A stretch of 64,000 bases of DNA, from IMG/VR virus record IMGVR_UViG_3300021091_000023; one strand, 5' to 3'. This DNA is from an uncultured virus (IMG/VR IMGVR_UViG_3300021091_000023). Its lineage: Duplodnaviria > Heunggongvirae > Uroviricota > Caudoviricetes. Under the pieces are notes generated by a model. It saw only the letters and a list, made by a program, of their open reading frames with translations. It was not told where the DNA came from and did no database searches. The translations under genes and the position numbers were made by a program. This document shows positions 1 to 64,000 of the stretch, one piece after another. Positions within the stretch are counted from its first letter, which is position 1. Each line of letters opens with the position of its first letter.

Positions 1-185
1 TCATGCATTAAAACAATAATATCATTTGATGATTGGTCTAATATTTTATTATATACCTCAGTTAAAGAGTATTCGCCGTTATTTTCAAAAGGGATAACTT
101 CAGGTTTTGAAACTCCTGAAGTTTTTTTCAACATTTCAATAAATGTTGGATCTATTTTTTTTGTTGAGAACCCTATTGTTATCAT
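1..185 (-). CDS. Glycosyltransferase family 2-like protein, 5' part (runs off the window edge)
   Basis: Manual translation from ATG 185-183, which overlaps the dUTPase TGA: MITIGFSTKKIDPTFIEMLKK...YSLTEVYNKILDQSSNDIIVLMH. The 'YN..L......IIV.MH' pattern resembles the GT-A region before the DxD motif. Confidence 0.55.
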   Translation of the reverse strand, partial: MITIGFSTKKIDPTFIEMLKKTSGVSKPEVIPFENNGEYSLTEVYNKILDQSSNDIIVLMH

Positions 186-793
186 AAACCTGTACTACCA
201 AATCCTTTATCGTTTCTATCTTTTTCTTTTATTTCTTCAACCTTAACTAAATTAACCCACTTTCCATTTACTACAGGACAAAGAACTGCTTGTGCTATTT
301 TTTGACCCTTTTCTATTTTAATTCTTTCATTAGTAGTATTAAATATGATAACTTTAATTTCTCCCTGATATCCGCTATCAACAGTACCTGGTGAGTTTAA
401 AACCATAAGTCCTTGATTTAGTACCAATCCACTTTTACTTCTAACCTGTATTTCATAATTTTCAGGTATGTCAAATCTTAATCCTGTTGGTACTAATAAC
501 CTACTATTTGCCTGAACCCATAATTCTTCTGTCGATCTTAAATCAAAACCAGAGTCAGACTCATATGCGTATTCGGGCTCTTTATTATCCGTATCGTTCA
601 CATATTCAACAGATATTTTGTTAATAACATTTTGTGTCAAACTTTCATTGAAGTGTTTTTCAATTTCATCCATATCAATTCCTAGCGAATCTAAGAATGA
701 TTGTGGGTCTGACATATTTACTTCGGAAACTTTTCCTTGTAAATCTTTTAACATTTTTAATTCTTGGTTTAACTTTTTATATTCTTCGTGCAT
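182..793 (-). CDS. dut: Trimeric dUTPase with an ~60-aa N-terminal extension
   Basis: Motifs SGFDL, RSKSG, GTVDSGYQGEIKV, KIAQAV and RNDKGFGSTG. Confidence 0.95.
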   Translation of the reverse strand: MHEEYKKLNQELKMLKDLQGKVSEVNMSDPQSFLDSLGIDMDEIEKHFNESLTQNVINKISVEYVNDTDNKEPEYAYESDSGFDLRSTEELWVQANSRLLVPTGLRFDIPENYEIQVRSKSGLVLNQGLMVLNSPGTVDSGYQGEIKVIIFNTTNERIKIEKGQKIAQAVLCPVVNGKWVNLVKVEEIKEKDRNDKGFGSTGL

Positions 794-1521
794 TATTTTA
801 ATTCTTTTAATTTTTTTATAAATTCTATCAAAACATTTACATCTTTTTCACAATACTCCGAAATTTCTTGTAACCTATTATCATTCCAATACGCTTCGTG
901 TACCATACCACCATTTATTTCTCCGTCTTTAGGTGTTGGTATATCTAAGGTTGCACAAACTAAATCTAATGATCCAATTACAGAATAAGCTCCGTACTGC
1001 CAAATTTCTTTTGTGTCAATTGCTTTTACTTCCCAAGGTTTAGTATCATATGAAGGAAGAATTTTAGATGGTTTAATACCGTTAATTATCATTCTTTTTG
1101 CCATCATAGGTATGTCAAAGTTTTTAAGATTGTGACCACAAAGATAAAAATCTAAGTTATGACATCTATCAAGAAGGTTTCTAACTTGTATTAATAATTC
1201 TTTTTCGTCATCACCTGAAAATGTTTGTTTTTTTATTTCACCATTTTCCATAACAAAAGCCATCGACACACAGACAATTTTTGCAAACTCAGGAACAAGT
1301 GCCGAACGTTTAAAATAAACATCATTCATTTTTTGTAGATCATCTTCCAAACTATCTGTTTCGTAGTTATCTTCAGGAAATCTTTTTAAGAACCAATCAA
1401 AGTATTTAACAAATTGTTCTGCTATTTTTGGGTTACTCTCTTGACATGATGACCAATCTTTACAAAGACCAACCGTCTCTATGTCCAAGAATAAAATTTT
1501 TGTAATAGGTATGTTTATCAT
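793..1521 (-). CDS. PolB-related DEDD 3'-5' exonuclease
   Basis: ExoI FLDIET, ExoII GHNLKNFDIP, ExoIII YCEKDV. Confidence 0.85.
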   Translation of the reverse strand: MINIPITKILFLDIETVGLCKDWSSCQESNPKIAEQFVKYFDWFLKRFPEDNYETDSLEDDLQKMNDVYFKRSALVPEFAKIVCVSMAFVMENGEIKKQTFSGDDEKELLIQVRNLLDRCHNLDFYLCGHNLKNFDIPMMAKRMIINGIKPSKILPSYDTKPWEVKAIDTKEIWQYGAYSVIGSLDLVCATLDIPTPKDGEINGGMVHEAYWNDNRLQEISEYCEKDVNVLIEFIKKLKELK

Positions 1522-2768
1522 TTTATTAAGGATTTATATAATTGTGCACGGTCAGCCGTGACTTTATTTAAGTCGTATGTGTCTTTAACTGTTTCATATA
1601 ATCTTTGTCCTAAATCATAAGCCCAATTAGGGTTATCAATTAATTTTTTCATATACTTAGACCAATCCCCATTTCTTACCTCATCAACTAAAAGAGCATT
1701 ACCATCAACAAAATTACCATTTTGTAATGAATGTTTCAAGTCGATAGTATACGGACCAACATTTGATGCAATAATTGTCTTTTTATAGAAACCTGCCTCA
1801 ATTACTTTCAATTGTGATTTAACTCTGTTAAAGATATGGTTTTTAATTGGCGCTAATGACACATCAAACCATTTGTAATTACCTGCATAACTTGTTACAG
1901 GTTTTGTCCAAACACGATTGTAAAAAGGTAAAACATCCGAATTATAATCTTCTTCTTTAAATTTCATTAAAAACTCTTTGTGTTTATCATCAACCATTCT
2001 ATAATTGTCTGTGAAAATTTCTTCATAACGAGCCCAAACCGTTTCTTCAGGTTTAATTGGTCTTTGTTTTTGTTCCCCTGTTTCTTTATTAATTTCAGTA
2101 ACGGTACCTCTAATATCAAACCCACAAAGATACATACTAAATTGATCTTTATATGGTTTAAGTTTATTTATTGTTCCATCTAATAATTTTAAATCATGTA
2201 AGTGTGATGACCCACCTAACCATCCAAAACGTAATTTATCTGATTTTAAAGTTTCTTGTTGAAACTGAGGTTCATTTGGGTTAATGGCGTTTGGTAACAC
2301 ATAAACATTTTTATTAAGTTTTGAAATCTCTGTTGCAAATATTGATGTTGTTGTCGTTACATGTTTTGCAACTTTAAGGTTTGCCATTATTTTTTGATGT
2401 AATTTGTTTTGCACAACTAATTGATGTACAGGATGTTCTTTTGTTGGTAACCAATAATCATCTAAATCCATTATAGTTATAATTCCCATATCGTTGAGAC
2501 GTTGAATAAGAATTGGTGCTTGATTATAGTCTTGACCTATAGTTCTATGAAAATGAACAATATCGTATTGCTTCCAATAATTCATATCATTAATTTTCGT
2601 GTCGTAGTCAATGTCTACATGGAAATCTTCTCCATGATTATTTTGTAACATAACGTGGGGGTCCACACTTCTAAATTTACCTTAACCAACTCCGGTGCGA
2701 TCGCTAGGGACTACTAACACCCTAATTTTTCTGCGAACGTCCGGAGTATATTTACTCTCTTGTGTCAT
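1518..2768 (-). CDS. GT-B (GT4-like) glycosyltransferase with an in-frame TAA at 2684-2682
   Basis: The ORF track calls 1518..2666. The same frame is open back to ATG 2768 apart from one stop: MTQESKYTPDVRRKIRVLVVPSDRTGVG*GKFRSVDPH. Motifs DLDDYW, VLPNA, GWLGGSSH and KSQLKVIEAG...IIASNVGPY. Confidence 0.85.
2689..2747 (-). promoter_or_regulatory. Extended mRNA stem-loop just 5' of the GGU-UAA-GGU site (candidate recoding signal)
   Basis: ACUCCGG-ACGUUCGC-AGAAAAAU-UAGGG-UGUUAGUAGU-CCCUA-GCGAUCGCA-CCGGAGU has nested complementary arms and is much GC-richer than its flanks. Confidence 0.6.
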
Positions 2769-3113
2769 ATTTTTTTATAATTTGTTTTATAAGTTTTGGA
2801 TTTTCTTTTAGATGTGGTTCCCAAACTACTTCCAAATTATAACCATTTTTTATAATTAAGTCAATCTTGTCCTTATCATTATCCCATAATTCTTGTGCTG
2901 TTTTTTGTTTTACCTGATGAAAATAATCTGATTTATATTTTTTGGATTACAATGCCAGTAATCTCCATTATATTCAATTATTAAATTTAATTTAGGTATG
3001 TATATGTCACATATTTTAGTATCTATTTTTAATGAGTGTTTTACATCATAACCTATTTTTTTTATTTCTAAAACTATATCTTTTTCTTTTTTTGATCTTA
3101 CAACAGATTTTAT
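2752..3113 (-). pseudogene. Decayed Vsr/DUF559-like (EDxHD-type) homing endonuclease
   Basis: Manual translation KSVVRSKKEKDIVLEIKKIGY...CDIYIPKLNLIIEYNGDYWHCNPK, then a 1-nt frameshift in the A-run at 2938-2943, then YKSDYFHQ...LWDNDKDKIDLIIKNGYNLEVVWE...YDTRE*. There is no start codon. Confidence 0.75.
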
Positions 3114-3730
3114 TTTTCTAATTTTTTTATTTTTGTTACTTTTCCGATAAACAAATGCTGACCGACTTTGAATTGTATTGTTTCATTTGTGTTTTGTGTT
3201 GATTCAACAATCATTCCAGCATCTTTAAACTCTTCTCTAACAACATCTCTCACAGTGTCTCTAACAACATCTCTAATTATATTTTTAATTTCAGACATGT
3301 TTATATTAGATGATGTTTGTGTTTCTGTAATTTTCTGTTTTGGTATTTGTTTATTAGGTATTTCTGATGTTTTTTCTTTTTTCATTAATCTTGTTGCCCC
3401 CTCGATAACCTCATTTGATAGAACAGTGCCGCCACCCATTGAACTTGGTTGTACTATTGGTTGCTCAATCATTAATCTTTTTATCTCATCAGGTAATTTT
3501 GAATTCATTATTCTTTCCCGTTCTAAGGGTTGTGAAGGATCGTGGTAAGTTTTGGGTGATGAATTTTCTGTTAAAAATTCTTCAGGTAAATTATAAGTCG
3601 CATTGAACGGTTGAAACTCCTCAATTGATGATGTCATCGGTCTTGAGTCACCCCTTCTAATTTCACCATGTTTTTCCATTATTTTTTTTGATACTGCCAA
3701 TCTTTGCATCAAATCTTGTTCATTTGTCAT
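3110..3730 (-). CDS. Hypothetical protein
   Basis: 206-aa ORF in a tightly packed minus-strand operon. Confidence 0.7.
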   Translation of the reverse strand: MTNEQDLMQRLAVSKKIMEKHGEIRRGDSRPMTSSIEEFQPFNATYNLPEEFLTENSSPKTYHDPSQPLERERIMNSKLPDEIKRLMIEQPIVQPSSMGGGTVLSNEVIEGATRLMKKEKTSEIPNKQIPKQKITETQTSSNINMSEIKNIIRDVVRDTVRDVVREEFKDAGMIVESTQNTNETIQFKVGQHLFIGKVTKIKKLEK

Positions 3731-3731
3731 A

Positions 3732-4133
3732 TTATGTTAAATTATCAACGTTATCGAATTTCGCATTTATTAAAACTCTCTCCATGGACCTATCACCATT
3801 AGGGTTATAATTAGGCCTCATGTCAATAAAATTATCCATTGTTGGTTGGTATGTAAATATTTTATCTAATCTAAATAGCCTCCAACCTGGTAAAAAGTTT
3901 CCTTTATTTTTTGCACTCCAAGAAGATCCCTCGGATTCCCAAGCCCTAAGAACTAAATTTCCTTTTTTACTGTAACCTAAACACAAAGGTTCAATTGTTC
4001 TATAACCCTTACCACCATTATCATTTCCATCGTAGTAAATAACAATTATCTTTTTTTTCTTAATAGAGTCTTGAACATCACCCAAAGATGCCGCTTCAGT
4101 AACTAATTTTTTTAAACTATCTAGTAGTCTCAT
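3732..4133 (-). CDS. Stand-alone WYL-like domain protein
   Basis: RTIEPLCLG...LRAWE...WRLFRLDKI pattern; no HTH domain. Confidence 0.7.
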   Translation of the reverse strand: MRLLDSLKKLVTEAASLGDVQDSIKKKKIIVIYYDGNDNGGKGYRTIEPLCLGYSKKGNLVLRAWESEGSSWSAKNKGNFLPGWRLFRLDKIFTYQPTMDNFIDMRPNYNPNGDRSMERVLINAKFDNVDNLT

Positions 4134-4423
4134 TTAACGGTATAGTATGGGTTGTTTGGTGAATATTTATTACCTTTTAGATCGTCTTTTCTTTCTGCTC
4201 TATCAACACTTGATCCTGCATTTTGATTATATACGTCTAAAAATACTCCCGTACCCTTTCCATTTGCATCACCATCAGCGATTGCGTTTGGATGTACTGA
4301 TGAATATTGGTCGGTTGGTTTATAGTCATTTCTTGGAAATAATCTTTTTCTTTGTTCTTCTGCAATTTTTGATAAATTATTATCCGGTTGCGAAAAATCT
4401 AATTTGTCTGATTGTACTGGCAT
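4130..4423 (-). CDS. Hypothetical protein
   Basis: 97-aa ORF whose start and stop overlap its neighbours. Confidence 0.65.
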   Translation of the reverse strand: MPVQSDKLDFSQPDNNLSKIAEEQRKRLFPRNDYKPTDQYSSVHPNAIADGDANGKGTGVFLDVYNQNAGSSVDRAERKDDLKGNKYSPNNPYYTVK

Positions 4424-4872
4424 TATAATATTTTTATTAGTTTATTTATTCTTTTTATTTCTTCTTTTACTGATAATTGATCTGCTGTGGTTGAATGGGT
4501 GTCCGCCAAATTAAAACTATTTTTTTCATGTGAATCTAAATATTGGTTTTGCATTCCAGCGTCTGATTTATGTTTTTTACTTGAGTCATCATTATCTCTC
4601 CAAACCCTTAATACCTCATCACACCAATTTTTCATTCTATCACCACCATTTAATATGAAAGGAGCGTCTTCTTTTTTACCCCCATAACCATCAAACCAAT
4701 TTTTAATTCTTTTGATTTGTTGGTATGTCACATAACCACTATCATTTATTTCTTTATTTCTGTTATATCCCTCAGTATTACTATCGGCATCAACAGAACT
4801 AAAACATTGTTTCAAATGTTTTAATAAATCATCAGGTAGTTTCGCCTTTCTATCATATAGATTCTTGTTCAC
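4423..4872 (-). CDS. Hypothetical protein
   Basis: 149-aa ORF coupled to both neighbours. Confidence 0.7.
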   Translation of the reverse strand: MNKNLYDRKAKLPDDLLKHLKQCFSSVDADSNTEGYNRNKEINDSGYVTYQQIKRIKNWFDGYGGKKEDAPFILNGGDRMKNWCDEVLRVWRDNDDSSKKHKSDAGMQNQYLDSHEKNSFNLADTHSTTADQLSVKEEIKRINKLIKIL

Positions 4873-5605
4873 TTGACAACATATTAATTAATTGTTTAGT
4901 TGAAATGCCGGCATTACCTGCCATTTTTTTCAATGACATGATATTTCTCTTAATAATTTTTACTTGTGAATCGTTGTCGGTTTTTTTATCACGGTTCAAT
5001 ATTATATCTTCAATTATTTCATCAGTTTCATCTATATCTTTTTCTTTCAAAATTAACCTATCAATAAATCCTTTTTTATTTTTAATTGCTTTTGGTGTTC
5101 TTTTGTGTAATTTAGGTTTTTTTCCTTGTTGTACCGTCCTTTCAATTGCTGAGTCTTTGTCCAAACCTAACTTTTTTTTAAAATACTCAACAGTTTCATC
5201 ATAGTCCATAAACAAAGTATCATGATAACCGAACGCCCTTTCCATGTCGCTTTCATCCACCTTTCCTTCTCCATAATATCCGTACCAACCTCTTAATAGT
5301 GGGTCTCTTGGATTTCTCGATTGTTGAACTGTTTTATCGGTAAATGTCGAACCTTGCAAACTTGATGCCGGATCTAAAATAGGAATTGATGAACTTAACC
5401 AAGTACCGTCATCATCAATCAATTCTGTTACCTCTTCTTCTTTACCTTTAGTTTCTTTTTTTGTTTTTTCTTTAAAGGTTTTCATATCTTTACACGGCAT
5501 GTATTTTCTTTTTCCATCTTCGTTGTGATAATGAGATCCCGAACACCCTAAAGATTTTGCAACCCTTTCTGCTCTTTCCTTTGTTGAATATTTATATGTT
5601 TTCAT
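4853..5605 (-). CDS. Hypothetical protein with an N-terminal DUF3721-like Cys/His motif
   Basis: TKERAERVAKSLGCSGSHYH...YMPC; TATTTAT motif upstream (5626-5620). Confidence 0.6.
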   Translation of the reverse strand: MKTYKYSTKERAERVAKSLGCSGSHYHNEDGKRKYMPCKDMKTFKEKTKKETKGKEEEVTELIDDDGTWLSSSIPILDPASSLQGSTFTDKTVQQSRNPRDPLLRGWYGYYGEGKVDESDMERAFGYHDTLFMDYDETVEYFKKKLGLDKDSAIERTVQQGKKPKLHKRTPKAIKNKKGFIDRLILKEKDIDETDEIIEDIILNRDKKTDNDSQVKIIKRNIMSLKKMAGNAGISTKQLINMLSSEQESI

Positions 5606-5656
5606 TCAGTCTTTTACCTATAAATACCGCGATTAAACTATTTATCATAAAAAAGA

Positions 5657-7585
5657 ATGCCAAGTCAAAATATTAATTCTTATTATTATCCAAAATACTC
5701 CACAAAATTAAATTATGGTCAATATTTTGACCTTACTTTGGCCTCAGATGAAAAAGACTATGACAAAGAAGTTGTATTCTCAACTGAAGTGATTGGAAAA
5801 AATGATGGCAACAGATTACCTATAACTATAGAATTAGACAATTCTGGAAACACTTTACAATCAAATATTACTTTTGGTAATTATGTTTCAAACAATACTT
5901 TAATTTCTTCCAATTTTTATAATCCAAAAAATTTAGATTATAGTTGTTATACTGCGTATACAGGAATTTGTGATGTAGGTTTGGTTGGTACTGACAACGG
6001 TTTATTTACAGGGCTTACTGGTCAAACTTTATATTATATCAAAGGGATTAATAATACATATAAATTTAATCCACATTATAGGGATAGTAGATTCAAAATG
6101 CACCCTGTGAGAAGTTTGGTTAATTCACCAAACATAAGTTTTTCAGGAAGACCGAAAGAAACTGTTTATAATATTGTATCAAAAAGTGCGTCAACGGTTG
6201 GATATTACCAAGAATTATATGGAGGATTTTATCAAGGTTTTTATAAATTAAATGGTTACGACTACGAAGTATTCCCAGAAAGAGTGAATAAGGGTTGGTC
6301 TGCCGAAATGGTTTTAAAACCAAGAATAACTGATGAGTATTTTATTAATAGTACAACACAAGAATACTTAAATGACAAATATCCTTCTAATGCTGGAACA
6401 TTTTTTTATTTTGGTACAAGAGCAGAAAATAAATTTTATCATAATGCAAGTGGGTCACCTGCAAGTAATACAGGTTATACAAGAAATACAAAAGATTTAA
6501 CTTGTATTGAGACTTGTGGATGTTCAAATACGGGCATTACAAATTCAGATTGTATAAAAGTTTACCCAAGTAGTGGATTTACAACAATACATAACACCGG
6601 ATGTAATTGTGGTTGTGCAAGTACAGAAAACGTTCCTTTACCTGAAACCGATCCAAAGTTTGATGTTTTATCAAATGCAATATCATTAAGATTTGACGGT
6701 TGTGCTTTGAATCCTCGTATTGGTATTAAGTACATAAAAATTACAGGTGATTGTGTTACAACAGGAACTTGTGAAACAACAGGTGTGACATTTCAAACAG
6801 GATACACAATAACAGAAGTTTTATCAGATCCAATATATGATATTTGTGGTTTACAGTGTGGTGATACCGATAAAGAAAGGTGGGTAATGATAAGTGCGGT
6901 ATTCGAAAGGTATAAAATAATAGAGGAATGTGATTTATTAAATTTAGGGGGATTAAATGATTTAAGAGTTGTTACAACGCAATCATCAATAGATGGTCAG
7001 TCAGTCAATTTAATTTCACCACCTGAGACACATTTTGGTTCTACACCCGAAAGAAAAATACATGAAATACGTTTTGATAAAAAATGGTTCGATGATTTGG
7101 ACTATAGATTAGGAACGTTAAAACTTTATGTTAATGGATATTTGTTTTTAGTAATTGAAGATTTCGAAGAAATTATTCCAAGAGAATTAAACACAGAAAA
7201 AGAAAAACAAGTAGGTGTTCCCTTCAACCTATCATTTGGTGGAGGTACGCAAGGGTTACACGATCATTTAATTTTTTCAGGTTGTTCATTACCAAATGGT
7301 CCTTACACACAAGATCCTGAACTTTTTCCAAATAATATTTTATCGGCAACTACTTTATCAGGACTTCCAACAAATATACTTTTAGAACAAAATTTTGGTG
7401 GAACATTTATGGGTGGTATATCTCAATTTAGAATGTATGTTGAACCATTAGGGTCTCCACAAGTACAACATAATTTTAGAGTGTTAAAAAATAAATTTAA
7501 TCTTTTAGATTTTTGGTGTCCTGATTGTCTTGTCACGAATGGATATTTACCTGAAGGTTACGTTGATGAGTTCTATTTTGAATAA
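5657..7585 (+). CDS. Probable virion structural protein (Cys clusters, LamG-like C-terminal pattern)
   Basis: 642 aa, Thr/Ser/Gly/Asn-rich; LKLYVNG...FGGG...FMGGISQFRMY..PL resembles a LamG/concanavalin fold. Confidence 0.55.
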   Translation: MPSQNINSYYYPKYSTKLNYGQYFDLTLASDEKDYDKEVVFSTEVIGKNDGNRLPITIELDNSGNTLQSNITFGNYVSNNTLISSNFYNPKNLDYSCYTAYTGICDVGLVGTDNGLFTGLTGQTLYYIKGINNTYKFNPHYRDSRFKMHPVRSLVNSPNISFSGRPKETVYNIVSKSASTVGYYQELYGGFYQGFYKLNGYDYEVFPERVNKGWSAEMVLKPRITDEYFINSTTQEYLNDKYPSNAGTFFYFGTRAENKFYHNASGSPASNTGYTRNTKDLTCIETCGCSNTGITNSDCIKVYPSSGFTTIHNTGCNCGCASTENVPLPETDPKFDVLSNAISLRFDGCALNPRIGIKYIKITGDCVTTGTCETTGVTFQTGYTITEVLSDPIYDICGLQCGDTDKERWVMISAVFERYKIIEECDLLNLGGLNDLRVVTTQSSIDGQSVNLISPPETHFGSTPERKIHEIRFDKKWFDDLDYRLGTLKLYVNGYLFLVIEDFEEIIPRELNTEKEKQVGVPFNLSFGGGTQGLHDHLIFSGCSLPNGPYTQDPELFPNNILSATTLSGLPTNILLEQNFGGTFMGGISQFRMYVEPLGSPQVQHNFRVLKNKFNLLDFWCPDCLVTNGYLPEGYVDEFYFE

Positions 7586-7608
7586 ACATTATATTTATAA
7601 AATAAAAA

Positions 7609-8034
7609 ATGCCATTAGTTACAAGAATATTACCTCCTGACGCAAAAAACGCCAAACTGACATTCCAAGAAATGGATAATAATTTATATTATCTACAAAG
7701 TCTGGGGGTTAGCGGGCTTACTTTTTCTGCAAATACGTTAACAATAACAAACCCAACAGGGGGTACAAAATCTGTTACAATAAATTCTGTAACAGGACTT
7801 ACTGTAAATGGAAATTTAACTGTAACAGGAAATACATCTTTACAAGGATTGACAGCAACAACAATATCTGCAACTACAACAACCACGGATGATTTCATTT
7901 TTAAAACAACATACGTTCCAACAGGATCCACAGACCCAACAGGGTCTATTGGTTCGATGAGTTGGAGCGGCAATTCTTTTTATGTTAAAACAAATACCTC
8001 TTGGGTAAAATTTACGGGACTAACATCGTGGTAG
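7609..8034 (+). CDS. Short fibre/decoration-like protein
   Basis: N-terminal LTFQEMDNN motif, Thr/Gly beta-repeats and C-terminal GSMSW...FYVKTNTSW. Confidence 0.55.
   Translation: MPLVTRILPPDAKNAKLTFQEMDNNLYYLQSLGVSGLTFSANTLTITNPTGGTKSVTINSVTGLTVNGNLTVTGNTSLQGLTATTISATTTTTDDFIFKTTYVPTGSTDPTGSIGSMSWSGNSFYVKTNTSWVKFTGLTSW
7789..7865 (+). repeat. 77-bp perfect direct repeat, copy 1
   Basis: gtaacaggacttactgtaaatgg...gacagcaacaacaat is identical to 8731-8807. Confidence 0.95.
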
Positions 8035-8509
8035 GTTTAAAAAAAACACGTTCTTTAGAACCAACTATTTGTTTATACCACATACCTTTATCATCTAACC
8101 AAACATAAGGATCTTCAGGATTTTCAGTCCAACCATGTTTTGTGTAATATTCAAAATCTTTACGTAAAAGATTTGCTCTGTGAGACGAATGAAACTCTTC
8201 GTTACCCAACCAATGTGGCAAAACAAATTCACCTTCAATTGTCTCGTATTCCATGTTATTTTTAAATCCACGTTCTTTCCAAACATCAATACAATCGTTG
8301 TAGTATTGTCTAAGTGCATTTACATAGTCTTTCCACATGATAGAACAAGGGTGAGACACCCAACCTTTATATGGTTTACCATCTTTACGCAATCTACCTG
8401 TAATTGCTGAAATAATTTGATAAGCCTCAACACGCTGCTTACCTAAACGTTTGTTGTCTAATGACTCTAATGATTTTATAAAATCGGAATACGGAAGAAA
8501 TGTTTGCAT
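8012..8509 (-). CDS. Pyrimidine-dimer DNA glycosylase-like protein (DenV/MSMEG_6728 family)
   Basis: MQTFLPY..F......LD.KRLGKQRVEA.QI, HP...MW, and PHWLG....HSSHRANLLRKD..YY. Confidence 0.8.
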   Translation of the reverse strand: MQTFLPYSDFIKSLESLDNKRLGKQRVEAYQIISAITGRLRKDGKPYKGWVSHPCSIMWKDYVNALRQYYNDCIDVWKERGFKNNMEYETIEGEFVLPHWLGNEEFHSSHRANLLRKDFEYYTKHGWTENPEDPYVWLDDKGMWYKQIVGSKERVFFKPTTMLVP

Positions 8510-8513
8510 AATA

Positions 8514-8544
8514 CAAATTTAAGTATATTTATTAATATCACAAA
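8514..8544 (-). promoter_or_regulatory. Bacteroidota-type -33/-7 promoter
   Basis: TTTG (8544-8541), 19-nt spacer, TAAATTTG (8521-8514) matching TAnnTTTG, just upstream of ATG 8509. Confidence 0.7.
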
Positions 8545-8557
8545 ATATTTTATGAAA

Positions 8558-9408
8558 ATGGCATATTAACAGGTCAAACAAATATAGAATCTTCAATAAT
8601 ATCGGCAACAACATATCAGAATTTACCCGTAACTGCAGATACGTTCACATCAGCATTCACATATTCAAATAACGTATTTACAATATCAAGAAATCAAGGT
8701 CAACCAAATTTAATAGCAACAATTAATACCGTAACAGGACTTACTGTAAATGGAAATTTAACTGTAACAGGAAATACATCTTTACAAGGATTGACAGCAA
8801 CAACAATCAGTGCGACAACAATAAGTGCAACAACACTCTATGGTGATGGTTCTAATTTAACGGGAGTTAGTGGTGGAGGTTACACCTATGAAATTGGTGA
8901 GTATGTCCCATCACAAGGAGGAGTAATATTTCATAGATACTTAGATGGTGTAAATGAAAACTATCTAGTTGTTGATACCGCTGATTTGAACACATCATCT
9001 GTTTGGAGCAATGTAACTACTACGTTTATTGGTTCAACTGCTCAAAGCACATGGGATGGAAATTCAAATAGTAATGCAATAGTAGGACAAGGTGGATTTA
9101 CAAGTGGAGCAGCTAAATTGTGTTTAGATTCAACTAATAATAGCAAAACAGACTGGTATTTACCGGCTATTGATGAGTTAAGTTTATTATGGCAAAACAG
9201 ATTTAATGTAAATAGAACTTTATTTGGTAGTAGTAGTTATGGGGCAATTGAGGCAGCCACTCAAATTGATTATAATGCCTATTGGAGTAGTGCGGAGGAC
9301 TCCAACAGCACTGCGTGGTACTTCAACTTCGTCAATGGGTTTGCCAGCAACGCCTCTAAGAGCTACACGGCCAATGTGCGTGCTGTAAGAAAATTTAGCT
9401 TACCTTAA
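8558..9408 (+). CDS. Fibre-like protein with a C-terminal DUF1566 (CLec-fold) domain; 5' end frame-disrupted; probable DGR target
   Basis: The frame is open from 8536 to 9408 with no ATG (track start is TTG 8791). ATG 8558 reads MAY*, one base off ILTGQTNIESS. DUF1566 motifs: DWYLPAIDELSLL, YWSS, AWYFNF, VRAVR. Confidence 0.75.
8731..8807 (+). repeat. 77-bp perfect direct repeat, copy 2
   Basis: Identical to 7789-7865, in the same reading frame, offset 942 bp. Confidence 0.95.
9277..9390 (+). other. Putative DGR variable region
   Basis: Abrupt switch to NNC/NNT codons (gcc gac tcc aac agc act tac gtc ttt agc gcc tct agc tac gcc) between YWSS, AW and VRAVR anchors. Confidence 0.7.
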
Positions 9409-9472
9409 TTAAAATCAAATAAAAAATGTAAATATAATTTTTTATATATTACAAATATTTATAAAGTAAAAA

Positions 9473-9589
9473 ATGGGAAGAATAATTCAACAAAATAATG
9501 GTAAAACCACAATTTACGTAACAGGAGAAGATTTTAATAAAACAAAAACAATTTCTTTAGGGGAAAACAAGAACTTTTTAATTTATTAA
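9473..9589 (+). CDS. Small 38-aa ORF (not in the ORF track)
   Basis: MGRIIQQNNGKTTIYVTGEDFNKTKTISLGENKNFLIY*, preceded by TATTTAT (9456-9462) and an A-rich leader. Confidence 0.45.
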   Translation: MGRIIQQNNGKTTIYVTGEDFNKTKTISLGENKNFLIY

Positions 9590-9597
9590 AAAAATAA

Positions 9598-9951
9598 ATG
9601 GAATTTTTTATAAAACAAAATAGTAATTTACCCATTTTGAAAATGGATGTCGTAAGAGACGGGAGAACTGACTCTTGGAAAGACTTTTATTCTATACTTG
9701 ATAATGCAACCATTAGGTTTTCTATGAAAAGTGAAAATGATGGAATTCAAAAAATATTCATGAGGCCAGCATATATAACAGAAAAAGAAAGAAGAAATCC
9801 CGACTCACCAAGAGAATATTATATCTACTACAAGTGGAGAGGAAAAGATACAGAAAAAAAAGGAAGATACATCGGAGAATTTTTAATTGAATTATCAAAC
9901 GGAGAATTAATAGGACCAATTAGAGAAAATTTATATATCAATATTATTTGA
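9598..9951 (+). CDS. Hypothetical protein, possibly a BppU-like beta domain
   Basis: 117 aa; YKW...DT...GRYIGEFLI pattern. Confidence 0.55.
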   Translation: MEFFIKQNSNLPILKMDVVRDGRTDSWKDFYSILDNATIRFSMKSENDGIQKIFMRPAYITEKERRNPDSPREYYIYYKWRGKDTEKKGRYIGEFLIELSNGELIGPIRENLYINII

Positions 9952-9976
9952 CATGGGTAAATTTTACTCTTATATT
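9948..9976 (+). promoter_or_regulatory. Promoter upstream of the DNA polymerase
   Basis: TTGACA-N17-TATATT; also a one-mismatch fit to TTTG-N20-TAnnTTTG. Confidence 0.55.
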
Positions 9977-10039
9977 TAAAACGAAGGTAAATGTTACCAA
10001 TGTGTAACAGCTAATATACCAAACTTAAAATATACAAAT

Positions 10040-12943
10040 ATGGTTCCACAAGAAGAAATTGAACGCTTCCTACATGGCGAAGACGACGAAAAATATATCG
10101 TAGCGTTAGAATACGATTACAAATCAGATAAAATATTTAAAGTAATTCAAGATCCAATCAAAGGTAAACTTCTTAGAATGGATACATTTGTTCCATTTGC
10201 TTGGGTTGGTGACTTACGTAGTAAGAATTTCTATAAAGGTAATAAAGACTTTCAAAAAAAGGCAATGTCTGAAAACGGCATCATTATAGAAAAATTAGAA
10301 GATCATGGAGATGAAAGATTAAAGACAGGACTTACCTTTTTTGTTAAGACCACAAAATCATATTCAAATCTTGTAAATTTTTTCAAGGGTGGAGGACTTG
10401 ATCCATGGGGTAGAGATAACTCTGATTGTATAACAATACTATCACCAGTAGAACAATACCTAATACAAAAAAGTAAAAGACTATTTAAAGGGTTTGATGA
10501 ATATGATGAAATACATAGGTTTGTATTCGATATCGAGACCACAGGTTTAGATCCAAATAAGTGTTCAATATTTCTAATTGGAATGAAAGACAATCGTGGT
10601 TTTATTAAATTATTATCCGCACAAAATGAAGATGAAGAACGACAAATGATCATTGAGTTCTTTGAAACAATTGATAAATTAAAACCTTCCCTTGTTGGTG
10701 GTTACAACTCGGCATTCTTTGACTTTCCTTTTATTTTAAGACGTGCAGAAATATTAAAACTTAACATTAAAAAGATTGCAAAAACTTTAAATCCTGATTA
10801 TTCACTAAAACAAAAAGAAGGAATATTAAAGTTAGCAAATGAAATGGAACCTTACACACAAACTCAAATGTGGGGTTACAATATTATTGATATTGCACAT
10901 GCGGTTCGTAGAGCACAGGCAATTAATTCAGACATCAAGAGTTGGTCTTTGAAGTACATTACAAAATTTATTGAAGCAGAAAAAGAAAATCGTGTTTATG
11001 TTGAAGGTGATAAGATTGGTAAAATATATTTTGATAACCATGAGTATTGGATGAACAAAGAAAATGGAAACTACAAAAAAGTAGGGTTTGATTCTAAAAT
11101 AGATGAGATTTGTTCAAGAAGGGATGATGTATATTTTAAAACAAATGGTTCAAAAATAATTGAGAATTATCTTGATGATGACTTATATGAAACGATGATT
11201 GTTGACGAACAGTTTAATCAAGCAAACTTTTTGTTGTCTAAACTTGTACCAACAACATACGAAAGACTTTCAACTATGGGTACTGCAACTTTATGGAAAA
11301 TGATTATGTGTGCTTGGTCATATAAACATAATTTAGCGATCCCAAGAAAACTCCCAAAAAGAAAATTTACAGGAGGTCTTTCAAGACTACTTCAAGTCGG
11401 TTATTCGAAGAACGTATTAAAACTTGACTACTCATCACTCTATCCTTCTATTCAGTTGGTTCATGATGTGTTTCCTAAATGTGACGTAACAGGTGCGATG
11501 AAAAGTATGTTAAAATACTTTAGGGACACTCGTATAAAATATAAAAACTTAGCAGGTGAATTTAAAAAAACGGATCCGAAACTTTCTGTCTCATACGACA
11601 GGAAACAGTTACCAATTAAAATCTTTATCAACGCCTTCTTTGGATCATTATCAGCACCTCAAGTCTTCCCTTGGGGTGATATGGACATGGGAGAACAGAT
11701 TACGTGTACCGGTAGGCAATATCTACGACAGATGATTATGTACTTTATGAGTAAAGGTTATGTTCCTCTTGTAATGGACACGGATGGTGTAAACTTTGAA
11801 ACACCTGATGATGTTGATACTCACCACTATATAGGTAAAGGTCTTAATGATTTAGTGGAAAAAGATAAAGGGTATTGGGGTTCTGAGGCTGATGTTGCAG
11901 AATACAATGATTTATTTTTAAGAAACGAAATGGGTCTTGATATTGATGGTCTTTGGCCTTCAACAATAAATGTGGCAAGAAAAAACTACGCACTTCTTAC
12001 AGATAAAGGTAAGGTTAAACTTACAGGAAATACCATCAAATCTAAAAAATTACAAACGTATGTTGCAGAATTTTTGGACAAAGGGTTAAGAATGCTACTT
12101 GATGGTGAGGGGTCAGAATTTTTAGATTTCTACTATGAGTATGTAGAAAAACTTTTTAATAGACAAATACCATTATCTAAAATTGCAAATAAGGCACGTG
12201 TAAAACAATCCGTAGAAGATTACAGGGTACATGTTACTAAAAAAACAAAGGCAGGAAACTCTATGTCACGTCAAGCACATATGGAACTTTTGATACGTGC
12301 CGGTATTAGTCCAGGTTTAGGTGATACTGTTTATTATGTAAATAATGGTGAAAAGAAATCACATGGGGACGTTCAAAAAAAGACAAGAAAAATTAAATCA
12401 ACGAAAGAAGAAGTTTCTCTTTATGAAACAAATAATGGTAAACCTTTACCTATTGAGTATGAAGATGATATAGTTTTGAACTGTTATCTAATTAATGAGC
12501 AAGATATAGAAAAAACTCCTGACTTACTTGGTGAATACAATATTGCAAGATACATGGCCGCCTTTAACAAGAGAATCGAACCATTACTTGTTGTTTTTAA
12601 ACCTGAAATTAGAGATGAGATATTAATTGAAGATCCAATAGATAGACCAATATTTACTAAAGCACAAACTGAATTAGATAGAGGCACACCTAAAAAAGAA
12701 AAAGACCAAGATAAATTAGATGAGGTTTTAACTTTATCGGATATGGAATTAGAATTTTGGCAATCAACAGGTATCGACCCTTATTATATGTATTTAGAAA
12801 ATACTTTAGAATTAGTTGATAACGAATATGTAGAAAAAAATAATATTCTTATGAAGACTAGAGTTAAAAAAGTTAAAATAGATAATGAAGAAATATATGA
12901 ATTTGATGAAGATGGGGATTTAATGTCTTTAGTATTTGACTAA
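10040..12943 (+). CDS. Family B DNA polymerase
   Basis: Exonuclease motifs FDIETTG and GYNSAFFDFP; polymerase motifs LDYSSLYPS, KIFINAFFG, MDTDG and KNYA. Confidence 0.95.
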   Translation: MVPQEEIERFLHGEDDEKYIVALEYDYKSDKIFKVIQDPIKGKLLRMDTFVPFAWVGDLRSKNFYKGNKDFQKKAMSENGIIIEKLEDHGDERLKTGLTFFVKTTKSYSNLVNFFKGGGLDPWGRDNSDCITILSPVEQYLIQKSKRLFKGFDEYDEIHRFVFDIETTGLDPNKCSIFLIGMKDNRGFIKLLSAQNEDEERQMIIEFFETIDKLKPSLVGGYNSAFFDFPFILRRAEILKLNIKKIAKTLNPDYSLKQKEGILKLANEMEPYTQTQMWGYNIIDIAHAVRRAQAINSDIKSWSLKYITKFIEAEKENRVYVEGDKIGKIYFDNHEYWMNKENGNYKKVGFDSKIDEICSRRDDVYFKTNGSKIIENYLDDDLYETMIVDEQFNQANFLLSKLVPTTYERLSTMGTATLWKMIMCAWSYKHNLAIPRKLPKRKFTGGLSRLLQVGYSKNVLKLDYSSLYPSIQLVHDVFPKCDVTGAMKSMLKYFRDTRIKYKNLAGEFKKTDPKLSVSYDRKQLPIKIFINAFFGSLSAPQVFPWGDMDMGEQITCTGRQYLRQMIMYFMSKGYVPLVMDTDGVNFETPDDVDTHHYIGKGLNDLVEKDKGYWGSEADVAEYNDLFLRNEMGLDIDGLWPSTINVARKNYALLTDKGKVKLTGNTIKSKKLQTYVAEFLDKGLRMLLDGEGSEFLDFYYEYVEKLFNRQIPLSKIANKARVKQSVEDYRVHVTKKTKAGNSMSRQAHMELLIRAGISPGLGDTVYYVNNGEKKSHGDVQKKTRKIKSTKEEVSLYETNNGKPLPIEYEDDIVLNCYLINEQDIEKTPDLLGEYNIARYMAAFNKRIEPLLVVFKPEIRDEILIEDPIDRPIFTKAQTELDRGTPKKEKDQDKLDEVLTLSDMELEFWQSTGIDPYYMYLENTLELVDNEYVEKNNILMKTRVKKVKIDNEEIYEFDEDGDLMSLVFD

Positions 12944-13272
12944 GAATTTTTTAAACCATCTGAAGATAAGATATACCAACCACCATTTACGTATTTAAAC
13001 TCAACACAAGAACCTTTACCTAACTCAACTTCACTAAATTCATCATCTATTAATCTGTTGGTCTTTACGATTGTATTAGTTAAAGATTTTATAACTACAT
13101 GGTCACTTGTGTTTTCATTAAGTATTACTTCACAATTTGATATTCCTTTTGTTATTATAACATATTCACCATTTACTTCATATGTTGAATTTGAAACTAT
13201 TGCAGAATCTGAAGTCTCAATTAAATTACCATTTATTATTCTTTGTGATGATACGGTTCTAAAAACTGCCAT
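12940..13272 (-). CDS. Hypothetical beta-rich protein
   Basis: 110-aa ORF downstream of the neck gene. Confidence 0.6.
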   Translation of the reverse strand: MAVFRTVSSQRIINGNLIETSDSAIVSNSTYEVNGEYVIITKGISNCEVILNENTSDHVVIKSLTNTIVKTNRLIDDEFSEVELGKGSCVEFKYVNGGWYILSSDGLKNS

Positions 13273-13278
13273 GAAAAA

Positions 13279-14397
13279 TTATATAATATTATACGGACTT
13301 GTAAATGGTCTAAATTTAAGTGCCTTATTCATATTTTCAGCCATTGCTCCTTTTATCTCCCACTGTTTTTCGGGTCTTAATCTTTCGAGTCTTGTTTTCA
13401 ATTCTTCCCACAAAATTGTTTTTTCATCTTTTGCTTCGGTATTCAAACTCTGCCATTCTAAAGTCAATTCACTATCAGGTGTTTTCAAATTACCGCCATA
13501 TTTACCTCTAACTTTCGCTAATGTTTCTTTACAATATGCAGTAAACCACCTTCTAACCCAAGTTTGTGCGGGACTATTTAATTCGTCCCATCTTGTTTCG
13601 TCTATTGGAATATCGGAAGGTAATCTAACAACATCAGGATTTTTCGCTAAACAGTCCTCTCTATCAAAAGTATCGTAATACCAATACCAAACTTTGTAGT
13701 CATTTCTTTTCATGTTTCCAAAGTCAAATTTACCACCAGGTACGTTATATAAATGTATTGCCTTTTTACCTTCAGGAAGTGCTGTTATTCTATATGTTAA
13801 ATCTCCAGTTATAATTCTTCTTTTCATTTGTATGTCTTGCATTCTTAAAAGAATATCAAACGCTGGTGTAATAAAATAATTTCCTGTTGTCCCCATTTGT
13901 GAAAAACCGGCACCACCACCAAGACCAATACCTCCGAATCCACCAAAACCACCCATAAACGGGTCAAAGTAGGCCGCGTCAAGTTCTGAACGTGCAAACC
14001 ATAAAAGTTCATTCACTTCTCTACCCGCAGGTATTTCATAAATTTGTTGGTTTGGTATTAAATCAATATAATCTTTTTGTAGTACGTAATCACCGCCGGC
14101 TTGTAATCCAACAATTTTTGAGTAGGCATACGTATATTGAGTTTCCCAATCCAAACTTCTTGTAATAAACGCCTTTGTTAGTGATTGTTCGTCAAGATTT
14201 AAACCATAAAGAGATGACCACTGAGTTTCAATTAACCAATCATTAACATGTTGTGAATAGTCCTGAATTGACAACTCTAAAAGTGAGTCCATCATTTCAT
14301 CTTCCAATTCAACACCTCTTAATGGTGCACCCAAAAGATTTCTAATTCTTTTATATAATTTACTTCTATGTGGTTCTGAAATAATTGATGTAGACAT
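13279..14397 (-). CDS. Neck/head-tail adaptor protein (T4 gp13-like)
   Basis: LGAP...VELEDE at the N-terminus; W...WFTAYCKETLAKVRGKY...P....L....L..EA..E at the C-terminus. Confidence 0.7.
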   Translation of the reverse strand: MSTSIISEPHRSKLYKRIRNLLGAPLRGVELEDEMMDSLLELSIQDYSQHVNDWLIETQWSSLYGLNLDEQSLTKAFITRSLDWETQYTYAYSKIVGLQAGGDYVLQKDYIDLIPNQQIYEIPAGREVNELLWFARSELDAAYFDPFMGGFGGFGGIGLGGGAGFSQMGTTGNYFITPAFDILLRMQDIQMKRRIITGDLTYRITALPEGKKAIHLYNVPGGKFDFGNMKRNDYKVWYWYYDTFDREDCLAKNPDVVRLPSDIPIDETRWDELNSPAQTWVRRWFTAYCKETLAKVRGKYGGNLKTPDSELTLEWQSLNTEAKDEKTILWEELKTRLERLRPEKQWEIKGAMAENMNKALKFRPFTSPYNII

Positions 14398-14424
14398 AAG
14401 AATATTTTTTATATAAATATCTTA

Positions 14425-15513
14425 TCATTGTGCTTTGTTTCTTTCTATTTGTGTTGTGTAAAGATCTGTAACAAAATGCCAATTAACGACTTTCCAAAAA
14501 TTGTGAATATATCGGTCCCTTTCGTTTTTATATTTTAGATAATATGCATGTTCCCATAAATCTAACCCAAGTAAAGGATAAGATTTATTTTTACCACTCA
14601 TCATTAGAGGGTTGTCTTGATTTGGGGTCGTTACGATTTTTAATCTATTTGCTTTAGTTAGTACTAACCAAACCCAACCAGAACCAAATTTTGATTTTGC
14701 TTCCTCCTCAAATTTTTCTTTAAATTTATCAAATGACCCAAATATTGATTCTAATTTATAAAGTAATGGGTTTTCTAATTTGGTTTTTTTTGGTGACAAC
14801 ATTTTCCAAAAAAGTGCGTGATTAAAAGCACCACCACCGTTATTTCTAACTTTATTATTGAATTTAGAAATACCTGATATTATCTCCTCTAAATCTAAAT
14901 CTTTACCTTTTATTTTTTCTAACTCACCATTTAACTTTTCAACATACCCTTTGTAGTGTTTTGTGTAGTGGGTCTTCATTGTTTCAGAATCGATAAAATC
15001 TTCTAATTCATCGAATTCGTATGGTAATTTTTCAATAGATATTTTTTTTATTTCAGAAATAATTTGTGTATTATTAAAAGATTCTACTTGTAGTAATAAT
15101 TCTAAATTATTAATTTGTTCGGTAAACATTTTATATATTCTCGGTAATAAAGACTTATTACTTTTTTCAAATTTTTTCATAATTTCACCAGCAATTGCGT
15201 TTGCATCATCCTCATTTTTACCTCCGATGTTAGGTCCTTTTTTTCTTTTTTGTACCGTCCTTTGATATTCGTGTGACCACTCGTGAGCTAAAGTCCTAAG
15301 TATGTCTCTATTTAATCTATCTTTTATTAAAATTTTAAGCTTGTGTTTGTCAGTCCTACTACCGGTAGTCATTTTACCAGTTCTTTTGGTCATAAAATCA
15401 ATAACAATATCTTCTTTAAGAGGATATTCCTTTTTTAAAAAATCAATAAATTTTTCTACTAATTTTTTTTGTTCTTTTGATATTCCATCAGGGTAAATAA
15501 TTTCTATGTCCAT
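14425..15513 (-). CDS. sod: Fusion of an HExxH metallopeptidase-like domain and an Fe/Mn superoxide dismutase
   Basis: N-terminal TLAHEWSHE...EDDANA; C-terminal LPY...HYTKHYKGY, NNGGGAFNHALFW, FGSGWVWL, NQDNP, DLWEHAYYLKY. Confidence 0.9.
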   Translation of the reverse strand: MDIEIIYPDGISKEQKKLVEKFIDFLKKEYPLKEDIVIDFMTKRTGKMTTGSRTDKHKLKILIKDRLNRDILRTLAHEWSHEYQRTVQKRKKGPNIGGKNEDDANAIAGEIMKKFEKSNKSLLPRIYKMFTEQINNLELLLQVESFNNTQIISEIKKISIEKLPYEFDELEDFIDSETMKTHYTKHYKGYVEKLNGELEKIKGKDLDLEEIISGISKFNNKVRNNGGGAFNHALFWKMLSPKKTKLENPLLYKLESIFGSFDKFKEKFEEEAKSKFGSGWVWLVLTKANRLKIVTTPNQDNPLMMSGKNKSYPLLGLDLWEHAYYLKYKNERDRYIHNFWKVVNWHFVTDLYTTQIERNKAQ

Positions 15514-15525
15514 AATATATAAATA

Positions 15526-18390
15526 TCACCTCTTATGAGAAATCATATTTAACACTTCTTCAATAGCAGATGCGTCTTCCATAAGACCATCACCCATCAC
15601 AGTAGATATTATTTTTTTCTTTCTATTAAGGATATCATATATAACACCTTCTATTGTGTTTTCAAAAAGTGGGTAGTAAACTGATGTTGAATTTTTTTGA
15701 CCAATTCTATGTGATCTGTCTTCTGCTTGTGCGTGTTCTGCAGGCACAAACGATAAGTCATTCATAATAACGGCCTCCGCTGAGGTTAAAGTAATACCAA
15801 CACCTGCAGCCTTTAAGTTCCCAACGAAAACTTTAATCTTGTCGTTTTCTTGAAAATCGTCCACCGCCTTTTGACGATGAGGTTTTGAACATGAACCATC
15901 TAAATAAACCGCTTGTTTTCCAAAATGTTCATATATTGTTTTTAAAGTGTCGGTGAAGTTTGTAAATATGATTACTTTTTTTCCTTGCTCTATAATGTTT
16001 TCTGCTAACTCAATAGTGTTTTTTACTTTTTCTTCAGCAATCACTTTTCTAACTTTCATTAGTTTTCCAAACTGAATTGTTAAAGATGATGACTCTTCTG
16101 AGTTGTTATCATACCAATTAAAATATTCACCCATAAGTTCTTCATAGTCTTTAGATTTTAATCTTAAATAAACGGGTGTTATAATTTTATCAGGTAAATC
16201 TAAAACATCTTCTTTTAATCTTCTTAAAATATGTGTTTGAGTTCTTTCTCTTAATTCATCTAAATTTGATGCTCCCGTTACATTCCAAACTTTTCTTTTT
16301 CCAACACTAAATTGGAATCCATTACAATATCTTCTTGCGTAAGCCATCCAATTTGCAGCAACAGGACTTTCAACTAAACTTAAAAGATTATAATAATTCA
16401 TTGGTCTTGATGTCATTGGAGTCCCTGTCAATAACCAAACTCTTTCAACTTTACCACATAAATTATTTACAATCTTTGTTCTTTGTGCTTGTGGATTCGA
16501 TATCATATGTGCTTCATCCATAATAACCAAATCAAAATTTGAATTTAAAATTGTGGATTCTTCTTTCTTTTTTGGGTCGTGAAAGTTTTTTAATATGTCA
16601 TAGTTAATTATAACAAAATCAGATTCACTTGAAAATTTTTTACCTTCTGCAATATATACGGTTCTATCTGAATAATTTTCAATTTCACGTTGCCAATTTA
16701 TTTTTAAAGATGCCGGACATATAATTAAAATCTTTTTAGCCCCGGTTTCAAGTGCAGATATAATTGTTGAGGTTGTATTATGGGTTACAATACAATGTTC
16801 TGTGACGTATAATTTATCTGGTGAATCAACAGAAATACAAACACTATCTTCAAAACCAACTTTTTCAATATTTTTAATATATCTACCAGTTGGGTATTTT
16901 GTTGGTTCAACATACCTTTCGGCCTTTCGTTTTAATCTAAATGGGTTCATACCCTTCGGTAATTTAATATTAACCCTATATACTAACTTACCTTTCTTTT
17001 TTTCACCATTATGTGTATATGTTGGGATACGAGTTTTGACTCTAGCAATACCACCTAATGTTTGAACAATCTCAACAACATCATCACATAGTTGTTTTGA
17101 TACAGTACAAAATTCAGTCCCTAAAAACTTCCCACTTCCATTAAACATACAATGTCCATCAGTATCCATTAATCCTTGTAGAATTGCTAACCTATTTTCA
17201 ATTGATGAATATTTGTATATTTCTGGAATAAATTTAGTTTGAGACCGCGTATGTTCAATACCTAAATCATACAATGAAGTACCAACATTAATACCCCCAC
17301 CCCTTTGATTAATCCTTGTTTTATGTTCATTCAATGGAAATGACTCAAACATATCGTCATAATCATCTTTATGTACCGAAAATCTAATGTTTTTTTGTCT
17401 GAACGAACCGTCACCTAATCCAAGACCTAATAAATAAGAATCTATCGGAAGAATATCATCCCGTTCAAATTGAATTGGATCAACGATTGGAATTTGCCAT
17501 TTATTGTTACCGTTCGATGATTTATAATAAGTTTCAATTTCATATTCCCTAGCTTTATTGTAGTCATTACCTTTAACTTTAATTTTACCACCCTCAAACA
17601 TTTGTTTGGTTGATAATACTATGGTTTTTTTTCGTCTTTCGTTTTTTCTATTTTTACCATAATTTGGTGATGATACAGACCATAAATGATATCCGTCTGT
17701 TTTTATTTTAACACCATCATTAAAGGTGATTTCATAAATGTCCTGTTCAGGTTGGGGGTAAACACCTGTAACTTTATATGTTGCACCATCGCTACCGATT
17801 ATTTCATCACCGACTAAAGTATTTCCAATTTTTTTAGTCCCATAAGGTGTGTAGATAATTGTCGACTTCAATAGACCTTTCCCCAATCCCATATCGTCAG
17901 CTAAAATAAACTTTTTGTTTCTAACAAGTTTTTCAATAGCCTCTTTTTGATGAACCATCGGTGCCCTGTGATCGTATTTTGAATATTCAATCACAACATT
18001 TTTAACTTCATTATCTTTTATAAGTGCTGTTTTTGGAATCCAAAAATCATGTAAAGTTTCACCACTAAATATTTTACCCCAAATGTGATATGATTTATCT
18101 TTTTCAACTAATAACTTTTCAACGTATATTTCTGACGGTTCCTTCGTATACATTTTATCTTCCATCATTTTTTTTCCAAAGTATGAATCGAGTTTTACCC
18201 ATTTTTTTGCAACCTTTGGTGTTCGTCCGTGAAAGTTAATTATGTATTCTGCTTGAGATCTTGTTGGTGTAAATGATTTACTATTTTGTTTTTTGTGTTT
18301 TAATCCTAAGATATAGTTATTTAATCCTACATAATCATCTAACATTTGAAGGGCTCTTGTTTCGAGAGTTTTTGAAATTAATTCTTCCAT
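15526..18390 (-). CDS. SNF2-family (HARP/SMARCAL1-like) helicase containing an intein
   Basis: LADDMGLGK[intein]TT, CPASLKINW, DEAH, LTGTP, GVGITLT, QAEDRSHRIGQ. Probable start is MEELISK at 18390 (track start 18459). Confidence 0.9.
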   Translation of the reverse strand: MEELISKTLETRALQMLDDYVGLNNYILGLKHKKQNSKSFTPTRSQAEYIINFHGRTPKVAKKWVKLDSYFGKKMMEDKMYTKEPSEIYVEKLLVEKDKSYHIWGKIFSGETLHDFWIPKTALIKDNEVKNVVIEYSKYDHRAPMVHQKEAIEKLVRNKKFILADDMGLGKGLLKSTIIYTPYGTKKIGNTLVGDEIIGSDGATYKVTGVYPQPEQDIYEITFNDGVKIKTDGYHLWSVSSPNYGKNRKNERRKKTIVLSTKQMFEGGKIKVKGNDYNKAREYEIETYYKSSNGNNKWQIPIVDPIQFERDDILPIDSYLLGLGLGDGSFRQKNIRFSVHKDDYDDMFESFPLNEHKTRINQRGGGINVGTSLYDLGIEHTRSQTKFIPEIYKYSSIENRLAILQGLMDTDGHCMFNGSGKFLGTEFCTVSKQLCDDVVEIVQTLGGIARVKTRIPTYTHNGEKKKGKLVYRVNIKLPKGMNPFRLKRKAERYVEPTKYPTGRYIKNIEKVGFEDSVCISVDSPDKLYVTEHCIVTHNTTSTIISALETGAKKILIICPASLKINWQREIENYSDRTVYIAEGKKFSSESDFVIINYDILKNFHDPKKKEESTILNSNFDLVIMDEAHMISNPQAQRTKIVNNLCGKVERVWLLTGTPMTSRPMNYYNLLSLVESPVAANWMAYARRYCNGFQFSVGKRKVWNVTGASNLDELRERTQTHILRRLKEDVLDLPDKIITPVYLRLKSKDYEELMGEYFNWYDNNSEESSSLTIQFGKLMKVRKVIAEEKVKNTIELAENIIEQGKKVIIFTNFTDTLKTIYEHFGKQAVYLDGSCSKPHRQKAVDDFQENDKIKVFVGNLKAAGVGITLTSAEAVIMNDLSFVPAEHAQAEDRSHRIGQKNSTSVYYPLFENTIEGVIYDILNRKKKIISTVMGDGLMEDASAIEEVLNMISHKR
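16777..17877 (-). mobile_element. Class 3-type intein (367 aa) with a LAGLIDADG endonuclease, inserted in Walker A
   Basis: Removing it restores DDMGLGKTT. It starts with Gly and ends VTHN/T. LAGLIDADG motifs LLGLGLGDG and LQGLMDTDG; HLW, VCISV and THN give the WCT triplet. Confidence 0.88.
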
Positions 18391-18486
18391 TATATTATAA
18401 ATAAAAATAGTAAATAATATAAAAAAAACAACTTTTTTTTTTAATGATATATTTATCAAATGAATTAAACTTGTAAAAATTAAAAA

Positions 18487-18843
18487 ATGAAAAGAAAAAT
18501 AGGACTTTCAGAATCAGATCTTTATAGAATTGTTAACCGTGTCATATATGAACAAGATAAGGACGAAAAGGATATTGAGGATGACGAAGATATTGATTAT
18601 GATGACGAAGATATTGATGATGAAAACATGTCAAAATATACTGAGGATGAAATAGAAGATAAACAAGACGAATGTAGTAATTTAATAGATATGTTGGAAT
18701 CATTAGTCGAAGATTTAAAATCAATGGAAAATAATGAAGACATTTTTGACTTACTTTCAATGAAAGTTGGAGAAATAGAAGAGGCCTGTTTATTATTAAA
18801 TGATTTTGTTGACGGAATAGAATCAAACCCTTTTGGTATTTGA
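18487..18843 (+). CDS. Acidic hypothetical protein with an LSESDL-type leader
   Basis: MKRKIGLSESDLYRIVNRVIYEQ followed by a D/E-rich tract. Confidence 0.7.
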   Translation: MKRKIGLSESDLYRIVNRVIYEQDKDEKDIEDDEDIDYDDEDIDDENMSKYTEDEIEDKQDECSNLIDMLESLVEDLKSMENNEDIFDLLSMKVGEIEEACLLLNDFVDGIESNPFGI

Positions 18844-18860
18844 ATAAACAAATAAAAATT

Positions 18861-18887
18861 AAAGACCCACTATATGTGGGTTTTTTT
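18861..18887 (+). terminator. Rho-independent terminator
   Basis: ACCCAC-tatat-GTGGGT followed by a T-run. Confidence 0.8.
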
Positions 18888-18908
18888 GTTTATTGATATT
18901 TATTTTAT

Positions 18909-19424
18909 ATGTCACAGAATAAAGTTCCAATTACAAGATTAAATAAGTTTTTTTCTGAAGAAGACTTCAATTTAGAAATTGAAATGGGTATGGAATGGCA
19001 AATGGGTGATATGAATTTCACGGTCGTTTTATATAGGGTTGATAAAGAAAGAACAAATAATGATGACGTGTATGGTGAAGCAATGAGTGACGGAATACAA
19101 TTTTTGGCTCCAATTGAAGTAAAAGGTTTAGTTAAAATTGAGGCACCTGCAAATTCTGATTATGGGTCTTCCAAATTATCTCAACTTGAACCTGGTAATA
19201 TGACATTTAGTGTTTATCAATCACATTTAGATCAATTGGCTATTGAAATATCTTTGGGTGATTATTTGGCTTATTACGAAACAGAAGATAGGGTAAGGTA
19301 TTATTCGGTGGTAAATGACGGACGAGTTAATTCAGATATGAAACATACTTATGGTGGTTATAAAAAATACTATAGAACAATAATAGCAGCACCTGTAACT
19401 AACAACGAATTTAACGGATTATAA
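18909..19424 (+). CDS. Probable head-closure/neck protein (gp14-like)
   Basis: V.LYRVD.....DDVYGEA pattern; lies upstream of the terminator and sheath genes. Confidence 0.55.
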   Translation: MSQNKVPITRLNKFFSEEDFNLEIEMGMEWQMGDMNFTVVLYRVDKERTNNDDVYGEAMSDGIQFLAPIEVKGLVKIEAPANSDYGSSKLSQLEPGNMTFSVYQSHLDQLAIEISLGDYLAYYETEDRVRYYSVVNDGRVNSDMKHTYGGYKKYYRTIIAAPVTNNEFNGL

Positions 19425-19425
19425 A

Positions 19426-20472
19426 ATGGCATTACCTAAAAAAGTAAAAAAATATTTACCATTAATACCTACTAAGGTTGGTAATGAAAGAAGACAACAA
19501 ATGTTGGATGACATTACCGACAATGGTACTTACTTACCGAAAAGTGTTTTACATGCCGACATGGATGGAGGGGTTTTAGATTTTGTTAAAAATAACCTAA
19601 AGTTAGTTGTTGACGGTAAAACAGTACCAACAGTTAATAAAATAATAACAACACAAAGTTGGGCTCAGTTTAATGAAACATGGGAGTTTCAAGATTTAGA
19701 TAAAAACGTTTCTTTACCGTTTATTATAACAGTTAGAAAACCTGAAGTTAAATATGGTAAATTAGGCGGGAACAACCTTTTTCAAAATATTCCAGAAAGA
19801 CTTAGATTTAATTATTTTACCGTTCCCAATTGGGACGGTCAAAGAAAAGGTGCGGATGTTTATAAAGTACCACAACCAATACCTGTTGATATTGTATATA
19901 GTGTTAAGATATTTTGTAATAGAATGCGTGAGATCAATGAGTTCAACAAATTAATTTTACAAAATTTCACATCCAAACAAGCTTACATTCAAATTAATGG
20001 TCATTATATGCCACTTGTGGTAGCGGACCCATCTGACGACTCACCTAAAGAAATTGAAAAAAGAAAATACTATATAATGAGTTATGAATTCACCTTGAAT
20101 GGGTTTCTAATTGATGATAAAGAATTTCAAGTTTCTCCTGCGATTTCGAGACAAGTTTCCCTTTTTGAGTTTGAGACATCAAAAAAATCAAAGAGAGTTA
20201 GAATAGAACCACCGAGACCAAACTCATTCGATTTAGATTTTAATTTTGTTTCAGGAAATACCCAACTAAATGAAGTTTTTAGATATACGGTAGATTTAAA
20301 TGTGAGTAATACGACCAACATCAGTTCTTATTCTGTTTACATCAATTCAAATTATGTTGGTGACGATTTAACAAAAATACAAATAACAGACGGAGATACT
20401 CTTGTTGTTAATGTTATAAAATTTGATAATACAAAAGCGTCTTTGATAAAAACAAATGCGGTTTTAGTTTAA
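19426..20472 (+). CDS. Probable tail terminator (gp15-like)
   Basis: LPFIITVR, PIPVDIVYSV.I and YEFTLNGF patterns; adjacent to the sheath gene. Confidence 0.55.
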   Translation: MALPKKVKKYLPLIPTKVGNERRQQMLDDITDNGTYLPKSVLHADMDGGVLDFVKNNLKLVVDGKTVPTVNKIITTQSWAQFNETWEFQDLDKNVSLPFIITVRKPEVKYGKLGGNNLFQNIPERLRFNYFTVPNWDGQRKGADVYKVPQPIPVDIVYSVKIFCNRMREINEFNKLILQNFTSKQAYIQINGHYMPLVVADPSDDSPKEIEKRKYYIMSYEFTLNGFLIDDKEFQVSPAISRQVSLFEFETSKKSKRVRIEPPRPNSFDLDFNFVSGNTQLNEVFRYTVDLNVSNTTNISSYSVYINSNYVGDDLTKIQITDGDTLVVNVIKFDNTKASLIKTNAVLV

Positions 20473-20622
20473 CTACTCTCCGTAAATATCTTTTTCTTTT
20501 TTACAAGTCTTAATAATTAATTTTTCTAAAAACTTATAAAGCTTCAAACCATTTTCCTCACAATAGTTTTTTAGTAAAGTATGTGTTTCTTCTGAAATCT
20601 TTATATTTTTTATTTTTTTCAT
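20473..20622 (-). CDS. 49-aa ribbon-helix-helix-like DNA-binding protein (not in the ORF track)
   Basis: MKKIKNIKISEETHTLLKNYCEENGLKLYKFLEKLIIKTCKKEKDIYGE*; TATTTAT ends 4 nt upstream. Confidence 0.65.
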   Translation of the reverse strand: MKKIKNIKISEETHTLLKNYCEENGLKLYKFLEKLIIKTCKKEKDIYGE

Positions 20623-20758
20623 ATTCATAAATATTTTAATAGGTAGAAAAAAGGTAGAATTTTTTCATACTATTAAAAAATGATGGACTTTTTTATATGT
20701 TTTTTGCTTTTTTTGATTGTATTTATATATAAAATAAATCTTTAATTAAACTATAAAA

Positions 20759-23700
20759 ATGGCATCTTCTACAAAAGTATTCGTTTCTGCAGGGGTCTAT
20801 ACCTCAGAAAGGGACTTAACTTTCGTTGCACAAAGTGTTGGTGTAACTACTTTAGGCTTAGTTGGTGAGACTTTACAAGGGCCAGCCTTCGAACCTATTT
20901 TCATAACAAATTTTGATGAGTTTCAAGTTTATTTTGGGGGAACAAGTCCTGAAAAATTTGTAAACACACAAATTCCAAAATATGAATTGGCTTATATTTC
21001 GAATTCATATTTACAACAATCAAATCAACTTTTTGTAACAAGGGTATTAGGTTTATCGGGTTACGATGCAGGACCATCTTGGTCTATTGTAACTGCAGGT
21101 AATGTTGACCCTTCTACTGTATCAGTAACAGGTACATCAGGACCTAGTTACGTATTTTTTACAGGTACAACTGGTAATAGTACTAATGTTACTATAACAT
21201 CTATTTCTTCATTACCTTCAAATTTACAAAATGATTTTTACAATTCTTATACAACATTTAATGGAGGAACATCAAGTATAAGTGATGACTTTAAAGATTA
21301 TATTTCAGATCAAATAGGTCTTTATTCTACATCATCTGCATTATCAGGTAAGACTTCTTATTTTTGGGGAGCGGTTAGTTCGTCGACAATTAATTCAGTA
21401 ACAGGTTCACCTTTTAATACCACAGCAACTACTGAAACTTTTGGGGTAAGCTCAATTAATCAAGCTAATATTGATTTTTCATCAACAATTAATGATCCTT
21501 GGTTTTATGCAACCTTCGATTATTACCAAGGCACTAATGACATTAATGGTTATATAGGTTACGGTTTTGGTTCTTCTTTGGACTCAATTTCAGCAATCTC
21601 TGCTTCAGTTTATTCTGGTTCTATGGCCGTTTATGTTACAAACTATTCAGGTTCACCATATACTGAATACGATGATTTAATTGTTGCGACTTTAAGATCA
21701 AGAGGTATTACCAATTTTTCGAGCACACAACACGGTCCTTTATTTCAAGTTTCAGGAACATCTGACGTAACAATTGATTGTTCAGGAAATTATTCAGGAG
21801 TTACTAAAAACCCTTATGAAACGTTTGTTATTTCTGGTATAACAAAAGACAACGAAACATTTAGTTTTGAAACTTCATTAGGTACCACCGACACACAATA
21901 CATTTCAAAAGTATTTGGTAGAAGTAATTTTGGTAAAGATAGAACTGAAGTGCCTTTATTTGTTGAAGAAGTTTATTCAAGTTTATTACAAACAGGTTAT
22001 AGAGATGGTAAAATTAGAGGACTTTATTGTGATTTAGTAAGTTTACCAGGAGTAACTGATGAAACTAATTTTGCTTATTATGATTCTTTAGGATTTTATT
22101 TAGAACAATATCAAACACCTGAAACACCTTATATGGTTTCAGAATTAAGAGGTAATAAAGTTTATAAATTATTTAAATTTAAACTTATCTCTGATGGTAA
22201 TGCAGCCAACAGACTTGTTAAAATGTCAATTGGTAACATTTCATTTGCTAATGGTACATTTGATGTCTTTATTAGAGATTTTTATGACAATGACCAAAAT
22301 GTAAGAGTAGTTGAAAGTTTCACTAACTGTTCAATGGATCCTAATCAAAACAACTATGTTGCTAACAAAATTGGTACATCTAATGGTGAGTACCAAGTTA
22401 AATCGAAATATGTAATGTTGGAAATGAGCGACGAGGCACCAACAGATGCGTTACCATGTGGATTTGAGGGATATATCTCAAGAGAATACGCAAACGCAAC
22501 ACCACCATTTGTTGTATATAAAACAAGATATTTACAACCAGGTGACGTTATCTATAATCCTCCTTTTGGTTCATCATCAGGTGGAGACAATCAAGTAATC
22601 TCAAGTGGTGAAAACCCAAGAAAGGCTTATTTAGGTATTTCTAATATTGCTGGTATTGATTATGACTTTTTTGAATATAAAGGAAAACAATTACCTGTAA
22701 ATTTAGGTACTGACACTACAGGCCCATCTTGGGGTTACAGAACTAAAGGTTTCCATATGGATAGTGGTGCTACGGTTGTAACTATGGTTGTAAATTCTGC
22801 AACAACACAAGCGTTTGAAGTAGGTACAGGTAATTTTAGAAGTGAGCCTCAGGATACTGATAACCCTTATTACAGATTAAATACTCGTAAATTCACAGTA
22901 TTAGCTTATGGTGGATTTGACGGATGGGATATTTACAGAGAATATAGAACAAACGGAGACGCGTTCGCTCTTGGTCAATCAGGATTTAAAAAAGGAGCGG
23001 CACCTTCAGTTACTTATCCAACGTCTACAGGATGGGGAGCGTTCAAACAAATTTCAGGACCTAACCAAGAGACTTGGGCAAATACTGATTACTACGCTTA
23101 TAAATGGGGACAATCAAGTTTTGCTAATCCAGAGTCAGTTAATATTAATGTATTTGCAACACCGGGTATTGATTATTACTACAACTCAAATTTAGTTGAA
23201 GATGCTATTGATATGGTTGAAACAGATAGAGCGGATTCAATTTATATCTGTACAACACCTGACTTTAATTTACTTTTACCGTCTTACAATGATATTGAAG
23301 AAGGTTTGGTATATCCACAAGAAATTGTCGATAGGCTAGAAGATACAGGAATTGATTCAAACTACACCGCCACTTACTATCCATGGGTATTAACAAGAGA
23401 TACTGTAAACAATACACAAATCTATATACCACCAACTGCGGAAGTAACTAAAAACTTAGCGTTAACCGACAATATTGCGTTTCCTTGGTTCGCATCTGCA
23501 GGTTATACAAGAGGTTTGGTAAGTGCAATTAGAGCACGTAAAAAATTAACTCAAGAAGATAGAGATACTTTATATAAAGGTAGAGTAAACCCAATTGCTA
23601 CTTTTTCTGATGTAGGTACTGTAATATGGGGTAATAAAACTTTACAAGTTAAAGAATCGGCACTTGATAGAATCAACGTAAGAAGATTACTTCTACAAGC

Positions 23701-23977
23701 AAGAAAATTAATTTCAGCAGTGGCAGTAAGATTACTATTCGAACAAAATGATGATAAAGTAAGACAAGACTTCTTAGATTCAGTTAACCCAATCTTGGAT
23801 TCAATTAGAAGAGATAGAGGTTTAATTGACTTTAGAGTTACAGTTTCTAACACACCTGAAGATTTGGATTCAAATACCTTAACAGGTAAAATTTACTTGA
23901 AACCGACAAGAGCGTTAGAGTTCATTGACATTGAGTTTGTAATTACTCCGACAGGGGCTTCTTTTGATGACGTATAA
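20759..23977 (+). CDS. Contractile tail sheath protein
   Basis: SAGVYTSERD, GETLQGPAFEP, YYPW, PWFASAGYTRG, VNPI, WGNKTLQ, RINVRRLL, LFEQND, PTRALEFIDIEF. Confidence 0.95.
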   Translation: MASSTKVFVSAGVYTSERDLTFVAQSVGVTTLGLVGETLQGPAFEPIFITNFDEFQVYFGGTSPEKFVNTQIPKYELAYISNSYLQQSNQLFVTRVLGLSGYDAGPSWSIVTAGNVDPSTVSVTGTSGPSYVFFTGTTGNSTNVTITSISSLPSNLQNDFYNSYTTFNGGTSSISDDFKDYISDQIGLYSTSSALSGKTSYFWGAVSSSTINSVTGSPFNTTATTETFGVSSINQANIDFSSTINDPWFYATFDYYQGTNDINGYIGYGFGSSLDSISAISASVYSGSMAVYVTNYSGSPYTEYDDLIVATLRSRGITNFSSTQHGPLFQVSGTSDVTIDCSGNYSGVTKNPYETFVISGITKDNETFSFETSLGTTDTQYISKVFGRSNFGKDRTEVPLFVEEVYSSLLQTGYRDGKIRGLYCDLVSLPGVTDETNFAYYDSLGFYLEQYQTPETPYMVSELRGNKVYKLFKFKLISDGNAANRLVKMSIGNISFANGTFDVFIRDFYDNDQNVRVVESFTNCSMDPNQNNYVANKIGTSNGEYQVKSKYVMLEMSDEAPTDALPCGFEGYISREYANATPPFVVYKTRYLQPGDVIYNPPFGSSSGGDNQVISSGENPRKAYLGISNIAGIDYDFFEYKGKQLPVNLGTDTTGPSWGYRTKGFHMDSGATVVTMVVNSATTQAFEVGTGNFRSEPQDTDNPYYRLNTRKFTVLAYGGFDGWDIYREYRTNGDAFALGQSGFKKGAAPSVTYPTSTGWGAFKQISGPNQETWANTDYYAYKWGQSSFANPESVNINVFATPGIDYYYNSNLVEDAIDMVETDRADSIYICTTPDFNLLLPSYNDIEEGLVYPQEIVDRLEDTGIDSNYTATYYPWVLTRDTVNNTQIYIPPTAEVTKNLALTDNIAFPWFASAGYTRGLVSAIRARKKLTQEDRDTLYKGRVNPIATFSDVGTVIWGNKTLQVKESALDRINVRRLLLQARKLISAVAVRLLFEQNDDKVRQDFLDSVNPILDSIRRDRGLIDFRVTVSNTPEDLDSNTLTGKIYLKPTRALEFIDIEFVITPTGASFDDV

Positions 23978-23999
23978 TTAAAATACAAAAAATAAAACA

Positions 24000-24025
24000 A
24001 TGGGGAGTAGAAATATTCCCCATTT
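24000..24025 (+). terminator. Hairpin after the sheath gene (probable terminator)
   Basis: ATGGGGAGTA-gaaa-TATTCCCCAT. Confidence 0.6.
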
Positions 24026-24047
24026 GTATATTTATAAGAAAAAAGTT

Positions 24048-24188
24048 ATGAAAATCGAAAAAAAACTTATTAAAGAAAGTATAGGATCAAATAAAATTGA
24101 ACCTAAAACATATTCAGGTAAAAAACAAAATATCGTATTAACTGAAAGCCAATTAGAAAAGTTATTATTTGCAATCAATAAAAAATGA
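24048..24188 (+). CDS. Small protein with an LTESQL motif
   Basis: MKIEKKLIKES...QNIVLTESQLEKLL; TATTTAT at 24029-24035 favours ATG 24048. Confidence 0.55.
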   Translation: MKIEKKLIKESIGSNKIEPKTYSGKKQNIVLTESQLEKLLFAINKK

Positions 24189-25084
24189 AGTATACAAAAT
24201 ACATATACGATTACGTAAATAAAAAAAGATTAGTCGAAGGTATTACTGAAGAAGGGAGACCCGATTTAAAATACTATGCTTTTGATTGGGATGATAATAT
24301 TGTTTTTATGCCAACAAAAATTATTTTAATGAGTGAAAACGAAGAAGAAGTTCCGATGTCAACAGAGGAGTTTGCTGAACACAGACATGAGATTGGGGTA
24401 CAACCTTTTAGTTTTAAAGGGACAACAATTGTTGGTTATGCACCAAACCCATTTAGAAATTTTAGAACAGAAGGTGATAAAAATTTTATTATTGACTCAA
24501 TGATGGCAAGTCCCGGTCCTTCATGGAATGATTTTGTGGAATGTATTAATGGTGGGTCAATTTTTGCTATTATTACAGCTAGAGGACACAATCCTGAAAC
24601 TTTAAAAGAATCTTGTTTAAATTATATATTATCAAATCATAATGGTATTAATTCAAAAACTTTGGTTGAAAATTTAAAAAAATATAGAAATCTAAATACT
24701 CAAGACATTTATGAAAATGTAAGAGAATTAGAATATCAAGATAAAGATTTAATAAACGAATATTTAGATCTATGTAAGTTCCACCCCGTATCTTTTGGTG
24801 AAGGGAGTGCTGCGAACCCTGAAGAAGGTAAAATTAAAGCGATGAGAGAATTTATATCTTATTGTAGAGAAATGGCTTCGGAGGTTTCAAGAATGACAGG
24901 AGACTCGTCTAAGGCCATATTTAAAAATGATATTGCAAATGATGAGGTGATTCCTTTTATTGGTTTTTCAGATGATGATGCAAAAAATATTGAAGCAATG
25001 AAAGGATTTTTAGAAAAAGAATATCCAGAAGAAAAACCAGTAAGAGTGTATTTAACTAAAGGAGGAGAAAAAGAAGAGATATAA
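24185..25084 (+). CDS. HAD-superfamily phosphatase-like protein
   Basis: Motif I FDWDDNI, motif II IITARG, a Lys, and motif IV GFSDDD. Confidence 0.65.
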   Translation: MKYTKYIYDYVNKKRLVEGITEEGRPDLKYYAFDWDDNIVFMPTKIILMSENEEEVPMSTEEFAEHRHEIGVQPFSFKGTTIVGYAPNPFRNFRTEGDKNFIIDSMMASPGPSWNDFVECINGGSIFAIITARGHNPETLKESCLNYILSNHNGINSKTLVENLKKYRNLNTQDIYENVRELEYQDKDLINEYLDLCKFHPVSFGEGSAANPEEGKIKAMREFISYCREMASEVSRMTGDSSKAIFKNDIANDEVIPFIGFSDDDAKNIEAMKGFLEKEYPEEKPVRVYLTKGGEKEEI

Positions 25085-25189
25085 GTTATTATATATAATA
25101 TATATTTTAAAAATATCTGAAAGTAAATAGAAAAAAAAATTATAACAAGATATTTATAATAAAAATAAAAACAAAAAAAACAAAATAAC

Positions 25190-25678
25190 ATGGCTGATTT
25201 ATTAATGAAAATGCCCTTTCAGTATGAACCTAAAAAGTCAAATAGGTTTATATTGAGTTTCCCTTCATCTTTGGGGATCAATTCTTGGTATGTTGAAAAA
25301 GCATCAAGACCTAGTATTAAAATTGATACAAAGGAAATAAAATTCTTAAACACTCAAACTTATGTTGCTGGATTTTTTAATTGGGAATCAATTTCTGTTT
25401 CATTAAGAGACCCTATCGGACCTTCGGCAGCACAAGCAGTTATGGAGTGGGTTCGTTTACACGCAGAATCAGTAACGGGACGTATGGGTTACGCTGCTGG
25501 GTATAAAAAAGACGTTGACCTTGAAATGTTAGACCCAACAGGAGTTGTTGTTGAAAAATGGATTTTACAAGGATGTAGTTTAACTGACGCTAAATTTAAT
25601 GAGGTTAATTACACCAACTCAGATATTATGAAAGTTGATATGACATTACAACCTGACAGATGTATATTAGTTTACTAA
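25190..25678 (+). CDS. Tail tube protein (gp19-like)
   Basis: EPK..NRF, WESISVSLRDPI, VMEW, YKKDVDLEMLDPTGVVVEKW; downstream of the sheath gene. Confidence 0.9.
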   Translation: MADLLMKMPFQYEPKKSNRFILSFPSSLGINSWYVEKASRPSIKIDTKEIKFLNTQTYVAGFFNWESISVSLRDPIGPSAAQAVMEWVRLHAESVTGRMGYAAGYKKDVDLEMLDPTGVVVEKWILQGCSLTDAKFNEVNYTNSDIMKVDMTLQPDRCILVY

Positions 25679-25704
25679 TTAAAAACTAAATAAAAAATTT
25701 TAAG

Positions 25705-25731
25705 AACCTCACTAACAAAGTGGGGTTTTTT
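25705..25731 (+). terminator. Rho-independent terminator
   Basis: AACCTCACT-aacaa-AGTGGGGTT followed by a T-run. Confidence 0.75.
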
Positions 25732-25776
25732 GTTTACAAAAAATAAAGTAAAGTTATTTTTTAAATAAAAATAATT

Positions 25777-26529
25777 ATGGATAACGCAATTGAATACGGA
25801 CAACAACAATTTAATTTACCTCATGATGTGGTGAAATTACCATCAAAAGGTATTTTTTATACCCCTAAAAAAGAATCATTAAAGGTTGGTTATTTAACCG
25901 CCGCTGACGAAAACATTTTAATGTCACAAAATAATAACAAAGAAGGTTTGATTAAAACTTTATTAAGAAATAAAATTTATGAACCAGGGTTTGATATTAA
26001 CCAAATGATTAATGTTGATATACAAGCCATACTTATCTTTTTAAGAAACACTGCTTTTGGTCCTGAATATAATTTTATTGTAAAAGACCCAAAAACATCC
26101 ATAGAATTTGAAACCACTGTATTAATAGATGAGTTGAATTACATTGAATCTAAAGTTAAACCAGATGAAGACGGTCTTTATACTTTATTATTACCAAAAA
26201 CACAAAAAACAGTTAGATTAAAACTTTTAAATATAGGAGAAGAAACGGAAATTGAAAGTTTATCAGATAAATACCCAAAAGGTATGGTTGCACCTATTGT
26301 TACAAAAAGATTAGAAAAACAAATAGTTGAACTTGAGGGTAATAGAGATAAAGGTGTAATAGCCACATTTGTAAATCAAATGCCAATAATGGATTCAAAA
26401 GAAATTAAAAATTTTCTATTATTGTGCGAACCAAAAATTGATTTAAATAAAAAAATTATAGCCCCGTCTGGAGAAGAAGTCACTGTAATGGTGAACTTTG
26501 GGGTTGAATTTTTTCGGCCTTTCTTCTAA
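25777..26529 (+). CDS. Tail/baseplate assembly chaperone (gp26-like)
   Basis: V.LPSKG.FY, LTAADENIL, D..AILIFLR..AFG..Y, ending FFRPFF; lies between tube and tape-measure genes. Confidence 0.7.
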   Translation: MDNAIEYGQQQFNLPHDVVKLPSKGIFYTPKKESLKVGYLTAADENILMSQNNNKEGLIKTLLRNKIYEPGFDINQMINVDIQAILIFLRNTAFGPEYNFIVKDPKTSIEFETTVLIDELNYIESKVKPDEDGLYTLLLPKTQKTVRLKLLNIGEETEIESLSDKYPKGMVAPIVTKRLEKQIVELEGNRDKGVIATFVNQMPIMDSKEIKNFLLLCEPKIDLNKKIIAPSGEEVTVMVNFGVEFFRPFF

Positions 26530-26545
26530 TCATAAAAAAAATTTA

Positions 26546-26668
26546 ATGGATGAGTTCTATTACTTGGTAAAATACGCTCACTTTTCATACAATGACTTAT
26601 TAAATGTACCAACATACGAAAGAAAATACTACGTCGATAAGTTATTAGCAGAATATGAAAAAAAATAA
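26546..26668 (+). CDS. Small ORF, probably the +1 frameshift extension of the chaperone
   Basis: MDEFYYLVKYAHFSYNDLLNVPTYERKYYVDKLLAEYEKK*; the frame is open back to 26495. Confidence 0.7.
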   Translation: MDEFYYLVKYAHFSYNDLLNVPTYERKYYVDKLLAEYEKK

Positions 26669-26698
26669 TAATAACCTATTTATTAAATAAAAGAAAAT

Positions 26699-28633
26699 AT
26701 GTGGTTATTTTTTCAAGACGCTACTGATGAATTCGGAACAGGAGGAATTGATATTCAAGCCGATCCAAAAAATGGTATTCTCAAGTCCTTAATCAACGCA
26801 ATGGAAAACGGTATAAAACCAAACGAAACGTTTAGGGTTTTAAGTCAAATGGAAGATAAGGTTAAAGACTTACAAAAAACAATGGGTAGTGGTCTTGTTT
26901 TAGGTGGTGAGGCGTTTAGAGAAAAAGTCGAACAAATATACTTTGAAACCACAGAATTAGGAATACAATTTAAAGACGTAACCGATGTAATGGGGGGTAT
27001 GTCTAAAAGTGTCGGTCGTATCATAGATCCCTCAAAAGATGTCGTCCAACAAATGGCAATACTTGGTAAAAATGTTGGAATAGCCTCTGAAGCAATGGGA
27101 CAAATGGTTGGTGAATTTATGAAACTAACATTTTCTCAAGAAAAGAGTGTAGAACTAATTAATAAAATAACAGATTCAGCAAGAAGAAGTGGTGTAAATG
27201 TTAAAGCAACATTAGAGGGAGTCCAAAAAAATCTATCAAAAGTAGACGCTTACGGTTTCAAAAATGGTATTGAAGGTTTAACCAAAATGCAAATTCAGGC
27301 CCAACAACTAAGAACCTCAGTTGAGGAAATTAATGCTGCACAATTAGGTCAAACTTTTTGGGATCCTGAAAAGGCAATTGAAGCGGCAGCAGGTATGTCC
27401 ATGTTAGGTGGTTCTATGTCAAATCTTATGAACCCCTTTCAATTAATGAACATGGGAGCAAACAATGTTGAAAAACTTCAAGAAAGTTTAATAGATTTAT
27501 CTGCATCCGCATTTAAAGTAAATGATGCGACGGGTGAAGTAGAAACAAATTTTGTTGCACAACAAAGATTGAAACAACAATTAGAATCTTTAGGAAGGGG
27601 TGGTGAGTATGAAAAATACATTAATTTAGGTAGGGAGGCATCAAAACAAGCAAAAATAATTGCAGACATTAATAAAAGTGGTTTAGGTACGTTATTTGAA
27701 GGTGAGGGTAAAACGTTCACGGAAGAAGATAAAAGATTAATAGCATCTCTAAGTGAGGTAAAAGATGGTAAGATAAGTTTAAAAATACCTGGATTTGATC
27801 AAGTTGATAATCTACAAGAAGCACTATCAGGAAATCCTGAAAGAATAAAAGAAGCCTTAGAAAAATATCAAAAAGAGGCCGCAATGTCAGAAAAAGATAT
27901 TGCTATGAAAAGTTTGTCAACTGTAGACAACATTAAAAATGATACAACAGTTATATCTCAAACTCTTTTAAGAACTCTTTCTGAAACAGAAAGAACTGCA
28001 GTTTTACAGACTGTTGGTGGTGTTGCGCAAGAAGGAACTGACAAATTTAAAACTGTCACACAAACAGCAGCTACTGGTGTTAAATCAACAGTATTAGACC
28101 CTAATTTTTGGAGAGATATTTTTACATCAAATCCACCAACACCCGCAGAAGAAGATAAATTTTTTGGTGATGGTACTAAAAGATTAAGTACAGGTAAAGG
28201 TGAAATGTTTAGTTTTATTAAAGAAGATCAAGCATTATTTGCTCCCGATTTAGATGAAAAACTAGGCGTTCTTAAATCAGCATATCTAAAATTAACAAAG
28301 ATACGACCAAATTTAGAAACCGATGTGACTTTAACTCCTCAAGAATTCCAACAACCTGAAGTTAATTTCAAACAACCTGAAATAAAAACTCTTGATTTTT
28401 CTAAAATTATGGATTCTCTTGGGTTGTCTACTGCGCAGATTGAATCTATGTCTAATAAAGAGACTGTCCAAAAAATAGAAGGTTCGGGATCTGTTAATAT
28501 CAATGTTAATATTTCAAGTAGTGGCGATTTAGCTAGTTCATTGATTTCAGATAGAAGATTTAAAGACGATTTAGAAACAGAAATATTAAACACATTAAAA
28601 AACAAAGACTTATTAATGGTTAAAAAACCATGA
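26699..28633 (+). CDS. Tape measure-like protein
   Basis: 644 aa, helical and Ala/Gln/Met-rich; canonical position after tube and chaperone. Confidence 0.6.
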   Translation: MWLFFQDATDEFGTGGIDIQADPKNGILKSLINAMENGIKPNETFRVLSQMEDKVKDLQKTMGSGLVLGGEAFREKVEQIYFETTELGIQFKDVTDVMGGMSKSVGRIIDPSKDVVQQMAILGKNVGIASEAMGQMVGEFMKLTFSQEKSVELINKITDSARRSGVNVKATLEGVQKNLSKVDAYGFKNGIEGLTKMQIQAQQLRTSVEEINAAQLGQTFWDPEKAIEAAAGMSMLGGSMSNLMNPFQLMNMGANNVEKLQESLIDLSASAFKVNDATGEVETNFVAQQRLKQQLESLGRGGEYEKYINLGREASKQAKIIADINKSGLGTLFEGEGKTFTEEDKRLIASLSEVKDGKISLKIPGFDQVDNLQEALSGNPERIKEALEKYQKEAAMSEKDIAMKSLSTVDNIKNDTTVISQTLLRTLSETERTAVLQTVGGVAQEGTDKFKTVTQTAATGVKSTVLDPNFWRDIFTSNPPTPAEEDKFFGDGTKRLSTGKGEMFSFIKEDQALFAPDLDEKLGVLKSAYLKLTKIRPNLETDVTLTPQEFQQPEVNFKQPEIKTLDFSKIMDSLGLSTAQIESMSNKETVQKIEGSGSVNINVNISSSGDLASSLISDRRFKDDLETEILNTLKNKDLLMVKKP

Positions 28634-28661
28634 TAAAATCTATTTATACTAAAAGTAATAA

Positions 28662-31600
28662 ATGGAAAGCCCATTATCATTCAATTCGTCAGAAAACTTT
28701 AGAAAGAAATTACTTCTTAGAAACCTTAGACCATATGGTGTTGAGGGTTCTTATCAAGGAAATGACTCTAAAAAAAACACAGAAGTTTCAATTATTGATT
28801 ATTCAGTAATTGATTCACCACCTATTGAGGTTGAGGCTAACATACAAGAACCAAAATTAATAGGGTTAAATAAATATACACCATTAGATTCTGATTTTGG
28901 TAATATAGTTAATATAAATAAAAATTTAGGAACACAAACTAATTTTGGTAATTATACATTTACCCAGAGTTTTGGGTCTCAATTAGAAATTTTTGGTAAA
29001 AGAACAGAAAAAGAACAATTAGTAAAAAATCAGTATTCTAAAGATGTCGGTGAAAATCAAAACACAGTAAACCCAAATTTAAATAAACAAACAAAAGCTA
29101 ACGAAGGTAACTACGGATATCAAGATAGTGTTAATAGCGACTTAGAAAAAAAAGGAAATGAACTTGAAAAGTTTTTAAGGGTTTTAAACAAATACGGACC
29201 AACTAAGATGGCTAATGGTTTTGGAGATACGGTAACATTTGACTTAGAATCTATTGGCACAAGAGTAGGTGAATATACATACGTATCGAATGGACCTGAA
29301 ATTTCGGCAGAACAATCTAGAACTAATGCTTACACTTCAAATTTCTTTGGACCAAGTGGTGGTTTTGGGTTCGAAGTTGAGCCAAATGTAAACAAACAAA
29401 CAAAACCTAACTCTGGACCTTTCTTATACCCAACTTCAGAACCAAATAGAACAACAGAAAGATCTCAAAAAATGGCGTATCTTTCAAATGTTTATGGACC
29501 TGAGGATATACCAAACGGATATGGGGTTTTTATTGACCCAAATTTGAATTTCCAAACAAGATCAAATCAAGGAGAATTTGATTATGAGTCATCTTCACCA
29601 AATTTAACAACATTACAGTCACAAACATTTTTTTATGGAAAAAATAAATATAATAGTGGTGAAGGAACATTTGATGCTTTAACTGTTGAAGATTATTCTT
29701 TTGAAAATTTAAATGACCCTTACTATAATAGTGACACAACATTTATTTTTATTCCATCTGATTATAGCCCAATAAATATTTTATCACAAGATGATTTAAA
29801 TAATGTTAGAGGGTCTGAAGGTTCATTGAGTCAAGATTCTGATTTGGCAAAATTAGGGGCAAAACAATTACAAAAAGAATTTAAGGCAAGAGTTGCTTTT
29901 GAATTATTACAACAAACTTTGGGTAAAACATTAGGGACAACTACCACTGTAAATCAAAATAGTGGTGCAATATCGGCCGAATTGAAACCTGACCCATTTG
30001 ATGCGTTGGGTGTTATTACTAATAATATACCATTGATACAAAGGGATTTTAAAATAACATCTGTTGGTGGTATTATTGGTGAAGCACTTAGCTTCACATC
30101 TAGATTAGCAGGACTTTATTCCCCATATTCTTTGATACCAGGTGAATATTTTGATTACCCACAAAAAAATATTTTGTCTCAAGCGTTAACAAACCCAATA
30201 GGAGGGTTAGCGTCACTTGCAACTAATTTAGCAACGAAAATATTAACACCAAATATAGATACAGGATCTGAAACATTATTGGCAAATACATCAAACGCAA
30301 CAAAAAGTTTATTGTTCGATATGTTATATTATAATGAATATAGACCACAGTACAAACTTAGTTCCGTTCTCAGTCCAAACTTAACGGCACCTGGTGGTAA
30401 TTTTTATATTGGTAAAGGTAAAAACTACATGAGGGATTTAGTGAGTCCGAAAACGGATTTACCAAGAGATAACAAAGGTAACCCTGTTGTTGGCCCTGTT
30501 TATAGTTATGGTAGAATAGGAAAAGACTATGAAGGTAATTCAGTAAACCAAAAATTATTTGGATTAAACGCGAGAGCTTTTTATGACAAAGTAGGGATAC
30601 AAGGTGGTTTTACATGGACAGCTAAAAAGAATTATATTGATCCAGGAAGATTAGTTGGACCTAAAAATGAAAAGACAGGTAAGTTACAAAACTTTTCAAT
30701 TGATAGTGTTTTTGGTGCTGGATTTCAAGCAACATATAATCAAACAAAATCTTCAGATACAAAACTCACACCGGGATCGATTTTAGACGTAACACAAAGA
30801 TTGGTTGAGGCGGGTAGCGTTGGTTCAGCAAGTAAACTTGAACATGTTGGAAATGCAATTAATCAAGTATCTAAAGTATTTTTTGATGGATATCAAGAAG
30901 TTACTAAAGGATCAAGAGCAAGAAGATTTTTAACACCTACATCATTAGGACAAAGTGGAAAGCAAGTTAAAGATGTAGTTGGTTATGAATATTGTAGATT
31001 ATTCACTAAAGATAGACCTTACTATTCGTTTAATGAATTACAAAAAACTGACAGAAATATAAGAAAATATAACAGTTCAGTTTTAGATAATACATATAAT
31101 TTAAATATCGCCCCGATGGGTGGAGTTGACTCAACAAACATACAATTTATTGATGGTAAATTGAGGGCAAAAAAATATATGTTTTCTTTAGAAAATTTAG
31201 CATGGAAAACATCAAGTAGAGTTGGTTATAGAGTCGAGGATTTACCTGCATGCGAAATAGGACCTAATGGTGGAAGGATAATGTGGTTTCCTCCTTATGA
31301 TCTTACGTTTGATGACTCGTCTACTGCGAATTGGACAGATACCGCGTTTCTTGGTAGAACAGAGCCTGTTTATACCTACACAAAAACATCAAGAAAAGGT
31401 AATATTAGTTTTAAAATTGTAGTGGATCACCCGTCCGTTTTAAATGTTTTAGTTAATAAAGAATTAGAAAAAACTGAAGAGTCTTTGGCAACAAAAGTAA
31501 TTGACTCTTTATTTGCTGGATGTTTAAAATATGATTTAGTAGATCTACTAAAAAAATACCCCATGTTCAGTTATTCTGACATATATGAAGTTGTTGAAAC

Positions 31601-34490
31601 TTTAAGAACAGTAGAACAAGTTAGAGAGTTCACTAAGTACACATCACCAACACAAACAAATGGAGAAAATAATACAAAAGAAAACGCTCAATTAGAGAGT
31701 AATGAAGAAAGTACAGGAAGTGAAACTAAAGAAATTATTGACGAGTTAAACAGTAAAGAAAAGGATAATAAGTTTGAAGAACTTATATTACTTTTCCCAC
31801 AAGCAATACCTGATGGTGACACGTCAGAAAGTGATAGTATTTATGAAACTTACTTTAATGATTTAATAGGTAGAAGTGACGAATATATTAAAAGTGTAAC
31901 CTATGGGGGTGTTTCTGATGGGTATTATATCGAATATTCTAAAAAAACAAATCAAAAAACCACTTTACCGGATAACCCACCGATTAAAGAATTGGCAGAT
32001 AAATGGATTATCGCTAAACCATCAGTAACCCAAACAATATTAGATGAACTAAATCAAGAATATCAAGACTTTAAAGAATTTTTAGAAAAAGTTTTAAAAG
32101 TATTAAAAAGTGGTGCTGAAGTTAATTTTTCACTTATTGCTTCCGCAAATGCGAATGGTGGAGAAGAGTATAATCAAAAACTATCTGAAAGAAGAATTGA
32201 TTCAGTATATAAAGAAATTTTACAATTTGGTGATGGAGAAAAAACTTTATCTGATTTTATTGATAATAAATTAAAAATCAAAAAAAAATCAGAGGGAAAA
32301 AAATCTAAATTAAAAACTGATAAATACTCATCTATTGATTGTTCTAAAGGATTCAAAAGCTCAAGTACGGATGGTAAAGGTTCTATGCAAGCGATGCTAT
32401 GTAGAAGAGTTAGTGTTAGTGAAATTAAAATAAAACCTAACGAAGAAAAACCAAAAACACAAACAGAAGAAGAAAAAAGAAAGAACAACGAAGGACAATT
32501 ACCACAAACAAATGCTGCTGAAAACAATAATACTAATAACACACAAGCACAAGCAACAACAGTAAAAGAAATTTCACAAACAACTGTAAAAGATAAGACA
32601 AATAAATTAAGAGGAGATTTAACAAAAAGACTACTGAGAAAACTTTTAACTGAGTGTAATTACTTTGAAATGGTAAAAGAAACTAATCCGATGATTTATG
32701 ATGGAATTAAAAGTAAAATTAAAAACTTCCAACCGGCATTTCACTCAATAACTCCTGAAGGATTAAATGCTAGATTAACGTTTTTAAATCAATGCGTAAG
32801 ACCTGGAGATACAATCCCAACTGCGGTAGAAACAGGAGGAGAAACACAATTCCAATATAACGATGTATTTAATAGTGCTTTTGGTACACCACCGATTTTA
32901 GTATTGAGAGTTGGGGACTTTTATCATACAAAAATAATTCCAATGTCGTTAACGTTTAAATATGAAGATGCTAAGTTTGATATAAACCCTGAAGGTATTG
33001 GGTTACAGCCTATGATTGCAACGGTAAGTCTTTCATTTGATTTTATCGGTGGACAAGGAATTAATAATCCGGTATCTGAATTACAAAACGCATTATCGTT
33101 TAATTATTACGCAAATACCGAAATGTATGATGATAGAGCAACAATAACTGAAGATGTATTATCTGAATTTGATTCTGAAGTTTTAGATATTATTAAAAAT
33201 GAAGTTGGTTTGATTGATGCGACCGATAAACCACAAGGTAGTGGTGCGGGTAATACTATAGGTAATGTAAAAACAAATAATCTAGACATACAGACAAGTG
33301 CAATTACCGGAACAATTGAATATAAAACTAAAATGAACGAGTTCGTTCAAACGACTGGCTCATATTTTAATTCACTATTTTTCAATTTAAACATATTAAA
33401 AGACTATTTGAATTTAGGTGGATTGTTACTATATACTAAATCTAGAAAATATAAAGAAGGTTATTTTGATTATTTAAGTGGAACGTCAAATAGTTTAATT
33501 ACTAATATTTTAGGAAAACCGGAAAACTATCAAGATAGGGTTGACGATTTAGTAAGAAGAGCAAAAAAAGATGTAAACGAGCTATTAACACCACCATTGG
33601 CTCAAGTTTTAGAAAAGAATTTTACGAACGATCAAATACGAAAAGTAAAAAGAAAATTAAAGTCCATGATTGATGATAAAAAACAACCATACATTGATTT
33701 TTTAGAAAGTGCTCAAACAAATATAATTACAGAAGAATTAAAATTTATTAATATTTCAGACCAAGTAAATTACGTAATCAATAAAAGAGACGGTTATGTA
33801 ACAAAAAAGGGTTCAGTAATAATTTATGATTTGTCTGGTAAAACTGAAGGGGTTGAAGCATCTAGTGATTCACCGAACACATATGAAGAACTGAAAAAAG
33901 ATTTTATCAAAATTGGTACAGATTTAAATGACTTTATGAAAAAATTAGATGAGTTTGGGATCGTTCCAACAGGAGAAACTTTTACATATAAAGACGATTT
34001 CACAACTCAACTATATTTGAAAGAAGATTTACAAGAACAGGTGCCACCAGCGACAAACGTATTTTTTATGTTATTTGGTACACAAATAATAGAAAACCCA
34101 GACACTTTTGTTAATGAATTAGCAAAGGCCGCGGTTAATAACAATGTTTCAAATTTTCACTATACCGCTTGGAAAGACTTTATATATAATAATTTAGGAT
34201 TTACAAAAAATAATGACACGTATGTGGAAAAAACAAATGGAGGTTTAGTTAAAGATTTTAAGAGATCTAAAGATAGGTTAAAAAATAAATTTGATGATTT
34301 TAAAAATGATTTCTTGAATGATTTACTTCCTAACGACATATATAAACCATTCACCGACAAAAAAGAAAGAGTTTTAGATTACTCTAAACAACTAACATCT
34401 AATGATACTGATGTAAAAAATCTAAAAAATGTTTGGTCAACCGTTGATTCAAATGACGATAAATATAATTTGAAGAAAAAAATGAATTGA
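28662..34490 (+). CDS. Large baseplate/tube-initiator-like protein with an OmpA-like domain
   Basis: 1942 aa; WFPPY.LTF.....ANW....FLGR.EPVYTY pattern; YNQKLSERRIDSV...CRRV OmpA-like motif. Confidence 0.6.
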   Translation: MESPLSFNSSENFRKKLLLRNLRPYGVEGSYQGNDSKKNTEVSIIDYSVIDSPPIEVEANIQEPKLIGLNKYTPLDSDFGNIVNINKNLGTQTNFGNYTFTQSFGSQLEIFGKRTEKEQLVKNQYSKDVGENQNTVNPNLNKQTKANEGNYGYQDSVNSDLEKKGNELEKFLRVLNKYGPTKMANGFGDTVTFDLESIGTRVGEYTYVSNGPEISAEQSRTNAYTSNFFGPSGGFGFEVEPNVNKQTKPNSGPFLYPTSEPNRTTERSQKMAYLSNVYGPEDIPNGYGVFIDPNLNFQTRSNQGEFDYESSSPNLTTLQSQTFFYGKNKYNSGEGTFDALTVEDYSFENLNDPYYNSDTTFIFIPSDYSPINILSQDDLNNVRGSEGSLSQDSDLAKLGAKQLQKEFKARVAFELLQQTLGKTLGTTTTVNQNSGAISAELKPDPFDALGVITNNIPLIQRDFKITSVGGIIGEALSFTSRLAGLYSPYSLIPGEYFDYPQKNILSQALTNPIGGLASLATNLATKILTPNIDTGSETLLANTSNATKSLLFDMLYYNEYRPQYKLSSVLSPNLTAPGGNFYIGKGKNYMRDLVSPKTDLPRDNKGNPVVGPVYSYGRIGKDYEGNSVNQKLFGLNARAFYDKVGIQGGFTWTAKKNYIDPGRLVGPKNEKTGKLQNFSIDSVFGAGFQATYNQTKSSDTKLTPGSILDVTQRLVEAGSVGSASKLEHVGNAINQVSKVFFDGYQEVTKGSRARRFLTPTSLGQSGKQVKDVVGYEYCRLFTKDRPYYSFNELQKTDRNIRKYNSSVLDNTYNLNIAPMGGVDSTNIQFIDGKLRAKKYMFSLENLAWKTSSRVGYRVEDLPACEIGPNGGRIMWFPPYDLTFDDSSTANWTDTAFLGRTEPVYTYTKTSRKGNISFKIVVDHPSVLNVLVNKELEKTEESLATKVIDSLFAGCLKYDLVDLLKKYPMFSYSDIYEVVETLRTVEQVREFTKYTSPTQTNGENNTKENAQLESNEESTGSETKEIIDELNSKEKDNKFEELILLFPQAIPDGDTSESDSIYETYFNDLIGRSDEYIKSVTYGGVSDGYYIEYSKKTNQKTTLPDNPPIKELADKWIIAKPSVTQTILDELNQEYQDFKEFLEKVLKVLKSGAEVNFSLIASANANGGEEYNQKLSERRIDSVYKEILQFGDGEKTLSDFIDNKLKIKKKSEGKKSKLKTDKYSSIDCSKGFKSSSTDGKGSMQAMLCRRVSVSEIKIKPNEEKPKTQTEEEKRKNNEGQLPQTNAAENNNTNNTQAQATTVKEISQTTVKDKTNKLRGDLTKRLLRKLLTECNYFEMVKETNPMIYDGIKSKIKNFQPAFHSITPEGLNARLTFLNQCVRPGDTIPTAVETGGETQFQYNDVFNSAFGTPPILVLRVGDFYHTKIIPMSLTFKYEDAKFDINPEGIGLQPMIATVSLSFDFIGGQGINNPVSELQNALSFNYYANTEMYDDRATITEDVLSEFDSEVLDIIKNEVGLIDATDKPQGSGAGNTIGNVKTNNLDIQTSAITGTIEYKTKMNEFVQTTGSYFNSLFFNLNILKDYLNLGGLLLYTKSRKYKEGYFDYLSGTSNSLITNILGKPENYQDRVDDLVRRAKKDVNELLTPPLAQVLEKNFTNDQIRKVKRKLKSMIDDKKQPYIDFLESAQTNIITEELKFINISDQVNYVINKRDGYVTKKGSVIIYDLSGKTEGVEASSDSPNTYEELKKDFIKIGTDLNDFMKKLDEFGIVPTGETFTYKDDFTTQLYLKEDLQEQVPPATNVFFMLFGTQIIENPDTFVNELAKAAVNNNVSNFHYTAWKDFIYNNLGFTKNNDTYVEKTNGGLVKDFKRSKDRLKNKFDDFKNDFLNDLLPNDIYKPFTDKKERVLDYSKQLTSNDTDVKNLKNVWSTVDSNDDKYNLKKKMN

Positions 34491-34494
34491 TATT

Positions 34495-34812
34495 ATGGAT
34501 TTTTATAGAAGATATGAAAAATTTTTAATTAATGGTACACAGACTGTAGTACCATATGTTAATATTGGGTCAAGGCCGTCTGATCAAAAATATGTCTACA
34601 GAGCAGGTCAAAGTAGGTTAGATAAAATTAGTTATGAAAAATACGGTAGCCCCTATTTTGGTTGGTTAATACAATTAGCAAACCCAATTTACGGTGGTTT
34701 AGAATCTAATATACCTGATGGAACCATAATTATTATACCTTTTCCACTTATAGGTGCGTTACAAGACTACAAAAATGCAATAGATACACATATTTTTTAT
34801 TATGGCAGATAG
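34495..34812 (+). CDS. LysM-like baseplate protein (gp53/tail protein X-like)
   Basis: RLDKISYEKYGSPYFGWLIQLANP...IPDGTIIIIP. Confidence 0.75.
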   Translation: MDFYRRYEKFLINGTQTVVPYVNIGSRPSDQKYVYRAGQSRLDKISYEKYGSPYFGWLIQLANPIYGGLESNIPDGTIIIIPFPLIGALQDYKNAIDTHIFYYGR

Positions 34813-37800
34813 TTTAAACCAAAAATCTATATATGTAGAAACCGATTATGATAATATCATATTGATCGACCCCAATAAAATTGTTGTTGACAACAAAGTT
34901 AAAGATAGGTTGGTTGATCATGAAGAATTAGTTTTTTATGCAAATTTAGAAACAAAAGTAATTCCTAGAACTAAACTAGCTATCGGAGAGTCCTTTGACA
35001 GTCCGGTAATCAACTCAAGTATTGCGAGTTTGGTCGGCAAATCAGATGGAACAAGTATAAATTTTCTACAACCAATAGGAAAAAAAAAATATTTTGACAC
35101 GTCTTGGTCAGATCAATTAACAGGAAGTGGCGCCAGAGAAGGTAAGGGTTTCAATCAAATAAGAGAATCTAAACAAAATAAAGACGGTAAAAGTGTTTTT
35201 GTAAGAGACGTTTCAAATTATAACGACACACAAACATTGGGGATTAAAGACATAACCATAGACATATCAGGAATAAATTCAACACAGGTTAAAATAAATC
35301 TAGTGGATGTTCAAGGTAGGACATTATTTGAACAAGGAGAAAAATCGATATATTCTGTTTTTTTTAATTTACCGTACCCACTATTTTATTTAACACTTAA
35401 AGGTTATTATGGTAAGGCAATTAAATACGCATTAAATCTTACTAAATTTAATGCTAGTTTTGATCAAAGAACGGGTAATTATGATATATCTTTAACGTTG
35501 ATTGGTAGAAATACTGGACTGTTAACAGATACTCTTTTGACTTATGCTAAGACGGCACCAAAAATGACACCTACAACATTACAACAACAATCAACCGTTA
35601 GTAATGCGCCGGGACAACAATTTAGTAATTTAGAAATATTAGATTCTTCTATTGGTGAACAAACAATGTATGAAGTTTACAAAATTTATAAATCTAAAGG
35701 TTTAATAGATAAAGATTTTCCAGAAATATCAATAGATGAGTTTATCGATAGTGCCGATACGTTTGTGACAAAAATGCAAGATGGTATTAAACAAGGTGAT
35801 TTTGCTGTCCTAAGTGACGTATCAAAATTTAGAGGAGTATTAACTGATATAAAAAACAAAGTATTTACATTATCTAAAAATAAATTTTTAGATTTAAATA
35901 ACTACATTTTTTACAAAGGTCAGATACATTATACTTTCAAAAACACGGTCGATTATACGAAAAGAAAGGAATTAATTTCAGGTATCGAAACAGAAATTAA
36001 TGATGCCAATAAAAATTTAAAGGCCAACAAATCCTTTGGCGACAATGCGGAATACGTTGTTGCTGGAAACACATATAGAGAAGGTATAGTAGTAACACTA
36101 GACCCAAAAGACGTTATAGAACAAATAGCTATAAGCTCATTTACGGATCTTGATTTGGAAAACACTTTAACAAAAAGATTAGGTAGAACACCAACACCTG
36201 ACGAGGTTTCCAAATTTAAGATTCAAACATTACAAGATATAGAAATTTTCAGTAAAAAAATAGACGACAATACTGGAGATTTAGTAGATGACACACCAAC
36301 GTTTTTTAGGTTTGGTGAAGTGGATTTTGGTACAAATACTTATCTCGCCAATAGTTTTTTAGACGATATTAACAACGGTTTAAATAAGATAAAAACAAGA
36401 GAAGAAAAAATTGAGCAACAATTTACAGATTTACTCGCTAAAAAAATAACATCAGAAGACGGTGGTTTAGGGTTTAGTCCGACAATAAGAAATATTTTTG
36501 CAATATTATTGGCTGGTGTGGATACATTTTATCGTTTGATGGATAAAACACATAAATTAGCTTGGGATCAAAGAACAAACCCAAAAAGATTACTATCGAT
36601 AATACCTGCTGATAAAAATTTTGGAATAGATTCTAAAAACGTAATTAATGGTACTGGTCAGTTAAACGATAAAAATGTTGTTTATCCGTGGCCAACATAC
36701 TTTACTAAGGAAAGAGACCCTAAAGACAAGAGCGGTAGAGAAAAATATATACTAAATTATGTTGCCGATCCTAAATATGTGGATCTAACTAATGGGTATG
36801 ATTATACGACATGGCCGGAAGTTGCATTTTTAGAAGATTATATAAATGCTCAAACAAGAAGATCTCAAACTAATAAAAGAAAAAAATATAATAACAATAA
36901 AAATGCATCACCATTTGGGTCTTGTAATACTTTAGATTTTCCATTTGAGGTTTTACCATATGAAAATGTTTCTGAAGTTTCTTTTTTTTATGAAATTTAT
37001 GAAAGACTTTATAGTTTAGTTAATTATACAAACTTATACAGAGGAAATTATAAAACAAATCAGGTTGATAAGTTTTTATCAGATTTAGAGGCTAAAAATA
37101 TTATTTTTGGTTCAGAGGATAGTTTATTACTTAAAGAAAAACTTAAAAATTTTAAATTTAATTTACAACAATTTGAATCATTTTTAGAAAATACTGATAA
37201 AAACACTTGGGAGGTTAGTAAAAGGGATTTGTTTGTGACTGATTATGTTGAAAACTCAATAAAAAAAGATTATGGAATTTACGCTCTTTCAGAAATAGAT
37301 GGTAGGTCAATATCTTTGGAAAATTCAAGTCCATTAATTAAAGAATTTGATAAATACTTAAAGAGTACTGAACACAATGTCTATAATTTTTTAGACACAG
37401 AACCTGTTTCATTAAATAATGACTACACCGACATTGGAAAAAGTTTAATATTTTTAGACGATAAAAAAACACTTGCTAGATTAAACGAATCAGATACGGT
37501 TAAGAACATATCAATGATTAGTTGGTATGATAATAAAAGATTCGCAAATCAAAATTTAAAAATTTTAACAAGAGATAATACTGATAAAATCATAGACTTA
37601 ACTAGTTTACAACAATATTATGACGTTGACGTACCTACAGAGGTGATCGGGAATACTGTAATTACTCAATACCCAAGTACTAAATGGAATGTTACCGAAC
37701 AATATTTAGGATATGAACCAACTACATATTCAGGTTTGGTTAGTACGATTCAGTCTACTAGTTTGTTAAACACACCATATTTTATAAATTCAATTTTAAA

Positions 37801-40800
37801 TGGGGTTGAAAAAGAAAAAAATAAAGAGTCAAACCCATATGTGCCTACCGGATTTCTTTTTCTCTATTCTTTACCTGTCGAGGACATATCCAATCCAGCA
37901 TTATATGATATTGACAAAGAAGAGACTTTAGGAAATTTTTATGGACAAGTAAGAAAATTCTCAGCAATACACCAAGTACCTTATTCATTTATATTAAAAA
38001 TGGGTGCTTTTTGGCATAGATATAAAACCTATCATACAACAGGTGTCGATATATTAGATGAATGTTGGAAAGACTTTGACTACAAAAAATATTATGATCC
38101 AATAAATAATGACTTAACTAAAGTTTATAAAATAAAAACTTATGATGGGAACGATGAGGACTTTACAGCATATAGAAATATAGTAGAAGTTATTAACATA
38201 CCTAACGAAGAGGATGAAGAAGAATCAGGAACTAGTGGTACTAGCGGTTCTTCAGGTACTAGCGGTTCTTCAGGTACTAGCGGTTCTTCAGGTACTAGCG
38301 GTTCTTCAGGTACTAGCGGTTCTTCAGGTACTAGCGGTTCTTCAGGTACTAGCGGTTCTTCAGGAACTAGCGGTTCTTCAGGAACTAGCGGTTCTTCAGG
38401 AACTAGCGGTTCTTCGGGTGGAGGAAATGGATATACCACCATATATAAAGAATTTGACATATTTAATTATGGATTTTATCCAAAATTAATAAACGACTTT
38501 CAGTACTTTTTTACAAAAAAAGATTTAATAAAAAATTACACAGAACAAGAAATAAAAAAAATATTTGAAAAAGGTAAAATAAAACTAGGTAACAATACTA
38601 ATTCTAGTTTTTATATGCCAACAAGTGGAGACATAAACAATGAAAATAGATCAATAATAAATAATTCTTATTTTGAATATCTTATTTTTGATAAAGATTC
38701 ATTAATTGACCAATCTAATAAAGTCTATATGATGATCCCATCATGTGGAGGTATACCTTTTAATCAGGCAAATTACGAATGTTTTACAATAGATAAAAAA
38801 TTAAATCAAGAAGTAAAAGATAATAGTTCCATATATAATGGTACAATAAGAAGTTTTTGGGGATGCTCTCAATTTGGTTATTTTGATAATAATTCTTTAA
38901 AAAAACCAAGCATTTTTGAAGAACTTAATTATTTGGGTACCGATTACCAATCTGTAACACAAATTTTTTCTGCGTTTGACAAATCAAAATTAGATGATTT
39001 TGAATCATTATTTTTACAATTCTGTGAACCAAACCCAATCACGACAAATTCAATTATACAAAACGAAAATACAATTGAAAAAACAAGAAATTCAGGACTT
39101 AAACAATTAAAATTTGTTTTAAAGGATTTATTTACCATTAAAGAAAGTGAACTAACACTTTCAAACCAACAAAATAATGATGGGGAACTTTTGGCACAAA
39201 AACAAGTATTTAACCTAACTCAAAAAATAAAAACGTTTTCTAAATATGATTTAATACTAAAAATAGGTAATTCCGGACAATTTGATAGAAGACTCTTTGG
39301 TAGTCTAGCAAATAATACCTCATTAAAACCACAAAATCCAATAGTACCGATTGGAAATGGTTATAAAAAAGGAACACTTCCAGGTGACGGAACATCTGTA
39401 AATCTATTGCAAAGTAAAGTATCAAATAAAGATGCATGGGAATCATTATATTTAAATGTTGGTTTTTATGTTAAAGACATTTCTTTTGAAGGCGTTGAAT
39501 ACTCAACATATACCGATACAGGATCAACAATTTTTGACTTTTTTATTGATAACAATATTGAGTTTAATAAAAGTAACGTTGAGGTTTATTCTAAATTAAT
39601 AAAAATATATTCAACACAAAAAAATAAAAAACTCCTTAATAATGAAACTTATGGTAACACTGAGTTTATAAGTGAGTTAGAAACTTTTTTATTAGAAAAA
39701 AATAAAATATTAGATGATAGTGTTGTAGAAGTTTTTACTTATTTAAATAAAAATTTACCGACAGTTACTGTAAATAATAAAAACACAAAATCAACATTAG
39801 ATGGTAACGTATCTAAATTAAGTATATATAATACATTTCAAGCATTTAACGACAAATGGATTGCTGGGAGTGATTTAACAACAAGAACAATTTTTGAAGA
39901 CTTTTTGTTTCATGATCCCGCAAACCACGATATTGGTGATGAGTTACAGGTTGATGTTTTAGCAATAAAAGATATGTTAAAAAATAGCGATCCTGCCACA
40001 GACATACTTTTAATAATTGGTTCTATTTTAAAATCGGCTGGAGATTTACTTTTCTTTTCAATGCCGGCGTACATTAACTTTTATGGTATTAATAACGCTA
40101 CAAAAACACCAAACCCACAGAATATTGACGTACCAAATTCACTATTTGGTACTTGGACAAACGTTAATTATTTAGACTCAAGGCCCAAATTTTTGTGTGT
40201 TTATGTCGGTAAAGAATCTGAAAGACCCGTTTCTAAAGAAAATGAATTCATGTTATATGCCGACGATAGTTTTGATTTAAGAAACCCAACAACCAACCCA
40301 AATAGAATTGAAGTAGATAAGCAAAATATATCACTTTCTAATAAAGTGGTTGCCTTTAATGTAGATTTTGGTATAAGAAATCAAAATATGTTTACAAACA
40401 TAAATGTAAATATGAATGATAAAAAACCAACTAATGCAACTTTTTTAGTAAACGATCAATTAGCAAATGGTGTTAATGGAGATAAAATAGCACAACAAAC
40501 AACATCATTATATAGTCTTTATAAGTCCATGAGTTATTCTTGTACTGTAGAATCTTTAGGTAATGTTATGATACAACCACTCATGTATTTTAATTTAAGA
40601 CACGTTCCATTATTTTATGGGCCTTATTACATTTACAAAGTAAAACATACAATAAGGGAGGGAGAATTTAAAACAAGTTTTGATGGTTCTAGGATGCCAA
40701 AATATGCTTTACCACAACCAGATAGTTTAGGAACATTTATAAAAATAAATTATTTAGAAAATTTTAAATCTGAAATATTAAAGGCGGGTAGTGACACGGT

Positions 40801-41494
40801 TGTCGAAGAAACCACACCGACAATTTTAGATCCAGAAAGAGCAGCTGAAAGAGAAAATTTAGTACCAAACGATAACGAACAATGTCAAATAAAAATTATT
40901 GAAAAATATAAAACATTAGAAGAAGACCCTATTAGACGAGGTACTATGACGTTTGAAGATTTAAAAAATTTAATAAACGAAAACGTATCTTTAGATAGGT
41001 CAATAAAAACACTTTTATTTACTATTGTCATAACTAGAACAACAAATTTAGTTCAAAATGAGTTAATACAAATATTAAATAATAACTTAACTGAAGTTAG
41101 GGCAACAAACGAATGGCCCGATAGATCCGATCTAAACAAGTGGGTTTGTTATAATAATGGAGTTGAGGCTGTACCATATTTTTCTTTTGATCAACTTAAA
41201 GACTCGATATTATTAACAAGAGATTGGTTCAAAAATGTATTACCTATTATATCAGAATTGAACGCATTAAATAAACAAGTTAATTTAACTCAAGAAGAAG
41301 TTGAACAAATAACATTATCACAAGCAATAATTTCATATTGGGACACAATTTTAGGTTTTGGACCACCACCATTAAGTGCAAACGAAATAAAAACAATTAT
41401 AGATACAAACTTACAAAATGAGAGGTTACCAAAAGTAGCCTTTGACAATTATAAATATAACGTTAAAAGGGCTCAAAAGTATTTTCCATTTTAA
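34802..41494 (+). CDS. Large baseplate hub-like protein
   Basis: 2230 aa; LGNVMIQP.MYFNL..VP.F.G.Y.I.KVKHTI..G.F.TSF.G.R resembles a gp27/hub C-terminus. Confidence 0.55.
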   Translation: MADSLNQKSIYVETDYDNIILIDPNKIVVDNKVKDRLVDHEELVFYANLETKVIPRTKLAIGESFDSPVINSSIASLVGKSDGTSINFLQPIGKKKYFDTSWSDQLTGSGAREGKGFNQIRESKQNKDGKSVFVRDVSNYNDTQTLGIKDITIDISGINSTQVKINLVDVQGRTLFEQGEKSIYSVFFNLPYPLFYLTLKGYYGKAIKYALNLTKFNASFDQRTGNYDISLTLIGRNTGLLTDTLLTYAKTAPKMTPTTLQQQSTVSNAPGQQFSNLEILDSSIGEQTMYEVYKIYKSKGLIDKDFPEISIDEFIDSADTFVTKMQDGIKQGDFAVLSDVSKFRGVLTDIKNKVFTLSKNKFLDLNNYIFYKGQIHYTFKNTVDYTKRKELISGIETEINDANKNLKANKSFGDNAEYVVAGNTYREGIVVTLDPKDVIEQIAISSFTDLDLENTLTKRLGRTPTPDEVSKFKIQTLQDIEIFSKKIDDNTGDLVDDTPTFFRFGEVDFGTNTYLANSFLDDINNGLNKIKTREEKIEQQFTDLLAKKITSEDGGLGFSPTIRNIFAILLAGVDTFYRLMDKTHKLAWDQRTNPKRLLSIIPADKNFGIDSKNVINGTGQLNDKNVVYPWPTYFTKERDPKDKSGREKYILNYVADPKYVDLTNGYDYTTWPEVAFLEDYINAQTRRSQTNKRKKYNNNKNASPFGSCNTLDFPFEVLPYENVSEVSFFYEIYERLYSLVNYTNLYRGNYKTNQVDKFLSDLEAKNIIFGSEDSLLLKEKLKNFKFNLQQFESFLENTDKNTWEVSKRDLFVTDYVENSIKKDYGIYALSEIDGRSISLENSSPLIKEFDKYLKSTEHNVYNFLDTEPVSLNNDYTDIGKSLIFLDDKKTLARLNESDTVKNISMISWYDNKRFANQNLKILTRDNTDKIIDLTSLQQYYDVDVPTEVIGNTVITQYPSTKWNVTEQYLGYEPTTYSGLVSTIQSTSLLNTPYFINSILNGVEKEKNKESNPYVPTGFLFLYSLPVEDISNPALYDIDKEETLGNFYGQVRKFSAIHQVPYSFILKMGAFWHRYKTYHTTGVDILDECWKDFDYKKYYDPINNDLTKVYKIKTYDGNDEDFTAYRNIVEVINIPNEEDEEESGTSGTSGSSGTSGSSGTSGSSGTSGSSGTSGSSGTSGSSGTSGSSGTSGSSGTSGSSGTSGSSGGGNGYTTIYKEFDIFNYGFYPKLINDFQYFFTKKDLIKNYTEQEIKKIFEKGKIKLGNNTNSSFYMPTSGDINNENRSIINNSYFEYLIFDKDSLIDQSNKVYMMIPSCGGIPFNQANYECFTIDKKLNQEVKDNSSIYNGTIRSFWGCSQFGYFDNNSLKKPSIFEELNYLGTDYQSVTQIFSAFDKSKLDDFESLFLQFCEPNPITTNSIIQNENTIEKTRNSGLKQLKFVLKDLFTIKESELTLSNQQNNDGELLAQKQVFNLTQKIKTFSKYDLILKIGNSGQFDRRLFGSLANNTSLKPQNPIVPIGNGYKKGTLPGDGTSVNLLQSKVSNKDAWESLYLNVGFYVKDISFEGVEYSTYTDTGSTIFDFFIDNNIEFNKSNVEVYSKLIKIYSTQKNKKLLNNETYGNTEFISELETFLLEKNKILDDSVVEVFTYLNKNLPTVTVNNKNTKSTLDGNVSKLSIYNTFQAFNDKWIAGSDLTTRTIFEDFLFHDPANHDIGDELQVDVLAIKDMLKNSDPATDILLIIGSILKSAGDLLFFSMPAYINFYGINNATKTPNPQNIDVPNSLFGTWTNVNYLDSRPKFLCVYVGKESERPVSKENEFMLYADDSFDLRNPTTNPNRIEVDKQNISLSNKVVAFNVDFGIRNQNMFTNINVNMNDKKPTNATFLVNDQLANGVNGDKIAQQTTSLYSLYKSMSYSCTVESLGNVMIQPLMYFNLRHVPLFYGPYYIYKVKHTIREGEFKTSFDGSRMPKYALPQPDSLGTFIKINYLENFKSEILKAGSDTVVEETTPTILDPERAAERENLVPNDNEQCQIKIIEKYKTLEEDPIRRGTMTFEDLKNLINENVSLDRSIKTLLFTIVITRTTNLVQNELIQILNNNLTEVRATNEWPDRSDLNKWVCYNNGVEAVPYFSFDQLKDSILLTRDWFKNVLPIISELNALNKQVNLTQEEVEQITLSQAIISYWDTILGFGPPPLSANEIKTIIDTNLQNERLPKVAFDNYKYNVKRAQKYFPF
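38237..38416 (+). repeat. 18-bp tandem repeat x10 encoding (GTSGSS)10
   Basis: Seven ggtactagcggttcttca units followed by three ggaact... units. Confidence 0.95.
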
Positions 41495-41532
41495 TTTTTT
41501 ACTTCTTTGATATATTTATATATAAAAAAGTT

Positions 41533-41757
41533 ATGAGCGTAAAAAAATTACTTGATGATTATCTTAGAAAGGATACTAAGATTACGGAAAAACAAATAGA
41601 CCCTGACCATAAACAAGTTTGTGATTTGGATACAGGTGAATGTTATACCGTTAGAATGAAAGACGGTCTTATTGAAAGATTCGACAACACAATGAAGACT
41701 AATAGAACATTAAGAGTTGAAACACCACAAGGAGTTAAAACATTATTAAACGGGTAA
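41533..41757 (+). CDS. Hypothetical protein
   Basis: 74 aa with VCDLDTGECY; TATTTAT upstream. Confidence 0.7.
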   Translation: MSVKKLLDDYLRKDTKITEKQIDPDHKQVCDLDTGECYTVRMKDGLIERFDNTMKTNRTLRVETPQGVKTLLNG

Positions 41758-41768
41758 AAAAAAATTAA

Positions 41769-42446
41769 ATGATTTCAGAAAAAAAGATTTTAGAAGAATT
41801 AAGAAGATTTAATGAAATAAATAAATATATTCTTAATGAACAAGAACCACCCCCACCCCCACCACCAGCAGGAGATGCGGGAGCAGTGCCGCCACCTCCA
41901 GCAGGAGATGCGGGTGCACCACCACCCCCACCACCAGCAGGAGATGCGGGAGCACCACCAGCAGGAGGCGCTGAAGAAATCCCTGAGCCTGTTGATGTTG
42001 CAAATGATCCCGATGTTGAAGAGGTCGATACAGAAGAGAAAAAAGAAGGTGAAGAAGAAACTGAAGAAATCGATATCACTGATTTAATTACCGCACAACA
42101 AGAAATTAAAGATAAACAAGATACCTTTATGGATGATATGTTTAAGAGATTAGACGATTTACAATCAAAACTTGAAAACATGGATCAAATTATGAGTAAG
42201 ATTAGTTCGTTAGAAACTAAATTTGACAGGTACAGAGAAAAAACACCTGAAGAAAGATTAGAACTTAGGTCTTTAGATTCATACCCATACAATCAAAAAC
42301 TTACAGACTTTTTTGATGATAAAAAAGTAGATATGGAAAAAACAGGTAAGAATGAATATATTTTAACATCTGACGAGGTTGAAAATTTTTCACCTAATGA
42401 AATTAAAAAAACTTTTAATAGTTACAACAACGAAGAGGAAATGTAA
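41769..42446 (+). CDS. Pro-rich, acidic coiled-coil protein (possible prohead core/scaffold)
   Basis: Leader ending ILNEQ, three poly-Pro-AGDAGA repeats, an acidic tract and a coiled coil. Confidence 0.55.
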   Translation: MISEKKILEELRRFNEINKYILNEQEPPPPPPPAGDAGAVPPPPAGDAGAPPPPPPAGDAGAPPAGGAEEIPEPVDVANDPDVEEVDTEEKKEGEEETEEIDITDLITAQQEIKDKQDTFMDDMFKRLDDLQSKLENMDQIMSKISSLETKFDRYREKTPEERLELRSLDSYPYNQKLTDFFDDKKVDMEKTGKNEYILTSDEVENFSPNEIKKTFNSYNNEEEM

Positions 42447-42453
42447 AAATAAT

Positions 42454-42478
42454 AAGGGACCAACAAGGTCCCTTTTTT
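42454..42478 (+). terminator. Rho-independent terminator
   Basis: AAGGGACC-aacaa-GGTCCCTT followed by a T-run. Confidence 0.85.
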
Positions 42479-42480
42479 AT

Positions 42481-42508
42481 TTGACATTCTAACAAAATCA
42501 CTTATAAT
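42481..42508 (+). promoter_or_regulatory. Promoter of the replication operon
   Basis: TTGACA-N16-TATAAT directly after the terminator. Confidence 0.65.
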
Positions 42509-42547
42509 TGTTATAGATAAAAGAGTTAAAAATTAAAAACAAAATCT

Positions 42548-43402
42548 ATGGCAAATTCAATTGACGCAGTACTAGCACAGTACGAAAAGAATTCACAACC
42601 AAGTGGTTCACAGAGACAAAACATCTCACAAGAAGACAGAATGAAAAAGTATTTTTCAGCAATTCTTCAAAAAAATGAAAAATCAGCACAAAAAAGAATT
42701 AGAGTGTTACCTACAAAAGATGGTTCTTCACCATTTGTTGAGGTTTGGTATCATGAGATTCAAGTTAATGGGCAATGGGTTAAGTTGTACGACCCTGAAA
42801 AAAATGACAACGAAAGATCCCCTTTAACAGAAGTTTATAATGAACTTATTTCAACAGGTAAAAAAGAAGATAAAGAATTGGCTTCACAATACCGTTCACG
42901 TTTATTTTACATCGTAAAGGTTATTGATAGAAATAACGAACAAGATGGTGTTAAATTTTGGAGATTCAAACACAATTACAAACAAGAAGGTGTGTTAGAT
43001 AAAATTCTCCCTATTTGGAAAGCAAAAGGTGACGTAACTGATTCAGAAAAAGGTAGAGACCTTATTATTGAACTTATTAAAGCAAAAACACCACAAGGTA
43101 AAGAGTATACAGTTGTTCAAACAATTATGTATGACGATCCAGCACCATTACACACAGATAAAGAAATTATGGAAGGTTGGTTACAAGATGAGTTAACTTG
43201 GAAAGATGTTTATTCTAAAAAACCTGTCGAGTATTTAGAGGCGGTTGCAGTTGGGGAGACACCTATGTGGAACTCTGAACTTAAAAAATATGTTTACGGT
43301 GAAGAAGCAGAAATCTCATTAGGTGGTGGAACACAAAAAGAAGAAACACATATTGTTGACCCACAAGCGGATGAAGATCCATCAGAAGAATTACCTTTTT
43401 AA
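42548..43402 (+). CDS. Single-stranded DNA-binding protein (gp32-like)
   Basis: IRVLP, PF.EVWYH, VKVIDR...GVKFWRF, GRDL.I, and an acidic tail ending EELPF. Confidence 0.8.
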   Translation: MANSIDAVLAQYEKNSQPSGSQRQNISQEDRMKKYFSAILQKNEKSAQKRIRVLPTKDGSSPFVEVWYHEIQVNGQWVKLYDPEKNDNERSPLTEVYNELISTGKKEDKELASQYRSRLFYIVKVIDRNNEQDGVKFWRFKHNYKQEGVLDKILPIWKAKGDVTDSEKGRDLIIELIKAKTPQGKEYTVVQTIMYDDPAPLHTDKEIMEGWLQDELTWKDVYSKKPVEYLEAVAVGETPMWNSELKKYVYGEEAEISLGGGTQKEETHIVDPQADEDPSEELPF

Positions 43403-43413
43403 TTCAAAATATT

Positions 43414-43698
43414 ATGAATAAGATATCAGAAAAAATGTATGAAGCCCTGACCTTGAAATATAGGTCAGAAATGGCTGAAGTGGAGGCAACACTTTTAATT
43501 TACTTCAATAATTCTGTCGGTATTGGAGAACATCCTCAACATTTAGAGGAAATGGATAAGCTTGTTGAAAAAATGACAAACGCAAAAGATAAACTTGAAA
43601 TGTTGGAAACAGTATACAAATACAATGTCAAAAGAGAGGACAAGTTTGAAGTAACAGAAGACATGTTAAAAGTTTTGAATGAACAAAAAGTGGAATGA
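43414..43698 (+). CDS. Conserved phage hypothetical protein
   Basis: IYFNNSVGIGEHP motif. Confidence 0.65.
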   Translation: MNKISEKMYEALTLKYRSEMAEVEATLLIYFNNSVGIGEHPQHLEEMDKLVEKMTNAKDKLEMLETVYKYNVKREDKFEVTEDMLKVLNEQKVE

Positions 43699-43699
43699 G

Positions 43700-44707
43700 A
43701 TGGCAATTAAAAAAAATGATTTTAGTTCATTAAAAAAAAAGTTTTCCACATCTGCAAAATATAAACCACAAAGGTTTTTTGATTTAGGAGAACCTTTTTT
43801 AGATGCGGTTGGTTTACCTGGACCTGCAATGGGGCACATCAATATGTTTTTAGGACATAGTGATACAGGTAAAACCACGGCTTTAATTAAAACTGCGGTT
43901 GATGCACAAAAGAAAGGAATTCTTCCTGTGTTTATTATTACTGAACAAAAATGGTCTTTTGAACACGCGAAACTTATGGGATTTGAATGTGAGGAAGTTG
44001 TTGATACTGAAACAGGAGAGTTAGAGTGGGACGGATTTTATATATTTAATAATAACTTTGACTACATTGAACAAATTACAGATTACATTAATGATTTGTT
44101 AGATGCACAAGAAAAAGGTGATTTAGATTATTCACTTTGTATTATGTGGGATTCTGTTGGTTCTGTTCCTTGTAAGATGACCTATGAAGGTAAAGGAGGT
44201 AAACAACACAATGCAAGTGTTTTGGCCGACAAGATTGGTATGGGAATCAACCAAAGAATATCAGGTTCACGAAAAGCGGATTCAAAATATGAAAACACTT
44301 TGATTATTGTGAATCAGCCTTGGGTAGAATTACCTGATAATCCATTTGGTCAACCTAAGATCAAGGCAAAAGGTGGAGAGGCTATTTGGTTAAACTCATC
44401 CTTAGTTTTCTTGTTTGGAAATCAAAAAGGCGCAGGGACAACAAAGATTACAGCAACAAAAGACAAAAGAACTGTAAAGTTTGCATCAAGGACAAAAGTA
44501 TCTGTAATGAAAAACCACATCAACGGACTCGGTTTTGAGGATGGTAAAATTATCGTAACACCACATGGGTTTTTACCAGGTAAAGAAGCATCTGAAGAAA
44601 AGGCATCCATTGAACAATACAAAAAAGATTATGCTGAGTATTGGAAAGAAATCATTGGTGTTGATGGTGACTTTGATCTAAAAGCAGAAAAAGAAGAAGT
44701 AGAATAG
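43700..44707 (+). CDS. uvsX: RecA/UvsX recombinase
   Basis: Walker A GHSDTGKTT, Walker B WDSVGS, IIVNQ, KGGEA, KNH. Probable start is ATG 43700. Confidence 0.88.
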   Translation: MAIKKNDFSSLKKKFSTSAKYKPQRFFDLGEPFLDAVGLPGPAMGHINMFLGHSDTGKTTALIKTAVDAQKKGILPVFIITEQKWSFEHAKLMGFECEEVVDTETGELEWDGFYIFNNNFDYIEQITDYINDLLDAQEKGDLDYSLCIMWDSVGSVPCKMTYEGKGGKQHNASVLADKIGMGINQRISGSRKADSKYENTLIIVNQPWVELPDNPFGQPKIKAKGGEAIWLNSSLVFLFGNQKGAGTTKITATKDKRTVKFASRTKVSVMKNHINGLGFEDGKIIVTPHGFLPGKEASEEKASIEQYKKDYAEYWKEIIGVDGDFDLKAEKEEVE

Positions 44708-44731
44708 TAAGAACCCTGTAAGTTTACAGAA

Positions 44732-45739
44732 ATGACAAAAACCCTATTAGTAGACGGGAATAATTTATTAAAAATTGGTTTTCACGGAGTTAAAGATTAC
44801 TTTAACGGTACTGAACACGTAGGAGGTATTTGGCATTTCCTTAACACATTACGTAGGTTTATAAACGAAGAAAACTTCAACAAGGTTGTTGTATTTTGGG
44901 ACGGAGAACTTTCAACATCCCAACGAAGATTACTCTACCCAAAATACAAACTTAACCGAAAAGGCGTAACAGATGACTTCAAAGAAGAATCATTTGGAAA
45001 ACAAAAACAAAGAGTAAAACAATACTTGGAGGAAATGTTTGTTAGACAAATTGAATTTGAAAATTCTGAAGCGGACGACCTAATCGCCTATTATTGTAAA
45101 ATAGCTAAAGACGAATCTAAAACCATTTTTAGTGGTGATAGAGACCTCACACAACTTATCTCGGAAGACGTAACCCTTTATTCACCTAATACCAAAAAGT
45201 ATTATAAGAATGGAGATAAAATCAAAATACATGAAATAGAGATTCCCCACTACAATGTTAAAACATATAAGATATTATCTGGTGATAAATCGGATAATAT
45301 AGATGGTATCTATTACTTAGGTGAAAAAACATTAATCAAACTATTTCCTGAGATACTTGATAAAGAGGTTAGTTTTTCGGATATTTTACAAAAAAGTGAA
45401 AAATTACTAAAAGAACAAAAAGATAATACCGTCTTAAAAAACCTATTAACAGGTAAAACAAAAGAAGGTATTTTTGGTGACGAGTTTTTTGAAATCAATA
45501 AAAAGATTGTGGATTTATCGGAACCACTTATCAGTGAAGAAGGAAAAGAATTAGTTGAATTATATTACTCTGAGTCATTGGATCCTGACGGAAGAGGATA
45601 TAAGAACTTAATTCGGATGATGATGGATGACGGATTATTTAAATACCTACCAAAAGGGGATGAACAGTGGGTATATTTTTTAAAACCATTTTTAAAGTTA
45701 ACAAGAAAAGAAAAAACAAAGTTTAAAACAAAAAAGTAA
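44732..45739 (+). CDS. 5'-3' exonuclease / flap endonuclease (T4 RNase H-like)
   Basis: LLVDGNN, YKLNR, EADDLIA, SGDRDLTQL, GDKSDNIDGI..LGEKT. Confidence 0.92.
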   Translation: MTKTLLVDGNNLLKIGFHGVKDYFNGTEHVGGIWHFLNTLRRFINEENFNKVVVFWDGELSTSQRRLLYPKYKLNRKGVTDDFKEESFGKQKQRVKQYLEEMFVRQIEFENSEADDLIAYYCKIAKDESKTIFSGDRDLTQLISEDVTLYSPNTKKYYKNGDKIKIHEIEIPHYNVKTYKILSGDKSDNIDGIYYLGEKTLIKLFPEILDKEVSFSDILQKSEKLLKEQKDNTVLKNLLTGKTKEGIFGDEFFEINKKIVDLSEPLISEEGKELVELYYSESLDPDGRGYKNLIRMMMDDGLFKYLPKGDEQWVYFLKPFLKLTRKEKTKFKTKK

Positions 45740-45743
45740 AATT

Positions 45744-46196
45744 ATGAAAGAGCAGAATGATGTAACAAAGGTTGAGTTTCTAATTACACTTAACAACAAT
45801 TTTGTGGTTCAAAGATTCTTTAATGTAAAAGGGTATGTAGAAAAGGCTGAAAAATCAGTTGATTTGTATGACTACATTAAGTATCTATCTGAGTCACTTC
45901 AAACAAAATTAAAAAACAAGTGTATGGTTTATATGTTAGACAACAGATACCAAATTGAAGAAGACTCAAGCGTTTTAGAAACATCAAACACAGACGGACC
46001 CGAAGTATTTAATATTATTTTAAAGGTCGGAAATAAGACAATTTGTCATAGGGTAATTGATGCGAAATTGTACCCACCAAAGGTAAGATATACGCTGGAT
46101 ATACGACCAGACATAAAAAACATTTTAAGAGAATTGACTGACATTTTATCAGACAAAAATTTATCTTACAACTATCTTAATTATTCGTTCGCTTAA
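45744..46196 (+). CDS. Hypothetical protein
   Basis: 150-aa ORF in the replication operon. Confidence 0.7.
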   Translation: MKEQNDVTKVEFLITLNNNFVVQRFFNVKGYVEKAEKSVDLYDYIKYLSESLQTKLKNKCMVYMLDNRYQIEEDSSVLETSNTDGPEVFNIILKVGNKTICHRVIDAKLYPPKVRYTLDIRPDIKNILRELTDILSDKNLSYNYLNYSFA

Positions 46197-46234
46197 CTAT
46201 ATTTATCTAAAACAAGGAACAAAATCTAAACATT

Positions 46235-47617
46235 ATGTCAGACAAAAAAAACTTCGGATACTTAGGAAATACTTTTCAAATTCAATTACTAAACAACATA
46301 ATTACTTACAAAGATTTCTCTAATTCCATCATTCAAGTTATTGATCCTCATTATTTTGATAACCAATATTTTAAGATTATTTGTCAAATGATCAAAGAAT
46401 ATTATTCAAAATATGAGCATACACCGACATTTGATACCCTTGAACAATTGACTAAGTCAGAAATCAGTTCACCGATGGCTCAAAAGAGCATTTTAGACAC
46501 ATTAGATCAGGTTAAGAACGTTTCAGACGAGGGTTCAATATTTGTTCAAGAAAAGTCTCTTAAATTCTGTAAACAACAAGAACTCCAAAAAGTAATGACC
46601 AAGGCTCAATCAATCATCGATAAAGGTGATTTCGAGAGTTATGATAAGTTAGAAGAAATGGTAAGGGGAGCACTTCAAGTTGGTGAAGTAGATAAGGGAA
46701 CTACTGATGTATTTTTTAACCTTGATGAGGTATTGGATGAGGATTATAGACACCCAATTCCAATTGGTGTACCTGGTATTGACAACCTACTAAAAGGTGG
46801 TCTCGCTAAAGGTGAAATCGGTGTTATTTTAGCACCAACCGGTGTTGGTAAATCCACGTTCACAACAAAGATTGCTAACCACGCATTTAACTTAGGGTAT
46901 AATGTTCTTCAGATATTTTTTGAAGACAACCCAAAAATTATCCAAAGAAAACACTTTACACTTTGGACAGGAATACACCCTGACGATCTTTCTGAAAATA
47001 GAAAAGAGGTAACAGAAAAAGTAAAAGAACTTCAATCATCTAGAAAAAACAAATTGATATTGAAAAAATTACCTTCTGATACTGTGACTATGAATCAGAT
47101 TAAAAATCAAATAAGAAAGATGGTTGCTGAAGGGATAAAAATTGATATGGTTATTTTAGACTATATTGATTGTGTGGTTCCTGACAGAGCATTAGGTGAT
47201 GAATGGAAGAGTGAAGGATCAGTAATGCGAGGATTTGAAGCGATGTGTCATGAGTTGGATATTGCGGGATGGACTGCAACACAAGGTAACAGAAATTCAA
47301 TATCATCGGAGGTTGTAACAACAGATCAGATGGGTGGTTCTATTAAAAAGGCACAAGTTGGACACGTTATTATTACGGTCGCAAAATCATTACAACAAAA
47401 AGAAATGAACTTGGCAACAATTGCAATCACAAAATCAAGGATCGGTAAAGATGGAATTATATTTGAAAATTGTAAGTTCGATAACGGTATGTTAGAAATA
47501 GATACAGAACAAAGTGTGACATTCTTAGGTCACGAAGAACAAAAAGAAGAAAAGAATAGGAACAGAATAAAAGAACTGTTGGAAAGAAAAAAACAAAAAG
47601 AACAACAAGAATCTTAA
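46235..47617 (+). CDS. dnaB: DnaB/gp41-like replicative helicase
   Basis: APTGVGKS, FFED, ILDYIDCV, WTATQGNR, KSRIG. Confidence 0.92.
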   Translation: MSDKKNFGYLGNTFQIQLLNNIITYKDFSNSIIQVIDPHYFDNQYFKIICQMIKEYYSKYEHTPTFDTLEQLTKSEISSPMAQKSILDTLDQVKNVSDEGSIFVQEKSLKFCKQQELQKVMTKAQSIIDKGDFESYDKLEEMVRGALQVGEVDKGTTDVFFNLDEVLDEDYRHPIPIGVPGIDNLLKGGLAKGEIGVILAPTGVGKSTFTTKIANHAFNLGYNVLQIFFEDNPKIIQRKHFTLWTGIHPDDLSENRKEVTEKVKELQSSRKNKLILKKLPSDTVTMNQIKNQIRKMVAEGIKIDMVILDYIDCVVPDRALGDEWKSEGSVMRGFEAMCHELDIAGWTATQGNRNSISSEVVTTDQMGGSIKKAQVGHVIITVAKSLQQKEMNLATIAITKSRIGKDGIIFENCKFDNGMLEIDTEQSVTFLGHEEQKEEKNRNRIKELLERKKQKEQQES

Positions 47618-47642
47618 AATAAATTATTAAATTTGAATAAAA

Positions 47643-50600
47643 ATGAATATTTCGCAAAAAATATTAAGTGACATCACTGTCTTTATGAAATACGCTAAGT
47701 TTCAACCAAAATTAAATAGAAGAGAGACATGGGAAGAGTTGGTGACACGTAACAAAGAAATGCACCAAAGAAAATACCCTCACATTAAAGATGAGATAGA
47801 AGAGGTATATAAAATGGTGTATGACAAAAAAGTTTTACCATCCATGAGGTCATTACAATTTGGTGGAAAACCAATTGAGATTTCACCCAACAGAATCTAC
47901 AATTGTGCATACATGCCAATAGATCATGTAGACGCATTTTCTGAAACAATGTTTTTACTTTTAGGTGGAACAGGAGTTGGATACTCGGTTCAAAAACACC
48001 ACGTCGAAAAACTACCCGAAATAAAAAAACCAAACCCTGAAAGAACAAGACGTTATCTAATTGGTGACTCTATTGAAGGATGGGCAGACGCCATTAAAGT
48101 ATTAATGGAATCATATTTAGGTTATAAGTCATCAACACCTGTATTTGATTTTTCAGATATTAGACAAAAAGGTGCGATGCTTGTAACATCAGGAGGTAAA
48201 GCTCCAGGACCCCAACCATTAAAAGATTGTATTCATCAAATTACAAAAGTTTTGGATAACAAAAAAGATGGTGAAAGATTCAAACCTATCGAAACACATG
48301 ACATCATTTGTCATATTGCTGATGCAGTACTTGCAGGTGGTATCAGACGAGCGGCACTTATTTCATTATTTTCGGCTGACGATGAAGAAATGATTTCTTG
48401 TAAGTCAGGAAATTGGTGGGAACAAAACGCACAAAGAGGTAGAGCAAATAACTCAGCGGTACTTCTTCGTCACAAAATCACAAAAGAATTCTTTATGGAT
48501 CTTTGGAAACGTATTGAATTATCAGGAGCAGGAGAACCAGGAATTTATCTATCTAACGATAAAGATTGGGGGACTAACCCATCATTAAGAGCCGGTACAA
48601 AAGTATTAACAACCGATGGTATTTTTCCAATTGAAGAGCTTGAAGGTAAAAACTTTAAAGTTAAGAATTTAAACGGTGTTATTTCTGATGCTCGTTGTTG
48701 GTTATCAGGTCAAAATAAACAACTTTGGAAATTAAAATTAGAAGATGGTACTGAATATTATGCAACACCAGAACACGAATGGCCGGTTTGGGATGGTGAA
48801 AAGTATGTTAAAGTTAAAACACCTGAATTAACAAATGGTGATAGATTACCAATTTTAAGAGAAGAAAAATTATTTGATGGTGATTTGGGAACACATAACG
48901 ATGGTTTTCTTTGCGGTTGGATTATTGGTGATGGTTGGGCATCAAATAGAAAAGATTATACCGAATATGGTATGGTTGTTTCCGATGACGACGACGAGTC
49001 CAATATTTCTGAAACGCTAGTAAATACAATAAAAGATAATGTCCCAACCTTTTCTGGTAATTTTAAAAGAAGATTTAAGAAAACTTTTAATACTGAAGAA
49101 GAAGAAATGCAAATTACATTGGTTGAAACAAAAACTAAAGAAATTAGTATTAACAATAAATCCGTATATGATTATCTATCAAAATTTGGTTCGTTAATAA
49201 AAAGTGAAGGGTTACCAAAAACAGTTTGGGTTAATGGTAGTGAAGAATTTAGAAAAGGTATTGTTGATGCTTTATTTAGTTCTGACGGACATATCGCAAA
49301 AACACAAAAAAGATTAACATTTACTACAAAACATAAACAATTGGCTGAAGATGTTTCAGAACTATTAGGTTTCTATGGTATTAAAACCAAAATAAAAACA
49401 TCGACACAAAGTTTAGAAGGGTATGATACAGAATACACAAGATATGATTTGAGAATTAGTGAAACAACATCAATAAAACAATTTAGAAATATTTTTAAAT
49501 TAACAAACAAAAGAAAACAAGAAGTTTTAGATAGTTATGAATTTAGATATAATATTTTTGATGACAAACAAATTAAAGTTGAATCTGTTGAATTAACTGA
49601 TCTTTATGAAGATGTTTGGGATATATCGGTGTATGATGAAACACATTGTTTTCAGATATCAAAAGTTGTTACAGGTAATTGTTGCGAAATCGCACTACGA
49701 CCATACCAATTCTGTAACCTATGTGAGGTAAATGCTTCAGATATTGAATCACAAGAAGATTTTGATAAAAGAGTTAAAGCAGCATCATTCATTGGTACTT
49801 TACAAGCTGGTTATACTGACTTCCATTATTTGAGAGATATTTGGAAAAGAACAACCGAAAAAGACGCACTTATCGGTGTCGGTATGACAGGTATTGGTTC
49901 AGGTGTTGTGTTAGGTTATGATATGAAGAGAGCGGCCAAAATGGTTAAAGAAGAAAACGAAAGAGTTGCGAATTTGATTAACATTAATAAATCAGCAAGA
50001 ACAACAACGGTTAAACCATCAGGTACCTCATCATTAGTATTAGGTACATCATCAGGAATTCATGCATGGCATAATGATTACTACCTAAGAAGAATTCGTG
50101 TAGGAAAAAATGAATCAATTTATTCTTATTTAGCAATCAATCATCCTGAATTAATCGAAGACGAATACTTTAGACCACACGATACTGCGGTTATTACAAT
50201 ACCACAAAGAGCACCTGAAGGGTCTATTGTAAGACATGAATCAGTATTTCAAATGTTAGAAAGAGTTAAAAAAGTTTCACAAGAATGGATTAAACCTGGT
50301 CACAGAAACGGACAAAATACTCACAACGTTTCAGCTACAGTTTCAATCAAAGAAGATGAGTGGGAATTAGTTGGTGATTGGATGTGGAATAATAGAGATT
50401 TCTATAACGGACTTTCAGTATTACCATACAACGGAGGAACATATACTCAAGCGCCATTTGAAGATTGTACAAAAGAAGATTTTGAAAGATTAGTTAAATC
50501 ATTAACAGATGTTGATCTTACAAAAGTTATTGAGTTACAAGATAATACAGATCTTCGTGGTGAGGCCGCTTGTGCTGGAGGTGCTTGTGAAATTGTATAA
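47643..50600 (+). CDS. nrdJ: Class II (B12-dependent) ribonucleotide reductase containing an intein
   Basis: PSMRSLQ, YNCA, GTGVG, GGIRRAA, TNP[intein]CCEI, CNL, TTVKPSGT, C-terminal CAGGAC. Confidence 0.92.
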   Translation: MNISQKILSDITVFMKYAKFQPKLNRRETWEELVTRNKEMHQRKYPHIKDEIEEVYKMVYDKKVLPSMRSLQFGGKPIEISPNRIYNCAYMPIDHVDAFSETMFLLLGGTGVGYSVQKHHVEKLPEIKKPNPERTRRYLIGDSIEGWADAIKVLMESYLGYKSSTPVFDFSDIRQKGAMLVTSGGKAPGPQPLKDCIHQITKVLDNKKDGERFKPIETHDIICHIADAVLAGGIRRAALISLFSADDEEMISCKSGNWWEQNAQRGRANNSAVLLRHKITKEFFMDLWKRIELSGAGEPGIYLSNDKDWGTNPSLRAGTKVLTTDGIFPIEELEGKNFKVKNLNGVISDARCWLSGQNKQLWKLKLEDGTEYYATPEHEWPVWDGEKYVKVKTPELTNGDRLPILREEKLFDGDLGTHNDGFLCGWIIGDGWASNRKDYTEYGMVVSDDDDESNISETLVNTIKDNVPTFSGNFKRRFKKTFNTEEEEMQITLVETKTKEISINNKSVYDYLSKFGSLIKSEGLPKTVWVNGSEEFRKGIVDALFSSDGHIAKTQKRLTFTTKHKQLAEDVSELLGFYGIKTKIKTSTQSLEGYDTEYTRYDLRISETTSIKQFRNIFKLTNKRKQEVLDSYEFRYNIFDDKQIKVESVELTDLYEDVWDISVYDETHCFQISKVVTGNCCEIALRPYQFCNLCEVNASDIESQEDFDKRVKAASFIGTLQAGYTDFHYLRDIWKRTTEKDALIGVGMTGIGSGVVLGYDMKRAAKMVKEENERVANLININKSARTTTVKPSGTSSLVLGTSSGIHAWHNDYYLRRIRVGKNESIYSYLAINHPELIEDEYFRPHDTAVITIPQRAPEGSIVRHESVFQMLERVKKVSQEWIKPGHRNGQNTHNVSATVSIKEDEWELVGDWMWNNRDFYNGLSVLPYNGGTYTQAPFEDCTKEDFERLVKSLTDVDLTKVIELQDNTDLRGEAACAGGACEIV
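48582..49679 (+). mobile_element. Intein (366 aa) with a LAGLIDADG endonuclease in nrdJ
   Basis: Starts SLRAGTKV, block B ATPEHEW, GWIIGDG and DALFSSDG, ends VTGN/C. Removing it restores GTNPCCEI. Confidence 0.92.
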
Positions 50601-50620
50601 TCTTAGAAAGAATAATTAAA

Positions 50621-50848
50621 ATGAATGTAGGAGCATCAAAAGATTGGGTACAACAATTATATGTTAGAGAGTTTGGACCAAAACTTCAACCAACCGATTT
50701 TTATTGGAATGATGGTAAAATGGTTATGACAGAAGAGTACCACATAAGAAGAGGAAAGTGTTGTGGTAGTGGATGTTTACATTGTTGTTATTGGCCACCA
50801 TTTAAAAAGGGCAACACAAATTTAAAAGAATCACTGAGAAATCAGTGA
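50621..50848 (+). CDS. DUF5522-like Cys-rich small protein
   Basis: YW.DG.MVMTEEYHIRRGKCCGSGCLHC.Y. Confidence 0.75.
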   Translation: MNVGASKDWVQQLYVREFGPKLQPTDFYWNDGKMVMTEEYHIRRGKCCGSGCLHCCYWPPFKKGNTNLKESLRNQ

Positions 50849-50880
50849 TTTTTTTTTTTGAACATATATTTATAATAAAA
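50804..50880 (+). repeat. Imperfect direct repeat, copy 1 (gene 3' end + terminator hairpin + TATTTAT)
   Basis: aaaaagggcaacacaaatttaaaagAATCACTGAgaaaTCAGTGATT(T)n...tatttat matches 52182-52258. Confidence 0.85.
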
Positions 50881-50888
50881 AAAATATT

Positions 50889-51521
50889 ATGAATAGAATG
50901 ATTATATCAGAAGACGAAAAATCGAGAATACTTGAAATGCACAAAAATGCAACAAAAAAACAATATTTAGTTGAACAAAAATTACAAGGGAATGTTGATT
51001 GGGCCAATAAACAATCATCAGTAGTCAAAAATTTAACAGCACAATGGAACTCACGAAAAATACCTTTTACTCCAGTAATTGCCGGCCCATATCTATTATC
51101 ACTTAATGATACAAACTTCAACAACAAACCTGAAATTTTTAAAAAAAATGAAGATTACACTGGGTCTGTTACTGGTTGGAGGTTAATTTGGGGAGGATTT
51201 CCTTGTATACAAAATATTGGAAATGGGGGTTATTATACATTTGGTTCGACAGGGTTTAAAAATTTCAATGTTAATACCGATGTAATAGTACCTAATACGA
51301 TTGAAACACTTAATAATAATTTAAATCAAGTTTCATTATCGACACTTCAAACCATGTGGAAAAATATTGAACAAGATACTAATTTTGTTAAATTTTTTGA
51401 TATTGTTAAAAAAAGAGTTCTCGAATATCAAAATAATCCGACAGATGAAGCTGATGGAAAAGGATTCGATAAAATTACAGGAAATGCTGCAGACTTTTTA
51501 AAATCATTAAAATTTGCATAA
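50889..51521 (+). CDS. Hypothetical protein with an ISEDEKSRILEMH-type leader
   Basis: 210 aa; TATTTAT upstream. Confidence 0.7.
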   Translation: MNRMIISEDEKSRILEMHKNATKKQYLVEQKLQGNVDWANKQSSVVKNLTAQWNSRKIPFTPVIAGPYLLSLNDTNFNNKPEIFKKNEDYTGSVTGWRLIWGGFPCIQNIGNGGYYTFGSTGFKNFNVNTDVIVPNTIETLNNNLNQVSLSTLQTMWKNIEQDTNFVKFFDIVKKRVLEYQNNPTDEADGKGFDKITGNAADFLKSLKFA

Positions 51522-51571
51522 ATAGTTTAAAAAATAAATAAGAATAGATAGGGCGTAATATCTTTTCTTTT

Positions 51572-52123
51572 TTATGGAACCATACATTGACCACAGTCTA
51601 ATGTCGGATCCTCATCATCATATGTTATCAATTCCCAAAAACCTATATAATTTTCAACCATTATAATATGATCAATATAATTCTGTATACCGATATTATA
51701 TAATTCTAATATTTCTATAGTTCGTATATTATTTAGTCTATCATTTATTTTGATACTATAAATTCCTAAAATTTTTCTGGCTTTATTAAATGTGGCTTTA
51801 AGAAATTCATTAGTATTTTTATCTTTCATATATTCAATACCATCTGAAAAATACATCGTATCTGGAATTGATTTGAAATAATTTTTATTCCATTTTTCAA
51901 ATCTATCGAAAGCTACTAAATATTGAGTTTGTAGTAATGTGTCTTCAAGTTTTTTATATTCTTCGGATATGACTTTATAACGGGTATATGGTCCGGTATA
52001 ATCAATACCATATGAATCCAAAAGTTTATTTTGACTTTGATTCAATGAAGAGAAGTTGTATATATTTTGAGAAAAAGACACAAAATAAAAGAAGGAAATC
52101 AAAATAAATAATAAGTTTTTCAT
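51572..52123 (-). CDS. Hypothetical exported protein
   Basis: Signal-peptide-like N-terminus MKNLLFILISFFYFVSFS|Q. Confidence 0.65.
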   Translation of the reverse strand: MKNLLFILISFFYFVSFSQNIYNFSSLNQSQNKLLDSYGIDYTGPYTRYKVISEEYKKLEDTLLQTQYLVAFDRFEKWNKNYFKSIPDTMYFSDGIEYMKDKNTNEFLKATFNKARKILGIYSIKINDRLNNIRTIEILELYNIGIQNYIDHIIMVENYIGFWELITYDDEDPTLDCGQCMVP

Positions 52124-52152
52124 AATTTATATTTTTTTTTAAGGTTATAATA

Positions 52153-52184
52153 CAAATATATAAAAAACTATTTAATTTACCAAA
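52153..52184 (-). promoter_or_regulatory. Bacteroidota-type -33/-7 promoter
   Basis: TTTG (52184-52181), 20-nt spacer, TATATTTG (52160-52153). Confidence 0.65.
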
Positions 52185-52258
52185 AAGGTAACACAAATTT
52201 AAAAAAATCACTGAGTAATCAGTGATTTTTTTATTTAACAATATATTTATTAATAAAA
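52182..52258 (+). repeat. Imperfect direct repeat, copy 2
   Basis: aaaaaggtaacacaaatttaaaaaAATCACTGAgtaaTCAGTGATT(T)n...tatttat. Confidence 0.85.
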
Positions 52259-52266
52259 TTAAAAAT

Positions 52267-52605
52267 ATGAAAAGAATAATTAGATTAACTGAATCAGATC
52301 TTGCTAGAATTGTAAGAAGAGTTATTAAAGAAAGTAATGACGATTTATTACAGTGTATTGCTAACGCTTATGGGTTAGGATTGGCTGATGTAATTAAGTT
52401 GACTCCTTGTAGTGATTGTCAAGAAAACCCTTCTCCAGAAAACGCTGAAAAATGTTTAAAGGCGGTAAAAAAAGTAGCAATATCAAAAGGATATGATATT
52501 ATTGAAATGGCAAAAAGAACATTAGAGGCGTCTGCATGTCTTACAAAAATGGGTGGAGACGGTGGTCGTGTTAAAGTACCAGGTATTGGTGGTGGTATGT
52601 ATTAA
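52267..52605 (+). CDS. Hypothetical protein with an LTESDL-type leader
   Basis: MKRIIRLTESDLARIVRRVIKES followed by a small Cys-containing domain. Confidence 0.7.
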   Translation: MKRIIRLTESDLARIVRRVIKESNDDLLQCIANAYGLGLADVIKLTPCSDCQENPSPENAEKCLKAVKKVAISKGYDIIEMAKRTLEASACLTKMGGDGGRVKVPGIGGGMY

Positions 52606-52634
52606 ATAAAAAAATTATAACAAAAAATATTTTT

Positions 52635-52662
52635 GGGTAGTCTTAAATGGTTACCCTTTTTT
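52635..52662 (+). terminator. Probable terminator
   Basis: GGGTAGTC-ttaaat-GGTTACCC followed by T6. Confidence 0.6.
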
Positions 52663-52699
52663 ATTTATATAAAATTATATAAGATTATATTTATTTGAT

Positions 52700-53161
52700 A
52701 TGGCTAATGGTATTACATATGGTATAAATTTTCCTTTCAGACAAAGTCAAAAAGGAACTTATGTTAATTTAACAGAAGAAACAGGAGACGAAATACGTGC
52801 AAATTTGGTTCATCTATTACTAACAAGAAAGGGGTATAGGTATTATTTACCTGATTTTGGTACAAGACTTTATGAATATATTTTTGAACCTTTGGATGGT
52901 GAAACCTTTGACACACTTAGATCTGAAATAGAAGACTCAGTTAATAAATATATACCTAACTTAACAATTCAAAATATTTCAATTGAACCATATATAAACT
53001 CAGAAGAATCTATAGGCGAATTACCATCAGAACAATTTGACATTCCTGTTTATAGGGTGCCTGGCGCTAATACTGAAGAATATACCGCAAAAGTTAAAAT
53101 AGAATATACTGACGATAATAACCCTTTTGGATCCAGGGAATTTGTTATTATAAATTTATAG
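52700..53161 (+). CDS. Baseplate wedge protein (gp25-like)
   Basis: IRANLVHLLLTRKGYRYYLPDFGTRLYEYIFEP. Confidence 0.9.
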   Translation: MANGITYGINFPFRQSQKGTYVNLTEETGDEIRANLVHLLLTRKGYRYYLPDFGTRLYEYIFEPLDGETFDTLRSEIEDSVNKYIPNLTIQNISIEPYINSEESIGELPSEQFDIPVYRVPGANTEEYTAKVKIEYTDDNNPFGSREFVIINL

Positions 53162-53165
53162 TAAA

Positions 53166-55004
53166 ATGGCAAACAAAAAAATATCATACACAGAAAGAGA
53201 TTTTGAAGGAATAAGAAGAGACTTATTAAACTTTACCCAACAGTATTATCCAGAGTTAATACAAAATTTTAATGATGCGTCTGTTTTTTCAGTCTTAATG
53301 GATTTAAATGCTGCGGTTGCCGATAACTTGAATTTCCACATAGATAGAAGTGTTCAAGAAACTGTTTTACAATATGCACAACAAAGGTCATCAATTTTTA
53401 ACATCGCTAGAACATACGGTTTAAAAATTCCTGGATATAGACCTTCAGTTGCTGTTGTTGACATATCTATTACTGTTCCACCTTTAGGTGATAGTGAAGA
53501 CACTAGATATTTGGGTATTTTAAGAGCAGGTGCCCAATTTAATGGAGGAGGAACGACTTTTGAGACTTTATATGATATAGACTTCTCAAGTCAATTTAAT
53601 GCCGAGGGTTTTATAAATAGAACAAAAAAACCAGTTTTCAATCAAAGTAACGGTTTAAATAGTTATATAATAACAAAAAGGGAGGTTGTTGTTAATGGAA
53701 CAACAAAAGTTTTTAAAAGAGTAGTGAATTCTACTGACGTTGTACCATTTTTTAATTTTTTCTTACCTGAAAAAAACGTTTTAGGTGTCACATCAATAGT
53801 ACAAAAAGACGGTACGTCATACACAACAACACCATCATATAGTGATTTTAACAGTTCCACTGATAGGTGGTATGAGGTAGATTCTTTAGTCGAAGACACG
53901 ATCTTTATTGAAGACCCAACTAAACCGGTAGACTCTGCGGGTGTTAAAGTTGGTAAATATCTAAAAACTGAAAATAGATTTATAACAGAATACACACCTG
54001 AAGGGTTTCTTAAAGTACAATTTGGTGCCTCAACAACAACTCCTAATGAACAACTTAGTAATTTCACAAGAACAGGTGTTCCACTAAATTTAGCCAATTA
54101 CCAAAATAATATTGGTTTAGGTTTGACAGTAAAACCTAATACCACCTTATTTGTCCAATATAGAGTTGGTGGCGGACTGGCATCAAATATCGGTGTCGGA
54201 GCAATAACACAAGTAGGCACTGTTGATTTTGTTGTGAATGGTCCTTCTGAACAATACAATAGAGATGTAGTACAATCATTAGAAGTAAATAACGTTACCG
54301 CAGCTATAGGTGGTGCAAATCAACCTACAATTGATGAAGTTAGAAATATGGTTACTTATAATTTTGCTGCTCAAAAAAGAGCGGTCACAATCAACGACTA
54401 TAAATCTATAATAGATACAATGCCTGGTAATTTTGGTGCACCAGCGAAAGTAGCAATAAGTGAAGTAGATAATAAAATATCAATTAAAATATTATCATAT
54501 GATGATAGTGGGGTTTTAACACAGACAGTATCTAATAATTTGAAAACTAATTTAGCCACATATCTATCGAGATATAGAATGATAAATGACTACATTTCAA
54601 TTGAAATAGCTAAAGTAATTGATTTAGAATTTGAGGTTTTTGTTGTTTTAGATAGTTCGGGTAGTCAAGCAGAAGTCATAACACAAATAATAAATAATAT
54701 TAGTGGTTATATGTCACCACAATCGAGAGAGTTGGGTCAAAATGTTAATATTGCAGATATTAAAAGAAACATACAAGATATTAGTGGTGTAAATACAATA
54801 ACCGAAATTAGGGTTTATAATAAAGTAGGTGGCCAGTATTCCTCATCAGAAACCTCACAAAGGTATATTGATAATACTACAAAACAAATAGAATTAATTG
54901 AAGAAACAATATACGCAGAACCTGATCAAATATATCAAGTTAGATTTGCAACTAAAGATATCAAAGTTAGAGTTAAAAATCTTTCAACCGTAGACTTCGG
55001 ATAA
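53166..55004 (+). CDS. Baseplate wedge protein (gp6/J-like)
   Basis: DFEGIRRDL, A.QRSSIFNIA, YRVGGG..SN, GGAN, AQKRAVT.NDY. Confidence 0.88.
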   Translation: MANKKISYTERDFEGIRRDLLNFTQQYYPELIQNFNDASVFSVLMDLNAAVADNLNFHIDRSVQETVLQYAQQRSSIFNIARTYGLKIPGYRPSVAVVDISITVPPLGDSEDTRYLGILRAGAQFNGGGTTFETLYDIDFSSQFNAEGFINRTKKPVFNQSNGLNSYIITKREVVVNGTTKVFKRVVNSTDVVPFFNFFLPEKNVLGVTSIVQKDGTSYTTTPSYSDFNSSTDRWYEVDSLVEDTIFIEDPTKPVDSAGVKVGKYLKTENRFITEYTPEGFLKVQFGASTTTPNEQLSNFTRTGVPLNLANYQNNIGLGLTVKPNTTLFVQYRVGGGLASNIGVGAITQVGTVDFVVNGPSEQYNRDVVQSLEVNNVTAAIGGANQPTIDEVRNMVTYNFAAQKRAVTINDYKSIIDTMPGNFGAPAKVAISEVDNKISIKILSYDDSGVLTQTVSNNLKTNLATYLSRYRMINDYISIEIAKVIDLEFEVFVVLDSSGSQAEVITQIINNISGYMSPQSRELGQNVNIADIKRNIQDISGVNTITEIRVYNKVGGQYSSSETSQRYIDNTTKQIELIEETIYAEPDQIYQVRFATKDIKVRVKNLSTVDFG

Positions 55005-55074
55005 ATTATTTATTTTGATGATTTATAACTTATCTTAAAATTGATAAAATAAGTATTTATCGACAAAGAAGAAT

Positions 55075-58000
55075 ATGTCTAAAAAGTATAGGTTTAGAAC
55101 AAAATTAAATCAAGATAGAGAAATAAGATTACATATTGAACAAGATTTCGATATGATAGAAATCTTATCTCTTAAACTTAAACAATCAGATGTTTATACT
55201 CGTTTCTGTGCCGATTATGGTGTGGTTGCTGGTAGGGTAATAGCAAATGGAGGATACGGTGTACCAAACGTATCAATTTCGATATTCGTACCATTAAGTG
55301 CGCAAGACGAAAATAATACAGTCATCTCAACACTATACCCATATAAGAATAGTGGTCAAAAAAACGAAGATGGTTATCGATATAATCTTTTACCATACAA
55401 ATCAGAGTATGGAGGACACACACCTACAGGGACTTTTCCTGACATTGAGGATGTTTTAAAAAGAAAGGAAGTTTTAGAAATATATGAAAAATATTACAAA
55501 TACACTGTAAGAACAAATGAAAGTGGTGACTTTATGATTGTTGGTGTTCCATTAGGGATGCAAACAATAGTGATGGACATGGACCTATCTAATATTGGTT
55601 GTTTTTCACTTAGACCTTCAGATTTAGTAAGAATGGGTATGGGTGTTGAATCACAATTTGCTGGCTCACAATTTAGGGCTTCTGAAAACATTGAATCACT
55701 CCCACAAATAATAAATTCAAGAAAAGATATTGAAGTAGCGTCATTTTGGGGAGAGACCGATATATGTGATGTTGGAATTACAAGGGTTGATTTTGATTTA
55801 AGGTCTTTAGGTATTAATATAGAACCACAGGCGGTTTTTATGGGATCAATGTTTTCCACAACTGAAGAAGATGCTTTAGGGACTAACTGTAAACCAAAAT
55901 TTGATAGTGGTAACTTATGCGATTTAGTTAGTGCTCCCGGAAAGATTCTAGCAATCAGACAAACAATATACACAGACACACAAGGATTACCAATTTTAGA
56001 AGAATATAAATTATCTGATGGAGGTAATGTTATTGATGAAGAAGGGACATGGTTAATTGAAGTACCAATGAATTTGGACTATGTAAGTACCAACGAATTT
56101 GGAGAACAAGTATTATCCAATGACCCTACAGTAGGAATACCAACAAAGGGTAAATACAGATTTAAAATACAATATCAAAATGAAAATTCCGCAACCGCAC
56201 AAGTCATAAGAGCAGATTATATAGTACCAAACATAAAAGAATATGGATGGAGAAATTTACCAGGTAGTGATGAAAATGGACCTAATAATTCGAGTTTACA
56301 AGAAAAATCATATGCATTTAGTTTAGATTGGCAAGACTATGCACAAATAGATCCAATTACTAGTGGGTTTACGACTTTAGGTCAACAAATGATACAAGAG
56401 GCGATAAACTGCGAAGATAGATTTTTCGAATTTAATTTCAATAGAGTTTATACTGTTAGTAGTTTTTTGGATAGATGGAAATGGGGTTATAATAGATCAA
56501 GACATTTAGGTATAAAAGAAATAACCAATAGGGATTGTAGTACAACAACAAACAGGATGCCGGTAAATGACGGTGTTAGAAACTTTGATTTAATATTCTT
56601 TTTGTTTAGTATACTCATACTTATTTTACATCCAATTTTTATAATAATAATAATTTTATATCATTTTATAATTTGGGCTTATGCTCTATTGGTTGATATA
56701 GTAAATGGGTTTGTTGATTTTGTTAATAGAATTATAATAGGGTTTTGTAGAATGATTAATAGAATAAGAAGTTGGATAGGTTGGTCTCAAAAAGATTGTG
56801 AAGATGACACAATACCAAGAATCCCCGATAGAACATTTCCAAGAATTTCATTACCGATGATTTCATATCCTGATTGTGACGCTTGTAATTGCGAAACAGT
56901 ACAAAATCCATCACAAGGTTCTCAACCAACAAATGATTTGACATTACAAAGAGTTAACACCAGTTTATTGGCAGATACAAATAGTATAGAATCATGGTCT
57001 TGGGCGGAAACGTCCGAATATAATAAAATCCAAACCTATTACTGTGACGTTTTTCCAGAAGGTTGTGATGTTACAGAAGACGCGTTCAATTTCGCAATTA
57101 GTCAAGGTTTTGCTGGATTCTCTGGACCAACAACTAATGGTAAAGATAGATTACAAAAAATACCAATAGCCACTTGGCCATCTCAAGATTCTAGAGTTGG
57201 TGCTTTAGGGTTTAACGTATCTTGGGGTCAAAAATTGAACTTAATGAATGCAAGGGCAAGATATCATGGAAATGAGTCTGTTATGACAATAACAGTAAAA
57301 AATAAAGACTTTCAAAATGTAGAACAAGTTTCGGGGCTAATGAAAGATCAACCTTTCATTTTAATTTGTGATACAGGAACAATATCTCAATTAGGTGGTG
57401 CCGGTACACTGTTATCTTTTACGGACATAGATCAAATAAATGATCCTAACTTAACAGGAGGAACTTTAAATCAATTTGGTAATAATGCAGTTACAGGTAC
57501 AACGGTTCATAATAATATTAATTTATCCAACAAGACTCAATATTTTATAGAACCATCATACACGTCTGTTGTAAGTTCTGCAGTACTAAAATTAAAACTC
57601 ACGGGGTCATCACAATCATATAATTTTAAGGGAGGAGTTGAATATTTCCAAGTTATTACTGGTGGTACTTTAGCGAGTTTTGAACAATATTTAACAGGTG
57701 AAAGATGGGAGTCATTTTTAGGTCAATATGTTTATGGTGGTGATATGAAATTTAGATGGGGTAAAGGATGGGGGAGAGAAAAAATTTTTGGCAAAGCACC
57801 TGATAATGTTGTTATAAGTATTTCTTTAGATACCGCCGGTAATATTATCATTGGAGGTAATTTTGTTAAATATGGGACAACAACGACTAATAAAATTGCT
57901 AAAATAGATGACAACGGTAATTATCTATCATTTAATCCCACAACAGGACTTAATGGAATTGTTTATAAACTAATAACTAATTCATCAGATGAGACCTTTG

Positions 58001-61000
58001 TTGTTGGTAATTTTACAACATATGGTGGAAGTTCAGTACCAAAAAAAATAATGAAAATAAACGCCGATGGTACTGAAAATACAACTTTCTCAGCGAACGG
58101 AGGTGCTGGGATTGATTTAACCACAGCCACTTCTAAGGCTAATGATGTTATTGAACAACCGTGGGACGGAAAAATATTAGTTGTAGGTAAATTCAATAAA
58201 TATAATAACACAACAATAACCGGCGATAATATTATTAGACTAAATTCCAACGGTACGATTGATGGTACATTTAACCCGCCGAACGCAAGTACAAGTGAAT
58301 ATAGAAGAGTTGTAGTGGACAGTAACCCGTCTAGTCCATATTATGGTTATCTTTATGTTGGTGTAAGTTTTTTTAATAACGGCTATGTTAGAAGATTTTT
58401 ACCCAATGGTTCTATTGATAATACTTTCCCAATTATTGGTGCAACATTTAATATTGATATTTTAAGTTTGAAAATAGATATTAATAATAAAATTTTAGTT
58501 GGGTTTAGTGGTTCATTTACATTAAATTCTGTAACATATAAAGGTATTATAAGATTAAATACTGACGGAACAGTAGACACAACCTTCAATCAAAATGGGG
58601 TTGGTTTCAATAATACAGTAAGTGTTAATGCAATTGAAATAGACACTAATAATAATATAGTATTAGGTGGGTCTAGCAACTTCACATATAATGGTATAAG
58701 TAGAACCAATGTTTTAAGATTATTACCTGACGGGACTTTAGACGGTACATTTGACTACGGACTTAATTTTTCAACATTTACAGGGAAGGTATATGATTTG
58801 AAAATTTTAAGTAATCAAACTATAATTATCGGTGGTTATTTCGGAAGTTCAGTAAGTGTTGCTCAAAAAAATATAAGGTTACTTAATTCTGTTGGTCAAA
58901 ATCAAGCCGCATTTGCTTGGACTAACCCGATACCCCCTCCGCTAACTGCTTGGAACAACGTAGCAAGAGGATACATTGCATATACCTCTGATATTTTCAG
59001 AAATTTTGATTCACATGAAATCATATTTTTAACAAGAGGTACTGATACATACACACCGAAACAAACAATAGAATATGATTTATCAAGATTATTTAATGCA
59101 CCAACAGGTACTGTCAAAGTCAAAGGTGAGTATTATTTGAATATTCCTATACAAAATAACTCACCATTTGATAATACCGTCCAAACTTGGGCAATACCTG
59201 GAGTCACATCGAACGTTTGGAAAGATAGTCATTTTACACCCGAAAGTCATGATGTTATTAATAATAAAAATCCAGTATTATATCATAAAACTTACAATGA
59301 TTTTTTGATACCACAAAATTCATGGACTGCATTTACAAATAATGCGGTAAAATATTATACGTCAACTGACAAATCTAGACGTACACATAAAGCATATAAT
59401 GGAGACCAATGGGCTCTTGAAAATTTTACATCGGCACCTGGTGTCAATTCCAATGTTAATTATGTGTGGTCAGATGGTAGTAATACGTTAGGTATTTCTT
59501 GGACAATCGGAGATCCCGAAGATATTATTGACCCACTAAACCCTACTTATACTAATAATGTTGTGTATGGTCAAGGGTTTATAGAAGGAGTGTCTGTTAT
59601 GGCATCAACTGTGAGTCCGGGAACAACCCAAGATATTGAAGATCCCACATTCTTTGCAAGAATATTTGCACCCTCATATCATTTAGAAAACCCACAAGAT
59701 GTATTGATAGACAACAGACAAAGGTTGGTACTTAGAAGTGATAGATTACCAACATCAACAACGACTGAAGTCACTGGTAATAATTCTTTACCTTTATTTT
59801 TAAATGAGGCGTTTTATATTACTAAGGTTTTTGAAAACGGTGAAACATTTGAACTTAGTATTAGTATTAATCAAACAATTGATAATTCAAATACTCAGGA
59901 TATCTCAGGAGACACCCCAAGTGCTATTTCAGATGCAATTATAAATAGTTTATCTTGTGACGGGTTAACGAGTTTAAGTTGTTATAGTGGTTTTGGTGGT
60001 AATTTTGGTGTTATTGCACCATGTGCAGCAAATAATGACGGCAATTTACAAACACAAAGAATCATTGGAGGGTGTTATTATTTTGTACAACCTGAATATT
60101 TAAATCAAAGTTCAATAAATACAGACATACAATTTTTTAAAGAGTGGAGAGCTAGATTTACATTAACATTTGCTGCTTGTAGAGGAGTAATAAGTCACGT
60201 ATTTCAAAACAACTGGATAAATGGATCATTATATGCTTTTTCATTCAAAAAAAAGAACATATTTAATTCTCAAGGTGAACTACAAAACTATAATTATTGT
60301 GGGTCAAATAATGGGTTGATAAATCCAGTAAGAGAAAATCAAGGACCTATTTTTTATGAAAAAAATAAAAACACTTTTATATATAGATGTACACCTTATG
60401 AATATCAAACAGATAAATTTATAGGACAAAAACCAAGATATAAAGAATTTTTTGGGTTAGGTGATTGGGTTAATGCGGACTTCAAAGGAATGAATAAAAG
60501 AAATATTTATTATCCAACGACAATCATGGATTTGGGCCCAAGAGATGAGTTCGCTAAAGAAATATGTTTCAACCCGCAACTTGATGGTTATTTAGTTGAA
60601 ACAATACAAAGTTCATCATACAACGACACTAGCGATATATTGTTATTTTTTATTCTTTCAAGGCTCCTTTCAAGTACTTTAGGTAATTTTATAACAACAG
60701 GTAATAAACAATTGAACGCTCTATTCAGTAGAGAAGAAGATAGGTTAGATGGTGACGTTGTTCAAATGTTTAGTATAAATTCTGAATATGGAATTGTACC
60801 ATTTAATGATGACAATTATAATGATGACGACTTATTTATGTTCGGTGCAGTTAATTCAGAAGGAGACTTAGGACCAACAATTGGGTTATATTTTTCATCT
60901 AACACTAGAAATAGGATACTTTTAACTCCTGGTATTCAAACATATGGGACTGTTTTACAAAATAATGGATACCCTAAAACACAAAGAGTACCTATGTATA

Positions 61001-61341
61001 AATGGGAATATGATACTACTTCTAATTTATTTGGAAGTGAATTAAATGAGTGGTATACAGATTTAGAGTCAGGAGGATTTTATTCAATTCCATACCAAAA
61101 GATGGGTTACAATACTGCGGCATATTTTCAGCCACAAAACGGAACAGGACCATTTAACGGGGCCACTGGGTACATCTTTAATTACGACAGTAACGGTAAT
61201 CCTAATCAAAATGTTTTGGAATGGCCAAATAACCAATCAAATCGTTTTGTGGTTGGTGCACCGTACCATTTTTATTTTGGTTTAGGTAAAGGAAAAACCG
61301 CTATGAACAGATACATAACTAAGTATATTATAGGAGGATAA
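55075..61341 (+). CDS. Large baseplate-region protein with a hydrophobic segment and delta-60-type beta-propeller repeats
   Basis: 2088 aa; N-terminal GRV...G.GVPNVSISIF...TNESGDF pattern; RLNxDGTxDxTF repeats at about 57800-58900. Confidence 0.65.
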   Translation: MSKKYRFRTKLNQDREIRLHIEQDFDMIEILSLKLKQSDVYTRFCADYGVVAGRVIANGGYGVPNVSISIFVPLSAQDENNTVISTLYPYKNSGQKNEDGYRYNLLPYKSEYGGHTPTGTFPDIEDVLKRKEVLEIYEKYYKYTVRTNESGDFMIVGVPLGMQTIVMDMDLSNIGCFSLRPSDLVRMGMGVESQFAGSQFRASENIESLPQIINSRKDIEVASFWGETDICDVGITRVDFDLRSLGINIEPQAVFMGSMFSTTEEDALGTNCKPKFDSGNLCDLVSAPGKILAIRQTIYTDTQGLPILEEYKLSDGGNVIDEEGTWLIEVPMNLDYVSTNEFGEQVLSNDPTVGIPTKGKYRFKIQYQNENSATAQVIRADYIVPNIKEYGWRNLPGSDENGPNNSSLQEKSYAFSLDWQDYAQIDPITSGFTTLGQQMIQEAINCEDRFFEFNFNRVYTVSSFLDRWKWGYNRSRHLGIKEITNRDCSTTTNRMPVNDGVRNFDLIFFLFSILILILHPIFIIIIILYHFIIWAYALLVDIVNGFVDFVNRIIIGFCRMINRIRSWIGWSQKDCEDDTIPRIPDRTFPRISLPMISYPDCDACNCETVQNPSQGSQPTNDLTLQRVNTSLLADTNSIESWSWAETSEYNKIQTYYCDVFPEGCDVTEDAFNFAISQGFAGFSGPTTNGKDRLQKIPIATWPSQDSRVGALGFNVSWGQKLNLMNARARYHGNESVMTITVKNKDFQNVEQVSGLMKDQPFILICDTGTISQLGGAGTLLSFTDIDQINDPNLTGGTLNQFGNNAVTGTTVHNNINLSNKTQYFIEPSYTSVVSSAVLKLKLTGSSQSYNFKGGVEYFQVITGGTLASFEQYLTGERWESFLGQYVYGGDMKFRWGKGWGREKIFGKAPDNVVISISLDTAGNIIIGGNFVKYGTTTTNKIAKIDDNGNYLSFNPTTGLNGIVYKLITNSSDETFVVGNFTTYGGSSVPKKIMKINADGTENTTFSANGGAGIDLTTATSKANDVIEQPWDGKILVVGKFNKYNNTTITGDNIIRLNSNGTIDGTFNPPNASTSEYRRVVVDSNPSSPYYGYLYVGVSFFNNGYVRRFLPNGSIDNTFPIIGATFNIDILSLKIDINNKILVGFSGSFTLNSVTYKGIIRLNTDGTVDTTFNQNGVGFNNTVSVNAIEIDTNNNIVLGGSSNFTYNGISRTNVLRLLPDGTLDGTFDYGLNFSTFTGKVYDLKILSNQTIIIGGYFGSSVSVAQKNIRLLNSVGQNQAAFAWTNPIPPPLTAWNNVARGYIAYTSDIFRNFDSHEIIFLTRGTDTYTPKQTIEYDLSRLFNAPTGTVKVKGEYYLNIPIQNNSPFDNTVQTWAIPGVTSNVWKDSHFTPESHDVINNKNPVLYHKTYNDFLIPQNSWTAFTNNAVKYYTSTDKSRRTHKAYNGDQWALENFTSAPGVNSNVNYVWSDGSNTLGISWTIGDPEDIIDPLNPTYTNNVVYGQGFIEGVSVMASTVSPGTTQDIEDPTFFARIFAPSYHLENPQDVLIDNRQRLVLRSDRLPTSTTTEVTGNNSLPLFLNEAFYITKVFENGETFELSISINQTIDNSNTQDISGDTPSAISDAIINSLSCDGLTSLSCYSGFGGNFGVIAPCAANNDGNLQTQRIIGGCYYFVQPEYLNQSSINTDIQFFKEWRARFTLTFAACRGVISHVFQNNWINGSLYAFSFKKKNIFNSQGELQNYNYCGSNNGLINPVRENQGPIFYEKNKNTFIYRCTPYEYQTDKFIGQKPRYKEFFGLGDWVNADFKGMNKRNIYYPTTIMDLGPRDEFAKEICFNPQLDGYLVETIQSSSYNDTSDILLFFILSRLLSSTLGNFITTGNKQLNALFSREEDRLDGDVVQMFSINSEYGIVPFNDDNYNDDDLFMFGAVNSEGDLGPTIGLYFSSNTRNRILLTPGIQTYGTVLQNNGYPKTQRVPMYKWEYDTTSNLFGSELNEWYTDLESGGFYSIPYQKMGYNTAAYFQPQNGTGPFNGATGYIFNYDSNGNPNQNVLEWPNNQSNRFVVGAPYHFYFGLGKGKTAMNRYITKYIIGG

Positions 61342-63110
61342 TGAGAAAACAAGATGAAATAAGAATTGTTTTAGGAAATAAGAGATATGCAGGTTCCTCT
61401 AATCAACCCGTGCAAATACAATTACCACTTAAAGGTGACGTTAGGAATTTTGTACAAGGTGATAGGTCTAACTTAGTTGATTTACAAGACATTTTTGACA
61501 GAGAAAGGCAAAACTCGACTAAATTTAGACTTGCGGGTAAAATTGTTAATATTTTTGACAACTCAGTTTCAGGTAAAACAAATTATACACCATTCAAAAA
61601 TAGTCTTTATTATGTTAAACCGGAGGTTTCTGTTACTAATAATATATGGCAAGGATTTCCACCTTATCAAGAATTTGAATTTATAAGAGAAACAATGATT
61701 AATGGACACGTTCCTTTTGTTTCTAAAAGTTCAACTACATATAATTGGTCAATTTACACGTCATACGCTTTCAGTAGTACAACGGCACAAACAATGTCAT
61801 ATACAGATGAAAAATTTAATGTAACAAATACTAATTTCAACGTAGCTGAAGGTATACCGTTTGTTATCAGTAACGGTTCCTTCAACGGGAAAGATCTTGT
61901 TTATTTTAATTGTGCAACTGAACATAATCTAAGTGCTGGTGAATTTGTTAAACTCAATATTACAATTGATGGTAAAAATGTTTTTCAAGTATTTGATTTA
62001 GGTGACGGCACATATAATACAGAAAAAAAAATATTTAGCATATATGATTTGAAATTTACTCCTGCTAGTATACAAACAGGGACTTATGGTAATTTTAAAA
62101 GAATTATAACAATAACAAACAGTGCTGAAACACAATCAAGGTATTATATTAGATTACATAAAATTCTAACTAATCAAGATGAAACTTTTTTAACTAAAAT
62201 GGCTTTTGAAAATAATCCGTTTCCTGTTAAGAAAAAATTAGAACTATCTGGACTGACACCCAATAACTTACAAAGAGTTTCAGTAAAAGACGGTAGACAA
62301 TCTTACGGGTTTTCAATAAATAAAGACATTGATATTGATAATATTATTGATAATAACGGTAAACCAATTACCGAACTATTTGTAACTATTGTAAATAAAG
62401 GATATGGTGGTTGGTTCAATAATCCAGCATTAGGTGCGAATAGCGCAATTGATATTGGATGGGAGTTTAATATAACAAAAAACCAAAATAACCCTTGGTG
62501 GACACATAGCTCAACAATTAATAAAGACAGCATTCCTTTTTCATTTTACCAAAAAAATAATTATACTTTTTTTTATAATAAGACTTTAAATGTTGGTGAT
62601 GTGTTGAAAGGTAGTTTTTGTGAATATAATGATATTGAACAAAAAGAATATGTTTTGTCAGACTTGTTTCATAAATATTCTTTCAATTATTTATTGTTTT
62701 CTAATAGTCAAATTAATCAAAACATACAAATAGGTGGAGGATTTTTGAGCAATATAAATTTGAGTGGGTTATTATCAGATCCAGAATTACCACAAGGTTA
62801 TTTATATAAACCACACTACTCAATACCGATAAAGTCTTTTAGTGATTATATAGAAACTGTACCAATTAATCAAATTAGTGACGTTCCATTTTACGCCTAC
62901 TATTCAAATGACAGTCAGCAATTATTATGGAGAGATATATATGAATTTGGTTTTGTTGATAGTGACGGAATAGGACTCAATTACCCATTTATAAATAACG
63001 CACATTACCCATTTAAAGAAATATTATTTATGCAATACCCAATAAATAGAGATATTAATGGATTGACGGGATCGATAATAAACCAACCAACAACAGATAA
63101 CTGTGAATAA
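61341..63110 (+). CDS. Hypothetical structural protein
   Basis: 589-aa ORF coupled to the previous gene. Confidence 0.65.
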   Translation: MRKQDEIRIVLGNKRYAGSSNQPVQIQLPLKGDVRNFVQGDRSNLVDLQDIFDRERQNSTKFRLAGKIVNIFDNSVSGKTNYTPFKNSLYYVKPEVSVTNNIWQGFPPYQEFEFIRETMINGHVPFVSKSSTTYNWSIYTSYAFSSTTAQTMSYTDEKFNVTNTNFNVAEGIPFVISNGSFNGKDLVYFNCATEHNLSAGEFVKLNITIDGKNVFQVFDLGDGTYNTEKKIFSIYDLKFTPASIQTGTYGNFKRIITITNSAETQSRYYIRLHKILTNQDETFLTKMAFENNPFPVKKKLELSGLTPNNLQRVSVKDGRQSYGFSINKDIDIDNIIDNNGKPITELFVTIVNKGYGGWFNNPALGANSAIDIGWEFNITKNQNNPWWTHSSTINKDSIPFSFYQKNNYTFFYNKTLNVGDVLKGSFCEYNDIEQKEYVLSDLFHKYSFNYLLFSNSQINQNIQIGGGFLSNINLSGLLSDPELPQGYLYKPHYSIPIKSFSDYIETVPINQISDVPFYAYYSNDSQQLLWRDIYEFGFVDSDGIGLNYPFINNAHYPFKEILFMQYPINRDINGLTGSIINQPTTDNCE

Positions 63111-63936
63111 TAACTATTTTAGAAAAATACAAACAGTAAATGAACAATTTATCAATATCCCTATTGAGTTAACATTCGATATGGAAGGTAGAGAAGATTT
63201 AATAAGTCAATGGGATAATCAAGTCATAGAAGAAGTATTAAATCCAATTAATGATTTCGAAATAACAAAATTTGCACACAAAGAGTATTCTGATAATAAT
63301 ATATTAAAAACAGCAATAAACTACGAGTTTTATTTTTTTGATTATCTTATTGATTTAACGGCATCCACAATAACAAACTGGAATACCGATTATGAAAACG
63401 CATCTTTTACTGATAGTGAAATATATTATTTTGCAAATTCATTTAAAGGTAGTTTTTTCAAACTAGATTTTTATGATAATAACATAAGTGAAACACAAAC
63501 AATTTTATTAAGTGTAATTATACCGACACAACAAGGACTAAAAGAGACTGGAACTATCGGACCACCACTTAACCAAACACAAGTTGAGGTTAAAAAACCA
63601 AAATTTGTTTTAGACTATTCTGGTGCTGATAAAGAAGGTTTTTATATATATTGGTTAAAAGATAGGGGATATATTGATATAAACGAATTCTATGTAAGTG
63701 CTAAATTTTTTAACGCAAAAAAAGGTCAGTTCGTTAGATTATTAAACACACCACAATCATCTTTTGTTGGTAATAATAGATTTAATATAGATAAAACAGA
63801 GTATTTTTATTATAAGTACGAATTAAATTATTCAACAAATCAATACGAAGTCTATACTTACGATAATAATATCGGAAATACTCAAAGAGTCGGGACCACA
63901 ACACCCATAACTTGGTATGAATACGCAAACCCATAA
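63103..63936 (+). CDS. Hypothetical structural protein
   Basis: 277-aa ORF overlapping the previous stop. Confidence 0.65.
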   Translation: MNNNYFRKIQTVNEQFINIPIELTFDMEGREDLISQWDNQVIEEVLNPINDFEITKFAHKEYSDNNILKTAINYEFYFFDYLIDLTASTITNWNTDYENASFTDSEIYYFANSFKGSFFKLDFYDNNISETQTILLSVIIPTQQGLKETGTIGPPLNQTQVEVKKPKFVLDYSGADKEGFYIYWLKDRGYIDINEFYVSAKFFNAKKGQFVRLLNTPQSSFVGNNRFNIDKTEYFYYKYELNYSTNQYEVYTYDNNIGNTQRVGTTTPITWYEYANP

Positions 63937-64000
63937 TGGAATCAGAAAGAATAAATATAATTATATCACCTGAAGTTTTAAAAAAGGATTTGTTTACTTT
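63936..64000 (+). CDS. 5' fragment of the next gene
   Basis: TAATG overlap; MESERINIIISPEVLKKDLFT... runs off the window. Confidence 0.55.
   Translation, partial: MESERINIIISPEVLKKDLFT

What the first reader, a model, noticed from the sequence alone, without database searches (positions are those of the whole stretch)
2679..3113. Decayed homing endonuclease abutting the interrupted gene: parallel to the T4 mobA + gene 60 bypass cassette
Seen: an uncalled, start-less, frameshifted Vsr/DUF559-like nuclease (IIEYNGDYWH...VVWE) overlaps the glycosyltransferase start and ends about 70 nt from the 6-nt insertion. Established: in T4, the free-standing mobA endonuclease and the gene 60 coding gap were described as one mobile cassette, with the gap protecting the cut site. 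Inference: this may be an independent version with a different nuclease family and host gene and a much smaller gap that confers immunity and is removed at translation.
Basis: partly seen in the sequence, partly recalled or inferred. Interest (0 to 1): 0.85.

Follow-up and report, generated by a model that had tools for sequence, protein, structure and literature searches.

The report
Ribosome stop-hop in phage glycosyltransferase
A sugar-transferase gene of a large uncultured phage is broken by a stop codon squeezed between two matching codons, left by a selfish DNA-cutting gene that is dead in this copy, and related phages indicate that ribosomes hop over the break, a much smaller natural counterpart of the phage T4 gene 60 bypass.

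Summary
Observation confirmed. The window holds the last 121 codons of a NUMOD3/Vsr-like endonuclease: start lost, one frameshift, overlapping the glycosyltransferase start by 17 nt, ending 67 nt before GGT-TAA-GGT.

Relatives show a mobile cassette. 62 non-redundant junctions interrupt the same codon with 5–14 extra nt, in all three frames. All have a 5' hairpin ending at the first codon; it covaries and is absent from uninterrupted alleles. The downstream frame is open in 152 of 152 loci. The codon after the gap tracks the one before it (Gly/Gly 51, Ser/Ser-type 9, mixed 2), as tRNA re-pairing predicts.

Gap and nuclease co-occur: 10 of 10 gapped versus 3 of 70 ungapped loci in a blind set. 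Empty and full allele pairs exist.

Best reading: programmed ribosomal hop driven by one hairpin (about 0.85), untested at the bench. Immunity by the gap is only inferred (about 0.55), because gap-less nucleases exist. The cassette works like T4 MobA/gene 60 but is not a member. No paper on it was found. This scan noted the same family earlier on other DNA (e1-5375126, e1-5369304).

The parts
3110..3730 (-). Conserved upstream gene (206 aa, no Pfam or PHROG hit). Its end is fused by deletion to the nuclease interior; the terminator seen here in relatives is lost.
2940..3116 (-). Endonuclease remnant, piece 1 (residues 185-242 of intact homologue L009; holds the conserved E, D, E and H of the Vsr-like core); no start codon
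2938..2943 (-). A6 run with 1-nt loss (frameshift); relative L035 has A7 and stays in frame
2752..2937 (-). Endonuclease remnant, piece 2 (residues 245-305, VVWE), stop TAA at 2754-2752
2836..2864 (-). Sigma-70-like promoter match TTGACT-17-TATAAT inside the nuclease 3' end, 67 nt before the exon-1 ATG; same place in 57 of 88 gapped alleles. May partly reflect protein coding; function inferred only.
2685..2768 (-). Glycosyltransferase ORF1 (28 codons): about 12-codon cassette-borne N-terminal extension plus strand beta-1 and the start of the beta1-alpha1 loop
2689..2747 (-). Long mRNA hairpin whose 3' arm ends one base before the take-off codon; 5' arm encoded by the extension
2685..2687 (-). 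Predicted take-off codon GGT (Gly28)
2682..2684 (-). In-frame stop TAA, the whole coding gap in this allele
2679..2681 (-). Predicted landing codon GGT; decoding would resume at AAA 2678-2676
1518..2681 (-). Glycosyltransferase ORF2 (387 codons with the landing codon), GT-B fold, GT4-like; predicted joined product 414 aa

Best explanation
The locus is the decayed copy of a mobile homing cassette in ~300-kb T4-like aquatic phages. The intact cassette runs from just after the upstream gene's terminator to about 25-30 nt past the gap. It carries a free-standing HTH/Zn-finger/NUMOD3/Vsr-like endonuclease, a replacement 5' end for the glycosyltransferase with a ~12-codon extension, and a stop-led gap of 2-11 nt between two matching codons. 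The ribosome translates 26-29 codons and pauses with peptidyl-tRNA (Gly, or Ser in one clade) on the take-off codon and a stop in the A site. The mRNA leaving the ribosome zips into a 25-38 kcal/mol hairpin whose lower stem includes the last 10 or so bases still inside the ribosome, which pulls the message through. The tRNA re-pairs at the next matching triplet and decoding resumes, so here 9 nt give one Gly. SHOWN by sequence comparison: the cassette, its linkage and mobility, the conserved hairpin, translation of and selection on both ORFs, and codon tracking. INFERRED: the hop itself, the hairpin as motor, the tRNA identity, and that the gap protects the cut site (about 0.55 on its own). 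In this window the nuclease is dead, while hairpin, gap and gene are kept.
For: (1) 202 loci (several are repeats of one contig) give 62 non-redundant junctions at the same codon with inserts of 5-14 nt, 24 of 62 not multiples of 3. (2) First bases of take-off and landing codons: G/G 51, A/A 9, mixed 2, Fisher p=5e-9 (not phylogenetically independent). Three Ser alleles land on a codon overlapping the stop (+5 hops). (3) All 52 Gly take-offs are GGT or GGC although the search pattern allowed any third base; GGC is 40 of 1249 Gly codons in window ORFs but about 24 of 52 take-offs; spacers hold 2 G in 84 nt. (4) Hairpin z between -2.8 and -8.3 in 49 of 49 gapped alleles; 3 of 43 ungapped reach z<-2, and the energy ranges do not overlap. 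The blind set repeats this: 8 gapped at -28 or lower, 69 ungapped at -16.8 or higher. (5) With the 5' arm anchored on invariant bases only, three synonymous positions keep Watson-Crick pairs in 39, 44 and 37 of 46 alleles against shuffled means 24.0, 35.1 and 13.3, 0 of 5000 shuffles each; clade alignment A2 covariation 0 of 500. (6) ORF2 is at least 370 aa in 152 of 152 loci with enough flank; median dN/dS 0.094 gapped versus 0.090 ungapped. ORF1 keeps Leu by all six codons and Ser by both codon boxes in 49 of 49. (7) The break separates beta-1 from the rest of a GT-B fold, and no restart codon is conserved: 55 of 85 ORF2 starts lack ATG/GTG/TTG in 12 codons. (8) Linkage and mobility. (9) The driver role of pairing by mRNA exiting the ribosome is the current T4 model (PMC5009743; 10.1101/2024.12.09.627546).
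Against: No RNA, ribosome or protein data. 11 of 62 junctions have an A at the landing third base (GGA, AGA), and 2 mismatch at the first base, whereas T4-type pairs are always wobble-compatible; this needs two-out-of-three P-site pairing. The T4 helpers are missing: nascent-peptide motif, take-off stem, mini-SD and 3' stem. The upper tail of dN/dS is higher for gapped pairs (95th percentile 0.42 versus 0.16). The stop and the GV[G/S] context were demanded by the DNA patterns; only the 10 plus 8 blind cases are unbiased, and one of those 8 is the query. For immunity: intact nucleases occur without a gap (L039/L040, L354, L379), and 7 of 71 gapped alleles have no nuclease trace.
Confidence: 0.85

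Rival explanations
1. The gap is removed from the RNA, not by the ribosome. The hairpin marks a micro-intron that a phage or host endonuclease plus RNA ligase excises, or RNA polymerase skips it.
For: A long conserved hairpin ends exactly at the break. Several cut registers restore the frame for every variant. These phages encode RNA ligases: Rnl1-like in the complete gapped genome G004, Rnl2-like in G006 and G007.
Against: Excision does not require the codon after the gap to match the one before it, yet it does, and both switch from Gly to Ser together. It does not require an in-frame stop either (18 of 18 blind cases have one). 5-6 nt is too short for a bulge-helix-bulge or group I intron (recalled knowledge). 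No register has the U-exon/G-end rule of group I introns. G004 has no RtcB, tRNA splicing endonuclease or group I intron match. Rfam gave nothing at gathering score.
Confidence: 0.06
2. Stop-codon read-through (for 6-, 9- and 12-nt inserts), or two separately made pieces that assemble, gives the enzyme.
For: 38 of 62 junctions, the window's included, are in frame. Split phage enzymes with added tails are known for MobA and MobE insertions. The window has a GTG five codons and an ATG ten codons into ORF2.
Against: 24 of 62 junctions change frame. No restart codon is conserved. ORF2 is conserved from the landing codon on. TAA and TGA are ordinary stops here (23 and 7 of 34 ORFs checked), and no suppressor tRNA was called in the tRNA regions fetched from G004 and G005, though two G005 genes had no assigned anticodon. 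Read-through would add two residues to an invariant active-site loop.
Confidence: 0.06
3. The glycosyltransferase is simply inactivated by the selfish element and carried as a pseudogene.
For: The gene is probably not essential, and the nuclease remnant beside it is decaying.
Against: No second lesion in 152 of 152 ORF2 copies; purifying selection equal to that of intact alleles; covarying hairpin; the gap persists after the nuclease is lost.
Confidence: 0.03

Closest known systems
Phage T4 MobA / gene 60 element and its homologues (Manning and Atkins, bioRxiv 10.1101/2022.08.31.505936; Bonocora 2011 as cited there)
   Same: Free-standing endonuclease plus an element-encoded N-terminal extension overlapping it out of frame, a replaced homologous stretch, matched Gly take-off and landing codons, a stop right after take-off, an A/U-rich gap free of early landing sites, and stepwise decay of the nuclease while the gap stays.
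   Different: Host gene is a GT-B glycosyltransferase, not topoisomerase, and it is not split into two genes. Gap is 2-11 nt between the codons, against 50 nt in T4 (shortest reported 20 nt). ORF1 is 26-29 aa against about 46, with no conserved Tyr or KKYK. There is no take-off stem, mini-SD or 3' barrier. One long 5' hairpin abuts the take-off codon and is universal here, whereas the T4 5' stem is not conserved between clades. Nuclease is NUMOD3/Vsr-like (Vsr also replaced MobA in one T4-type clade).
Synthetic 'stop-hops' (+5, +6) in E. coli (Weiss 1987, seen only as described and cited in PMC5009743 and 10.1101/2024.12.09.627546)
   Same: [quoted passage not shown]
   Different: Those were low-level and unprogrammed. 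The 2016 review states that no natural in-frame stop-hop was known. Here the hop is natural, conserved and coupled to a hairpin.
EDxHD / Vsr-like homing endonucleases (I-Bth0305I, PMC3239194)
   Same: N-terminal NUMOD-type DNA-binding region and C-terminal Vsr-like catalytic domain (Foldseek top hit 3r3p; VIA Z 10.2, rmsd 3.3, 93 residues aligned).
   Different: NUMOD3 plus a four-cysteine zinc finger and HTH rather than NUMOD2 repeats; free-standing rather than in a group I intron or split intein; the window copy is a pseudogene.
Magnusiomyces mitochondrial byps and Streptomyces phage UUA bypass candidates (passages)
   Same: Short inserts skipped by ribosomes, with tolerance of imperfectly matched codons.
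   Different: Byps are 27-55 nt, use an unused sense codon and relaxed mitochondrial ribosomes; neither kind is tied to a homing endonuclease.

Membership tests
T4 gene 60 / MobA bypass element | [quoted passage not shown] | tested here: met
   GGT/GGT in the window; first two bases match in 60 of 62 junctions
T4 gene 60 / MobA bypass element | Stop (or hungry) codon directly after take-off | tested here: met
   18 of 18 blind gapped cases; TGA 35 and TAA 27 of 62 overall, where the pattern demanded a stop
T4 gene 60 / MobA bypass element | 5' stem-loop forming behind the ribosome | tested here: met
   49 of 49, covarying; analogous in place, no sequence homology claimed
T4 gene 60 / MobA bypass element | Take-off (A-site) stem-loop built from gap sequence | tested here: not met
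   Gap too short; the region folds at z<-2 in only 18 of 60 gapped versus 5 of 46 ungapped alleles
T4 gene 60 / MobA bypass element | Nascent-peptide signal (KKYK, invariant Tyr16) about 30 residues before take-off | tested here: not met
   ORF1 is 26-29 aa with no conserved Tyr in 49 alleles
T4 gene 60 / MobA bypass element | Mini Shine-Dalgarno in the gap and 3' forward barrier stem | tested here: not met
   2 G in 84 spacer bases; downstream z<-2 in 2 of 60
T4 gene 60 / MobA bypass element | Insertion in the topoisomerase large-subunit gene, splitting it, with an HNH MobA | tested here: not met
   GT-B glycosyltransferase and Vsr-like nuclease
T4 gene 60 / MobA bypass element | Element-encoded N-terminal extension overlapping the endonuclease ORF | tested here: met
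   Overlap 8-68 nt in 44 intact cassettes, 17 nt in the window
T4 gene 60 / MobA bypass element | Single protein from two ORFs shown biochemically; gap blocks cutting | not testable with these tools
   No RNA run was listed; needs bench work
EDxHD / Vsr-like homing endonucleases | C-terminal Vsr-like fold | tested here: met
   Model of intact homologue L009: 3r3p Foldseek E 1.9e-3 (rank 1), VIA Z 10.2; Vsr 1cw0 Z 10.4
EDxHD / Vsr-like homing endonucleases | N-terminal NUMOD DNA-binding region | tested here: met
   NUMOD3 above Pfam cut-off in L009 and L039; deleted in the window
EDxHD / Vsr-like homing endonucleases | Catalytic E, D, x, H, D residues | tested here: inconclusive
   E195, D221, E232, H239 and D265 are invariant in 44 intact homologues, but no residue-level alignment to I-Bth0305I was obtained
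EDxHD / Vsr-like homing endonucleases | Site-specific cleavage of the empty allele next to the insertion | not testable with these tools
   Only indirect: allele pair L183/L005 places the exchanged stretch over the gene's 5' end
Self-splicing or enzyme-spliced introns (group I, bulge-helix-bulge) | Intron core or U-exon/G-end junction; splicing endonuclease | tested here: not met
GT-B, GT4-like glycosyltransferases | Two-Rossmann GT-B fold over the full length | tested here: met
   Model of uninterrupted relative L002: VIA Z 27.8 (6kih, rmsd 3.6, 332 aligned), residues 3-403; substrate unknown

The most novel reading that the evidence does not exclude
A single exit-channel hairpin plus matched codons is a complete, portable bypass programme. 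Homing endonucleases use it as a third way, beside introns and inteins, to place an immunity-giving insert inside a conserved active-site motif. These would be the first natural, efficient +5 to +14 stop-hops, with hop distance set by how far the stem reaches (rho 0.66 over 52 junctions, not independent). By this scan's unchecked notes the device may recur in many unrelated phage genes.
Probability: 0.55. Interest if true: 0.9.

Novelty: new variant of a known kind. Interest (0 to 1): 0.8.

Why it matters
Programmed bypassing in bacterial ribosomes rests almost wholly on T4 gene 60 and its homologues, and a 2016 review said natural in-frame stop-hops were unknown. This family gives about 60 natural variants of a minimal system of roughly 90 nt, in all frames and with two tRNA classes. 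It makes the open question of whether pairing of exiting mRNA drives bypassing directly testable without the T4 nascent peptide and A-site stem. It would also be a second, independent case of a homing endonuclease cassette with a translational gap. In practice, gene callers truncate these genes, so such recoding is being missed in phage metagenomes.

Tried and rejected
No whole genome is held for the window. RNAalifold on all 49 junctions gave no structure because the stem register shifts between clades. My hand-written structure for clade alignment A3 was mis-registered and scored weakly (14 and 31 of 500 shuffles), so it was replaced by the anchored test. A pattern for hairpin-without-gap found 0 viral contigs, while its gapped twin matched 82 of 280 held loci; it covers only some clades. 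TCN-type Ser take-offs: 0 viral hits. The cassette pattern in cellular genomes: 0 hits. No cultured close relative: best phage matches were 34% and about 25%. A window-wide scan of 162 stop-plus-matched-codon sites found no second candidate; the next Gly-type site (51181) lies inside an unbroken ORF. Rfam: nothing above gathering score. No tRNA genes in the window. Sequence searches of the PDB missed both folds. Rows dropped: L089 and about 35 pattern hits without a downstream glycosyltransferase were chance matches; L419 likewise; 10 of 119 loci were skipped as partial. One search kept the best 80 of 204. Literature searches that found no report of this system: (open-licence PMC and bioRxiv only). 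bioRxiv supplements were closed; the VSR alignments of Manning and Atkins could bear on whether their clade-11 nuclease is related to this one.

Full report
1. Observation. The window is part of a large T4-like myovirus: PHROG matches to tail sheath, baseplate wedge, DNA polymerase, UvsX, DnaB and terminase. On the minus strand the upstream gene ends at 3110 and runs straight into a nuclease fragment. IIEYNGDYWH is at 2981-2952, a 1-nt loss in an A run at 2943-2938 shifts the frame, VVWE follows, and the stop is at 2754-2752. The pieces are 91% and 84% identical to residues 185-242 and 245-305 of an intact 305-aa protein in L009. About 650 nt, holding the terminator, the start and residues 1-184, are deleted. 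The glycosyltransferase ATG (2768) overlaps the fragment by 17 nt. After 28 codons come GGT TAA GGT and then a 386-codon open frame. L001 (one synonymous difference) and L023 (identical here, perhaps not independent) carry the same lesions, so these are not read errors.

2. The two proteins. The intact nuclease has an HTH, four invariant cysteines, a NUMOD3 motif above the Pfam cut-off and a C-terminal domain whose best Foldseek match is the I-Bth0305I catalytic domain (E 1.9e-3); VIA Z is 10.2 to it and 10.4 to Vsr. This fits the EDxHD family as described in PMC3239194 (passages). The host protein, modelled from uninterrupted relative L002 (pLDDT 89.7), is a full-length GT-B, GT4-like fold (Z 27.8). 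Strand beta-1 is residues 4-9 and helix alpha-1 residues 16-31, so the break lies at the end of the beta1-alpha1 loop, among invariant S11, D12, G15, K18 and R20.

3. Linkage and mobility. Of the best 80 of 204 loci found with the downstream protein alone, 10 are gapped. All 10 have the nuclease (4 intact, 6 remnants, L073 weak), against 3 of 70 ungapped. Two more blind searches gave 77 distinct junctions (10 of 119 loci skipped; one gapped row is the query, and some repeat earlier contigs): 5 of 8 gapped against 3 of 69 ungapped have it. Among 71 non-redundant gapped alleles with enough flank, 40 have an intact nuclease, 24 a remnant and 7 none, the same stepwise decay reported for MobA. On a tree of 115 downstream proteins the gap needs 14 changes, at least 10 forced by well-supported branches (ungapped rows came only). 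L183 (full) and L005 (empty) are nearly identical outside the cassette. They diverge just after the terminator and rejoin within 30 nt after the gap (23 of 30 identical, then 30, 30, 30). This marks the element's ends and shows that it brings its own version of the gene's 5' end.

4. The gap family. Pattern scans and blind searches gave 202 loci, reduced to 62 non-redundant junctions. Inserts are 5 (3), 6 (33), 7 (4), 8 (8), 9 (3), 10 (1), 11 (5), 12 (2), 13 (2) and 14 (1) nt; 24 change the frame. ORF2 reaches at least 370 aa in 152 of 152 loci with enough flank. Median dN/dS is 0.094 (55 gapped pairs) against 0.090 (19 ungapped pairs), with a higher upper tail in gapped pairs. ORF1 always starts with ATG, is 26-29 codons long and keeps Leu by all six codons and Ser by both codon boxes in 49 of 49 alleles. 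No restart codon is conserved. So both halves are translated, under selection, and have to be joined.

5. Codon tracking. Where the residue is Gly, both flanking codons are GGN (51 junctions). Where it is Ser, both are AGN (9). Two are mixed (p=5e-9, related sequences not independent). In three Ser alleles the second codon shares its A with the stop, a +5 hop. All 52 Gly first codons end in a pyrimidine although the pattern allowed any base, and spacers are almost free of G. This is what a retained peptidyl-tRNA needs and what excision would not need. Against it: 11 landings end in A and 2 mismatch at base 1, looser than in T4-type cassettes. Latitude in P-site re-pairing is mentioned there and in the title of Herr 2004 (reference list only). 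The related phages checked encode tRNA-Gly(UCC) only, so a host tRNA-Gly(GCC) is my inference.

6. The signal. Every gapped allele carries an extension of about 10-12 codons whose RNA pairs with the codons just before the break. 49 of 49 fold at z -2.8 to -8.3 (-25 to -38 kcal/mol), against 3 of 43 ungapped below z -2 (-4 to -16); the window stem spans 2747-2689. Anchoring on invariant bases only, three synonymous positions keep Watson-Crick pairs in 39, 44 and 37 of 46 alleles (shuffled 24.0, 35.1, 13.3), and clade alignment A2 shows four pair types at one position. The whole-set consensus fold failed and one clade test was weak. The stem ends from 3 nt before to 3 nt into the take-off site, further for longer gaps (rho 0.66). 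Its lower part must therefore lie inside the ribosome at take-off (inference from ribosome geometry, recalled), which matches the 'driver' model in which pairing of exiting mRNA pulls the message forward (PMC5009743 passages; 10.1101/2024.12.09.627546 part 1 and passages). T4's other signals were looked for and not found.

7. Immunity. In T4 the gap, not the nearby polymorphisms, blocked MobA (citing Bonocora 2011, which I did not read). Here it is inferred only. For it: tight linkage, and an insertion in the most conserved DNA of the gene. Against it: intact relatives precede ungapped, extension-less genes (L039/L040, L354, L379). L039 is 89% identical to L231 in its N-part but 54% in its catalytic part, and the three gap-less catalytic domains group apart from 43 gap-linked ones (89/87, long branches). 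That suits a different specificity but does not prove it. In the window the nuclease is dead, so the gap is now a relic that the phage must still read through. A promoter-like site in the nuclease 3' end (57 of 88 gapped alleles) may explain why remnants keep that end.

8. Rivals. RNA-level excision (0.06) stays open because these phages have RNA ligases and no RNA data were available. Read-through or split assembly (0.06) cannot explain the 24 frame-changing inserts. Pseudogene (0.03) is excluded by the selection signals.

9. Comparison and novelty. It works like the T4 MobA/gene 60 cassette but fails its defining gene, nuclease, take-off stem, peptide signal and mini-SD. Manning and Atkins (parts 1, 3 and 4 of 7 and passages) found such cassettes only in topoisomerase genes, shortest gap 20 nt, with no mention of 'glycosyl'. 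The 2016 review knew no natural in-frame stop-hop. Seven searches found no report of this system. This scan's own notes describe the same family on other DNA (e1-5375126, e1-5369304) and similar cassettes in other genes. They are unchecked; the mention of serine-flanked gaps in e1-5369304 was a lead for the blind searches that found the Ser alleles.

10. Verdict. Real; a new variant of a known kind; interest 0.8. The hop is strongly implied by comparative evidence and untested at the bench.

Noticed in passing
window 2864-2836 (-); 57 of 88 gapped alleles: A TTGACT-17-TATAAT promoter match sits inside the nuclease 3' end at a fixed 67 nt before the glycosyltransferase start and is kept in many remnants; it may be the cassette's promoter for the host gene, or partly a by-product of the coded residues.
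   Followed up: partly
L180 and L212, downstream ORF, about 470 nt after the gap: The same glycosyltransferase carries an intein-like insertion after its GGS motif in some divergent relatives, a second parasite of this gene.
   Followed up: no
L039/L040, L047, L354, L366, L379: A sister lineage of the nuclease sits at the same place without gap or extension; several of these alleles have Thr or Ala instead of Leu/Val just before the PSD motif, a possible immunity by target change.
   Followed up: partly
window 15526-18459 (-): Terminase large subunit with a C-terminal segment matching intein-bearing PHROG profiles (residues about 558-960), probably an intein.
   Followed up: no
window 47643-50600 (+): Ribonucleotide reductase of 985 aa against a 701-position profile, so it probably carries an insertion.
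   Followed up: no
L409/L412, L413/L417, L418: Five-base inserts in which the serine landing codon overlaps the last base of the stop codon.
   Followed up: yes
window 3732-4133 (-): WYL-domain gene two genes upstream of the cassette.
   Followed up: no

What the first reader, a model, noticed from the sequence alone, without database searches (positions are those of the whole stretch)
2679..2768. Glycosyltransferase interrupted by GGT-TAA-GGT: candidate minimal programmed ribosomal bypass (stop-hop)
Seen: from ATG 2768 the frame reads ...KIRVLVVPSDRTGVG-stop-G-KFRSVDPH... and then continues intact for about 385 codons. The single UAA (2684-2682) sits between two identical GGU codons. Established: matched take-off and landing codons flanking a stop define ribosomal hopping; T4 gene 60 uses Gly codons. 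Inference: skipping 6 nt (UAAGGU) would give ...TGVGKFRS. Starting instead at GTG 2666 would lose KIRVLVV, the likely first beta-strand of the GT-B fold. The intact downstream frame argues against an old pseudogene.
Basis: partly seen in the sequence, partly recalled or inferred. Interest (0 to 1): 0.9.

Follow-up and report, generated by a model that had tools for sequence, protein, structure and literature searches.

The report
Short ribosome hop in phage glycosyltransferase
A sugar-transferase gene of an uncultured large lake phage has a real stop codon after codon 28, part of a selfish nuclease cassette; dozens of related versions (gaps of 5 to 15 bases behind a long RNA hairpin) indicate that ribosomes hop over it, a miniature and still bench-untested counterpart of the phage T4 gene 60 bypass.

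Summary
The GGT-TAA-GGT break (2687-2679, minus strand) is real and conserved. Among 155 distinct homologous alleles, 82 read TGV-G-K/Y-F-R-S uninterrupted. The other 73 have 5-15 nt gaps at this site, in all three frames. Every gap has a stop right after the take-off codon; take-off and landing encode the same residue in 71 of 73, one allele switching both to Ser. A ~60-nt hairpin ends at the take-off codon (-23 to -38 kcal/mol in all gapped alleles; above -12 in 81 of 82 gapless ones). A homing-endonuclease-like gene lies upstream (40 of 54 gapped, 3 of 84 gapless; decayed here). Gapped alleles are scattered over the enzyme tree, as expected of a mobile cassette, and stay under purifying selection. 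Best reading (0.8): programmed ribosomal bypass, working like T4 mobA/gene 60 but unrelated to it, without its A-site stem-loop. No RNA or protein data exist; readthrough/frameshift with extra residues is not excluded. Six literature searches found no published description. This scan reported the same element earlier on other genomes (e1-5369304, e1-5375126).

The parts
2682..2768 (-). ORF1: cassette-supplied 5' end of the glycosyltransferase. 28 codons plus stop: a ~10-codon leader extension, then beta-1 KIRVLVV and PSDRTGVG
   Evidence: start to take-off is 26-28 codons in 67 of 67 gapped alleles and 16-19 in 83 of 84 gapless ones
2689..2747 (-). Long mRNA hairpin. Basal 5' arm 2747-2741 pairs with 2695-2689 and ends 1 nt before the take-off codon
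   Evidence: the window's -23.1 kcal/mol is the weakest value among 73 gapped alleles, z -1.5 alone against shuffles
2685..2687 (-). Candidate take-off codon GGT (Gly)
   Evidence: GGY in 71 of 73 gapped alleles, AGT in 2
2682..2684 (-). In-frame stop TAA directly after take-off
   Evidence: TAA 54, TGA 14, TAG 5 of 73; no TGG in 71 homologous loci although the pattern allowed it
2679..2681 (-). Candidate landing codon GGT (the native Gly before KFRS)
1518..2678 (-). ORF2: body of a GT-B glycosyltransferase
   Evidence: phrog_7162 E 1e-44; model of gapless homologue L002 pLDDT 87, best fold matches PglA, GlgM, MshA, BshA; dN/dS 0.03-0.21 in gapped pairs
2752..3116 (-). Decayed free-standing endonuclease: only the last ~125 of ~304 codons remain, with a frameshift near 2945-2937; its end overlaps the glycosyltransferase start by 17 nt. 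The 3116 boundary is approximate
   Evidence: intact homologue L009 hits NUMOD3 (E 2e-6), weak REase_MTES_1575 (E 1e-3, below cut-off) and PHROG homing endonuclease (E 1e-10)
2836..2864 (-). Sigma-70-like promoter match (11 of 12) inside the endonuclease 3' end; possible cassette-supplied promoter for the glycosyltransferase (inferred)
   Evidence: site count in the region is not above shuffles, 15 vs 15.9; a match of at least 10/12 lies upstream of 53 of 63 gapped and 25 of 84 gapless alleles, often at the same -67 position

Best explanation
A mobile cassette (free-standing endonuclease plus its own copy of the first ~28 codons and ~27 nt beyond) replaces the 5' end of a phage GT-B glycosyltransferase gene. 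It carries a short stop-containing gap that probably spoils the nuclease's target site, and the ribosome hops over the gap. SHOWN: the gap series, the stop after take-off, matched codon pairs, the hairpin-gap coupling, the endonuclease association, the patchy distribution with sharp boundaries, and purifying selection. INFERRED: the ribosome pauses with peptidyl-tRNA-Gly on GGU and the stop in the A site. The hairpin's 3' strand is then still in the mRNA exit channel, so its pairing with the leader as it emerges pulls mRNA out and slides the ribosome forward 5-15 nt. The tRNA re-pairs at the next GGN and translation resumes at K-F-R-S, giving the native junction. An SD-like GGAG/GGGG 2 nt before take-off may help. 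Nuclease cutting and immunity by the gap are inferred by analogy with T4 MobA.
For: 25 different gap sequences of 5, 6 and 8-15 nt in all three frames at one codon; removing the gap restores the native junction in every case, with a Gly/Ser choice in the two unmatched alleles. The stop is conserved as a stop, not as a sequence (TAA, TGA, TAG; never TGG). Scans that left take-off and stop free gave 30 gapped of 32 homologous loci, all with a stop after GGY or AGT. One allele has AGT take-off with AGC landing (L309/L316). Hairpin energies of gapped and gapless alleles do not overlap; the two gapless alleles with a leader relic have weakened stems (L304 -21.2, L119 -11.6). Compensatory changes: 47 cells changed on both sides against 18.0 in shuffles, 0 of 500. 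Endonuclease in 40 of 54 vs 3 of 84. At least 18 forced changes on the enzyme tree. L202 and L005 are 95% identical in the body, with the switch ~27 nt after landing. 43 of 43 full-length gapped alleles keep an open ORF2 of 378 codons or more. A complete 308,574-bp genome has only the gapped copy.
Against: No RNA or protein evidence. 14 of 73 alleles pair GGY with GGA, which standard wobble does not match, and 2 of 73 mismatch at the first base (L224 GGC to AGC; L364 AGT to GGC). The Ser/Ser case is a single allele. The landing Gly is conserved in the protein anyway, and most scans demanded GG at take-off. All 28 non-triplet gaps are open in the downstream frame, and the loop is low-confidence in the model (pLDDT under 50 at residues 15-17), so extra residues may be tolerated. 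dN/dS is about twice as high in gapped pairs (0.034-0.208, 19 pairs) as in gapless pairs (0.025-0.050, 10 pairs). Two of the five covariation measures did not beat shuffles (214/500, 409/500), and the structure was derived from these sequences. In T4 the pushing structures lie ~26 nt from the P site; here the stem ends 0-2 nt from take-off, so the geometry differs and the driver role is unproven.
Confidence: 0.8

Rival explanations
1. Hairpin-stimulated recoding without a hop: stop readthrough in the 6, 9, 12 and 15 nt alleles and +1 or -1 frameshifts in the others, adding 2-5 residues to a flexible loop.
For: 28 of 28 non-triplet gaps are open in the downstream frame; the loop has low pLDDT; codon matching is imperfect.
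Against: Needs three mechanisms and three different stop codons behind one conserved signal. None of 84 gapless alleles has extra residues here (the parse could have shown them as gaps without a stop). It does not explain the Ser/Ser allele. No suppressor among 18 tRNA genes read in the complete gapped genome; at least 2 further matches were not read.
Confidence: 0.08
2. The gap is removed at RNA level, by excision and ligation guided by the hairpin or by an RNA polymerase jump between the two GG repeats.
For: The hairpin abuts the gap and the gap is flanked by short direct repeats. RNA was not examined.
Against: RNA removal would not need an in-frame stop of any kind directly after the first repeat. 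No Rfam family reaches its threshold. 5-6 nt is far below the size of any self-splicing intron (own knowledge).
Confidence: 0.05
3. Two products: a 28-aa peptide plus a re-initiated body (for example from GTG 2666), complementing each other or lacking beta-1.
For: An in-frame GTG lies 5 codons after landing in the window, with TAAGG upstream.
Against: That GTG is present in 5 of 67 alleles; 27 of 67 have no in-frame ATG, GTG or TTG within 40 codons. The R and S right after landing are kept through six-codon synonymous sets, including AGT/TCN Ser, so they are translated.
Confidence: 0.04
4. The cassette simply inactivates a dispensable gene and the gapped alleles are young pseudogenes.
For: dN/dS is mildly higher in gapped pairs. 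The window's hairpin is the weakest seen and its nuclease is dead. Divergence could predate cassette arrival.
Against: dN/dS is 0.04-0.11 within gapped-only clades with dS up to ~1.1, and 43 of 43 ORF2s are intact. 14 of 54 gapped alleles have lost the nuclease yet keep hairpin and gap. The complete genome has no second copy.
Confidence: 0.03

Closest known systems
Phage T4 gene 60 50-nt bypass within the MobA homing-endonuclease element, and its homologues (Manning and Atkins, bioRxiv 10.1101/2022.08.31.505936, parts 1-3 of 7 read; Wills et al., bioRxiv 10.1101/2024.12.09.627546, parts 1-2 of 7 and passages read; Bonocora 2011 seen only as cited there)
   Same: Endonuclease overlapping an element-encoded N-terminal extension; an element-encoded replacement of the target region; a gap ending at the landing codon; Gly take-off, then a stop; wobble differences between take-off and landing; repeated independent insertion; nuclease decay with the gap retained.
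   Different: Target is a glycosyltransferase 5' end, not topoisomerase. The nuclease is NUMOD3 plus PD-(D/E)XK-like, not HNH MobA. The gap is 5-15 nt, not 20-50, and too short for the A-site/take-off stem-loop. The conserved signal is one upstream hairpin ending at take-off, whereas the T4 5' stem-loop is not conserved across clades. The leader is 27 codons, not 45, with no evident peptide motif.
Streptomyces phage phiHau3 terminase 10-nt bypasses (Antonov et al. 2023, PMC10732093; passages and section 3.6 read)
   Same: Short gap, Gly before the pause codon, proposed 5' stem-loop and Shine-Dalgarno signals; junction peptide shown there by mass spectrometry in E. coli with a UAA variant.
   Different: Triggered by the hungry UUA codon and proposed to be regulatory; no endonuclease was mentioned in the passages read; a few alleles of one length, against 25 gap sequences here.
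Synthetic 'stop hop' of 9 nt encoding one amino acid (as reviewed in Atkins et al. 2016, PMC5009743; passages read)
   Same: The window's allele is exactly this form: matched codons flanking a stop.
   Different: Synthetic hops are low-level and lack stimulators. The review says no natural in-frame stop-hopping occurrences were known as of 2016.
GT-B retaining glycosyltransferases (PglA, GlgM, MshA, BshA); phage phrog_7162
   Same: Fold (Foldseek E ~1e-12, TM 0.55-0.62).
   Different: 10-13% identity; substrate and acceptor unknown; no Pfam family passes its cut-off.

Membership tests
Programmed translational bypass (general) | Non-coding gap absent from intact homologues, whose removal restores the native junction | tested here: met
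Programmed translational bypass (general) | Matched take-off and landing codons | tested here: met
   Same residue in 71 of 73, identical in 34 of 73, one Ser/Ser allele, two first-base mismatches; most scans required GG at take-off
Programmed translational bypass (general) | Stop or hungry codon directly 3' of take-off | tested here: met
   73 of 73; also in scans that did not ask for it
Programmed translational bypass (general) | One polypeptide from both ORFs with the gap retained in mRNA | not testable with these tools
   No RNA holder listed; no proteomics tool
T4 gene 60 / MobA element | HNH MobA inserted in the topoisomerase large-subunit gene | tested here: not met
   Target is a GT-B gene; nuclease hits NUMOD3 and weak REase_MTES_1575, with a weaker PHROG HNH hit at E 6e-7
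T4 gene 60 / MobA element | Take-off/A-site stem-loop with the take-off codon on its 5' side and a tetraloop | tested here: not met
   The 6-nt gap has no room; conserved pairing lies 5' of take-off; the region after landing folds no better in gapped than in gapless alleles (-5.3 vs -5.7 kcal/mol)
T4 gene 60 / MobA element | Stem-loop 5' of take-off | tested here: met
   Predicted in 73 of 73; covariation on 33 of 60 distinct hairpins; position differs from T4
T4 gene 60 / MobA element | Mini Shine-Dalgarno 5-7 nt before landing | tested here: inconclusive
   GGAG or GGGG sits 2 nt before take-off in 60 of 67 gapped vs 32 of 84 gapless alleles, fixed to take-off, not landing; stem pairing alone explains it, and 6 alleles have GGCG
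T4 gene 60 / MobA element | Conserved nascent-peptide stimulator | tested here: inconclusive
   Leader residues vary except where the stem dictates them; leader length is fixed
Free-standing homing-endonuclease cassette | Patchy presence among close relatives, sharp boundaries, converted flank | tested here: met
Free-standing homing-endonuclease cassette | Cuts the gapless allele and spares the gapped one | not testable with these tools
   Three gapless alleles also carry the nuclease or a remnant (L039, L047, L115), so the gap is not the only possible protection
phiHau3-type UUA bypass | Hungry UUA codon after take-off | tested here: not met
   Always a stop
Self-splicing intron or known RNA family | Catalytic core or Rfam match | tested here: not met
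   Best Rfam E 0.37, below gathering score; gap is 6 nt
GT-B glycosyltransferase | Two Rossmann-like domains starting with strand beta-1 | tested here: met
   Gapless homologue L002: strand at residues 4-9; GT-B matches

The most novel reading that the evidence does not exclude
A minimal bypass machine made of one mRNA hairpin, a stop and a loosely matched codon, with no A-site stem-loop or peptide motif. Zipping of the stem as mRNA leaves the ribosome both drives the slide and sets its length: 27 of 29 alleles whose stem reaches into the take-off codon have gaps of 8 nt or more, against 3 of 38 others (only 4 well-supported independent pairs, on average 3 agreeing and none opposing, p 0.25). 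The window's allele would then be a natural programmed in-frame stop-hop, a form that the 2016 review listed as unknown in nature.
Probability: 0.45. Interest if true: 0.9.

Novelty: new variant of a known kind. Interest (0 to 1): 0.8.

Why it matters
Published programmed bypassing, in the papers read here, is limited to T4 gene 60 and its homologues, Magnusiomyces mitochondria and phiHau3. An unrelated element of under 100 nt with 25 natural gap versions makes an open question directly testable: whether pairing of mRNA leaving the ribosome drives forward sliding (proposed by Wills et al. 2024), and whether the stem's end sets the distance. It suggests that bypass is a recurrent way for homing endonucleases to sit at conserved genes. 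It also means that such phage genes are misannotated as truncated or pseudogenes, and that the element could serve as a compact recoding part.

Tried and rejected
Assembly error: rejected. TAA reassignment: rejected, TAA ends 28 of 37 long ORFs. No whole genome is held for the window. No RNA holder was listed, which says nothing about expression. Rfam: nothing above threshold. No tRNA in the window. Cellular genomes: 19 pattern matches, none a homologue by translation. GenBank phages: only distant homologues, best 33%; not examined for gaps. A crude scan of the window for other hop-like sites ranked this one first (-23.1; next -17.0); the rest look like ordinary gene starts and were not followed up. 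The single-sequence model of the endonuclease was unusable (pLDDT 39.8) and the PDB sequence search gave only weak hits (best E 0.13 to intron endonuclease 1i3j), so its fold family rests on weak profile hits. A GT...AG look of some gaps was noticed and dropped: the 8-nt gaps do not fit it. Whether this phage belongs to the 'moraphages' (PMC12619734, passages read; 0 occurrences of 'bypass') was not tested; the host is unknown.

Full report
OBSERVATION. The minus strand from ATG 2768 reads 28 codons ending ...PSDRTGVG, then TAA (2684-2682), then GKFRS... open to 1518. The window comes from a large tailed phage: tail sheath, baseplate, DnaB, UvsX-like and PolB genes, about 31% GC. The break is real. 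It is present in independent contigs L001 and L023 and in diverged relatives, and contigs of runs X13 and X17 bridge it without differences; X21 does not cover it and X24 reaches only 17 letters past it.

THE ALLELE SERIES. Of 204 viral relatives the best 80 were fetched; 70 are uninterrupted and 10 are broken at the same codon. Pattern scans widened the set. The final parse of loci L001-L376 gave 73 distinct gapped and 82 gapless alleles. An earlier, stricter parse of L001-L282 gave 67 and 84 and underlies; it left 27 loci unparsed, 23 of them chance matches and 4 true homologues. Gaps are 5 (6 alleles), 6 (36), 8 (8), 9 (4), 10 (1), 11 (11), 12 (1), 13 (3), 14 (1) and 15 (2) nt, in 25 different sequences. 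The codon after take-off is TAA 54, TGA 14, TAG 5. Take-off to landing: GGT-GGT 34, GGT-GGC 15, GGT-GGA 9, GGC-GGT 7, GGC-GGA 5, AGT-AGC 1, AGT-GGC 1, GGC-AGC 1. Most patterns required GG and a stop, so the gapped fraction is enriched and these regularities are partly built in. The scans free of that bias agree: 10 of 10 gapped loci; stop free; both free: 30 gapped of 32 homologous loci, 28 GGY and 2 AGT, all followed by a stop; take-off free: 29 GGY and 3 AGT of 32 homologous loci.

THE HAIRPIN. Every gapped allele has about ten extra N-terminal codons (26-28 codons to take-off against 16-19). These form the 5' arm of a ~60-nt hairpin whose base ends at the take-off codon. Energies are -23.1 to -37.6 kcal/mol in gapped alleles and -1.7 to -11.6 in 81 of 82 gapless ones; the exception, L304 (-21.2), is a leader-bearing relic with a broken pair. 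On 33 of the 60 distinct hairpins (one pairing register) 87.7% of cells pair and 47 cells change on both sides, against 18.0 in shuffles (0 of 500). Third codon positions of Thr, Gly and Val co-vary with the leader. Two measures did not exceed shuffles, and the structure came from these sequences. The other 27 hairpins were not scored. The stem starts 18-25 nt after the ATG in 67 of 67 alleles, which would leave room for initiation (inference). Stems that reach into the take-off codon go with longer gaps (27 of 29 vs 3 of 38), but the independent contrasts are too few to be significant.

THE CASSETTE. A ~300-aa ORF with NUMOD3 and a weak PD-(D/E)XK-type hit lies just upstream and usually overlaps the start codon. 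It or its remnant is found in 40 of 54 gapped and 3 of 84 gapless alleles with at least 500 nt upstream; 13 gapped alleles were too short to score. In the window it is truncated and frameshifted. On a quick tree of 130 enzyme bodies (21 short or identical rows left out), the gap state needs 27 changes, at least 18 forced by strongly supported branches. L202 (gapped) and L005 (gapless) are 95% identical in the body; they differ by the ~950-nt insert and by synonymous changes that stop ~27 nt after landing. This is the pattern Manning and Atkins describe for MobA.

IS THE GENE USED? ORF2 is open in 43 of 43 full-length gapped alleles; dN/dS is 0.034-0.208 in 19 gapped pairs and 0.025-0.050 in 10 gapless pairs. 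Selection is strong but somewhat relaxed, and part of the divergence may predate cassette arrival. A complete 308,574-bp genome has one copy, gapped. The upstream peptide is strand beta-1 of a confident GT-B model of a gapless homologue. No start codon is conserved after the stop.

MECHANISM. One process that treats a stop as a stop, ignores frame and gap length, and needs a codon matching in its first two bases is ribosomal bypass. The likely driver is pairing of the hairpin's 3' strand as it leaves the ribosome, the role Wills et al. propose for T4. This step is inferred; the number of nucleotides held in the exit channel is from my own knowledge, and the T4 spacing of ~26 nt does not match. 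Loose third-base matching may reflect two-of-three pairing in the P site, or reading by a tRNA-Gly(UCC) such as the one in the complete gapped genome; neither was tested. Readthrough or frameshift with extra loop residues is the main rival.

COMPARISON AND NOVELTY. It works like T4 mobA/gene 60 but is not a member: target, nuclease, gap size and signals differ. phiHau3 has short gaps but a hungry-codon trigger. The 2016 review knew no natural in-frame stop hop. Six searches of the held library returned no paper on this element. The library lacks most subscription journals, and bioRxiv supplements, such as the metagenomic tables of Manning and Atkins, were not seen. My reading was fixed before the look-up of earlier scan notes. 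Those notes report the same element on other genomes, and a similar design in other genes that I did not test.

VERDICT. A real and conserved candidate for a second, minimal family of endonuclease-borne ribosomal bypass: a new variant of a known kind, with strong comparative support and no experimental proof. Interest 0.8.

Noticed in passing
window 15526-18459 (-): SNF2-type helicase with a LAGLIDADG/Hom_end insert at residues ~411-499, probably an intein.
   Followed up: no
window 47643-50600 (+): B12-dependent ribonucleotide reductase with an intein-splicing and LAGLIDADG domain.
   Followed up: no
window 8012-8509 (-): Pyrimidine dimer DNA glycosylase (Pyr_excise, E 2e-20).
   Followed up: no
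L349 2-1864 (-): The Ser/Ser gapped glycosyltransferase also seems to carry an intein after WLGGS (C-start, N-end; judged by eye). L224 has a similar stretch, and L081 and L099 have long ORF2s. Two selfish elements in one gene.
   Followed up: partly
L039, L047, L115 upstream of the glycosyltransferase: Endonuclease or remnant present, with codons like the cassette's 3' arm, but no leader and no gap: possible reversions or a gap-free version of the cassette.
   Followed up: partly
L304 and L119/L305: Gapless alleles that keep the leader extension with a weakened hairpin: likely relics after loss of the gap.
   Followed up: partly
L388 1500-1573: tRNA-like gene with an 8-nt anticodon loop that could read as TAA or TTA, in a genome whose glycosyltransferase is gapless.
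   Followed up: no
window 2697 and 2937: A contig of run X24 differs at 2697 in the way that restores a stem pair (as in L001) and has one extra base near the nuclease frameshift: the window's cassette may be decaying.
   Followed up: no
window 3732-4133 (-): WYL-domain protein (E 9e-5) in the conserved block upstream of the glycosyltransferase.
   Followed up: no
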